NCBI GenBank assembly: GCA_010356995.1
Contig: ML996701.1
Coordinates: forward strand, 248,001-301,677
Reading direction: 5' to 3'
Source of the DNA: Trichodelitschia bisporula
Taxonomy: Eukaryota
Length of the DNA: 53,677 bases
Of the stretch, positions 1 through 53,677 are shown piece after piece. The position numbers were made by a program, and so were the translations under genes. The notes beneath the pieces were generated by a model. It had not been told where the DNA came from. It ran no database searches and saw only the letters and a list, made by a program, of their open reading frames with translations. Positions within the stretch are counted from its first letter, which is position 1, and each line of letters begins with the position of its first letter.

Positions 1-960
1 AAGCCAGATGATGAAGGAACACATGCCAGGAACTCTAAGCTGATCACAATGGTCTACATCCCGCCATGGTTCCGTGTCCGGATAGGGTTGTTCGTTCTCG
101 CGGTCTGGCTGTTCGCCGCTGCCACCGGGATTTCGGTAACAATTGTGCCATTGCTCTTCGGGCGGAAATTATTGACAGCTTTCGTTACGCACACAACCGA
201 CGTCAACGATATCTACGCATTTTCCCTCGGCATATACGTCCTGGGCGGCACATTGTTTGTTGGATTACGCTACAAGAGCTTGCTCCGTTTTTTCCAACGC
301 ACCTTGTGGTCGAGGTCGGTGTCACCTAGCCGTGCTCTCACTGCCACCGTCTCCTACGCCAAGCGCGTTGCTTCCGTCGTGTACGTCTACTCGGCATTGG
401 GAATCGGATTACCGCTGTTGTTGGCTGTGCTTCTTGAGCTTTACGTCTTGATGCCGATCCATGCCGCGTTCGGGCCGGACGAGACACACATCATTCACAT
501 CATCCAGGACTGGACGCTAGGCATACTTTACGTCCGGATCGGCACTCGACTCTTCCTCTGGAACCCTGAGTCACGGGCGGGACGGGCAGCACAGGCAGTA
601 GTGCGTGATGGTTACCTCAACCCCAGCGCGAAGCTCGCGACAAGATGCTTCATTTTGCCCTCTCTCCTCGCGTTCTCCGTCCTGGTTGGTGGCCCGTATC
701 TGGGAGCTTCGCTCCTCAATACCACTTACTTTTCGGGTGCGCCATCCGAGGAGAAAGTCCGGATCATGAGATGGGCTCATCCGTTTGCGCTGGGCATAGT
801 GCTTGCCTTGTGGATAGGTGTCGTGACGGGTGCAGCAACCGAGAGGTGGAGGCAGAGAATCAAGGACGAGGTGTATCTGATTGGCGAGCGGCTGCACAAT
901 TTTGGGGAGAAAAGGGCATCTTCAGCGGCACAGCCTGCGCAGTTGAAGTTAAGCATGTAG
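1..960 (+). CDS. DOA10: ERAD E3 ubiquitin ligase Doa10/Ssm4 (MARCH6) homolog, 3' part; gene starts before the window
   Basis: Frame is open from base 1. Multiple hydrophobic TM segments, 'IHIIQDWTLG', and the C-terminal element 'WRQRIKDEVYLIGERLHNF' characteristic of Doa10/MARCH6. Confidence 0.88.
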   Translation, partial: KPDDEGTHARNSKLITMVYIPPWFRVRIGLFVLAVWLFAAATGISVTIVPLLFGRKLLTAFVTHTTDVNDIYAFSLGIYVLGGTLFVGLRYKSLLRFFQRTLWSRSVSPSRALTATVSYAKRVASVVYVYSALGIGLPLLLAVLLELYVLMPIHAAFGPDETHIIHIIQDWTLGILYVRIGTRLFLWNPESRAGRAAQAVVRDGYLNPSAKLATRCFILPSLLAFSVLVGGPYLGASLLNTTYFSGAPSEEKVRIMRWAHPFALGIVLALWIGVVTGAATERWRQRIKDEVYLIGERLHNFGEKRASSAAQPAQLKLSM

Positions 961-1361
961 TAGGCGTTATCATTGCTCAGGCGTTCATGGCGGTGATCAC
1001 AGGGTTTCTTCCAAGGGTTTCCTCTAGTCTAGAATGCGGTGAGCTGGCGTTGTAGTTGTACAATATCTCGTGATTGCAGACAGACGGCATCTATGATGTA
1101 CAACAGCTGAAGTGCTGGTACACTTTGACATAATATATCGATGCACACAGTATAAGGGTACCAGTTAGTCCAGAAACTGGAAAGCGGAAAATCAGCCATA
1201 ATACCGTGCGGTTCATGCGGCAACGGCGTCAGCAGCGGCAATCCAATTGCCAAGACACAAAATCTTGGCGGTGGCTCAAGGGCTGGGAATTTTCCTTCCG
1301 CCAAACCACCAAGAACTTGGTTCAGCATACCGCCGAAGTATTTCGCAACAAGGCCTCAACA

Positions 1362-3293
1362 ATGAAAAGGAAACTGAATGACAACTATGTGCCGGAGGAG
1401 CAGCTTGAGCTGGCAACTGAAACACCAGATGTCGCTTTTACCGCGCTCGGATTGGATCCCCGCATCCTTAAAGCGATCGTCCGCCAGAAATTCGCGAAGC
1501 CGACTCTGGTTCAGTCGCGAGCCATCCCTCTTGCGCTTGAAGGGAAGGACATCGTAGGTATGGGATACTACATCATTGTTATCACAGTCTCTCTCTAATT
1601 ATTTGCAGCTCGGTCCAAAACTGGCTCAGGAAAGACCGCAGCCTATGTGCTCCCGATTCTCCAGTCTATCCTGAAGCTGAAAGCCAGCCCCACGTACAAG
1701 AAATGCGTATCTGCGCTTATACTCGTTCCCCGACGAGACTTGGCCAACCAAGTGACGAAGACGGTCGAGTCCTTCGCGGCGTTTTGCGCGCAGGACATAC
1801 GGGTGGAGAACCTTACCTGGAAGGAGGACGACAATGTGCAGCGGGCGCGCCTCTCCAACTACCCGGACATCATTGTCGCAACTCCTGGCCGGGCGGCAGT
1901 TCATCTCAACAACTCCGACTTGTCGCTCGAAGGACTTACGCATATTGTTATCGACGAGGCCGATCTAGTGCTCTCTTATGAGTACGGACAGGATCTTGAT
2001 GACATCGCGAAAGCAGTTCCCAAGGGAGCTCAGGCTTTTCTTATGAGCGCGACTCTCAAGGCGGAGGCTGAACTGGAAAAGCTCAAGGGCTTGTTCTGTC
2101 AGAATCCAGTGGTGCTGGAGCTGGATGAAGAGGAGAAGGAGTCCGGAACCGTGACGCAATACACTGTCAAATGCGCCGAAGATGAAAAGTTCTTGCTGGC
2201 ATACACCATCTTTATGCTCAAACTGATCAAGGGAAAGACAATCATCTTCGTTGGCGATATCGATCGTTGCTACAGGCTCAAACTTTTCTTGGAGCAGTTC
2301 GGGATTAAGAGCTGCGTTCTGAATTCCGAGCTCCCTGTCAACTCCCGTGTCCACGTTGTGGAACAGTTCAACAAGAACGTATACGACATTATCATTGCCA
2401 CGGATGAGCATGAGGTCCTGGGCGACGAAGAGGGCAACGGAAGCAAAAGGCGGAAGACGGAGCAAGCACCAACTGACGATACCGAGCCCACAGAGGATGC
2501 CACAACGGAAGATGCACCCGCCGAACCTGAAGCAGACGATGAGGATGCGACGGCGAAGATGCCCAAGAAGGACAAAAAGGGCATTTCCAAGGCAAAGCAG
2601 GATAAGGACTATGGAGTTGCGCGCGGCATCGACTTCAGAAACGTTGCCTGCGTCCTGAATTTTGACCTCCCCACCTCAAGCAAATCCTACACCCACCGTA
2701 TCGGCAGAACCGCCCGCGCCGGCAAAACCGGCATGGCGCTTTCGTTTGTGGTCCCCAAGGAGCTTTACCGCAAACACAAGCCGACTAGTATCCCGTCTGC
2801 AGAACACGACGAAGAGGTGCTCGCTCGGATCACCCGGCACCAAGAGAAGAAGGGCAACGAAATCAAGCCTTACGCCTTTGACATGAAGAAGCTGGATGGC
2901 TTCCGCTACCGTCTGGGTGACGCCCTCCGCGCTGTCACCAACGGCGCCATCCGTGAGGCCCGCCTGCGCGAGCTGCGGCAGGAGCTCATCAAGAGCGAGA
3001 AGCTGAAGCGTCATTTTGAGGAGAACCCGGATGACCTGCGGCATCTAAGACACGACGGCGAGCTTAGGGCGGCGAAGGTCCAGGCACATATGCGCCATGT
3101 GCCGGAGTACCTGCTCCCCGAGGGCGGCAAGAAGGTCGCTCAGGAAGAGATTGGGTTTGTGGGGTTTACAAAAGAAAGTCAGAATCGGATTCGGAAGGCG
3201 AGAGCGATTCATAAGGCTAGGGGGAAAAATAAGCAGGCGGCGGCGCGTAAGGCGAATCCGCTTCAGTCGTTCAAGGCGAAGGGCCGAAAGTAG
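1362..3293 (+). CDS. DBP9: DEAD-box RNA helicase Dbp9 (DDX56), 60S biogenesis; intron 1558-1608
   Basis: MKRKL start, Q motif 'FAKPTLVQ', GSGKT after splicing GTATGG..CTAAT..CAG, DEAD, SAT, 'ARGIDF', HRIGRTAR, and a Dbp9-type C-terminus '[21 protein letters not shown]'. Confidence 0.93.
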
Positions 3294-3527
3294 GTTACAG
3301 CAGGTATCACTTTCAATCGGATAGCGGGGGATATTGGATAGACAAACTGTGCACATGAAGACATTGATTCAAGCGCAATGGAGCACGTAGTGAGTTGATC
3401 TTGCCGTGAAATGGTACTATTGATTCATCCGCCCATTACTTGATTTTCCACACCACGACAGCTCAGTCATAACAAATAAATTACATAGATCCAGAGTGAT
3501 GTACATATGCTTTCTTTCAGGGATATC

Positions 3528-4978
3528 TCACTTCCCTAGCATCTCCTCTACATCAGCATCGATTTCCCCCATGGATGTATCGTCGGCAAATGCGTCCAAC
3601 TCGTCAGTGTTAGCGCTGTGAATCTTCCGCCGCTTCCCCTCCGGTTCGACTGAAGCCCCATTCGACTCTGGCGACAAATGACGGCCTTGGCCAACACCAC
3701 CGTTCGACACATATGCTCCGATTCCGGGAACGAACGAGTCGGGAAGTTCGTTATACGGCGGTGGAGCCGGCTCGAAAAACGTGTTCGGCTGCTCCTGCAC
3801 GACGTCAGCACCGGTGGTGGTGACGAAGCCCTTCGGTGTGCCGACAGGCGTGAGGCTCTCAACCGGTGGAGGGGTAAGCGGCTCAGTATCGGGGCGTTCA
3901 GGTTCTTCGAGGCCCGGATGTTCGGCAGAGAGTCCACGCATGATGCTGTTTTCAATCTCACGCCGCTTCTCTTCTGCATTAGTAGCCTGCACTGCAATTT
4001 CAGCTGCCTTGGCCTCGTCCCGTTGCAAGCTCTCCTTTTGCTGGTGCACTAGCCTCTCCAGCCCGTCGAGAAGTGCCCTGCGTGCCTTGATGCTCTCTGC
4101 GACGGCACCCTCAGCGTTAGCGAGGGTCTTGATGAGAGCACTCAGTCGGGCAGCGTGGACAGGTGGCGTCGGTACTGGGGCGTTGGGATCCATCTGTCTC
4201 ATGTACTCCGACTGGGCATTCGTGACAGCAGGCTTAGCGAGAACCTCGGCCTTTGTGAGAGAAGCATGCGCGTTGACAGCAGGTTGGAAGTCGGGTGGGA
4301 CAGAGCTCGCACTGGCTGCAAAAAGTGAGCCACCGAGCGCAGCTTTTTTTCCGGTACTTCGACTACGATCGATTTCTGCGTAAGACAGCTGTCAGCAAAT
4401 GCTGCATGAACCAGGCTGAGGAGTGTCTTACCATCAAGGCGCGCTTCGATATTCTGCTGTACGCTGAAGTCAAAGATGTGACGGCTCCGGAGCACTTCAA
4501 TGACCCTCCTGATCTTCTGCTGGACGTCCATGGAAGCTCCCTTGTAGGCGGCGGCGATGCCCTCGGCGATGATCTGACCGCGTTAGCGCAAACCGCTTTG
4601 TGGAAGCATAGAACATGGCACTTACAGGGGAGAATGCGCGGATGAAGTCCTCCTTCTTACGAGCCTTAGACTGCTGACACACTTCTGTTGCGATGTCAGT
4701 ATCTGTTGAGCATCATCGCAAGGCAAAGGAAGTACCGTTCGCAAGATAGACGAGATTCAGTCGCTTTGACGCATGGGAATCTTTCATCTTCTCAAGCCAG
4801 ATCTGAGCGGTTCTATCGGCATAGCGCCTTTTATAAGGTCAGCGAATGCTCCAGCACCGTATCGAGGACGCCAGCAATACCGATGGAACATAACCCATTG
4901 GGAAACCGTAACGATGGCTTCTTGGGTGTCATTCAGGGCAGATAGCTTTGCCTTGACGGCATCGTCGGTATACGACAT
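3528..4978 (-). CDS. RTT103: RNA Pol II CTD-interacting (CID) protein Rtt103/RPRD1 homolog; 4 introns
   Basis: The spliced N-terminus 'MSYTDDAVKAKLSALNDTQEAIVTVSQWVMFHR|RYAD...KRLNLVYLAN|EVCQQSKARKKEDF' is a typical CID. Four GT-AG introns with CTRAC branch sites join the ORF pieces to 3528..4202. Confidence 0.88.
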
Positions 4979-5346
4979 GTTGGGAAAGAGGTCGTGATGA
5001 AAGAATTGGTAGGCAAACGAGATGCTGAGGTTGGGAGAGCTAGCGCGCGCAAGCGGTCGGCATCCTTTAAAAGGTGCAGTTTGCCAGGCACAGTACAATG
5101 CCTCTCAAACAATGAAAGACGAAAGCACGACCAGCTGTTCTTGGCTTTAAGGGTGGCCCGTGCCCACCGCAAACCTCCGTACGAGCCCCGTTACCTGTGT
5201 TGAATGGCTATCACCACCGACACCACCATTTCCCACTGCGCTCCATCTCCACACTCCTTTTACAACGATCTACTCGGCCTTTTCCTCCTACTGCTCCTCC
5301 CCTTCCCGAACCGCTCACCAGAATCCAACCACACCTTCCCGTCATC
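4979..5346. promoter_or_regulatory. Short bidirectional promoter region between divergent RTT103 and CLC1
   Basis: 368 bp separate the two head-to-head start codons; a pyrimidine-rich leader precedes CLC1. Confidence 0.55.
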
Positions 5347-6205
5347 ATGGCGGAGCGCTTCCCCTCGCTCGAGGAAATTGATGCCGGTAAGTACACATAT
5401 CTCAGCTCATCTAGCTTCCATCGCTAATTAGTACTCCGTTGCAGGTCAGACGGAAGTACACGACATTGGTGCTGGTACGGGTAATGCCACTAGCTTCCTC
5501 GACCGTGAGCGCGCGCTCTTAGGCGACGATGCCGATCAGTTCGCGACACCAAACGACAATCTGGCCTCAGTTGAGGACGCTGGCGACGACGACCTGTTAG
5601 GCGGAGGCGCCAGCTATGACACCGCTAACGAGGAGATGTCTGGCTTTGAGAGCGCTTTTCCGGCGATAGATACCACCAACGACGTAAGCACCAGCGCATC
5701 CACACATGCTCAGTGTTTGCCCCTAACTCCGTGCTAGCACATGGCACCCGGCGGCACAATCACTGGCTCGGCCTTCCTTCCCGGCGGTCCCATCCCCACG
5801 TCATACCCGCCGCCTTCGTTCGCCGAGCCCGAGGAGGAGCCCGATGTCATCCGTGAATGGCGCGAGCGTCGCGCCCTCGCCATCCAGCACCGCGATGAGA
5901 TCTCGGCCGAGCGCAAGGCGCAGACAGTCAACGAGGCTCAGCAGGCCATTGACGACTTCTATGAGGCTTACAATGACAAAAAGGACAAGCACGTTGCGCA
6001 AGCTCGCCAGGAGGCTGAAGAGTTCCTCAACTCCCGCGATGACACCACAGCTGGTGGCACAAGCTGGGAGCGCATCGCGAAGCTTGTCGACCTCAGCGGC
6101 AAGGGTGTCAAGGGTGGTGCTGCCGGTGGGGGTAAGGAGCGCTTCCGGGAGCTGCTCCTCAGCCTGCGCAAGGACGAGAATGCACCGGGCGCTTCGGGCT
6201 ACTAA
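5347..6205 (+). CDS. CLC1: Clathrin light chain; introns 5387-5444 and 5684-5737
   Basis: 'MAERFPSLEE', 'FLDRERALLGDDADQF', 'EEPDVIREWRERR', 'GTSWERIAKLVD..RFRELLLSL'. Both canonical introns keep the frame. Confidence 0.93.
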
Positions 6206-6976
6206 TCGGTTGGCTCATATCAGACTGAAGGACTGATCCGGGCGACTTCGCAATGACATTGGTACAATCGGCTTTTTCACTGCTTGTTAGGGTATAGGCC
6301 TCGGAGCTCATGGCGTTGCGTCTTTATACATCGGGGAAGCGAGAAAATCCGGTTGTTTGATTGCAGGGACATGTGCATTGATCTTTCGTGAGGATAGCTA
6401 TGTAGTATCTGTCCTTGTGTCGTCTTCAGTGATGTACGTGATTGTTGGGGTACCTGACAGAACGGCATCCGATGACGTAGTGAACAACAAATCTTCGCGA
6501 CGGTTTTATTGAAACTGTCCACCATGGTGTAGCTACTGATGACTTCTGACAGGTGTCATCTCAAGTTTACAAAGCTGTTCGCGACGTGGCGACCCCCACA
6601 GGGTTTATCCCGTGACATTGCCCTCTTTCAACTTCGGCTTGCCACTTGCCGGTCGCGGATCCCGAACTTTTTAACTCGGTAAAATGCTTCATCTTCGGTA
6701 TGGTCTAATAGCGTGAGTGCGTCGCAGAGTGATAAGTCTCCGTTTTCATTCACTCAAATCTCCCTAGATATATCATCCTACCGGTCCAGATGGATTTGAG
6801 GAGAGATATCTAGACCCTGGTCCGCATTCCGTCATCGACTGAATATCATCGCCGCCCCGCACGCATTGTGACATCGCATCAGAGTTGGATGTCAACAGCA
6901 ACTCTTCAGAGTTGACTTTCTTCGTACAACACAATCTAGCATCCCAGTCGCATCGCTGCCATTGCAAAGAACAATC

Positions 6977-8668
6977 ATGGCGCCTACTCCCGGGATCTTG
7001 TATGTGACAATGGCCCCCCACGCAACCCTGCCTCCAGCCCAGTTCCATGACTGGTATCAGAACGAGCATGGTCCGGGACGCCTACGACTACCTCACATCT
7101 TCCTTAACGGCTTCCGATACCGCCTTGATTCATCGCAAAAGGATCCATCGGAAGAGCAGCCGGAATGGATGGCCATCTACGACGTCACGGACATGGCCTA
7201 CATGCTGTCCGAGGAGTACACCCGGCTGCGGAAGTCACCGGTCCAAAGCCAGCGTGAGCGCGATACCATGAAACAAATCAAGGTGGACCGGAAATTCTAT
7301 GATCTCGTCCACGAGAGCCGGGGCGACGGGTTCAAGGCGCTGGAAGACGTCGCCTTGGAGGGGAATGAAGGAAATCTGATCGTGGCCGTGATCAACACGC
7401 TACAAGAACCAGGCGGCCGCGCCGAACTGCAGAAGTGGTACGAGGAGGAACACATCCCGCTGCTGGCGAAGGTGCCCGGCTGGCGCCGCTCCCGCGTCTT
7501 CACCTCCAGCACCGTCGAGGAAAAGCGAGCCGGCTACTTCGAGTTCCTAGTCCTGCATGAGTACGACCCTCAGAGCAACGGGCTGGATGGCCCCGAGTTC
7601 AAAGCCGCTGTTGGCACGCCCTGGCGCCAGCGCATTTTTGACACAGTCATCAAGACGAAGAAACGCACTGTCTACAACCTCGCCTATACCTTTGGTCCGG
7701 CGCCGCGTGATCTGGCCTCTCTCACTGATCTGGCCACCGCACCGCTGACCTTTGCCGAAAACCGGACGCGCACGTATCCGGCCCGCGATGGCAGCCCAGC
7801 GGCTATCGAGTCCTACGTCATCACACCCGACGGGTGTCTGTTGCCCTACCGGCTGGAGGGGTACACGACGGACCCACAAGCGCCCCTATTGGTGCTCATC
7901 AATTCCGTGCTCGTGGAATACGGCATCTGGGATGGGTTCATCCGGGCCTTCTTCGCTCGGCCCGAGAACCGCAAGTTCCGCGTCGTGCGGTACAACGCCC
8001 GTGGCCGATCTGCAAATTGCGGACTCGAGGGCGATAATGTCACGGTTGATTTACTCGCCCGCGATGTCACGAGCTTGCTGGATGCGCTGCGGGTGCTTAG
8101 GGCGGCTGGAGTGATTGGCGTGTCTCTGGGGGGTGCGACGAGCTTGAATGTTGCGCTCAAGTACCCGGAACGTGTGGCTGTATTCGTTGCGTGTGATACC
8201 AATGCTGCGGCTCCGGAGGGCAATCCCAAGGCGTGGGGCGAACGGATTGCACTGGCTGAGAGTGAGCAGGCGGTTTCAACGGCGGGGGAGAGGGTGGTCG
8301 GGGGGAAACTGGCGGAGATTACCACGAAGCGGTGGTTTGTGGATGAGAGCTACGATGGCGGTAAGAAGGAGAAGGAGTGCTGGAGGATTAATGAGATGGT
8401 GAAGAACAACAGTCTTGAGGGTTTTAAGAAGGGGGTAAAGGCGCTTTATAAGTACGATTTCAGGGACGATATGAAGGCTGGGAAGGTCAAGGGTGCATTT
8501 ATGGTTGGTGGGAGGGATGGTGTCCTGCCCAAGGCCATGGTTGGCATGAAAGACGGGTATGCGGATGGGACGTCGTGGTTCGTGATCATTGACAATGCTG
8601 GTCATCTTCCAATGGTGGAGAAGCCGGAGCTGTTTGCAGACGCTATCACGATATTTTTGGCGGAGTAG
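6977..8668 (+). CDS. Fusion of two EthD-like dimeric alpha-beta barrel modules with a C-terminal PcaD-like alpha/beta hydrolase; candidate lactone hydrolase of the 3-oxoadipate pathway
   Basis: Repeated 'FHDWYQNEH'/'LQKWYEEEHIP.L.KVPGW' barrel motifs. The hydrolase half has a nucleophile elbow GVSLG, a probable acid in GGRDG and His in AGHLPMVE. Intronless. Confidence 0.8.
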   Translation: MAPTPGILYVTMAPHATLPPAQFHDWYQNEHGPGRLRLPHIFLNGFRYRLDSSQKDPSEEQPEWMAIYDVTDMAYMLSEEYTRLRKSPVQSQRERDTMKQIKVDRKFYDLVHESRGDGFKALEDVALEGNEGNLIVAVINTLQEPGGRAELQKWYEEEHIPLLAKVPGWRRSRVFTSSTVEEKRAGYFEFLVLHEYDPQSNGLDGPEFKAAVGTPWRQRIFDTVIKTKKRTVYNLAYTFGPAPRDLASLTDLATAPLTFAENRTRTYPARDGSPAAIESYVITPDGCLLPYRLEGYTTDPQAPLLVLINSVLVEYGIWDGFIRAFFARPENRKFRVVRYNARGRSANCGLEGDNVTVDLLARDVTSLLDALRVLRAAGVIGVSLGGATSLNVALKYPERVAVFVACDTNAAAPEGNPKAWGERIALAESEQAVSTAGERVVGGKLAEITTKRWFVDESYDGGKKEKECWRINEMVKNNSLEGFKKGVKALYKYDFRDDMKAGKVKGAFMVGGRDGVLPKAMVGMKDGYADGTSWFVIIDNAGHLPMVEKPELFADAITIFLAE

Positions 8669-11605
8669 ATATGTTCATTAGGGTTGATAGTCGATATCTT
8701 GACGACTGGCTGACTCGATTGCTGGAGTTGACGTCGAGATGTGAGCGTCGTGATATCTCAACCCCACATATTAGCCGCAAATGCAGTTGAAATCGGCGAT
8801 ATGATACGTAAATTTGGCATCAATGTGATTCGATGAAGACAGTAGACCAGTGTTCGGCAACCCTTGAGCGTACGCAGTAGAAGCATTCTTATCGGAGCAT
8901 CCAAGGCGTATCAGGCAACTCAGGGTCGCTTGCGGCTAACCAGTACTGGAAGCTCTCGCAGTGCGTATGTACGGTCCTGCACCTTAATTGATCAATCAGG
9001 GAGCGTGCTTGCAATTCAAGAAGCCGATGTTACAAGATGATAGGGCGTTCGCGAAGCATGTGAGACGAGAGAAGGGAGTTGACAGTCGAGAGTGCGTCCT
9101 GCTTGGAAGGGATGCCAGATATGATGCAGCCCATGTCTGCGTCTCCTCATTCACAACGCGAAGAGAACGGGAACATTGAAGCTCCAGACTTTCAGGCGAG
9201 ATGACATTGAGCACATTGATGAATATCTGAGCCAATTGGACCAGACGAGGAGTGTTTACTCCCTCCACATAGAGTGTTTCGACAAGCAATACGCTCGTTG
9301 TCCGGACGCGTAGAATCCGGAGGCGAACATTCAGTAGTCGATCGGTACCCTACCGTAATCGCATGGTCCGCGGACATCACCAGGCAAACGATCGGCACGC
9401 TCAATCAGCTCCCAGGAGCCGGCAGGCCACCCATCAAGACCCAAGGCCACACTGAGCCGAAGCTGACGTGAAGTTCACAACCAACAGCGCCCCAGACGCG
9501 CAAGGCTGCGCGGAGAAGCGCGGCATTTCCAGCCCCAGCCTCGGAGCATCATCCCGCCGGCTGGGCTCCGGGCCAATAAACACGTGTTTGAGGAGCAGCA
9601 GCAGATCAGCCTTCCTCGGTCTTGATTGCTTCAGCGATCCATCAGCTTGCACCGCGTGCGATTAATGGGGGTGGTTGGGGACCGGGACGAGGCCGTGTGT
9701 TGTTGTCTTGGGAGGCTGGGGGACTAGCCGAATAGGGCGAGTGACAGGGATCAGCGCGCTTGCCCCTGGTCGAGTGGCGAGACGCGTCCGACGTCGAGAC
9801 ATGGGGGCGCTGGTGCTGGGGACGTCTGGCACTGGCCCACGGTGCGCCGCGGTAACTCAAGATGCAGTCAACGAGGCGTGTCAGCGAGTTATGAGTTGCG
9901 GCAGTGCGTCTCAGGCCCGGCCGGGGCGTAAAGGGCGTAGGTTCCGTCGTAATGTGCGGGGCAGGACGCTTGCAACACGGCGAGCTACGCCGGTAGACGC
10001 CGGGAAAGAATAGGCCAAGAGGGATGATCCTGAGCTCTGGCAGCTAACATGTCAAAACAAACAGATGGGAATCGCACGATCCGCCCTTGTTACACGCTTA
10101 ACCACGGGTGGCAGCGCGTGCGGTCTCTCGGAAGCAAACAGAACAGATGCAACAGGGATCTGACCGAGCTGCAGCAGCGCCTCCCGGCAGACGCGGACAA
10201 GGGGGGGGAGCGCTGTAGTCAATTACCAGTAGGACGCCTCGGCCGTTGCTATGCAGCTAGCTTTGTTGACGAATGGGATCCCGGCTGGTGATAGCTTCTC
10301 ACAGACCACAGCCGGCCAGAGCTTTCCCCGGTCAAGAGCTTTGACGCCAATCAAAATAGGGGAGGCTGGTGGCGCTCATTCAGTGCAACAACAGGACAGC
10401 TGAGAAGCGACGGAACCATCACAGCCCCAAGCCAATTGACGCCGTCCACGAAAGGCGACACGGCGCGGCCGAAAAAGAAGATGGCTGGGAGAGCCCAGAG
10501 GAGCGGAGAATTGATGAAGACTTGGAGAGTGGGGTGCGGGAACAGCGGTAATTGACTGGATGGAAAAGAAGCTTCGACCAGAGCTTCAAAGCGGAACGAC
10601 GCGGAGGGAATTACGGTAGCCGGAGCAGGCGATATTATTATGAACGACCCCAGCCCCCCCATTCTTCCCCACTCTCCCAGGCTTCGGCTTCAACCCCCCC
10701 TTTAACAGTTCAGTCTCACTCTCACGTTTCATCGACATGTGCAGGATGGCGGGGGAAGAAGGGAAAAGGGCTTATGCCGCATCTCTATTGCTTCATGTTC
10801 TTGTTCCCCCTTCCCCGGCCCCCCAGATATCATGGCTCTGCTCATCTAAATTGAAAGGCCGGGAAACGCAAGGTCGTCAACAAACAACAAAGCAACAAGC
10901 GGCGGCGACGGGATGGAATTGGTGGACAAACAATGGAATCGGTTCGCGACTCCAATCCCATGTGCTTCCCAGCAAGGGAGTAGATATTAGATCCAACGTA
11001 GTGCGTAGACGAGCCCGAGAGAGTGAGCAAAAGACTCGGCAAAAACGCCAAAAAGCCCGCAAGAGAGCCAAATGAAGCCAAAGCTATCAGCAAGGCCCCA
11101 CGGCGCTATGCCTGAACGGTGATGCGTCAAAACAGTGATTGCGAGACGCGCCGTGCCATAAGAAACGCCAGCCCCGTTTCGCCCCAGCTGGGACCCACTT
11201 TCTCTTTCCCGCCTCCCACCATTTCCCCTCCCATCAACACTTGTCCTGCATATTCCACTACCCCCCAAAGTGCATAACCCCCTCTGTTCCAATCCAATCC
11301 AAACCTCAAATCATAACACAACTTTCCTGCACCTCTAAACCTTCCATCAATTGGCAGCTATTTGAACCGCGTTTCCCAGCAAAGCAACAACACCATCCCG
11401 CATTTACCCCTCACTCCAACAACCCCCCAAACCAAACAAACCTGGCGCCGACATCTCTGGTTTATCTCTCTTTCATTCTCTTCAAGAGATCTTCTTAGGC
11501 AATCCTCTTCTCAAGGAGCCAAGAAGTTCTTTCTTGTCTTCCTCTTGATCTGTTCCCGAACGGCTCGAGGGGTTTTCAAGAAGGAACGCCGCGACTCCAG
11601 ACAAC

Positions 11606-13517
11606 CTGGACTTTGACGCCCGCGTCCCGATCCCCTTCAGTGTCTTCCCGTCCTCGTATCGGAGTGACGCTGTCACAGCGGAAACCACCAAAGTCAAGGT
11701 AGAGGGTGAAGTCAACCTACCTGATCAGACTTCGCGCGTCGGACGGGAAGGTCACGAAGCCCGCTACACCTCCATCTCAACCGAAAGAGAAGGCCGTCGC
11801 GTCGAAGAGACTGTCCGGTACGAAGAGGAGCGTTCTCAGCAGCAGCAATATCCTCCACGTGAGGAGTATCCCCAGCATCTGCACAGCGAAGAGAAGCTCC
11901 GCATCCGCACACACCAGCCAGACGCTCTCTACGATCAAGCTCAATACCAACCGCGGGAGGAACACACTTCCCGCGTAGAGATCAGCAGAGGAGAACGGTA
12001 AGTCAGCACCAAGACAGCTCAACTCAGCTCCGAGACAACTCCCCCCTAAGCACCTCCCCCACCTCACGCGCTTGTTTCTCCACTTTCTCCACTTCACGCG
12101 CTACTGTTTACCCACCCGTACCCCCCCTGTCCTACCCCCAGACACCTCCCAACCCCCCCAATTCCCACTTGTGGACCTTGTTTTGTTTTGTTTTGCTTCA
12201 TCTTTTCCTTTTCCAATAGCCGCCCCTTTTGGTTCGGTCCTTGGCATTGACCATCCATCACCTTGGACCGCGTCGTGGCTTGTGTGTTGTCCTGGCGACC
12301 AGACACAAATTTTTCCTTGCCCTCTTTTTATCCCTATTCCCCCGTCTGTTCTTCCACTCTTGACTTGAGCCTCACTAACCATCCTCGTCAATTCCTACAG
12401 CTACCGAGAACCCTTCCGTCGGTACGCCGAAGCTCAGATCGACGTTCCGGACAAGACATACGGGTCATCCTTTGATAAGACCCTCGACATCAACGAGCGC
12501 CGCCTTCGTGCAGACACCCGCCCCATCGTTCCTGAGAGCCGCTTCGGTCCCTCAGCCTCTTACCAAGCCCAGGACTCCTACCCCCAGTACGGTGGTCCCA
12601 CCTCTGACTACCCTGTCCAAGCCTCATCCGAGGTCCGTGTCAACAAGTCTTTCGTCTCCGGCTCCACCATCGACCCACCCCGTCGTTCCCAACCGGAGTA
12701 CAGCGTCGAACAGACCGCTTCTTACTCCACCGTTGACCCACCCCGCTACCCACGCGAGGAAGTTCGAGTAGAAAGGACTGCTCGGACCACTGTTGACGCA
12801 CCGAAGAAGTTCAAGCGGGACATGGGATATTACGACGACGACGGTCACTACCACTCGTTCCGTCGTGGTGTCCAGCGTGTTGCAGAGCACATTCGTCACC
12901 CCATTCACGGTCCTCATCACCACCACGACAAGCACGTCGAGGAGGTAGTCGTCAAGAACACCGACGTCCAGATTCCTGCTTCTCGCCCCTCAGGCGGCTA
13001 TACTCCCTCCAGCGGCTATACTCCTTCCAGCTCTCAAGGCCCCTCTTCCTCAATGAACAAGAAGATGCTTCCCAACACCATCACCATCCCGTGCCACCAC
13101 ATCCGCATTGGCGATCTCCTGATTCTGCAGGGTCGCCCTTGCCAGGTCATCCGCATCACGACGTCGTCGCAGACTGGCCAGCACCGCTACCTCGGTGTTG
13201 ATCTGTTCACCAAGCAGCTGCACGAGGAGTCGAGCTTCATCTCGTCCCCTTCGCCGTCGGTGGTTGTCCAGAACATGCTGGGTCCTATCTTCAAACAGTA
13301 CCGTGTTCTGGACATCCGTGATGATGGTCGCGTCGTCGCCATGACCGACACTGGCGATGTCAAGCAGGGCCTTCAGATCCTCGACCAGAGCGACTTGCTC
13401 GCTCGCCTCACGGAGTCCTTCGACAATGGCCGTGGCAGCGTTCGCGTCCTCGTCATCTCCGATGAGGGCCGCGAGCTTGCTGTTGACTTCAAGGTTGTGC
13501 ACGGCTGCCGGTTGTAA
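11606..13517 (+). CDS. hex-1: Putative long HEX-1 isoform (about 502 aa): exons 11606-11997 and 12401-13517, proposed CUG start
   Basis: Manual translation gives a stop-free frame LDFDARVPIPFSVFPSSYRSDA...SRGE|RYREPF...KKFKRD-MGYY. Intron 11998-12400 (GTAAGT..CTAAC..CAG) joins the exons in phase. Upstream in-frame TGA at 11546. No ATG is available. Confidence 0.65.
12822..13517 (+). CDS. hex-1: Woronin body major protein HEX-1 (eIF5A-like fold), AUG-initiated short form
   Basis: 'MGYYDDDGHYHSFRRG', His-rich linker, 'TITIPCHHIRIGDLLILQGRPCQVIRI..GQHRYLGVDLFTKQLHEESSF..GPIFKQYRVLD', and PTS1-type end 'HGCRL'. Confidence 0.97.
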   Translation: MGYYDDDGHYHSFRRGVQRVAEHIRHPIHGPHHHHDKHVEEVVVKNTDVQIPASRPSGGYTPSSGYTPSSSQGPSSSMNKKMLPNTITIPCHHIRIGDLLILQGRPCQVIRITTSSQTGQHRYLGVDLFTKQLHEESSFISSPSPSVVVQNMLGPIFKQYRVLDIRDDGRVVAMTDTGDVKQGLQILDQSDLLARLTESFDNGRGSVRVLVISDEGRELAVDFKVVHGCRL

Positions 13518-14179
13518 ATCTGCTTTCAGGTATGGCGCTTCTGTCGATGATATTTCTTGATGCTAATCAATGTTCAGCATCATGATTTCACGGTCAATGT
13601 GTTTCAAGCTGATGACTACGTCGCTGCTTGGTTCGCATCCGCTCAGAATGTGTTCATAAAACCTTTCCGCTTTTGTTTTGTTTAGTGCTGCATTTAGACG
13701 ACGTCTGGAGGAGCCGCATCTCAGTGCAGTAAATGTTGGTTGGGATCTTCTCTGTAATGACAAGAGGGCGAGTCTACCACTTGGTCTCGGTGCTTCTTGG
13801 CCTTCCTGGATCTCAGTTTGGAGTTACAGTTAGTCAAGTATGTACTTGGGTCATGGGGTCGGTGTTGGTATTGTGTGTGCATAGTTAATGCGATGTTGTT
13901 TCGTTAACCTCTTGGCTCTCGCTTGATCTCATGTGATGTGACGTTTGATGTCCCTGCCCTCCCTGGCCCTGCCCTCCCTGGTCGAAGCTTAAATCTCACA
14001 ACGCGGTGCGTTATCCCCGCATCACTCCGGGTACCATTCCCGCCTTGATGGCGCTCCAAGCCTAGGCTTTTTAAGCCCATAAAGCTCGAGCTTTCGACCT
14101 CTGTTCAGAGTCCCACATGTCTTCTCACGATATACTTCAGTCCTGAAAGTGACATTATAGTAGGAACCTATTATTGACC

Positions 14180-15324
14180 ATGGCCGTCGACGATTCCTCC
14201 AATATCCCGCCCTTCCCAGCTCACGTCCCCACGGCCCCCCTCCTCCGCATTTCTCTATCCAAACTGCTGGCAGCCGACCCGACTGAAGTCGATCGCCTCT
14301 GGACCGCCTCGTGCAACCTAGGCTTCTTCTACTTAGACCTATCCACCCCTCCCTCAGTCGCCATCAACGGTGGAGCCCTCCTCTCCGACGCTTCGGCGCT
14401 CTTCTCCCTCGCCTCATCCCTCTTTGCCCTCCCGACCTTGGAAAAGGCAAAGTACGACATGGCCGCTGAGGGGAGCTACTTCGGATACAAGGGCTACGGG
14501 GCGGGCATAATCGACGCAGCAGGCACGCCAGACCGGAACGAGTTCTACAATGTAAACTCCCCCGGCCCCCCAGCTACCCTCGCTCCTTCCTCACTTACCC
14601 ACACCAGGTCTCAAAAGACGACATCCTCGGCCTATCCTTGCCCCTCCGCGCCCCAGACCTCCTCACCCCGCATCGGCCACTCTTCACATCGTTCATCCAC
14701 GCTGCGCACTCCCTCACGCTCCTCGTGCTCGATATCCTGAATATGAAGCTCCAACTTCCACCCGGCACGCTGACGACCCTACACGCCCTCGACAAGCCCT
14801 CGGGCGACCAGGTGCGCATGATCAAGGCGCCGCCGCAGCCGCCGCAGGATCAGCGGACGGTGCTTGGGGCGCATACCGATTTTGGCAGCGTGACTGTGTT
14901 GTTTAACCGCGTGGGTGGGCTTCAGGTTCAGCTGCCTGAGGGAGTGAAAGCGGAAGGTGAGGAGACGGAGGATGGGTGGGCGTATGTCCGTCCGTTGCCT
15001 GAACATGCGGTTATTAACCTCGGCGATGCGCTGGTCAAGTTTTCGGCGGGAGTGCTGAGGAGTAATATTCACAGGGTGGTGAGTCCGCCGGGGGAGCAGG
15101 CGGGGGTGACGAGGTATAGTGTTGTGTATTTTTCGAGGCCGGGGGATGAGGTTGTGCTTAGGCCGCTGAAGGAGAGTCCGGTTGTTAGGGGAAGGGTTGG
15201 CGATGGAGAGGAGGAGGAGGAGGTTAGTTCTAAGGAGTGGGTGCTCAGGAGAGCGCTGGGGAGGAGGGGGGTTGGGAGGTGGGAGGATAGTAAGGGGACG
15301 GAGGGGGAAAGAGTGAAGGCGTAG
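14180..15324 (+). CDS. 2-oxoglutarate/Fe(II)-dependent oxygenase (DIOX_N + 2OG-FeII_Oxy); intron 14552-14607
   Basis: 'ASCNLGFFYL', 'DRNEFYN|VSKDDI', HxD 'GAHTDFGSVTVLFN', distal His 'SNIHRV', RxS 'RYSVVYF'. Confidence 0.9.
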
Positions 15325-17779
15325 CTTGGAGTTGGGACTTAGGGTGTGACGGCGAAAGCGTGAGTGATGCGGGTAGAGAGCGCGAAGTCGAAGGCACAGT
15401 TTGGGGTAGGGCGGAGGGCGCAAGGCTGAGAATGGACGGTTGGAACTCTGAATGAAGGGTACGAGGCTGATGTATCGATCTGCGGGCAGGGCGAGGCTCA
15501 GGGCGTAGGACGCGTGTGGGTCGGCGGCGATGGAGAACGCGAGGCTTGACATTGGCGAGCTCGCATTTGTCGTTATCTCCGATCTACAATCGAGAATGCA
15601 GGGCTGAGGATGCGAGCGATTTTGGATCTACCGGATCGTGGAGGTGTTTGATTGCTTGAGTGCGCAGCATGAACATCGGCTTATCGGGGAGACAGGTGCG
15701 CAGGGCGAGTTGAAGTGGCGAAGGTGGAGAAGTGATGCTTTACATGTAAGGTCGGACGTCATTTCACCGGGCAATAAATATGGAGACGGTAGTGCAGGTA
15801 CAAGTAGTGGAACGGTGCACCTGTGCCCGAGCTGTTGAGGTTGAGTATGAACGCGTTGACTTGCAGTCCGCTGAGCATTCTGCAGCCCGGGATGACGACG
15901 AACTCCTGCAGGCGACCGCCGAGTGCGATAGCGCGGCATACGGACGACGTGGCTAAGGGTGATGTCGGGCTCATCCTGGGAGACCATGCCGACTAGCGGA
16001 TTTCAAGAATGCGACTGCGCGATTGAGGCCGCGACGCCCTGGTATCGCGATACGCTGTGGCCGGTTTCCAGCATTCGGTGCGTGGCACTGCTTTCTGCCC
16101 TTCGGGTGCTTCTTTCCACGACAGACGGCATGTTTGATATCCATCCCGTTCCTTGCTGGTTTCGGGCTCAGCCTGTGGTGTTGTCGGCGACGCTCGGCTT
16201 GGGCGTCCCGCGCTCAACGGCTTTGATAGACGTCATTGGGACTGTGCTTATGGCCGAGCTTTCGAGCCGCAATTCGTGGCACCCCCGGAGGCGAGATTCT
16301 GGACTAGGATCGGGTATTTGCAGCGGATATTCCCAGGACGAGATCGTACGACACTCGGGTACTCTCGCCGATCAGAGGGCCAGTTGGTCTTGGACGACGA
16401 CAGACGATGGCGAAGACATGGGCGCTTTGGGCATCTGCACTTGGACGGGCCGGTGAGGAGCGGACTCGGCAATTATCGGCAGTTATTTGACGGTTTGGAT
16501 AGCCAAATGCGAAGCTGGGGAAGATATCAAAGCTCAGGATACGATGTTTGAAGACTGGGTCACACCTAGGGTAGAAGTGAAGCGGAGATAGGTCCGGAAA
16601 TGGTGATCCCGTCTCACCGGCTCCCTTTGGGCATTAACTGTTTGTCGATGATTTGACACGCTGGCAACTTCGCCACTGGCTCACCGCACAACTGGGGGGG
16701 AGACGAGGCTGAGACGAGTGGTGAAGCCGCTGAGCCGTGAGGCTGCAACGAAGCGTGCAATGACGTCGCGTATTTCGTCCTTCTCCGCAGGGTGTATAGC
16801 ATCACGTGAATCGTGAAGCCTCGAAGCCCCGCCATTCTCCCCACTTCAGGCACTGACTCCCAAATCCCACACTACCTACAGTATCGCCATCATCCTGTTT
16901 TGCCTTTGCCATTTTGCGTCTTTGCTCTGGTCTACATCTTCTTCCTTCTCTTCTATCCCGCCGCATCGCATCACATAGCATAGCATACTGCCGTGCTGCG
17001 CTCCCTTCACGTCACCCTTCATTCTCGTCGAGCTGCCGTGTGATCGTGTGGTGGTTCTCTTGTCTGCCACGCTATTCGCAAAGATCGTCGGTGTGCGTCA
17101 AAAAACTCCACTCCGGTTTGCTGCCCAAAGGATAATTTTGGCCCCTTTTCCTGCTTCCCCAGCCGATCCTGGTCGTGTGCTGCTGCTAGTTGTCTAGTTG
17201 TCACCACTCAGCAACTGAGCAACCCCAACTCGCAGCCGTTACGACGCCCAATATTCACCACTCCTGCTTTTTTTGCCTTGCTGCAAGCACGTAAACCTCT
17301 TTGCCTGCAGAGCGCACCCCCCGCCAATACCCCTCACGCCCCTTCCTCCACCGCGCCCTTCAACCTCGTCATCTTCTGGCCTCCTCTGCACCTTACCCGA
17401 CATACTTCTTCTTGCATTTGAGCCTTCCTCTGTTGTATCTCCCGCCTTCCCGTGTGTAAGCGGAAGACACACCGATCGCCAGTGCCTATCCCGTTCCTGG
17501 TGCAAACAGTCTCGCGACGGAGCTTCCGGTGAGTTGTCCCCGAATGTGCATATCATGGCCCTCACTCCGCTCCCTACGATGCCCAGCGGGCCTCATCTCA
17601 CCTCACAAGAACACGTTGGGCTAACTTCTTTCACCATGACTACCAGCCGTCTCAAGAGTTACCACGCTACTTCGCCTCACTTTTCGGGCAAGCGGACTCT
17701 CGCCCAGCTCAGAGCGAGCGCTGCCATCTCCTGCCACACTTGTACGGGTAGCTTCGCCGCTGCAACAATCCCTCTCAAG

Positions 17780-19896
17780 ATGGACTCGAGACACTACCGC
17801 TCCTCATCACCTGGAAGCCGGAAGTTGGCCATACCCGGGCGCTCGTCGACGGGTGGCTTTGGACCTGCATATGACCCCTACTACACATCCTCATACTCTC
17901 GCAGCCCTGTAGACGACTATGCGACCCCGCGCTCAGCTGTATTAGAGCGGGGAAGCGGCCTCATGCCTCTCCCGAGCAACCTTCATGTCCCTCCTCCTTC
18001 GAGCAGCATCAGATCAGCGAGCACCAGCAGATCAGCTTCGACGGACATTTACTCTGGCCGCCCGCGACGATCTACCCTGACTGGTGCTGACGGGCGATCT
18101 CGAGTGCCCGCGGCTGTGCCCGGTCGGCCTTCCAGTCCCCTTGCCAGGACATATGTCGAACCGATCAAAGGGTCAAGCTCCGGTGGGCGTGGTCACCGGA
18201 AGGTGTACAGCATCGACGATGGAAAGACCGCTCGGCTGATCGAGGATCGAGACCTTGACCCCCGCAGCAGCCGTAGCTATGTACCATCGGACCGTGACCG
18301 TGATTATGGCAGAGCTCCATATCGCCCGCCTCCTCCACCCGTCCGGTCGGAGGTGGACGAAACCGGGTACTCGTACACCGACCCCGCAGCAATGTACAAA
18401 GACACCGAGCCGCGTTGGCGGGCTCCTCAAGGAAGCCTGGATGGGAGTTCGCGGCGGCGTCCCACGAGCGTTATTGACCCCTACGGCCCCAACCCTCGGT
18501 CCTCAGCCCGCGAGTTAGGTCCGCCTCCCACCACGCGCGGCTTTGACAAAATCCCCGACATTTCCCGTGCCCCCGGCCATCATTACGAGCCTTCAGGGAA
18601 CCGCAAGGGCAGCTACGATACCTACCGGAACGGCGAGCCCTACGATCTTCCCGTGCGCTCCTCCGCCGCTCCTCGTGCATCTGTGCCTCCACCCCGCGAA
18701 CACTACGACCCCCGCGATGCGCGGGACACCCGGCCGCCAACGCGCCAGTTCACGGACGACGCCGTGCAGCAGCGCGGCTTCGGCATCCGACCAGACCTCT
18801 TCGTGCCTCCGGCGGACGCTCCTCTGCCTCCACCTCCGCCGCGATCGACGGCCACGGCACCTCCCTCGACAATGGTTCCGTACGTCAGCGACACGCCAGT
18901 CGACATCCCTAACCCAAATGACTACCTCCCTCACGTTGCCGGGGATGACCGTCGGCACGACGACCGCCACGAGCGTGACTATGACCGCGTGCGCGAGCGT
19001 GAGCTTGAACGTGGTCTCGACGTGGATCGTGAGCCCGCCCACCGGGAGCACCGCGGCAGCGATGCGAAGCGCGACCGCGAGCGTGCGTACGAGGATGAGC
19101 GCGAGCGCGGGTCCGACCGTAAGGACAAGGCTGAGATCGATCCGGATGAAGACTACAGGCGCCGGGTGCGGCAACAGGAGCTGGAGCTTGCGCGACGGTC
19201 CGACGAGCCTGATGCGGAGCGCGAAGTGCGCCATCGCGAGCGCGGTCCACGTGAGAGCGATGAATTTGAGTGGCATGAGCGTGAGCGGCCGATTGTTGCT
19301 CAGGAGCTGGTGCACGAGCCGGATGAGATTGTCAAGTTTGAGGAGAAGGTGCCTGAGAAGAGCGAAACCCGCGTTCGAATCGTTGAGCCGCCGAAGACGG
19401 ACACTGCGTCACCTGACCCGCCGCTTAAGGGTATCCTCCGCAAGCCGACGGAGAAGTTCCCTGAGCATCCGGACCCCATTCGCGAGGGGGTTGCGCCGCT
19501 CAAGGATGCAAAGAAGAGTAAGGATATTCCTAAGGATGCCAGGTGGACGAAGGTTGATCGGCGCCTGGTCAACCCCGACGCGCTGAGGGAGAAGGGGGAG
19601 CGGTTTGAGGAGAGACTTGATTGTGTCATTGTTCTCCGGGTGTTGACGAAGGAGGAGATTCAGAAGTTTGCCGATCGGACAAGGGAGATCAGAGGTATGT
19701 TACTTCCGACTGTGCGGTTTTGTGGGTGTAGCTGATCAACGTAGCTGAGCGATACGATCGTGAGAACCGCGAGCATAGGCATCGCCGTCGGCATCATGAC
19801 GATGATGACGACGAGCGGGATCGCAGGCATCGGCATGATTACAGCAGTGACGAAGAGGGGGATAGACGGCACAGGCGTAGCCGGGACGATGATTAA
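17780..19896 (+). CDS. Conserved fungal hypothetical protein, mostly disordered (R/S/P/D-rich) with a conserved C-terminal domain (DUF8035-like); intron 19695-19744; probable 5'UTR intron 17529-17646
   Basis: Long ORF. The block 'KGILRKPTEKFPE.P..IREGVAPLK..DARWTKVDRRLVNPDAL..ERFEERLDCVIVLRVLTKEEIQ' is a recurring Pezizomycotina motif (recalled). GTATGT..CTGAT..TAG intron leads to a short R/D/H-rich last exon. Confidence 0.75.
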
Positions 19897-21055
19897 GAGT
19901 CAGGAGCATTTCTGGCAATGGCGTTCACCGGTCTGGGCCCGTTTGAGTCATGAGGGGGTGTTAGGGGTAGAGCAAGAGTGGCCTGCTGGAGTTGGTCGGA
20001 GCTGATGATCACTATGAAGCATGGAGCAGGACGTGCATGGCCTACGATGTCTACCTAAGAACGTTGCTAGCATAATTAATTTGTGATATGTCGATGGCTT
20101 CATGCGTTGCTTGCTCGAGATCCGGCAGTCCGTGGTACTGGATATTGAAAGGATATCGCGTAATGACTGACCCTCCGAACTTGTCGTAGCTGGCTACGCG
20201 GTCCTCAGCGAGGCCGAGTATTGAATATGCTAGTGTCAAGTCACAAACGCCTCCGCGATATCTCAGGGGACAGCGAGCTTGTCGCCACTGACACCAAGTG
20301 ATGTTGTTCACGAGGTGATTGGCTTTGTAGGTGGCTCCAGTCTCGGAAGCTCAAGAACGATTGGGAAGGAGGAGATACAATGGGCGTCGTCGAATCAGCG
20401 TAGATAACATCGGCCACAAAACGAGCTATCACAGCAAAGGCACGCTTCTTCTTCCCCCTCCCGGACAAGCCGAGTCGGACGATGAAAAAGATATGTTCGT
20501 GTCAGCTCCAGGAAGTGCAATAGGAGCGACACAGTGCCACCTGACCATGTGCAAGCACAGAGGCCGACTGGCGGATGGTCAAAGATTGGATTAATCTTGA
20601 AGTTGACTCCGTAGAGTCGTTTCATAGATTAAGCCGAGAATGAACATCTGGAAATCGGCACATGCGGCCTAAACGAAGGACACATAAGTATCCTTATGGG
20701 TCCTTTGTAAAGCCTCGTGCGACGATTTCCAGATGTTCATTCAAGGCCTTAGAAGTTCTCCGATGGTACCCGTAGGGCAAAGGACAAAACAACGTATTCT
20801 TCAGCCAGGCACGTGCTTCGTCCTAGGCGAAGAAAACTGGGGGAAAGAAGAAGAGGGTTCGAAGTGGGGGAAGAGCAAGATTTATATCCTAGGGCGTATT
20901 TGCCAACTCATCACCAGCCCAATCAGGAAAGACAGCATATGCACTTCGTTACCCGCCTATCAAGATCAGACAGCAAACCAGTCGATAAGACGTGCAGCTA
21001 CCAAATGAAATGCCTATCCAGATTCAAAAGTAAACCTCAAAGTGCGTCCTCAAGC

Positions 21056-22854
21056 TCAAAGGCCATACTCCTTGATCAATTTATCGCCAGCAGTCAACCC
21101 AATCAAGTACGCAGTCGTCTGCGTGTGGTTACTAGCACCCATTAGCCAACACCACCAAACCCCAACCAGGACACTTACTTCGGAATAATCGAAAAGATAC
21201 TCATATCCGCGACCCTCAATCCCTCCAGTCCAAACACCCTCAAACTCGCATCTACCACCGCCCCCTCCCCCTCTTGTCTCCCCATCTTCGCCGTCCCAGT
21301 CATATGCCACGAACTCGCCCCCCTCTCCCTCCAAAAACTCAATATATCCTCCTCCTCCTCCGACTTCGGGACCTGAAACGCCCCCTCCACCTCGGCCCCA
21401 AACTCCTTACTCCCTGCCACGCGGAGCACCTCCCTCGTCGCCTCCACAGCAACCCTCTTGTCAAACGGATGAGTGAATGTGCACGGATCGAACGTAAGCG
21501 GTACGCCCGGGTCAGCGCTGTGCAACTCCACCCGCCCCACGCTCTGCGTGTTCAGGATGAACACGGACACGACATCCAAGTCCGGGACATTTGCGGGGTC
21601 AGTAAACGTCTCGAACGGCGGTGCATCGAAAATGACCTCGTATGCCGGCACCCCCGGTGCTTGAAGCCTCTCGCAGACCGCAGGCTCCAGGGCCGCGAAC
21701 TCGGGACTCCCCTCCACGCCCGCGCTCTTGAAATACCCAAACCCCATAGTGGTAAGGTAGTCAGCCAACGGGCCGCTGCGATCCTTCTTCCACTGCTCCA
21801 CCGCCGCCGCCCTGTTCCCAGCATCCCTGAAGTACTCGGTCCGCGCGCTTGTGCCCTTGCGTTTCCAGGTCAGCGGAACGAAGAACCGGTCCCTCAAACC
21901 CTGCCCCACGGCGGGGGTGTCCCGCACCAGCGGGATGCCGAACTGTGCCAGTTGCGAGGCCGGGCCAATTCCGCTGTGCAGCAGGATGCGCGGTGTGTCC
22001 AGGCTGCCGGCGGACAGGATCACGTCTTTGCTCGCGTTGTAGGTGGTGCCGGAGAGGAGGGACACGCCTGTTGCGCGTGTACCCTCGAAAGTCACACGGG
22101 CGACGTGTGCGTCCGTGACCACGGTAAGATTGGCAGGTGCGTTGGTGAGGAGGTCAGCGGCCGTAGACCGCAGACCCTGGTGCGCGGTCGAGGGGGAGGG
22201 GAATACACCGAGCGGGTTCCCGAGCCCCGGGTCAAGATTGAGCGGGTACCCGTTTGCCTCCCATACATCCATGAGGCGGGTCAAGTTAGCGGGCCAGACG
22301 CGCGGGTAGCCAATGTGCAGCGGCCCGCTGTTGCCGTGCTTCGAGGCGTCCGGGGCGATGTATTTCCCCGCGTTAGGTGGAAGGTCGGCCGGGTCCGCGT
22401 GGAAGGATTCAAGACGCTGGAAGCGTGGGAGCGATGAGGACCAGGACCATTCTTCATCGCCGGTTAGGTGGGCGACGTGGTCCATGTCGGCCGCGGGACC
22501 AACACTACCGTCATCAGCACGCTCGTCAAACGAGGAAGGACAGAAGAGGGCGAAATACTTCCAAGCAGAAAAATTCACCGCGCTGCTGCCCCCCAGGCCC
22601 TTGCCACGGTCATACGCGAGGACACGGTTATTCAGCCCCTCCTGCGGGACGGTCTCATACCCCCATGCGCGGGCCGGGTCGATGCGGTGCACCCATCTGT
22701 CGCCGTCGATGCGGGCTTCAACCTCAGGGGCGGGACCGCCGGCTTCGAGGAGGAGCACCGAGGGGTGGGAGGGGCTGGAGGCGAGGGTACTGGCGAGGGC
22801 ACAGCCCGCTGGGCCGGCGCCGACGATGATGAAGTCGTACGTTGGGGGGGGCAT
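21056..22854 (-). CDS. GMC (glucose-methanol-choline) FAD oxidoreductase; introns 22505-22558 and 21132-21178
   Basis: 'YDFIIVGAGPAG', 'RGKGLGGSSAVN', 'ILSAGSLDTPRILLHSGIG', 'WHMTGT', 'GLRVADMS..PN|NHTQ'. No signal peptide. Confidence 0.92.
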
Positions 22855-23580
22855 TTGTGCTGTTGTTGTTGGTGTTGGTGTTGGTGTTGAGGCTATGATA
22901 TTGCTGTGGTGAGTTGCTGTGATGTAGCAAGTCGACGCATCAATTGCTCCTTCTTATATACCACGACTGCACCGTAACACCCCCCCGCGTAGACCCCACC
23001 TTTTGTGCAAAAGCGGTGTCACGAACCACAACCCCACCGCCCGGGCCTTACCAAGCCTTGCGCGTGCTGACATTAAGAAACGGCACGCCGGATGGCGAAG
23101 CAGCGATGCTGGCCATTCGACTCACATCGGCGACCTTCCTCGCCGTCTTCTCCGCGGGGGTGAAAACCCAAATCCCAGGTTTGAGGTCATTTCCATGACG
23201 AGAGAGAATATCGCACTTCCCGAAAAGGCAAGCAATGCCCCATGACATAAGCAGCCGCCGGCAACCGCGGATACGAGATGCATCTTACCGCCCACAAGCG
23301 CCCAGATCTTGGTTGGGCCGTTTTTCGACCGGGACGAGACAATCAGCTTCGCAAAGCATGCTGGGCATCCGGTGAGTCTGGATCGGCTTCTGGAGACTGC
23401 AGGCCAAGGCACATGGCACGCAGTGCATCATGAATGGTCGACTTCGTGAAACCCAAGACTGCCGACCCCCCTTGCCGGAGGGTCGCACAAATGCCATTCA
23501 ACTATCAACCAAGAACCCAAGAAAACGCTGCTTATGGTCAGCCTCGTCGATACAACAGCGGCGCCAAGGAACATACCAAG

Positions 23581-23940
23581 CTACTCCGCCAGCTTCACCT
23601 GCAACACGTCGCGCCCAACACCGCCTCCCCGCTCAATCATGTTGAGCACAGCCTCGCAGTTATCGTCCGTGACGATGGTGGTCTGCGGCCAGATCTTGGG
23701 ATCACGGCCTTGGGCGCCCCATACCACCTTCAGTTCCGCCACCTTCCCCCCTCCCTCAGCCTTGTATTGGCTCATGAACTCTTTGCAGTTGGGGGACGAT
23801 GACATAAGGCGCTCGATCTCCTCCGTAAGATCGCTGTAGGAAGCACCGGTGCTGACGATGAATAACTCATGGCGTGCCGAGTTGATGATGTTAAAGAGGA
23901 CGGGAATTTCCGAGGCCGGAGTCGCGGATTTCTTAACCAT
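23581..23940 (-). CDS. Small hypothetical protein (119 aa), possibly beta-grasp/PB1-like
   Basis: ATG in good context, globular composition, alternating strand/helix pattern, and it sits in an otherwise gene-free interval. Confidence 0.7.
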   Translation of the reverse strand: MVKKSATPASEIPVLFNIINSARHELFIVSTGASYSDLTEEIERLMSSSPNCKEFMSQYKAEGGGKVAELKVVWGAQGRDPKIWPQTTIVTDDNCEAVLNMIERGGGVGRDVLQVKLAE

Positions 23941-24270
23941 GATGACCGACGTGAAATGCTTGAAGTTGCGTGAATAGTGTGGGGCTTGTCTTGTTAGTTT
24001 CTGTAGATGAGATGCTCCAGTAGAATAAGGAATTAGTCGACCATCAAATAGGCGGAGGTTTTATTCCTGTTTAGCTTGCTTTGGGCAAGGCTCGCCCTTT
24101 TCCCCATCAACGGAACACAATACGTCAGGCCGCAGATCCCGACCACACATTATTGGCCAGAACTACCAAGGAGATCCTCGATGGTAGCGTCAGCACATGG
24201 CCCCCTGCCTGAAACACCATCGCTTCGCCAAGTACCCAAAGACCCCATCATCAACTAAATAAATCCCCCT

Positions 24271-26356
24271 TCAGAGAGACGTGCGAGACTCCTTCGCCTT
24301 ACCCAAGGCCAAATTAGAATTGTGCGCTGAAGCGCGCTCCTGTTCCTCCTTCTCCTGCTGCTCCCGTTCTGCCCGCTTCTTCTCAATCTTTTTAATGGCG
24401 TTGTCCGTCAACTCTTGCCTGAACATCCGCTCCAATACATCCTTCTTCCGCGTCTTCCGGTCACCAACCATGATTATAACACCAGCCGTGATATTGCATG
24501 TGATCGAGCAGCAGAGAATAACCGTCGTCAACGCAAACGGTCGCACATGATAATCGATAGCCCAAGTGCAAGTGCCGAGCGCAATCTGCAGCAGGGAATG
24601 GCAGTCCAAGAGTATTACGATAGCGACGAGTAGATGCAGCGGAAACGCAAAATGGGTTTCCGTCTCATGCGGCTTGTAGAAGGTGTGCGACCTGCTGAAC
24701 TTCGTCTGGTGGTGCATGAGCTTACGCTGCTGTTCGGGATTCAGAACCGAAAACTCCTCGAGGCTGTCCTTGCTGTCCAGTTTTTCGATGTCAACCTCTT
24801 CCTCGCGCTTCTCGGGCAGGTCGTTGTGGTCCTCAAGCTCTGGAAGCTGTCGCTTGCGTCTGCGGCGCATGGTGACATGGTGGTAGTGCGCGATGAACAC
24901 CATGTGGTAGGTGTCGACTGCGCGGAACGGCGCAAGTCCGTCGCCCATGACGGCGAAGAGGGCCACCAGAACATTATCGATTACGTTGATGATGTACAGT
25001 CGGCGTGAACCGAGATCAATCCAGCCTAGAACATCAGCTCTGTACTTGTCGTGGAGATGATGCGAGACTCACCGATCAAAAACAATACCCAGGCCAAGCC
25101 GAATAGGGTAATCAATGTAGCATACAGAGTCACCAAGAACCCCAAAGCTGCGGCAGTTAGCGGAGTTAACGGCGGTTCGCAGTGGGCAATGCTTACGTCT
25201 TCGTACGTACTGCCCAAATCCTTGCATGCTGCGCTTGAATGCCTCCCGGCGCGAATGCAGCGCGTGCCTAACGTGGTCGTTCAACTCATCCTTCTCCGCC
25301 GCACTCCAACCCTCCAGACTCTTTCCATGTGGCAAAACGGCATAGCGCGACTCCGTCATCACCGATGTGATGGTACTGATGTGGGCCAACGGAGGCCTCG
25401 GCACAGTTTCATCCTGCTCCCTCGTTTCCACCTGTTCGAGCTCCGGCTCGGGCTCCGGTTCTGGGGGCTCGGGCGCCGGGGGTTGCACAGGAACGGGTGT
25501 TGGGCGCCCGGGAGCCGTCCCAGGACGATTCGGGTAGCGATTGAGGGTGTACGTAGGCCGGCGATTAACGAATAAACCAAGATTGGGAATAAAGAGCGAA
25601 TTTTGTACGTTTGTGAGCGTCGACAGCGTAGAGACCTCGGGATCTACACTTAGTTAGCAACCCCTCAGTCAAAGCTGCGTCCCAGAACTCACCAATCGTG
25701 TCCAACACATCCACCAAGCGATTATTATACTCCTCTTCCTCATCAGCATTAACTGACCCCGTAGGCGCGCTATTGCCCTGTGAAACCGGTCGTCGACGCA
25801 GTGCCGAACGCGCCGCAACACTCGCGCGCCGGAACCTCCCACCCCCATTCGCAATTCCGCCCTCATGCGTCGGCTGTGCCTGTGCGTTCAATTGAGCGAT
25901 CTGGTTCAGCGTGAGCGGCTGTTCCTGCGTTTCGCTCGAGCTCAGTTCTCGAATCGGCGGCATTGCGTTCGTAACGCCAGCGCCCCGCGCTGGCGGCGGC
26001 AATGCATCGGGCTGTTTAAGCCATTGCGGACGCTGGGGCTCCGAGCTGCTTCTCCGACGACTGGTTTCGGGCTCCGGACTTGGTGTGGGTGTGGGTTCGT
26101 GGCGGGTGTGCATTGTGGTAGATGAGACGCGGCGTAGCCCGATGCTGGGCCGTGACGGGGCTTGGTTCCTCAGCAGCAGGAAGTGTGGTCGGCGTGGAGA
26201 GGAGTTAGGTGCTGCGGAAGCGGTTGCCGGACGTGGAGGAGAAGCGGACGCTGGCCGTCCGGCCGATGGACTGGCCGTCGAGGCGATGCCATCGCGAGGT
26301 GGAGAGTCCGGTGCGTGAGGAGGGAAGTCCGGTGCGTTTGGAGTGGAAGGCTCCAT
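24271..26356 (-). CDS. Integral membrane protein, DUF2985-like; introns 25644-25692, 25148-25196, 25026-25072
   Basis: The spliced product has 'VDVLDTI|DPEVSTLSTLTNVQNSLFIP', TM block 'GFLVTLYATLITLFGLAWVLFLI|GWI', 'FYKPHETETH' and 'LLDCHSLLQIAL'. Canonical introns. Confidence 0.8.
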
Positions 26357-26814
26357 GGGCGCAGAGGTAGAGGTGGTCAAAATTTTAAGCAGAGAAGTTG
26401 AAGGGAACGAGGTGTCAGTGTTAAGAAACAAGACGCTTCGCACGTCAGGGCGGCAAAGCAGAGTTGATAAGCAAAAGCGGGAATCGTCCAGTGCCGTGGT
26501 CAGCACGTCGCTCATGCAGCCAGCGCTGCGGGTTGGTGTACGGTACTGTAGGACGGAGCCACCCATGCGCCACACAATCTGCTTCGGAGTGCCGAGACAC
26601 ACCAATCGGCGCGCCGTTACTAAGCCTGGGTCATCCACCTACGTAGTAGTACGTGATACTTGGCGAGACCTGTTCCACAAGTTTTATCCAACTTCATTCT
26701 TACGTGTTGGCCCGTCACCTGCATTCACTTCATGGCTTCTCTGCACCTATTTCATGCTTCAGTATTTACTCCGTAAGAATTCATCATGCCCATATCCTAG
26801 TTACAAATGCCACA

Positions 26815-28527
26815 CTATTCATTGTAGCAGTGCTTTTCGAAGCAGCCCTTACACACCAAAGGCAGCGACGTCGTCGCCTTCGACAGAATCGCACATGACA
26901 AGCACGAAGGCCACTCCGGATCTCCGCCCTGGAGGGCAATCTGCGCGCCATTCTTGATCATAGCAGCCGTCTCGTTCTTCGCGTACTCGAACTTAGACGA
27001 TGCCAGGTTGCTCTCCGTTGAGTAGCCGACATTCGGCATGAACACAATCGTCATCTTGTCCGGCCGACCACAGCCGAAGAACGTCGCCCGTTTGGCCAGG
27101 CCCTTCTCCGTCCATGTCTTCTGGTCTGGAATAAACGGCATGCGAGTGAGGCCCGCGGCCTTCGCCTGGTCGTACGTGTGAATGATCTCCGTTCCGTTGG
27201 GCCAGTTGTCATCCGTGTCCGCGGAGTTGTCGTTGACGAGCAGAACATCTACGTTGCGGTGCAAGAACGGCCAAATGGGGTTGTTCTGGTTTGCTGCAGC
27301 ACGTTAGCAACCGAGGCGCAGCCACTTCGTCATACTGCTCAGAAGCTTACCTTGCCCCCCGTCAGCGAGGTACAATTCTGATTGGGAGGAGACCTTTGGT
27401 GAGCCTGGATACCCGCGGAAGGGATTCGCATAAGGGGCGAAGAGATCTCGCCGCGTATAATTATGGGTTAGCTTGACCAGCGGATCCAGCGTGGAGGCAA
27501 TAACGGAAATCAGCGCCTCCCCACAGCCTTCGTTAAACTTCGACGACGACGTGCCCAGGATGTAACCCAAGTTGTCGTAGTTGCGCGTACAGAAGTCCTT
27601 CTTCACCGGCTTCCCATTGTTGACCTGCGTGCCCAAATACTCCGTCGGCGTAAAGGCGGCGATACCGCCGTCCCAGCTCCCAAACTCGTACGGATGGAAC
27701 TCATACTGGGTAGCATCGTCCGCCGGCTCGCAATTGGCGCTCGTGATGTCCGGGATCCCAAGCGCAGTTATAATGGGGTACGGCGCCTTGTGGTTCCTGA
27801 ACCCGCGGCTCCTCCGGATGTCAGACAGAGTCTTGGTCACACCTCCATCGCGCCCTTTCAGCAGCTGATAGGAGAGAAAGCGACCCCAGACGTCGGCCGT
27901 CGTGGCTGGGAAGCTGGTGCGTCCTCGGGCCAGAATATCTGCCTTAACAGCATTGTATTCCGGCGCGGTCTCGGTGTTCGTCGGATACAGGCTGTTCTTG
28001 ACGAGCGCGTTCTCCCACAGCTCCTCCTGCAGCGTGCTGATCGTCTCCTGGTCGTTGCCGGCCAGCGAAGACAGTAGCCACGCTCCCCCAGAGAGACCAG
28101 AATGGTATGTGAGCGCCTGGTACAGGCCATTTGTCCAGTCGTCACTGTCTCTTTCGTCCAGGGCCTGCACGAAGCCCGCACCCAAAAGCATCGAGCGGTA
28201 GCCACCGCCGCTGGTCGCCAGAGCAAGCGTCGGCAGATTGCGCTTCGAGAACTTGGTGGTTTGGTTCGACCGTTCGTTGATGTTGTCGAGCCAGTCACTC
28301 AGTGCCTGACTAGTAACCCGCTTCCGGCGGTCGATGTACTGCTGCTCCCCGGAAGACAGGCCGCGCGCCGAACGGACCAGCGAGCCCCGCGGGCATCTTG
28401 ACGTGAAAGGAACGTAGCGCGACGAAACCGACGAGGATGTGTTCTGCGCGGCGGTAGACAGCACAAGGGCGAGGAGGGCGACTACATAAACGAGTGACTG
28501 TGGGAAAATCCCACCATGTGAAAACAT
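26815..28527 (-). CDS. Secreted lysophospholipase / phospholipase B (PLA2_B family); intron 27294-27350
   Basis: Signal peptide, 'TSGGGYRSML', lipase Ser motif 'GLSGG', 'YEFHPYEFGSWD', 'LADGGQ|ANQNNPIWP', and a Cys-rich end 'C.GCFEKHC'. No obvious GPI tail. Confidence 0.92.
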
Positions 28528-30286
28528 GATGATCTGCTATGCCGGCTCAAAAGTCTCAACCTGACGATCCAATGCGGGGAGGTTGCGGTTATAAAAGCCC
28601 TCTCGATCCACGGATCGACGCCAGACACGTTCCTGACGGCATGTACGGGCGATTCCTGTCAAATTGGGACCGACGGACTCGTGGAATCTCAAGCGCGCGG
28701 GATTGGCTTGCCGTTGGGGGTGCTGTGAGTTCGACGTCAATGCGCAGATCTTTATTGTGAGGAGGTTTGTCTTCGCCGCGAATGTTTAATCTATCCGGGA
28801 AAACACTATGCGAGGCGCCCACCGACATATTTCAACAGTTCAACTTCGGTCATCTAGTTACCGATTTTCCCCGGAACCGGCTGGAAGCCGATGTAGGGGT
28901 GGGGTAAGAGGCTTGACAGGACATGCCGTGCATGCCTCGTGGTACCTGGGGTTGGTGACGGCCGCTGCTGAGGTACCGATGAACCACATATCATCACTGG
29001 GGTACAGTGATCGAAGGCGCCAAAGTGCCTCAATTACGGCGATTACGAGTTGCTCTTTGCTGTTGGGGTATTCCCGGAGACATTTTTTTAGAACATTTGA
29101 ACCAAATATTGGGAACTTTGAGGAGTTCTTGATGATGTGGGGCGTGGTTCGGATGTTGAAGTCCGTCACTCTCTTGACTCGGCACACCCTCGTGATCGAC
29201 TTCACTCCTGCTAGATTTGGTCAAGCCTGGAATTTGCAAGGAACTCTAGCATCTAGAACTACCGTAGAAGACCCAAGTCTACGGCAATGACGTGCTCTGC
29301 GTGAATGTAAAGATCAAGTCCCAGAAAATGCAATAGGTCACGTGCATCGGTGCAAGGCTGAGAACGACAAGAAGTCGACTCCACATCAACAAGAGAGTGC
29401 CAAGAGCTGTAGCCTCAATACTCTGCTAGGGGTTTGATATGACAAACCTCCGATGGTTTGCAACAACTCCTTTACATCGATGAGGTTACCAATCCACATG
29501 TGTAGATGGAACTGAGCCCGACATGTCTATCAGATTGCTGTTTGAGACAGCCCGATTCAGAAAGCAGCAGACTACAGCGATCATAATGGTGTAGGTATGA
29601 TGCGGGTTTGCCTCTAGAAGAAGCCTAACCAATATACCGTCGTCTAACTTGGAGAAGGCGTGCGAATGAGAACGCGATGGAGCGGCGTCGATGGATCGAT
29701 GATCGGTATATAAAGTGAAGAGACTGGACATCTCCTAAGCGCTATACCTTCAAATTGGTATGTAGTAACGGAAGCAACTCGTAGCCATCTCGTCGAGCCA
29801 GTTCTTGCGTCGGCCAGCAAACGAACAACTTCGTTGCCTCAGTAGTGGTCTTTCTGTCCCAACTCAACACAATATATAAGTTCGGACAACACAGTGGCAG
29901 TATATGCCGTAGTATCAAGGGCCAAGATGGCGACGCTGCGCGAGCTCTCCGGGCCAAGACTGGCACTCAGTGCCTCTAGTTGCCTCATTCGGAAGTCCAA
30001 GCTCGTTGACAATGGGAAGACTTACGCCGACAATAGCACAATAGCAACTAGCTTGTCAAATGTCAGCATAAATTCCACCACCACGACCTCCAAACGATCT
30101 CTGTACATCCACACTCTCTGCACTGCGAACAAAAGATTCGCAAACATCTCGCTTCGAACCATCTCACCTCGAACATCACCACCACCCACCACCACTACCA
30201 CCACCAACGACACCAAAAACCTCTCATCACAGCAACCCCTTCACCACAACCAATAACACCTTCAACCTCTCATCACAACAGCCAAT

Positions 30287-30839
30287 ATGGGCTCCTTCTT
30301 CTCTCTCGTCCCACCCCCCGCCCCCCCCTTCACCATCGTCGACCAATCCATCTTCAACCGCCCAGAACCCACCCCATCCCTCCTCACCCCCCCCCTCCGC
30401 GCTCGCGCCCACAACTACCTGCACGGCCGCCGTCCCCGCAAAGCGCGGGACATGTTCAAGCCACGCAAACAACACCCCAAGCGCCACTCACTGCACGACA
30501 GCGTCGTCCTCTTCCACGCCGTAAGCCCCCCCTTCTCCCACACCTCCCTCCCCTCCCCCTTCCAAACACCCACCAGCTAACCCCCCACAGATGATGAACC
30601 TCAACCACGCCGTCCCCGCCCGGCTCCCGCGCAACAAAGTCCTCCTGTACGGGGACCTCACGAAACGCATGCAGAAGGTGGTGCACATGCGGAACAAGAA
30701 TGGGCCGATTAGGATGCCTGGCTTGGCGGCGCGCCGCAGGTTGAGGAAGATTGAAGCGAGGGCGAGGGAGAGGAGTGAGCCCGTGATGTGGAAGATAAGT
30801 TGGGCGCCGTGGAGGAGTGGGGATTTTGAGCATTTCTAG
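30287..30839 (+). CDS. Orphan basic protein (about 160 aa); intron 30521-30590
   Basis: Two ORF pieces are joined exactly in phase by GTAAGC..GCTAAC..CAG. C/A-rich leader typical of genes here. No family recognised. Confidence 0.6.
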
Positions 30840-31143
30840 ATGGTGAGTGGGTCTCATAGGTATGGTAGGGAGATGCTGACTTGATTAGGGGCGCGAGCGA
30901 CGGGGGACATAGGGAGCGATCTGATCTGGGATAACGGACGTTAGCGGCATCTAGCTGGCGTTATGAGGGGGTATGAGCGACGACTGGCGTGGATATCACG
31001 CCTTTATCTTCTGTTTGTTGTATGAATAGGGGCCTTGAGGGGCAGGATACAGGGAGCGTAGCAATATAATCATCTCTATTTTCAACTCTGAACTGCTGAG
31101 CCACACGACCTCAGTAGCTGCCCTGAGATCGATACTGCGTAGC

Positions 31144-32647
31144 TCAGTTAAGGGGTATGTCAAACACCAGGCTCACACCACTGTACACCGTTAGCAAATC
31201 CACATCAAACCTCAGTCAAGGGAACAACTCACTCATCACCAGCCGTAACAACCCTCCCCCCATCCGCACTCTGCACAAAACCCAGAATCCCACCTCCTTC
31301 ACCCCCCCCCAAATGTCCCTTCCACTCCCCCACAAGCCCCTTCCCCGGAGCCGCCGTCCCCCCCCTCGCATCCCACCTCCGGATGACACCATCATTCCCC
31401 GCCGTCGTCAGCAACCACCCATTCTTCCCCCCAGCCCCCGCCTTCACAAATTCAGCCCGGATAACCGCCTCCCCCTCATGCGCATCCTCAATCTTCCGCC
31501 GAATGGCAAACCGTCTCGCAACATCAAAAATCGCAATCGTGCTATCCACCCCCCCAGCCGCAAGCAACGTAAGCGGCGGATCGGAAAACGACAACGACTC
31601 AACGCTCTCCGCATTAGCCTGCAAACTCGCCAGAATCTGCCCCATCTGCCCGCCCGCCGGCGCCGCGCCCTTCGCCCCCTTCGCGGGCTTCCCCGCCGCC
31701 GGGGCACCCAACTTCGGCAACCCGACAACACGGATCAATCCGCCTGCACCACCAACCGCCGCCAACGTCCCACCGGGCGAAATAGCAACGCTGTACAACC
31801 CGCCCTCGACGGCAAACCGATCATCCTCGCCCGTCAACCCAACAATATGCTGCGTACCCGGCGTAGCGACGCCCGCCGCCGCGGCCTCGCCCCACACGTC
31901 CCAGACGTAGAAGCTAGAATCTTCAGATACCGTGGCGAGGAGGTTGCCATCGGGCGTCCAGGCGCCGGCCGTGCTGGGTCCCGTGTGGAGGTAGTACGCC
32001 TGGGCGATGGTGAGCGGGGAGTTGGCGTCCGCGGCGTTGAGCTCGTAGACCCAAACGCTTCCGTCTGAGGCGCCGAGGGCGAGAGCGTTCGGGTGGGACG
32101 GGGACGGGCAGGCCGCTAGCCAGTTTATTTCTTCGACTTCGGAGGCGGAGGCGAGGAAGGTCCAGGTGCGGGCGTCGAGGGATGCGTTGTGGTATACGCG
32201 GAGTTGCCCGTCGAGGCCCGCGGTTGCGACGTACTCGCCCTTGGGGAGGGTGAAGGCGATGGCGTTGACGCTGTCCGTATGCCCATCCAATTTCGCGATA
32301 CGCTCGAGACTCTTGCGCTCCCTGGGTTGCGGGTCAGATTCGTAGCTGCGCGGCAGAAGGGGCGACGGCTCGGGCGTGCTGTCGAAGATGTAGGCGACGT
32401 CGTCACCGCCGCCCGTGGCGACGATGGCGGGGTTGGCGGGGTGCTGGGCGATGCAGAAAATGCTATCCGTGTGGCCGTCAAAATGGGCTGCGCTGTCGTT
32501 TTGCAGGGGAATGACTTCGTCCTCGTCGCCTGAGTCCATGGCTATGTCGCCGTCGTCTTCGATTTCTTCTTCTGCTTCCTCTGGGTCGAGCATGGCGTCT
32601 TCTTCTTCGTTTTCGCGCTCGTTTTGCGCGGGGTCGCGGGAGGACAT
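31144..32647 (-). CDS. SQT1: WD40 ribosome assembly protein Sqt1 (Rpl10 chaperone, AAMP homolog); intron 31181-31232
   Basis: Acidic N-terminus then 'LQNDSAAHFDGHTDSIFCIAQHP..ATGGGDD', several GH..WD repeats, and end 'VVTAGD|DGVSLVF'. Confidence 0.88.
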
Positions 32648-33183
32648 TGTGTAGGGATTGATGGGGGTTGCGGTTGAGTGCTGAGGGAGGAGAAGCCGAG
32701 AGAGCTGCTTATAAGACTCTCGTTGAAGGGTATTTCTCAGCGTCGAAGACGTTAGAGCGCGGTGTTTTGAACTTCTTCGCTGCTTAGAAATTGTTTCCCT
32801 TAGGCCCGGGTGTTCACCAAAAGCCGCCCGGGGGAGGGGGGGCAAGATGCGCCGCTGCACGTATCGACATCCCTGTACGTCATCCTGCTCTTCATCCTGC
32901 AGACTAAAGCTAGCGACGCAACGTGCTCCATAGATTAATGCTCATTGCTCTTCGGAAATACTTCTCGATGGCGATGACTTCCGAGTGACATTCAGCCCGG
33001 GGGCTCAATAACCTGCCTCACTGGGCACAGTGGGAGACGCCACCCTTGGCCGATCCAAGTACCCCGCAAGTATCGCCGACCTCATGTATATAAGTACACG
33101 CCGGGTCAACGACAATGAAGGACTTACAGGATTCACGAGTTGAGGTACTTGAGCCTGAACGCCGATCGTCACTCAGCCTCGCT

Positions 33184-34148
33184 ATGGCCCGCCAAGTCAT
33201 GTCGTGGACAGCAGTCCTCTGCTTCGCCTGGACGCTCTTCACCTTTACGCCTAGCACAACATCGTCACCTCTTTCAGCCGGCTTCTGTTCAATTGAGGAG
33301 CAGCATGTCCTCTCCTGCTCCAATTCCAGTCTAACTGCCAAATCCTGCTGCACGGAGACGCCGGGAGGATTGATGATTCTGGCCCAAATGTACAGTTGGG
33401 AGCCTGCCCTGGGACCTGGTGATACGTGGTTGATGCACGGCTTATGGAACGATTATTGTAATGGTAACAACCTTCATAAGTAACTTCACTACTGCAATGC
33501 TGACCCGACCGTCACCAGGCTCCTATCCCGCCGACTGCGACCCCAAGCGCGCCTACACCGACATCCCCAACCTCCTCTCCTCTCACCACCAAAAACCCCT
33601 CATCAAAGCCATGGCCAAGTCCTGGAAGGTAAACACAACACCAACCCCAACCTTCCCGACTAACACGAACACAGAACGACCCCCCCATAACCGGCGTAAA
33701 CGGCACCTCCCCCGACCTCTGGGCCCACGAATGGTCCAAACACGGCACCTGCATGAGCACCCTCTCCCCCGCCTGCTACCCGCACTACGCACCCAAACTC
33801 GAAGCCGTCGATTACTTCAAAACCGCCTTCCAGCTCTACCTCACGCTCCCCACTCACGACTACCTGTCCGACTGCGGGATCGTGCCGTCGGCCTCGGCTA
33901 CCTACGACCTAGCCGACATCCAGTCGTGCTTGGTGTACGCCACGGAAGCGCTGCCGCGGGTTGGGTGTGATAAGAACGGCACGCTGAATGAATTGTGGTA
34001 CGTTTATCACTTGCGCGGGCGGGTACCGCATGGGCGGTTTGAGGGTACTGATAGCCCGACGAAGAGTAATTGTCCCGCGCACGGGGTCAAGTATCTTCCC
34101 AAGGCGAGAGCGAAGACGGGGAGCAAAGAGGCAGGGAGCAAACTATGA
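33184..34148 (+). CDS. Ribonuclease T2, secreted; introns 33464-33518 and 33629-33674
   Basis: Signal peptide, 'SCC.ETPGGL', CAS I 'WLMHGLWND', CAS II 'LWAHEWSKHGTC', and 'LNELWY'. Confidence 0.92.
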
Positions 34149-34349
34149 TTATGTACCCAAGAACTACACAACTCGGCGCAGTGCCAGCGAGTGTGTGACC
34201 CAATCTACATACATCCGCCCAAGGAACAACCGAGCGCAGAAAAAACAAACGACAGCCCGATGACCAAACCCAATCCATCTTTACACCAACACTCCGCCCG
34301 CCCGTCCATAAAATCAGACAAAACACACCAGCAACCAACATCACCCCCT

Positions 34350-35828
34350 CTACCGCCCAGCAGGCGCCTCATACACCGGCTGCCCAGCCGTATTATGGGT
34401 CGGCACAGCCCACGTATTCCCCAGCTCTGCAGGAGCTTGCTGCTGCGGGTACTGCTGCGCGCCCTGTCCCTGAATGGGCGAGGGCTGGTAGCTCTGCGGC
34501 GGCGGGCTCTGCGTCGGCGCACTCAACTCGCTGGGCGGGGGGCTCATCGGCGGGCCCGGAACCAGCATCCCATTCGGTCCTTGCTGCATCGGCTGCTGCG
34601 GAGCCTGTTGATACGGCGGCAGGATCGGGGAGACGGAGGACTGCGGGTACTTTACGTCTTGCGACGCGTCTGGCGGCTGGTAGTAGGAGACGCGGCCGTC
34701 GGTGGGTTGTTGTTGGTATTGCGGTTGGCCGTTATACTGGGGCTGTTGCTGTTGCTGGGGGGGTTGTTGCTGTTGCACTTGGGCGTAGGCACCGCCGTCA
34801 GTGGGGGCGGGGGGACCGGACTGCCCCATCGCCGCGCCGGCGGCGGGTTTCTCGAATTGCTTGTTGCGCCGCTTGCGCATGCAGAAGATGAGCAGAAGGC
34901 CGGCGATGGCGCCAAGGACGAGCAGGCCCGCGATCACGCCGCCGACGATGGCGCCGATGCTCGTTTTCTTATGCGGGACGGGGTCGGGCCTGATCGGGAG
35001 CGGAGTGCCACCGGGGGGGGTGGTAGTCGTCGACACGGGGCCCGTGGTGGTCGAGGAGAGCTGGAAGCCCGGCGTCTTATCGCCGCTTTTGGAGGGCAGG
35101 TCGATGATAGTGTCTCCGCTGGCACTGGCGCTGCCGCTGGACTGGAAGACCTTTTTCCACGCGACGGAGCTCGTTTGGCCGAGGAAAGTGGTCATGAAGG
35201 GATCGAATGTGCTGAGGAAGGTGGAGGCGCAGGAGTAGAAACCCATGTTGGCGCTGGGGACGGAGTAGCTGAAGCAGTAGGGGTAGTTCGAGTTGGTGCT
35301 GTGCGGGTTAGGGGTCTGGATGACTTGACTGTGTTGACGTCCTGCTGACATGCGTTATCGCAGAGGGATGAGGAGTAGTACCCCTTGTACCCGATGCAGT
35401 CGCCCATGAACGTGCAGGCTTCGCGTGCGGTGTCGCAGCATCCCATGCTGAACACGCCGCTGCCGAGGACGGCGGCGCAGACTTGCGTTGTCGCGCACGT
35501 CTTGCTTGCGCCGATGGAGCCATGGACGAAGCCGCAGGTGTTATCCGGGGCCAACTGGGTCGCGTTAGCATCAATGGGTCCAAACTCGCTAGCTCGTGGA
35601 GGGGAGGCCTACGTAGCCGATGACGCTCTGGTCAGCACGCTTCCTGAGATCCGGGTCCCGGGCGCCGAACAGCGAGGGCCGGTCCGTGGGCTTGGGCGTG
35701 AAGCCGCGCAGGTCAACACCACCGACGAGCGGGTCTGTAGGTCTGGGTTGTGGGGGGGCGATGGCGGAGACCAGGCGGAGGAGGGCGAGTGCCGTTGCGG
35801 CTTTACTTGTTGAAGAAAAGGAAGACAT
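34350..35828 (-). CDS. Single-pass membrane protein: signal peptide, Cys-rich ectodomain, S/T stalk, TM, P/Q-rich tail; intron 35555-35612 and an anomalous junction at 35299-35324
   Basis: 'APDNTCGF..MGCC..C...C.......CDNAC', TM 'IGAIVGGVIAGLLVLGAIAGLLLIFC' followed by RKRR, and a tail ending 'PAELG..VYEAP'. Confidence 0.75.
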
Positions 35829-38156
35829 CGTGGTATGGCGTTGGTGGTGCCAATTGTATGGGCGTGTGTGGGGGGGGAGTACGACGACGGAGCGCTACGG
35901 CGATGGCGTGGTTTATACCAAGAGGGCAGGAGGGGGGTGGACTGAATGTGCCGGGTATGCTCAGTTTGGGCTCTTCTGAGATGGAGCCATCGCGTAGTGG
36001 GATACACCGGTAACGCCCAGGTTTCCCAAAGAGGCGAGGTCTAGGAGAACACGAAGGTGTTCGCTGTGGGACAGGCTTCAGGAAAGGCGCTATGGGAGGT
36101 TCGGCAAAGTTGATACAGGTGGTATGGAAGGCCAATGGAGCCACTCAATTCAACGACCATCGTGGTGCCGTTTTCATGATCTTTTCAATTTCAGCCCTGC
36201 AGTTCTCTATCTAATCTTGCTGAACTTCACCATTGGCGCTCGTCTACCCCTCGCTAGCCTCGTCGTTTACTTACCGACATGGTTTACATCCGTACGTGAC
36301 GATAGATCCACCTCTGGCATTCTTTGGACCCATGGACGGTCTGTGGACACGAGCCTCCCCCCCTCCACGAGGGAGTCGCTCGAGCCTTGTCGATATTAAC
36401 GAGGCTTGTCCACGGGCTCTACCATTGGTGAATGGGACGTGTATGCAAGCCACCTCGCGCCCACGGTACGCCGCCGAAGCCAGGGAAAACAGAATTGACA
36501 AATGAACAGCTCTGCCGCTTGAAACTCAGCCTCAAAACAAGCACGCTCGGCGAGGGGCATGTGAGTCCCGGGGGGGCGCCACTACTCTCGCTTTTCCCTT
36601 TGTCGCTTTTTACCCCTGCGTTCGGGGAGACCTTCAGCCCCGGCCAAAAATAAGCATTTGGCCAGAGCTGCTTGGGAAAAGCAATATTCGAGCAAGGAGA
36701 AGCTCAATGATGCCTGTTATGGTTTAGTGCCTCCTCCTTTTTCGCTAGTGATGGTTAACGCGACGCGATGGATGCGGGATGCACGTCGTGCGATGGCGCG
36801 TGGGGAGGCCGACGGATGATTTGCAAAGGACCGCCGCTAGCTAAGACGCTACTGCCCGTTACAAGGCATAAGAGTTGGCAGTTCGCCCGTCGACCTCCGA
36901 GAGATCTCGTATTTGTACATTAGCAGCGGCAGAGAGCTGGTCGCACGAAGTCGGATATGCACGAAGGGTCAGGCGGATCGCGACTGTCTCCCGAGATGTT
37001 TTTGGCAGTTGTGGATGATATTGGGCGTAAGTTCTGGACCGGAGGACTTGCACGGAAGCGGAGGTTCAGGTGGTAAGGGAAAGCGAGCGCGAACTAGGAA
37101 TAGGAACAGGGCAAAGATCGACATCAACGTTCCAGACCACCATCACCACTCCACCTTCCCGACTCTGACAGCGGCTACAACTCGCAGACGCAGACGCAGG
37201 CGCACATATCACACAGCACATCATCACAGCCGCTTCTCCCCTTGCCCCTGCGGCGGCTGTGCCTTGGTTACTAAGCACTTCTCGGCATATGTGGGGTTTG
37301 GAGCGCTAAGTGGACTGTGTGGGGTCCTTGTCCGATCTCGCCGTCGATCGAGAATCTCCATTTCAACCTCAACACCATAACGACATATATCTCCATCTCA
37401 CGCCCCCCCAAAGCTGTAGACATCATTTACTAACTTCTGTTGCTGCTGCTGGGCTGCCGCTGCTGACTGCTGCTGACTGCTCTCGTCTCATGTTTGCAGT
37501 ATCCATGGTCGGCCAGAAGCCCTTCACCATGCAACTGCGACCCTCCGCTTTCTCGGAGCCGTTGACTCCGCACGTCGGTCGCCGTCACCACGCCTGCCTT
37601 GACCAGTCTAGGTAAAGTCAGTAGTCAACAATGGAGACCTTGCTATCATCTCTCCCATCTACATCACCAACACACAAATCTTTTCTTCCTTTCTGCTCAC
37701 CCAGCAACATGTGTTTGATGTGCTAACACCCTGGTTCCTTGAGCCATCGACCCAACCGCCTACAACCCTCTTGCACACAGCCTCCATTCTATTCTCCTCA
37801 CCGGCTTGTCCCCCTCTACGTCACCTCCAGTACCCCGCCCAGTCCCTTCATCAAGGTGTCCTTAGACCCTAACTACTCATCTACTCTTTTCACTTACCAT
37901 CGCCGATAGCTTCAACATTTCTTCCCCGCCAGACCACGGTATTCCATCCTCGTGCTTCCTGCAATATCATCGTGCCCTTCACCTCCTGCTCACTTCCTGC
38001 TTTTTACACTTGCTAACAAGTCACCGACGGCAAAAAGCCTCTGCGGCCTCAGGTCGAGTGTTCGCGTTCCCATCGGTACCACGTCTCGTATCTTACACAC
38101 CAAACCGGCTCCTCCAACTCATCCCCACTCGTACGCTTCGAACCCCCTCTCTCATC

Positions 38157-38393
38157 ATGTGTCAACTCCAAACCACCACTTTCGCCTGCGGCTGCACCTA
38201 CAAGACGCTCGTGCTCTGCATGCCCTGCGCCGTGCTCCAACAGGACCGCACCTGGCGCGAATGCCGCCCCGGCGACCCAAACTACATGAAGGGCAGCATC
38301 GTCGGACGCACAGCTCTACCGCGTGAAGTAAAGAATGACCACCCATACCCGTGCATGGTCGGCTGCATCTGCCCCATGGTGGAGCAGTGGTAG
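38157..38393 (+). CDS. Small Cys-rich protein (78 aa), possible metal-binding
   Basis: MCQLQTTTFACGC..C..C..C..C...C.C pattern, like fungal 'MC-x8-CG' microproteins. ATG follows a C/T-rich leader. Confidence 0.55.
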   Translation: MCQLQTTTFACGCTYKTLVLCMPCAVLQQDRTWRECRPGDPNYMKGSIVGRTALPREVKNDHPYPCMVGCICPMVEQW

Positions 38394-38667
38394 GCGGGCG
38401 GTCGGGGCGATGGGTGCACGACATACTGAACCGGGCTCCGACTCTCGTACGTGCTGCTGTGGACAGACTGACGGGACGCTTTGGACGGGTTGCTATGGCG
38501 GATTTCTTGTCTGTGCTGATATCGAAGTGGAGTCTCCGGGGGTAGCTGGCTAACAGTGACAGATGCGATCGGATTTCGTCGGCGACGGCTATGGCCACAC
38601 GAATGCCGCCTTGAACTTGCGTTCGAAGTCTTGACGATGGGACACGTACATTCTGGACAGCAACAAT

Positions 38668-38806
38668 GGAGGGAGGGAGGGAGGGAGGGAGGGAGGGAGG
38701 CAGAATGCGCAAGGCTAGGACATTCATGTATCTACTGAATCACTGGCACAGCCCTTCGGCATGCGCGCCCGCATCCCCCAATCCAATCCAATCCAATCCA
38801 ATCCAA
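38668..38806. repeat. (GGGA)n and (CCAAT)n microsatellites between convergent genes
   Basis: About 8 GGGA units at 38668-38700 and about 5 CCAAT units at 38778-38806, read directly. Confidence 0.85.
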
Positions 38807-38814
38807 TTCAAACC

Positions 38815-39832
38815 TCAAACCTTCCCCCACCCGGGCTTCGCAAGCTCATTGTAAACCTCATCCATAACCACATCCATAGTGCTAATAGTCGTATGCTCCG
38901 GCTTGGGACCCGGGTTGTTCCACGCCGGCACCACGCGCGGCTCCTTAGTCACCTCGAGGATGGTGCCGCCGGGGAGGTCGTCGTCCTCCAGTAACCGCAT
39001 CATCTGAATAGCCACCTCCTCCGCCGTCAACCACATGTCTTTCTCGAAATCGACCAGCCGGCCCTTGTGCGGCTCCGTCGTGTACATGGGCGTGTACACG
39101 CCACCCGGCGCCACCGCATTCACCCTGATCCCGAGACTGCCTTCTAGATCGCCGAGGCTGCGCGTGAACCCGGAAATCGCATGCTTGCTCGCGAAGTAAA
39201 TCGGGAACGCGAGTCCGAAGGCCTGGCCCGCGATGCTGCTGGTCAGGACAACACGTTTCGGGTTCTGGGCCGAGGCTTTATCTTCGCTGTTCGCCGGGTT
39301 CAGGAAAGCGGCGATGGCCATCTGGGTTGCGCGAATCGGGTGCGTGACGTTGATTTCGAGTTGCTTGTAGGCGTTGCTGTCCGGTGCGTCTTTGGACAGG
39401 GCGTGGCCTGGGGGATACCAGAAGTTTGACCAGGGGGGTTCGAAGACGCCGGCGCCTGGGCCGACGATGTCTAGCCCGCCGAATTCCTGGTTACACCGGT
39501 CGAAGGCGGATTGGAGGTCGGACCAGACTGTGACGTCGGTTTTGTGGAAGACTGCACGGGGCGTGGTGGTGCTGTGGGCGTCGACGACGGCTTGGGCTTC
39601 GGGGCGCAGGGCAAGGTCGACGATGAGGACGTTGCAGCCTTTGCTGAGGAGGAGGGTGGTGAAGGCGAGGCCGATTCCTGTTGGGAGCGGGGTTAGTGAG
39701 ACCGTTGGGAGGGGTAAGGGGAAGGGAAGGGGGAGGGGGAGGTGAAGGGGAAGGGGAAGGGGAAGGTGCGAAGTACGTACCGGAGCCGCCGCCGGTGATT
39801 AGCGCGCGCTTGCCGTTGACGGAGTAGGGCAT
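38815..39832 (-). CDS. Short-chain dehydrogenase/reductase (15-hydroxyprostaglandin-DH-like); intron 39678-39780
   Basis: 'ALITGGGSG|IG', 'GAGVFEPPWSNFW.PPG', 'TSSIAG', YxxxK 'YFASK', 'IRVNAVAPG'. Confidence 0.92.
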
Positions 39833-40915
39833 TGTGATTGTGATTGTGGTGATGGAGTTGAGGTTATGTGTGGATGGCTGGATGGCTGGTCCTTGAGTGC
39901 ATCGCCCGCAAGGCTGTCTTTATACACATCGTGCTCGCCGGAAGTGGCACCGCAGTGACGCCGCCGTCATACGGTACTCGCGGCGCGTATCGTGTATCTT
40001 CAGCATACCTTTTCCCCCGCAAAATGAGATGCGGATGCGGGGGCGGGGCTGCGGGTCTAGGGTTGAACTAGCGCGTGTGCGGGGGGGTTGTGGGCGTGGG
40101 GCATCGGGTGGGGCTGGCTGTGGTTACCCGCGCTTTGGCGCTGAGATGCTGGTGGGATGCTAGCAAGTACATCCGTAGAACTAGTACGTACGGGGAAGCC
40201 GGATGGGGTCTTGATGCATCATTGTGCAGTTGGCTGGCGGGTGTGCGGCCGGGCAGGCGTGGCCGTACCGTAGCTGCAGTAATTTGTGAGGCTGAGGGAA
40301 GGCTGTGCGGGGTAGGGTCGGGTGACTGGCGGGATTGGATGGTTGGATTGATGCTGCGTCGCTGCGGCGGGAGAATGTAGGCGATGATGACGGCGAGCTG
40401 GGCTTGATGGGGGTTTTCAGCGTGGTGACGAGCTATTGGAGTGCGCAGTTTCGGGGGAGATACTACGGGCCGTACTCTGCTCGTTGATGCGGCGGTTCTA
40501 CATCGAGGCTAGAGTCGTGGGCCTTCGCGCCGCATCACTTGCAGAGGCGCTACGGATTGACGACCCGAGGGCTAACCCCATTAGATTTGATATGCAGCTG
40601 CAGTGTTAGTGGACGACTTACGGTATGTCAGGTTACCATCATACCGTGCGGCAATGCGTGGCTCTTCGACTCCCACGTCATACCCTCCCTCCCGGTGTCT
40701 CCACCCTGTCGGCTACGGCTTCGGCCACCACAGCCAATCACATCAGGCGCTTCGGCCCGCATCAGAGTCACAACAGCGCCCGAATGCCGAAGACCGCAAC
40801 ACTGCATTTGCACCGCTTAACACCACTAACTCGACTATCAAAACAACACTCCACCAATCACCCATACCCTACATCTCAATTTTGCTTCTCCCATCCCATC
40901 CTCGTATCACAAAGC

Positions 40916-42298
40916 TCACATCCGCCGCCGCCGTCCCGGGCCCTTCGCCCCACCCAACCCGGCAAGCAACCCACCAAGCCCAGCAGCACCCCCCTCTCCA
41001 CCCGCACCCCCAAGCCCACCCAACCCACCGGGCAACCCGCCCGCACCCCCACCCAGCCCACCAAGCAACGCGGCCAATCCACCCCCCGGCGCACCCCCCG
41101 CACCCCCACCCAAAAGCGCACCTAACCCACCCCCCGGCGCACCCCCCGCACCACCACCCAGCCCCTTGAGTAGATCAGCAAGTCCCCCTCCACCCGCACC
41201 CCCCGCACCACCCAGCCCGCCGAGCAGAGCGCCTAACCCGCCCGCGCCGGGCTCGTCAGCCGGCGCCCGAGCGGAAGCAGGGTGCTCGGCGTGTGCGGAT
41301 TCGGCGTCGGAACCTGCGCCGGCGCCGGTGCCGGAGGCTGGGGCTGAGCCGGTGGCGCCGCCTGCGCTGGTGTCTGCGCTGGTGTCGGCGCTGCCGCTTG
41401 GGGGGGTTGAGCCCTTAGGAGCCGAGCCCTTAGGGGCCGAGCCCTTAGGGGCCGAGCCCTTGGGGGAGGCACTGCCGGCGCCCATGCTGCCCATGCCCAT
41501 GCCCATGCCTCCGCTGCCGTGGGAGTGTCCGCCTGGACCGTCGGATTCGGATTCGGTGGCGGGAGGGGCGACGTCGGCGGCGGGAGGGGCTGCGTCGGCG
41601 GCGGGGGATGAGTCAGCGGCGGGAGGGGCTGCGTCTGCGGCAGGAGCTGAGTCCGCGGCGGGAGCCGAGTCGGCAGCGGGAGGGGCCGCAGCGTCCGGAG
41701 ATGCATCCGCGGCAGGAGATTCGCCCACCGCGGGAGACGAATCCGCAGCAGGCGCCGCACCAGCACCCGGCGCCGCACCAGGAGCCGCACCACCGAGTCC
41801 GAGCCCAGCTGTAACCATCAGTCACCCATCCACACCCCCACCAAGGAAGAACATACCTAAAAGTCCACCAGCCCCCGCCCCCGCCCCCCCAAGCAATGCA
41901 CCCAATCCGCCCGCACCACCGGCGCCACCGGCGCCCTTCGCTCCGCCTAGGCCACCTAGACCGCCCATCCCCTTCGCTCCCCCAAGCCCACCCATACCCT
42001 TCGCGCCACCCGCACCGAGCCCGCCGAGGCCCGCTCCCGCGCCCTTCCCGCCGCCATGCTTGCGTTTCTTGCCCTTTCCTTGGGCGCGCGAACGCCCGCC
42101 TTTGTGCTTGTGCTTGCCGCCTTCGGCGGCGGCGTCGGTGGTATCGACGGAGGCACCTACGTCAGCGGCGGCGGGGAAGCGCGCAGCCGGGACAACGACG
42201 TCGTGCTTGTCGTCGCCGTCGGGGCCGTGCGGGAGGGCGAGGGGCGAGGCGAGGATGTGCAGGGCGAGGGTGGAGAGGGTTAGGAGGCGGAGCGCCAT
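40916..42298 (-). CDS. Secreted Gly/Ala/Pro-rich repetitive protein (about 444 aa); intron 41809-41856
   Basis: Signal peptide 'MALRLLTLSTLALHILASPLA'. GTATGT..CTGAT..CAG joins two ORFs in phase. GGLGALLGG, ADSAP and SAPKG repeats. Confidence 0.75.
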
Positions 42299-43220
42299 TG
42301 TGATGTGTAGTTTAGGTAGATGTATATTTGGTGGTTGTTGTCGATGCTGCTAAGGAAGAAGCTCGACGCGAGTGCCCAGGTGTCAGCGCCGGTCAAGCTT
42401 CCTTATATGCCCTGTCCTTCTCTATGCGCGCCTCCGAGGCTGGACTCCATGCCCTCCGCCTCCTGCCTCTGCTTAGCTGACGCATTTGTCCCGCATACAG
42501 GCCGCCGTCCACGCTCGTCCCCTGTGAGATAGCTAAAAATGACGGGGAAACACTTAACATGTGGGCGGGCGTGAAACGTGCATTTCCGCAGGTTGACAGG
42601 GGGGCTAAAGGTGGAGTGAACGGAGGGCTAGAACCTAGACTCTCGCCCCCGGGGCCTTTGGGCTAGAACCGGGGACGAAAGAGTGATGGAAACCGCGGAT
42701 TCCTGGGTAAATTGCGGGATCAACGTGTAGATTGGAAACGGCGTCCGAGGGCTACTTTATATCGTGCGCTGTGCGGAGACTAGTGCCTGCGGGAGGCGAT
42801 CGTCCCGCCCGGTGGCGTGAAGGCTTCGAGAGGCTGAGTGCGGGCATTGCTGGTGAGATGATGGGATGGGCGTCATTAATACCTCTATACCAACGTCAGC
42901 AACTCATACAATGACGCCAATATCTTCGGCTTCACCCCACTCAGTGACAGGGCAAGTATCTGAAACTCCCTCCTTCCCCCCCTCTATCCCTACCCTCCAT
43001 CCCGCGCTCCAGGGGCTGCCTTTGAGCCCTCACTCTCTCCGCCGCTCCCATCGTCGCAGCGCATAATAACGCTCACAAGTTCAGTCCCAGAAATAGAAAC
43101 CCGAGCTAAAAGAATCACGTCGTGAATGCGCGTCTCGCCGAGATTTCTCTGAAGCCTCGACGTCGGACGTCACAGACATAGCGGCGGAGATTGCCGCAAG
43201 GCTGGCCTTGGCACTGCCTT

Positions 43221-43264
43221 GCTGCCTTACTGCTGCCTTACTGCTGCCTTACTGCTGCCTTACT
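43221..43264. repeat. Tandem repeat, 4 x GCTGCCTTACT
   Basis: Four perfect 11-bp copies in the intergenic region upstream of the + strand SDR. Confidence 0.9.
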
Positions 43265-43708
43265 TTCCTCAGAGCCTTGCCCTGCGGGGCATACGTCATG
43301 TGACGCCTATATCGGACAGACGTCGGAGAAGGGCAGCCTCTTGTCACCCTCCGTTCCTGTCCAAAAGGCGCCGCCCTGCGCTAGACTGGGTGCTCGCGCG
43401 CTGGTGCCGGTCCGGTACTGAGCTTGCTCCGGCGGAAGCAGCTCCATGCCGTTATCCGGGCGCGCGAGGCCCCGCCTCCACACATGGCAACGAGGGGGCA
43501 GTGGGAATGCAGCGCAGGATGTCATGCGAACAGCAGGTCAATAGGGGTGTGATCCACAGTAAGCAGTAGCAGCAGAACACAATGTGGAAGCATTCAGCCG
43601 TCCTCATTCATAAAGAGAGACCGCCGTAACCTCATCGCCCCCGCCATATCCCCCAATCCCCAATTCAACCCCTCCTCACATACTCCCCCACCCCAATTGA
43701 CACCCACC

Positions 43709-44514
43709 ATGACCGTCAAAGACAAAGTAATCCTCATAACCGGCGCCGCCTCCGGCATGGGCCTCGCAACCGCCACCCTCCTCGCCAGCCACGGCGCGCG
43801 CGTCTCCCTCGCCGACGTCCAAGCCTCCGCCCTCGAAAAAGTCGCCTCCACCATCTCCTCCTCCGGCGGGCAAGTCCACAGCGCCGTCGTCGACGTCCGC
43901 GACCGCACCGCCGTCGAATCCTGGATCTCCTCCACTGTCTCCAAATGGGGCAAAATAGACGGCTGCGCCAACCTCGCCGGCGTAATCGGGAAGGGGATCA
44001 ACGTCGACAACATCGAGACCATCGACGACAGCGACTGGGACTTTGTCATGGACGTCAATGTGAAGGGGCTTATGAACTGCATGCGCGCGCAGATACCGCA
44101 GCTCAAGGATGGGGGGAGTATAGTCAATGCCGCGAGTGTGGCGGGCCTGATTGGGTTTACGAAGAATGCGGCGTATGTGGCGAGTAAGCATGCGGTTGTG
44201 GGGTTGACACGCTCTGCGGCGAAGGAGTTGGGGCATAGGGGGATTCGGGTGAATTGTTTCAATCCGTGAGTTTTTGTGATCCGGTTGGGTTATGTTGGGG
44301 GGAGATGGCTAATGGGCATAGTGGTGCTATTGATACCCCGATGCTGCGCGCGAGTGCGGCCATTCGCGGCGGGGAGATGAAGCTCGATCATGTGGCCTTG
44401 AGGAGGGAGGGCAAGGCGGAGGAGATTGCGAATCTGATTGAGTGGTTGTTGAGCGATGGGTCGACATATATCACCGGTACGACACAGGTTATCGATGGCG
44501 GGTGGGTGTGCTAG
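43709..44514 (+). CDS. Classical short-chain dehydrogenase/reductase; intron 44266-44321
   Basis: 'ITGAASGMG', 'ANLAG', 'NAASVAG', 'YVASK', 'IRVNCFNP|GAIDTPM', 'YITG..IDGG'. Confidence 0.93.
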
Positions 44515-44673
44515 TTCAAGTGAGAGAGAAGTGAAAATGGGATAGGAATCTCAAATGCGATATGCATTCAACCATCTCGCATTTTCCTTTGCAAGCTATC
44601 CACCCTGTGTGAAGATCACGCGGTACCTCCTCGTCGGAGCTCCATCCTACATCACTTCCCACAGCACACCCAC

Positions 44674-47362
44674 CTAATCATCAGCAGTCAAATCACCATA
44701 CTCCCACATCCCCCTCCTCTCCTCCTTCGCCTCCTCCTCCCTCTTCTTCAACGCGCCCAGAATCTCCGCCCCCCGCTCCCACGTCTTCAACTTCCGCGGC
44801 ACCATCGCCAACCCCTCCGCCACAAGCTCCCCATTCAAACTATCCTCCACCTTCTGACTCTTATCCGGATCAAACAGCGTAACTGCAAGCGTCCCATCCT
44901 TCTCCACAAAGTCCACGCTCGCAACCAGCAGCCTATCGCAAAACACCTCGCGCACAAACCCGATCGCGTCGGCGAGGTAATTCGGCGCACCGGGGAGCTG
45001 GACGAACGCGAGCGTGGCATCGACGGCCTGGGGACGCAGCTTCGCGGTGCCGAACTTCTCGCCGTCGAGCGGGCGGAGCTCGGACCAGGGGACCGTCTCG
45101 CCGTTGCCGTAGTCAACGTACAAGACCTCGGCCTTCTTGGCTTCGCGGTCGTTGCGGCGCACACGCGCGCGGTACCAGTTGCCGTCCGAGAACTTGGCAG
45201 ACACAAAGTCGCCGACCTTCGGTGCGCCGGGGAGCGCCTTGTCATTCGCTTTGTTGAGGTGGAAGTTGCGGAACGAAGTCATGAGCTCTGTCAGCGCCGC
45301 TGTGCCTTGTCCCACCTGCTGCACCTTCAGGTGGCCCGACTCGTCGACATGCGTAATGACCACATCGCGGTAGTCCTTCTCGCGCGGCGCAGCAGGTTCA
45401 GCCGTCGCGTTACCGTTTGCCGCGGGCTCCTCCTCGGCAACCTCGTCCTGCGACGGGTCCCAGTTGTGCCACATCCCCTTGCGCTGTTCCTTCGCCTTCT
45501 TCTCAGCCGCGTAAAGCTCAGCCGAATGGCCCGACTTCTCCGCGGAGTAGGCATGCACAGACGCAAGACCCTCCTCAAGCAGCAGTTTGGCGAAGTTTTC
45601 GCGATTTACGTACAACGTGCCGATGAACCCGCCCACCTTGTCAACATCATCGACGTCGATTTCCACATCGCGCTGCAGACAGCGCCGGTTGGCAAAGTCA
45701 TGCGCCTCCTGACCGAACGGTTCGCTCTGCTCGTTAGGATTGCGGGCCGAGCGCGGCGCGCGAATACCACCGAGGACCAGCGTCAGCTTCGAGTTCTCAC
45801 GCGGGACGAGGATGGTGAAGCGCGAGCCAGACTTGACAAAGTCAACCACAGCAGGCACGCGACGCTGCCGAGACAGCATCGTCAAGTGGCGCTTGGCCTT
45901 CTCCTGGTTCTCAGAGTAGTCGACGTAGGAACGCGCTTGCGGGGGCTTATCGGCCCAGAGACCCTTCTTTTGCTCTTGAGCCTGCTGCTCGGCGAGGAGG
46001 AGATCGTCGTAGATGGGGCTACGGTCGGCATCGTCGGCGCGGTGGCGGATCACCGATGCGAGCCCGTTCTCAACCAGCATCAAGCCCACATTCTTGCCGC
46101 CAAACGTGACGGTGGCCATCTCGCGCTCCTCGTATCCCTCCGTCGCCGCACGCTTCCCATCAATGTGCACCTTGACATGCTTGCCAATGAGCTTCTTGCG
46201 TAGAAATTCCTTCGCCTCTGCTTGCCACGGCGCTTGCTTGGGGTCGGACGGCTTGGGCTGGCGCACGCTGCTAAGGTTAATACGCTTCTCAGCGCCAGCC
46301 TTGTTGCGTAGGAAAAGGGTGTCGGCGCTCATGATGCGGCTAACAACGGCCTCGAGCTCGCCACCGGCTGCCGCCTTGGCCTGCAAACCCTGGAACAGAC
46401 CCCGACGAGCATCGCGCGCCTCCTTCTCTGCCTGCCGCAACGCACCCATCTCCGCGCCCAGCATGGTGGAGTGAAAATCGGTGCAGCGCGCCAGGCCCGC
46501 CTTGAGGAGATGTGGCGCCACGGTGCCCTGCACAGGGTGCTTGACCGTGGCGATGACCTGGCCTTGCGGGCTAGCACCGAGGACTTCGATGACGACGTTG
46601 CGCTGCAGCAGACGCGACTCGATGAACTGCTGAGCTTCATCGCCAAAGGGTTCGGCAGGCTGCTCCTTGCCATCGGAGGTGTTGACACGCTTGGTAGAAG
46701 GGGCGCGAATTCCGGCAATGAGAACCAAGGTCTGGACGTGAGATGTGGACGTGATAATAAGGCGAGCAATCATCCGGTCCCCGCTGAGCACCTTCTCGAC
46801 AACGCCTTCAAGCTGCTTGCCCTTGTTTTGTTCGACAAAGGCCTTTGCATCAGGGAGGTCGTAGGCACAATCCACACGGCCGCCATCATCGGCCCACACG
46901 CCCTTGGACCCGATGCGGGCGTGAGACTCGGCGACCTGCAGCTTTTCGACAATCAAGCTCGACTCGTCCTTGTCATCCTTCTTATTCGCATCGTCGCGCA
47001 CGCGGACCCATCCCTCGGCGGCGGCAGCTTCAGGCAGCATCGGGCCACCAGCCGCCATAAGGATGATTCCGTAGTCACGCTTCGACGTCGGGATGGTGTA
47101 CAGCACGCGGAACTGGACGACGCGGCCGACGAGCAGGCGGCGGAGGAAGTCTCGAGAGGCAAAGGCGAAGGGCTATGATTGTCAGCGAGTTTCCCGTGCA
47201 TGTGCATGATGTATCTACCTCGTCGCCTTCCCGACGCAGGCGAGGCGCGGAGACAAAGGCTAGGCTAAGGGTACGCTCCGATTTGGGGTTGTTCATGGCG
47301 CTGAGCACAACGGTGTCTCCGGAGAGCACGGCCTTGACGCGTGCTTGCATGAGGTTTGCCAT
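44674..47362 (-). CDS. SND1: Tudor staphylococcal nuclease (Tudor-SN/p100); intron 47173-47218
   Basis: Tandem SNase repeats ('VKAVLSGDT', 'EKVLSGDR', 'RIMSADT', 'DFVKSGSR'), Tudor 'SAKFSDGNWYRA..VLYVDYGN', and end 'GMWEYGD'. Confidence 0.95.
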
Positions 47363-48755
47363 AATTGCAGTTGTTATTGCGAGTTCGGAGGCCTGTGTAG
47401 GAGGTCAGTGGGTTAGGTTTCTGGTGGGATATGATGTCAAGCTTGCGGAGAGCTCTCGAGCTGGAGCTACAGCTTGCTGGGGAAGAAGCTCACCTCAAAT
47501 GTAGTAAAGTAGAGTGACCACGGGACAATGCACGGTTTGACACCGTAGAGATATCAAAACAATGTAGAGTGAAGCTGTCGGAAACCTTTTGGAGTGAGGA
47601 TTGGAAACTGTGGGGAATGAAAGCGGGGGGGGGGGGAGGAGGGGATGTTGATAAATGGCGTCGGTCTTGTGAGATGTGGACAGTTCAACTTTAGCGACGT
47701 CGTCCTCGCACTAAATTTGTGTGGACAAGTGTTTGCTACCAATTCGGGTCCCTGACTTGTGCGGGAGTGCGGGGTGAGGACCCAAGCCACTTTAACGCCT
47801 CCCCGGGATCGGTCTCTAGCCTTCTCTCTCTTAATATAGAACTGGTTGAGAAGCTCTAGCGAAGAACCATCTATCACTTCTTCATTTCGTCATATTCTTC
47901 ACCTACAGGCAGCTATCCGTCGAATCACGTATCACGTGTGACAATGTTCAGATCAAGAGAGAGAGAGACCGAGAGTTGTATGCAATAAAAGAGCCGCCTC
48001 TGAAAGCTTCATTTCTACCATCCATCCCGCTACAATGCCGTATCCATACACTCAACGCTACATTACATACGCCACAGATTCGCCCGACCTTGCTACATAT
48101 CCCCGTTGATGGCCAACCCGAGTGTACACTCCCCATCCACCTCCTGGCGCCGTCCACAAACCAAAGCCTAGCAGCTTACAGAGAAGAGACGCTTAAGCGC
48201 AATTCACTCAAACAGACAGAAGCTTTTACGCTCGAACAACGACTTGGGCAATGAATGGGGGTATATACTCCAAAACAGAACAAGATCCCGGATACACTCA
48301 CACACACACTCAAACACTTGGTGAAAGATGCCTGCTTTTCCATAGCCACATCTGGTCGGCGGGCCATACCCCGTCGCCAGTTACAGTAATCCAGTTCCCA
48401 AGATACATTTTCCGAAAAAAGGCTCCAAGCAGAAGAAGGGGGTATATGGGGTATTGTGCAAGGAGGGGGATAGGGGTATAGAACTTTTTGTTTTGTTCTT
48501 CTGCGTCGCTTTTGCGCGGCCCGAATCGACGTGATGGAGGAAGACGAACAGAAAACCAAACAGATCAGGATCCAAAAGTAGCAAAAAACCACGAACCAAA
48601 AGAAGTGGAAAACGCATAACCAAGCCGCAATGACAAAATGCAGAGAAAATGCCACTCGAAATCCCAAATGCCGAACAGGAAAACCAGACGCTAAAATTCC
48701 ACCAACATGACGATCATCAGCCATCACCATCATCCCTCATCACCACTTCTCATCC

Positions 48756-51700
48756 TCATGCTCCAAACGAGAAGCCTCCAGGCATCTGCCCGCTCCCATA
48801 ACCAGGGGGATACGGCGTCCCAGCCTGCGGAACGCTATAGCCCTGGCGGGCGTACCCTGGCCGCACTGGCTGTTGTTGCTGCTGATGGTGCTGCTGCATG
48901 TACGCATCTTGCGCCATCTGAGACTGGGCATAGTGATGCGCCATCTGCTGCGCGGCGGTCGGGGCCATCGGCGGCGGCGCCATACTGGCGTTCATGGGCG
49001 GCGGAGTCGGGACATGGGGCGCGTACTTGGGGGCATCGCGATCGTCGCGCCGGTACTCCCGCTCACGCTCGCGGTGCTCCATCTCCCTTTCACGCTGCTC
49101 GCGCTCACGCTCACGCTCCTCCCTGCGCTCACGAGTCGGGACCGGGGGCGGCCCCATAGAGGAGCTGCTGGCGGCGCTGACGCCAGCCGAAGACGTCGGG
49201 GCACGCGGCTTGGAGCGGGCATAGTCGCTTGTGTAACCAGACTTGGCCTGCCTAGCAGCAGGGCGGCGGTCATCGTCGTACTCGCCGCGCTTGCGTGCGG
49301 CGACGCGGGGCGCCTCGCGAACAGTCGACGCCCTCTTGCGCTCCCTCGTCCGATCAATGGAGCGGCTGGCCTCGGATTCGGTCTCAGTGTCGGCAACGGA
49401 AGACGGGGTGCGGACGGCACGGCGTGGGTACGAGGACTCGCGCTCACGCTCGCGACGGTCCTTTTCGCGTTCAAGCCGCTCGCGGTCGGCCCGTTCGGCT
49501 CGCTCCCGCTCACGTTCCCGCTCAGCACGCCCGGCACGCTCGATCTTCTCGCGCTCACGGGCACGCTCCCGCTCGGCACGCTCATCCTCGACGGCCCTTT
49601 CGGCGGCCCGGCGACGGCGCTCACGTTCGCGGTTGCGATCGGGGCTGCGGCTGCGGGAACGCTCGGGGGCACGACGGGTCTGAGTGTAAGTCCGTTGGCG
49701 GGGCGGCTGGACGATGACCTCGTCTTCGGAGGAGGAAGTGTCCGACTCATCGTCATCGTACTCGTCGCGGCGAACAGGGCGCCGGGTGTCCCGCTTACGG
49801 TCGGCTGGGCTGCGGTCGCGTGGGTCGCGGCGATAGTCTCTGGCGCGCTCCCTCTCTTTCTCTCGCTCCCGCTCCTGCCGTTCCCGTTCCCGATCCCGTT
49901 CACGCTGCTCCTGCTCAATCTCTTCCCTCACGCGCTCCCTCTCGCGTTGCTCCCGCTCAATCTCTTCCCTCACGCGCTCCTCCCGCTCAATCTCTTGCCT
50001 CACGCGCTCCCTTTCCCGCTCTCTCTCTTTCTCGCGCTCCTTTTCGCGCTCCTTCTCCTTCTCCCTTTCACGTTCCTTCTCCTTCTCAATCTCCTTCTCC
50101 CGCTCCTCCTCACGCTCCCGCTCAAGTCTTTCCCTGATCACATTCCCCATGCGCGAAGCAGCCGTTCCACCAGCGATAGACTGACCACCGTACAAGCTCT
50201 GAGTCGTGACACTACCGCGCCGGCCACCAACGACCAACTCGGCCGTACCATCGCCATTAGGCTTCAGCTCAACTCTCCTGCCCTGGAACTCCATCTCAAA
50301 GCCGTTCGTCGTATCAATGCGCATCTTGAGCTCCTCTACAGCCGGCTCGCCACCCATGCTCATGGTTCCAGGCCCAGTATGCACCAGAGCGCCAGCCCCA
50401 GGATTGCTACCCGAGCTGTCTGACGGCACGCCCATCTGCCGACGCAGAGCAGACTGCGTCAGCGGGACGGGCGCTTGCGGCGGCGGAACTTGGACCATGT
50501 GGGTGCTATTCTGGCGGCTATGCATTGGCGGCGGAGCCGACGGTGCCGGGGGCGGGACGTTGCCGCGCTTCAGATCCTCCTCCATACGGCGCTGATACGC
50601 CATGGCCTCGAGCACAGGGTCGACACCAGGAGCCGAGGTGGCGGACTGAGACGGTGACACCGACGTCGATGGCGAGGCGGACGCCTCGGACGCTGAATCT
50701 TCGTCCTGGAGGCCGATGTGGCTCATGCTGTTGCCAACGCTACGCAGCGCCTCGTTGTAAGAGTGGTTAAAGGCCTTGTTGAAGGACTGGCTCCCCCGAC
50801 GGGGGTTGAGTGGGCGGGCGGTCTGGGGGTGTAGCTGGGGGTGTGCTTGTGGGAAATGAGGCTGATGCTGGGGTAGATGCTGAGGAAGGTGTTGAGGAAG
50901 ATGTTGAGGATGCAAAGGTGCATGGTGAACTGCAGCATGAGGTGCCTGGGGCACGTGTGGGACTGGTGGGACGTGCGACAGGTGGGGTGGGAGGACAACG
51001 GGAGGCTGCGGGTCGAGGTGGATGGAGTTGGAGAGCGGAGCAAAGGGATTGTCGTCCATATCCGGCCCGTGCATGGGGCTGCGCATCGGCGGCAGCTCAT
51101 GGTACTCCTCGTGCTCCTCCTCCTCTTCCTCACTGGTCTCGTCCTCCTCGTCATCGTCGTCGTACGTGAACCTATGACGCATGCTCTCCATCGGCCTGTC
51201 CGTGCCCATGTGCGACATCCGCCTGCGTGACCGCGACCGGGAAGCCGGCCCGACGGTGATGTTGGGATCATCGAAGGCGCGGCTCGAGCGGGGTCCCGTC
51301 GACGTCGGCTGGGTGTAAGAGCTGGCCTTGGTGCGAGCACCGCTGGAAGCCTGCGATGGGCGTCGTGTCGAAGACGAGCCGGACGTCGACGGTGCCGGAT
51401 TACGGGCTGACGGACGGTAGGGTTGAAGCTGGCGAGTTGGGTCGGTCGACGTAGGAGTTGGCGGGCCGTAGGCACTCTTAACGTCTGCCGTCTGGCGCAT
51501 ACTCAGTTTGGGACGAGAGGAAAGGGTGGGAGTGTCGACAGCGGTGGTGGTGCTGCTACGGTGAGGCATGCCGCGCTGCTGACGGAAGGCGTTCGCCTCA
51601 CGCTTAACCGGGTTGGCCTCGCGCTTGATCTTTTCGCCCATCCCTTTCTTGCTGGTGTTGGTGAGGTTGCGGATGGCTTCAAGGTCGACCTGCGGAGGCC

Positions 51701-53501
51701 CGCGGGCAGGCGGTAGGTCTTGTTCGTCGTCGGACTCATCGCTCTCGGGCTCCGGTGAGACGACACGCTTGCGTCGACGACGTGGCTGCGGCTCCTCCTC
51801 TTCGCTTGTCTCACTCTCTTCGAATTCAGGCTCGAACTCGCGATCCTCGCTGCTTGGCTCCTCCTCCTCCTCTTCGTCGTCCCAGTAGATGCCGTTGGTC
51901 GTCACCCGCCTCGCGCTGAGGCCCTGTGAGTGGTTGCGGTCGTACTGGACAAGAGCGTTGGGTCCGTGGACCGACTGCGGCCGCATGTGTCGTCGCGCAG
52001 ACATGGTGGAGTCGGCGGTAGCACGCGTGGACAGCGGCGGGCGTTCAGGATGATCGTAAGGGCCGGGAACGGGATAATCGCGCTGGGGCGGGGCGGGCGG
52101 GTGCTGGTAATAAGGATGGCCAGGTGGGAAGGAGACCATCTGGCGAGCGGAGGTAGGCGGGGGGCCCATGGGCGGGCCCGGCATGGGTGGTGGCATGCGT
52201 CCGTACATGCTGCTTGGGCGTTCGCGGGTGCGCGACCTTGTGGAGGTAGACGTGGAACGCGGGCGCGGACGGACCTGTGACTGGTCGGCAGCGGATGGGT
52301 TCGCCAACGTAGCCGTCAAGGCGGGTCGGGAAGCTGCGTCGGTGGCGGTTGAATCTGGCACACGCAGGCGAGGAGGGGGTGACTTGCGCTGCTTGCGGGT
52401 GGTGGAGGAGGCAGGTGTGGTGGATGGTTTGGATGAGGGTGCGCGCGGTCGGGAAGCAGAGGAGGCGGTTGGCCGGGTAGCAGGTGTCGACGACTGGCGC
52501 CCACGCGTGCACTGGTCGCAGTCGGGATCTTCGCAGACCTTGGCCTTTTTCTTCTTCGGCTTCTTTTGGCCGTCGGCGGGCGTGGTGGAGGGGCGGGCAC
52601 GGCTGGTGCTGGTGGACGCGGCCGTTTTGTTGCTCACACTCGTCTTTCCGCTGGCCACGCTGGTGGCAGCCGAGCTGCCGGCCGACTTCCCTTTGGCTTT
52701 GCGTGGCGCTTCGCTGGCACCGCTGTGGCTGGTCGACAGGCTTGCCGCAGTCGAGGTGCTGGCAGCGACACTGCCGACAGTGCTGGCGACGGTGCTCGCG
52801 ACCGAGCTCACGTTGCTGCTGTTGCTGCCAGAGGTGGTGCTCGGAGCGGTGGTAGTGGTGGTGGTGGTGGTGGTGGTAGTCTGGGCACGACGACGCTTAC
52901 TCTCTTCACGTTGTTGATTGAGAGGAGTCGAGGTAGAAGAAGTGGAATTAGTGACTGTAGGAGTGTCGGAGGAAGAGTTTGCGTTGTGTGAGTAAGAGCG
53001 GGAGTGCGAATGCGGGTGTGCGTTGTTGTTGGTGGGGGGAGAAATGCTGATGCTGGGTCCGGCACTGGAACTGGGAGGGTTGGTGGTCCCTCCAGCCGCC
53101 GCCACGTTGTCGCTCGCTGCAGCCGACGGCGCTTTTCCTCCGGCACCCGATGCCTTGGCCGACACTGGGCCAGCGTAAGAAGAAGAGGATCCCGGGCTGC
53201 TGCTCTGCGTAGAGTCCGAGGATTGACGATTTTGATGCGCACGACTTGAATATCCCGAATCGCTTGGAGAATCCGGTGCGTCTTCAACCGTGACTTTTCG
53301 CGAAAAAGCCGACTGTTGTGAGTGCGATGATCGGAGACTGTGGTTGCTACCCGCAGGATTGACGGCTCCCGCGGAACCTCGCACACCGGAAACGCGACGC
53401 ACACCGGCGTTTGCCTTCTTGCGCGTATCCGCAAGCTCTTCGTCCCCTTCCGAATTGTAGTCGGCGCAGGAAGCGACTATCGACTCGGTGTCTCTGGCCA
53501 T
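48756..53501 (-). CDS. Very large low-complexity protein (about 1580 aa): S/T-rich, CxxPxCxxC, P-rich, acidic and RE-dipeptide tracts; the true start may lie in an upstream exon
   Basis: Uninterrupted 4.8 kb ORF. First ATG at 53501 lies just after a splice-acceptor-like '..TATAAGCAG'. One short globular-looking block 'LKMRIDTTNGFEMEFQGRRVELKPNGDGTAELVVG'. Confidence 0.75.
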   Translation of the reverse strand: MARDTESIVASCADYNSEGDEELADTRKKANAGVRRVSGVRGSAGAVNPAGSNHSLRSSHSQQSAFSRKVTVEDAPDSPSDSGYSSRAHQNRQSSDSTQSSSPGSSSSYAGPVSAKASGAGGKAPSAAASDNVAAAGGTTNPPSSSAGPSISISPPTNNNAHPHSHSRSYSHNANSSSDTPTVTNSTSSTSTPLNQQREESKRRRAQTTTTTTTTTTTAPSTTSGSNSSNVSSVASTVASTVGSVAASTSTAASLSTSHSGASEAPRKAKGKSAGSSAATSVASGKTSVSNKTAASTSTSRARPSTTPADGQKKPKKKKAKVCEDPDCDQCTRGRQSSTPATRPTASSASRPRAPSSKPSTTPASSTTRKQRKSPPPRLRVPDSTATDAASRPALTATLANPSAADQSQVRPRPRSTSTSTRSRTRERPSSMYGRMPPPMPGPPMGPPPTSARQMVSFPPGHPYYQHPPAPPQRDYPVPGPYDHPERPPLSTRATADSTMSARRHMRPQSVHGPNALVQYDRNHSQGLSARRVTTNGIYWDDEEEEEEPSSEDREFEPEFEESETSEEEEPQPRRRRKRVVSPEPESDESDDEQDLPPARGPPQVDLEAIRNLTNTSKKGMGEKIKREANPVKREANAFRQQRGMPHRSSTTTAVDTPTLSSRPKLSMRQTADVKSAYGPPTPTSTDPTRQLQPYRPSARNPAPSTSGSSSTRRPSQASSGARTKASSYTQPTSTGPRSSRAFDDPNITVGPASRSRSRRRMSHMGTDRPMESMRHRFTYDDDDEEDETSEEEEEEHEEYHELPPMRSPMHGPDMDDNPFAPLSNSIHLDPQPPVVLPPHLSHVPPVPHVPQAPHAAVHHAPLHPQHLPQHLPQHLPQHQPHFPQAHPQLHPQTARPLNPRRGSQSFNKAFNHSYNEALRSVGNSMSHIGLQDEDSASEASASPSTSVSPSQSATSAPGVDPVLEAMAYQRRMEEDLKRGNVPPPAPSAPPPMHSRQNSTHMVQVPPPQAPVPLTQSALRRQMGVPSDSSGSNPGAGALVHTGPGTMSMGGEPAVEELKMRIDTTNGFEMEFQGRRVELKPNGDGTAELVVGGRRGSVTTQSLYGGQSIAGGTAASRMGNVIRERLEREREEEREKEIEKEKEREREKEKEREKEREKERERERERVRQEIEREERVREEIEREQRERERVREEIEQEQRERDRERERQEREREKERERARDYRRDPRDRSPADRKRDTRRPVRRDEYDDDESDTSSSEDEVIVQPPRQRTYTQTRRAPERSRSRSPDRNRERERRRRAAERAVEDERAERERAREREKIERAGRAERERERERAERADRERLEREKDRRERERESSYPRRAVRTPSSVADTETESEASRSIDRTRERKRASTVREAPRVAARKRGEYDDDRRPAARQAKSGYTSDYARSKPRAPTSSAGVSAASSSSMGPPPVPTRERREEREREREQREREMEHREREREYRRDDRDAPKYAPHVPTPPPMNASMAPPPMAPTAAQQMAHHYAQSQMAQDAYMQQHHQQQQQPVRPGYARQGYSVPQAGTPYPPGYGSGQMPGGFSFGA
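49900..50015. repeat. Coding tandem repeat (about 3 copies of CTCAATCTCTT(C/G)CCTCACGCGCTCC) encoding ERVREEIE units
   Basis: Near-identical units at about 49914, 49956 and 49986 within the RE-rich tract. Confidence 0.75.
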
Positions 53502-53677
53502 GTAGAAGGTTTGCTTTTTCCGGACCTGCTTATAAGAGAAGAGGTACTGTGTTTTTTTTGTCAACCAGCAAGGCTAGCTGGTGGGCCGAGGGCCAAGGGC
53601 CAGAAGCCCGAATGCGTGGGTGGAGCGCAATTTGGGCGGACTGGATAATGGATTAGAGAGAAAGAAGTGTTTCCCGG

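What the first reader, a model, noticed from the sequence alone, without database searches (positions are those of the whole stretch)
11546..12824. hex-1 has a hidden 271-codon Met-free N-terminal extension that appears to start at a CUG
Seen: after an in-frame TGA (11546) the frame stays open through exon A (to 11997), a canonical 403-nt intron and exon B (12401-12821), running in phase into the HEX-1 AUG. It encodes LDFDARVPIPFSVFPSSYRSDA...TVDPPR..TVDAPKKFKRD. The CTG at 11606 has A at -3 and G at +4 (ACAAC-CTG-G). Known: HEX-1 is the self-assembling peroxisomal Woronin-body core, and near-cognate starts work in filamentous fungi. From memory, long annotated Aspergillus HexA models carry a similar NLDFDARVPIPFSVFPS motif near their N-terminus; this needs checking. 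Inference: one locus makes a roughly 502-aa CUG-initiated isoform and the 231-aa AUG form. The long, probably disordered R/E/Y/P-rich arm could affect lattice size, tethering or organelle sorting. AUG-only gene callers would miss or mis-start it.
Basis: partly seen in the sequence, partly recalled or inferred. Interest (0 to 1): 0.85.

Follow-up and report, generated by a model that had tools for sequence, protein, structure and literature searches.

The report
CUG-started long form of HEX-1
The gene for the main Woronin-body protein of filamentous fungi carries a conserved, AUG-free upstream coding arm that starts at an invariant CUG codon, so one messenger RNA probably makes a long and a short protein, and gene annotations have missed or garbled the long one.

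Summary
After TGA 11546-11548 the frame is open through 11549-11997, a GT..AG intron of 403 nt and 12401-12821, and runs into the HEX-1 ATG at 12822. RNA contigs of two runs carry the 11997|12401 junction.

- In 54 distinct related metagenome loci the Leu codon is CTG in 54/54, with A at -3 and G at +4 in 54/54. CTG makes up only 14% of the other Leu codons.
- An in-frame stop lies 12-141 nt upstream in 54/54, with no ATG between it and the CTG.
- In 20/20 intronless cDNA-like contigs the ORF runs from the CTG to the PTS1 stop. The 209-363-codon arm has no ATG in any frame, against about 90 expected in total over these 20 and the window.
- The first 21 codons have dN/dS 0.04.
- Annotated models from at least eight Pezizomycotina classes share the motif but disagree upstream of it.

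The best reading is CUG initiation plus leaky scanning to the AUG, giving isoforms of about 502 aa and 231 aa. The arm is predicted to be disordered, with an invariant N-terminal motif of unknown partner. This scan reached the same reading earlier on another genome. I found no paper describing it.

The parts
11460..11605 (+). 5' leader of the mRNA, ATG-free. The start near 11460 is only a hint.
   Evidence: low-depth contigs end at 11422 and 11456. Depth at 11467 is about 100,000 (X1) and 150,000 (X2), against about 1,400 upstream. X2 record 10 spans 11522-11618 without a break. Contigs cannot fix a transcription start.
11531..11582 (+). Conserved leader stem-loop. The outer stem pairs 11531-11535 with 11578-11582. 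The inner stem pairs 11541-11547 with 11566-11572. The in-frame TGA lies inside it.
   Evidence: 12 pairs across 36 sequences, with 96.7% of cells paired against 35-65% when the partner is slid. Eight cells in 3 pairs change on both sides. Loop length varies from 6 to about 22 nt. The window folds the same way (z -2.78). No Rfam match.
11546..11548 (+). In-frame TGA that closes the frame upstream of the CUG.
   Evidence: Relatives have an in-frame stop 12-141 nt upstream in 54/54.
11600..11609 (+). Initiation context GACAAC-CTG-G around the CUG start codon at 11606-11608.
   Evidence: CTG 55/55. Information content is 1.9 bits for G at -6, 1.8 for C at -4, 2.0 for A at -3, 1.8 for A at -2 and 2.0 for G at +4. 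It falls to 1.1 bits or less upstream of -6.
11606..11671 (+). Nearly invariant N-terminal motif (L/M)DFDARVPIPFSVFPSSYRSDA.
   Evidence: Present in 119/120 listed protein models. Codons 2-21 have dN/dS 0.043. AF2 gives pLDDT 45-50 with no contact to the core.
11606..11997 (+). Exon A coding part of the extension.
   Evidence: The exon end ...SRGER|GT matches the ...SRER|GT seen in related genomic loci.
11998..12400 (+). Intron 1 (403 nt, GTAAGT...CTAAC...AG, phase 2).
   Evidence: Joint in X1 and X2, and a loose end in X6. The unspliced contig 11968-12428 has depth about 650, against tens of thousands for the exons.
12401..12821 (+). Exon B part of the extension: disordered, rich in R/E/S/P/Y, with T(V/I)D(P/A)P repeats near its end.
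12822..12824 (+). Canonical HEX-1 AUG (MGYYDDD), the first ATG of the mature mRNA in any frame.
   Evidence: Relatives have a purine at -3 in 21/21 and G at +4 in 21/21.
12822..13517 (+). HEX-1 core CDS (231 aa) with the PTS1 tripeptide CRL at 13506-13514 and the stop at 13515-13517.
   Evidence: Pfam PF21485 and PF01287. PDB 8qlw, 8qnu, 8qlu and 1khi.
13530..13577 (+). 48-nt intron in the 3' UTR, 12 nt after the stop.
   Evidence: Joint 13524/13573 (cut +5), GT..AG, in X1, X2 and X6.

Best explanation
The hex-1/hexA mRNA of this fungus starts near 11460 and has no AUG until 12822. Scanning ribosomes first meet a CUG at 11606 in a strong context (A at -3, G at +4). A fraction starts there with initiator Met-tRNA. 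That fraction makes a protein of about 502 aa: MDFDARVPIPF..., a disordered arm of about 270 residues, the HEX-1 core, and a C-terminal PTS1. The remaining ribosomes scan on through about 810 nt of spliced, ATG-free sequence and start at the canonical AUG. They make the 231-aa self-assembling HEX-1.

What is shown:
- the open frame;
- the splice junction;
- transcript cover of the CUG;
- the invariance of the CUG and its context;
- the upstream stops;
- the coding signature of the arm;
- the all-frame lack of ATG.

What is inferred:
- that initiation happens at the CUG;
- that both forms come from one mRNA by leaky scanning;
- that the long form enters peroxisomes through the shared PTS1;
- that its invariant N-terminal motif is a docking site for an unknown partner.
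For: -: the junction 11997|12401 is in contigs of X1 and X2. Cover is contiguous and high from 11467 or earlier across 11606. X1 and X2 show no other joint upstream.
- the scan patterns did not include the Leu codon. Of 80 loci, 1 lacks the start and 79 collapse to 54 distinct sequences. CTG is 54/54, A at -3 is 54/54 and G at +4 is 54/54. An in-frame stop lies 12-141 nt upstream in 54/54, with no in-frame ATG between. Fourteen loci have the stop only 12-15 nt upstream.
- 8/55 sequences have no other in-frame near-cognate codon after the stop. No upstream near-cognate is conserved in position.
- CTG is 13.9% of 440 other Leu codons. Ten other conserved Leu columns use 3-6 codons each.
- 20/54 loci are intronless cDNA-like contigs with one ORF from the CTG to the stop (415-581 aa, ending SRL or SRM). 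All 20 have 0 ATG in any frame over 209-363 codons. The first Met is always MGYYD. The leader is ATG-free in 18/20.
- codon-order shuffles expect 89.8 out-of-frame ATGs over 21 sequences; 0 are observed.
- dN/dS is 0.043 for codons 2-21, 0.42 for the rest of the arm and 0.14 for the HEX part.
- third-codon-position periodicity appears only downstream of the CTG.
- 119/120 listed models share the motif but differ upstream of it. Nineteen have no start Met. Residue -1 is N, T or K, whose codons start with A, in 118/119.
- Sordariomycete models carry the motif too (83/90). One Colletotrichum karsti model starts with M exactly at this codon.
Against: - There is no direct evidence of translation: no ribosome footprints, peptides or western blot were available.
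- The runs are kept as contigs, so the transcription start, the RNA level and a possible second, shorter transcript cannot be read. The tool's label 'RNA' for X1 and X2 is a guess, although the splicing and the depth contrast fit RNA.
- The metagenome loci are unnamed and related to each other, so 54/54 is not 54 independent events.
- Most of the arm evolves fast (dN/dS about 0.42, near saturation) and is predicted to be disordered.
- Synonymous sites of the first 21 codons are unusually conserved (median pS 0.43 against 0.68). Part of that conservation may therefore act on the RNA.
- The passages I read report only forms of about 21-23.5 kDa seen with antibodies or RNA-seq (PMC7762394), and no form of about 55 kDa. 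Every solved structure is a short form of 176-218 aa.
Confidence: 0.8

Rival explanations
1. The CUG-started ORF is translated, but the short HEX-1 does not come from the same mRNA by leaky scanning. It comes instead from a second transcript that starts inside the intron or exon B, or from cleavage of the long precursor.
For: Contigs cannot show transcript starts. A passage of PMC7559983 says HEX-1 cleavage occurs in Neurospora crassa and that the mature length is undetermined.
Against: The arm lacks ATG in all three frames in 21/21 sequences, against 89.8 expected. That makes sense only if ribosomes must scan through it. The AUG, its context (purine at -3 and G at +4 in 21/21) and MGYYD are conserved. 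In related genomic loci ATGs appear only after the exon A donor.
Confidence: 0.11
2. The region is an untranslated 5' leader conserved at the RNA or DNA level, and the open frame is incidental.
For: A conserved leader hairpin lies just upstream. Synonymous sites in codons 2-21 are unusually conserved. Some third positions, such as the TTT of Phe3 and the CCG of Pro15, are nearly fixed.
Against: The frame stays open for 209-363 codons in 20/20 cDNA-like contigs although lengths differ, so every indel is a multiple of three. dN/dS is 0.043 in the motif, with free third-position change at several codons and 3-nt periodicity. Upstream of the CTG the same conserved nucleotides are read in different frames in different species' models.
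Confidence: 0.04
3. The extension starts at an AUG on an upstream exon spliced in just before 11606, or at another near-cognate codon upstream.
For: ATGs exist at 11072, 11108 and 11122. A low-depth contig covers 10700-11456. The window has an in-frame AGG at -24, and 18/55 relatives have some other in-frame near-cognate upstream.
Against: X1 and X2 show no joint into 11549-11605, and cover there is contiguous. The one GT-donor splice I checked by hand, from ATG 11108 to the CAG at 11600, would be out of frame. Leaders of 18/20 cDNA-like contigs have no ATG at all. Stops lie 12-15 nt upstream in 14 loci, and 8/55 leave the CTG as the only candidate.
Confidence: 0.03

Closest known systems
Near-cognate-initiated N-terminal extensions of cpc-1 in Pezizomycotina (PMC5487733; abstract in the search listing, and passages)
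   Same: The fungal group is the same. A long reading frame upstream of the main AUG is conserved, and conserved non-AUG codons start extended isoforms.
   Different: cpc-1 uses several near-cognate codons and has AUG uORFs. Here a single invariant CUG follows an in-frame stop, and the whole leader and arm are free of AUG in every frame. The paper does not mention hex-1, Woronin bodies or peroxisomes (0 occurrences).
Known HEX-1/HexA isoforms made by alternative splicing of the conserved intron near the N-terminus (PMC7762394, passages)
   Same: Same gene. Both give two protein forms that differ at the N-terminus.
   Different: Those forms both start at MGYYDD and differ by about 20 residues (188 against 209 aa). 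Here the difference is 271 residues upstream of MGYYDD and arises from start-codon choice. X1 and X2 show no joint inside 12822-13517.
[quoted passage not shown] 2020; seen only as a reference in PMC11842775; its content is recalled)
   Same: A fungal peroxisomal protein gains an isoform through a non-AUG start.
   Different: As I recall it, that extension supplies the targeting signal. Here both forms share the C-terminal PTS1, and the extension adds a disordered arm and a new N-terminal motif.
CUG-started long isoforms made by leaky scanning in animals (c-Myc, FGF2, PTEN-L; general knowledge, reviews listed)
   Same: A CUG in a strong context lies upstream and in frame with the AUG, and one mRNA gives two proteoforms.
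   Different: The arm is far longer, and the depletion of AUG in all frames is kept across at least eight fungal classes.

Membership tests
HEX-1/HexA Woronin-body major protein | Two-domain core like eIF5A | tested here: met
   Pfam PF21485 (E 2.5e-07) and PF01287 (E 2.2e-07), both above their cut-offs. PDB 8qlw, 8qnu, 8qlu and 1khi at E 6.9e-86 to 5.9e-74.
HEX-1/HexA Woronin-body major protein | C-terminal PTS1 tripeptide | tested here: met
   The window ends in CRL. That fits the S/A/C-K/R/H-L/M consensus quoted in PMC7559983. Of 20 relatives, 19 end in SRL and 1 in SRM.
HEX-1/HexA Woronin-body major protein | Conserved MGYYDD at the AUG start | tested here: met
   MGYYDDD at 12822. PMC7762394 describes it as conserved.
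HEX-1/HexA Woronin-body major protein | Self-assembly into a hexagonal crystal | not testable with these tools
   Needs protein work. The crystal-contact residues were not examined.
Non-AUG-initiated N-terminally extended proteoform with leaky scanning | Conserved near-cognate codon in a strong context | tested here: met
   CTG 55/55, A at -3 55/55 and G at +4 55/55.
Non-AUG-initiated N-terminally extended proteoform with leaky scanning | In-frame stop upstream with no AUG between it and the start | tested here: met
   54/54 loci and the window.
Non-AUG-initiated N-terminally extended proteoform with leaky scanning | Coding signature that begins at the codon | tested here: met
   dN/dS 0.043 for codons 2-21. 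Periodicity appears only downstream. Upstream conserved nucleotides are read in shifting frames.
Non-AUG-initiated N-terminally extended proteoform with leaky scanning | No AUG in any frame between the two starts | tested here: met
   0 observed in 21/21 sequences against 89.8 expected from codon shuffles.
Non-AUG-initiated N-terminally extended proteoform with leaky scanning | Direct evidence of initiation: footprints, an N-terminal peptide, or mutants | not testable with these tools
   No ribosome-profiling or proteome data could be reached. The peptide strings were not found in paper texts.
Alternative-splicing isoforms of hex1 | Alternative acceptor in the intron just after MGYYDD | tested here: not met
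   X1 and X2 show no joint inside 12822-13517. The intron here lies upstream of the AUG.

The most novel reading that the evidence does not exclude
The long CUG form is a second, universal structural component of Woronin bodies. Its invariant 21-residue N-terminus docks a biogenesis or tethering factor, or caps the HEX lattice. Its disordered arm cannot fit inside the crystal. The conserved leader stem-loop, together with the duplicated CAAGAAG boxes that compete for one TTTCTTG, acts as an RNA device that sets the CUG:AUG ratio, and so the size or number of Woronin bodies.
Probability: 0.2. Interest if true: 0.85.

Novelty: new member of a known kind. Interest (0 to 1): 0.75.

Why it matters
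HEX-1 is the defining protein of Woronin bodies and a textbook case of protein self-assembly, yet all the work I could read treats it as a protein of 19-25 kDa.

A conserved isoform of about 50-60 kDa would add an unstudied player to septal-pore sealing. Its N-terminal motif is invariant from Dothideomycetes to Sordariomycetes.

It would also explain the 'length variation' of annotated Hex1 proteins. In PMC7559983, 51% of 460 GenBank entries are 405-534 aa. PMC7762394 suspected that these 'hypervariable N-terminal extensions' were annotation errors. On the present reading the arm is real, and only the residues modelled upstream of the CUG are artefacts.

Hundreds of gene models could be corrected with one rule: start at the CTG of N-LDF(D/E)AR. 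The locus is also a clean natural system for studying near-cognate initiation and leaky scanning in fungi.

Tried and rejected
- no whole genome is held for this window, so paralogues and partner genes could not be searched.
- a sequence look-up in the scan's earlier notes found nothing. The word look-up found one.
- PMC1142413 (hex-1 regulatory sequences) is not held.
- no Rfam family matches 11300-12900.
- the arm has no match among solved structures.
- the joints seen only in X3, a soil metatranscriptome with most pieces under 95% alike (11532/11602, 11759/12402, 11994/12402, 12854/13072), lack splice ends or carry other letters. I read them as diverged relatives, not as splicing of this gene.
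- the small hairpins predicted downstream of the CUG (GGAC/GUCC at about +3 to +22, and one from about +35) lie in columns fixed by the protein sequence. They give no independent support for structure-assisted initiation, and I do not claim it.
- the search of representatives gave 67 clusters, mostly fragments of 80-270 aa containing exon A only. It was of little use for taxonomy until names were fetched.
- the long ATG-free stretch on the minus strand (52206-53499) lies inside a 1605-aa low-complexity ORF in DNA of 58-69% GC. I take it as a composition effect, not a second case.
- No complex prediction was run, because I claim no binding partner.
Full report
**The observation.** The window sequence shows TGA at 11546-11548, then an open frame over 11549-11997. 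A canonical intron follows: GTAAGT at 11998, CTAAC about 20 nt before the AG at 12399-12400, 403 nt in all, phase 2. The frame continues through 12401-12821 into ATG 12822, which opens MGYYDDD... and ends at TAA 13515-13517. From CTG 11606 (context ACAAC-CTG-G) the spliced ORF is 502 aa, and its first Met is residue 272. No ATG occurs on the + strand in any frame from 11122 to 12822. At 1700 nt this is the longest such gap on the window's + strand; the next is 784 nt. The part from 12822 is HEX-1/HexA. It matches Pfam IF5A-like_N and eIF-5a and solved Woronin-body proteins at E 1e-86 to 1e-74. It ends in the PTS1-type tripeptide CRL.

**RNA evidence.** One search found two runs of one sample (X1, X2) that hold about three quarters of the stretch, and a third run (X6) from another organism label. 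The runs were laid on 10700-14000.
- The 11997|12401 junction (skips 403, GT..AG) is in one X1 contig and in a 540-nt X2 contig with 150 nt on the shorter side.
- X6 has a loose end at 11997 that reads the first 14 bases of exon B.
- Summed contig depth is about 1,400 upstream of about 11456 and about 100,000-150,000 at 11467. It is 0-650 in the intron.
- An X2 contig spans 11522-11618 unbroken.
- X1 and X2 show no other joint upstream of the intron.

The mature RNA therefore contains the CUG and at least 139 nt before it, and no upstream exon is spliced in. These are contigs, so the start near 11460 is only a hint and a second, shorter transcript cannot be excluded. A 48-nt intron in the 3' UTR (13530-13577) is spliced in X1, X2 and X6.

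**Annotated relatives.** Exon A (149 aa), searched against longer proteins, found 246 hits, of which the best 120 were listed.
- All 120 are Pezizomycotina HexA or Woronin-body models.
- 119 of the 120 contain LDF(D/E)A(R/K)VP(I/V)PFS(V/I)FPS(S/T)Y..., and the remaining one starts inside the motif.
- Upstream of the L the models share nothing. 100 start at assorted Mets 4-1360 residues away, and 19 have no start Met.
- Residue -1 is N (108), T (8), K (2) or V (1). The codon at -3..-1 therefore starts with A in 118 of 119.
- Stretches such as FERHSRKDA, AFEKGR and FKKERRDS are the same conserved nucleotides read in different frames. Searches show this in the DNA.
- The names cover Dothideomycetes, Arthoniomycetes, Lecanoromycetes, Geoglossomycetes, Xylonomycetes and Leotiomycetes (taxonomy), and Eurotiomycetes.
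- A second search seeded with a Colletotrichum model found 98 hits. I examined 90 of them, and 83 carry the motif: Glomerellales including Verticillium, Xylariales, Sordariales, Hypocreales and Coniochaetales.
- One Colletotrichum karsti model begins M-DFEAR exactly at this codon. Its DNA was not seen.
- One 90%-identity cluster of Aspergillus section Flavi is annotated at 176, 225, 226, 334, 508, 519 and 524 aa.

**The codon test.** A metagenome scan used peptide patterns that do not include the Leu codon. It gave 182 relatives, and the best 80 loci were kept. One locus lacks the start, and the other 79 collapse to 54 distinct sequences.
- The codon is CTG in 54/54, with A at -3 in 54/54 and G at +4 in 54/54.
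- An in-frame stop lies 12-141 nt upstream in 54/54, with no in-frame ATG between. It lies only 12-15 nt upstream in 14 loci.
- In 8 of 55 sequences (54 loci plus the window) no other in-frame near-cognate codon follows the stop. No upstream near-cognate is conserved in position.
- As a control, CTG is 13.9% of 440 other Leu codons in 21 coding sequences. Ten other conserved Leu columns each use 3-6 synonymous codons.
- Information content is high at -6, -4, -3 and -2, at the CTG and at +4. It collapses further upstream. Third-position periodicity appears only downstream.

**Signature of leaky scanning.** Twenty of the 54 loci are intronless, cDNA-like contigs. Each has a single ORF from the CTG to a stop after SRL or SRM, 415-581 aa long, and a leader of 129-426 nt.
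- In 20/20 the arm (209-363 codons) has no ATG in any frame, and the first Met is MGYYD.
- 18 of the 20 leaders have no ATG either.
- Shuffling codon order, which keeps the codon set, predicts 89.8 out-of-frame ATGs over the 21 sequences against 0 observed. Per sequence, 0-13% of shuffles give zero.
- In 18 genomic-type loci exon A ends at the same place as here (...SRER|GT). In the 13 loci that have both a recognisable donor and ATGs before MGYY, every ATG lies after the donor. One further locus has ATGs but no donor that my pattern could find. Acceptors were not mapped.
- The AUG has a purine at -3 and G at +4 in 21/21.

Selection against AUG in all frames of a coding arm makes sense only if ribosomes must scan through it to reach the AUG.

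**Coding signature.** Nei-Gojobori dN/dS over 210 pairs is 0.043 for codons 2-21, 0.42 for the rest of the arm (near saturation, with an uncertain alignment) and 0.14 for the HEX part. The arm differs in length between species but stays in frame in all 21 sequences. Within the first 21 codons synonymous change is lower than elsewhere (median pS 0.43 against 0.68). Some unpreferred codons are almost fixed, such as the TTT of Phe3 and the CCG of Pro15. An RNA-level constraint near the start is therefore likely as well.

**Leader.** About 25-75 nt before the CUG lies a conserved two-tier stem-loop (window 11531-11582).
- 12 pairs across 36 sequences are 96.7% paired, against 35-65% with slid partners.
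- Eight cells in 3 pairs change on both sides, mainly U-A to C-G at one pair. This may reflect few evolutionary events.
- Loop length runs from 6 to about 22 nt.
- The window folds the same way.
- No Rfam family matches.

Its role is unknown.

**The protein.** AlphaFold2 was run on a close relative's uninterrupted long form (L011, 469 aa, 72-row alignment). It gives pLDDT below 50 for most of the first 233 residues (ten-residue block means 37-50, apart from one short helix), with the N-terminal motif at about 45-50. The HEX core is confident. The window's arm has no Cys, Trp or Met and is 12.5% Arg, 11% Glu, 10% Ser, 9% Pro and 6% Tyr. The arm has no match among solved structures, and all solved HEX proteins are short forms of 176-218 aa. 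The picture is a disordered arm bearing an invariant N-terminal linear motif whose partner is unknown. Since CUG starts use initiator Met-tRNA (established knowledge), the real N-terminus would be MDFDAR....

**Literature.** Seven full-text searches found no paper that links Woronin, Hex1 or HexA with non-AUG, CUG, near-cognate or leaky scanning. The peptide strings appear in no paper text. Passages read:
- PMC7559983 reports that 51% of 460 GenBank Hex1 proteins are 405-534 aa and leaves this unexplained.
- PMC7762394 attributes 'hypervariable N-terminal extensions' to faulty annotation and describes only the two splice isoforms of about 21 and 23.5 kDa.
- PMC6371581 uses a long A. flavus model without comment.
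- PMC5487733, on cpc-1, does not mention hex-1.

Subscription papers on hex1 (Trichoderma, A. oryzae, A. fumigatus) and supplements were not seen and could bear on novelty. This scan's own notes hold one earlier finding with the same reading on another genome (e1-7586621). I reached my reading before seeing it and tested the claim independently here.

**Verdict.** The most likely mechanism is CUG initiation of a long HEX-1 isoform, with leaky scanning to the AUG for the classical form (confidence 0.8). A coding arm that starts at the CUG is more certain, and one-mRNA leaky scanning is less so. Direct proof of translation and any function of the arm are still missing.

Noticed in passing
window 13530-13577: A 48-nt GT..AG intron lies in the 3' UTR only 12 nt after the stop codon. 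It is spliced in X1, X2 and X6.
   Followed up: partly
window 11520-11583: Two copies of CAAGAAG (11520-11526 and 11577-11583) can each pair with TTTCTTG (11530-11536). The leader could therefore form two mutually exclusive hairpins. The loop between the first pair varies among species while the arms are kept.
   Followed up: partly
window 11609-11671: Synonymous sites of the first 21 codons are more conserved than elsewhere (pS 0.43 against 0.68). Unpreferred codons such as the TTT of Phe3 and the CCG of Pro15 are almost fixed in 55 sequences.
   Followed up: partly
window 13506-13514: The PTS1 here is CRL, while 19 of 20 cDNA-like relatives end in SRL and one in SRM.
   Followed up: no
window 14153-15324: The downstream neighbour is a 2OG-Fe(II) oxygenase (Pfam DIOX_N and 2OG-FeII_Oxy). 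An Elsinoe australis gene model of 1373 aa named '2OG-Fe(II) oxygenase-like' matches the HEX arm. This suggests the same gene order and a fused annotation.
   Followed up: no
window 10700-11456: Low-depth contigs (about 1,400 against tens of thousands) cover the region upstream of the main transcript and stop at 11422 and 11456. Their origin and strand are unknown.
   Followed up: no
P0210 (Colletotrichum karsti model): This model starts with M exactly where all the others have the CTG-encoded L (MDFEARIPVPF...). It could be a natural CTG-to-ATG change or an annotator's choice. The DNA was not seen.
   Followed up: no
P0159 and P0204 (Parastagonospora nodorum): The arm is annotated as a separate 315-aa hypothetical protein without the HEX core, on 28 contigs or strains. 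This is an example of a split annotation.
   Followed up: no
window 52206-53499, minus strand: A 1293-nt stretch has no ATG on the minus strand. It lies inside a 1605-aa low-complexity ORF rich in Ser, Thr, Pro and Arg/Glu (48756-53573, minus), in DNA of 58-69% GC. It looks like a composition effect.
   Followed up: partly
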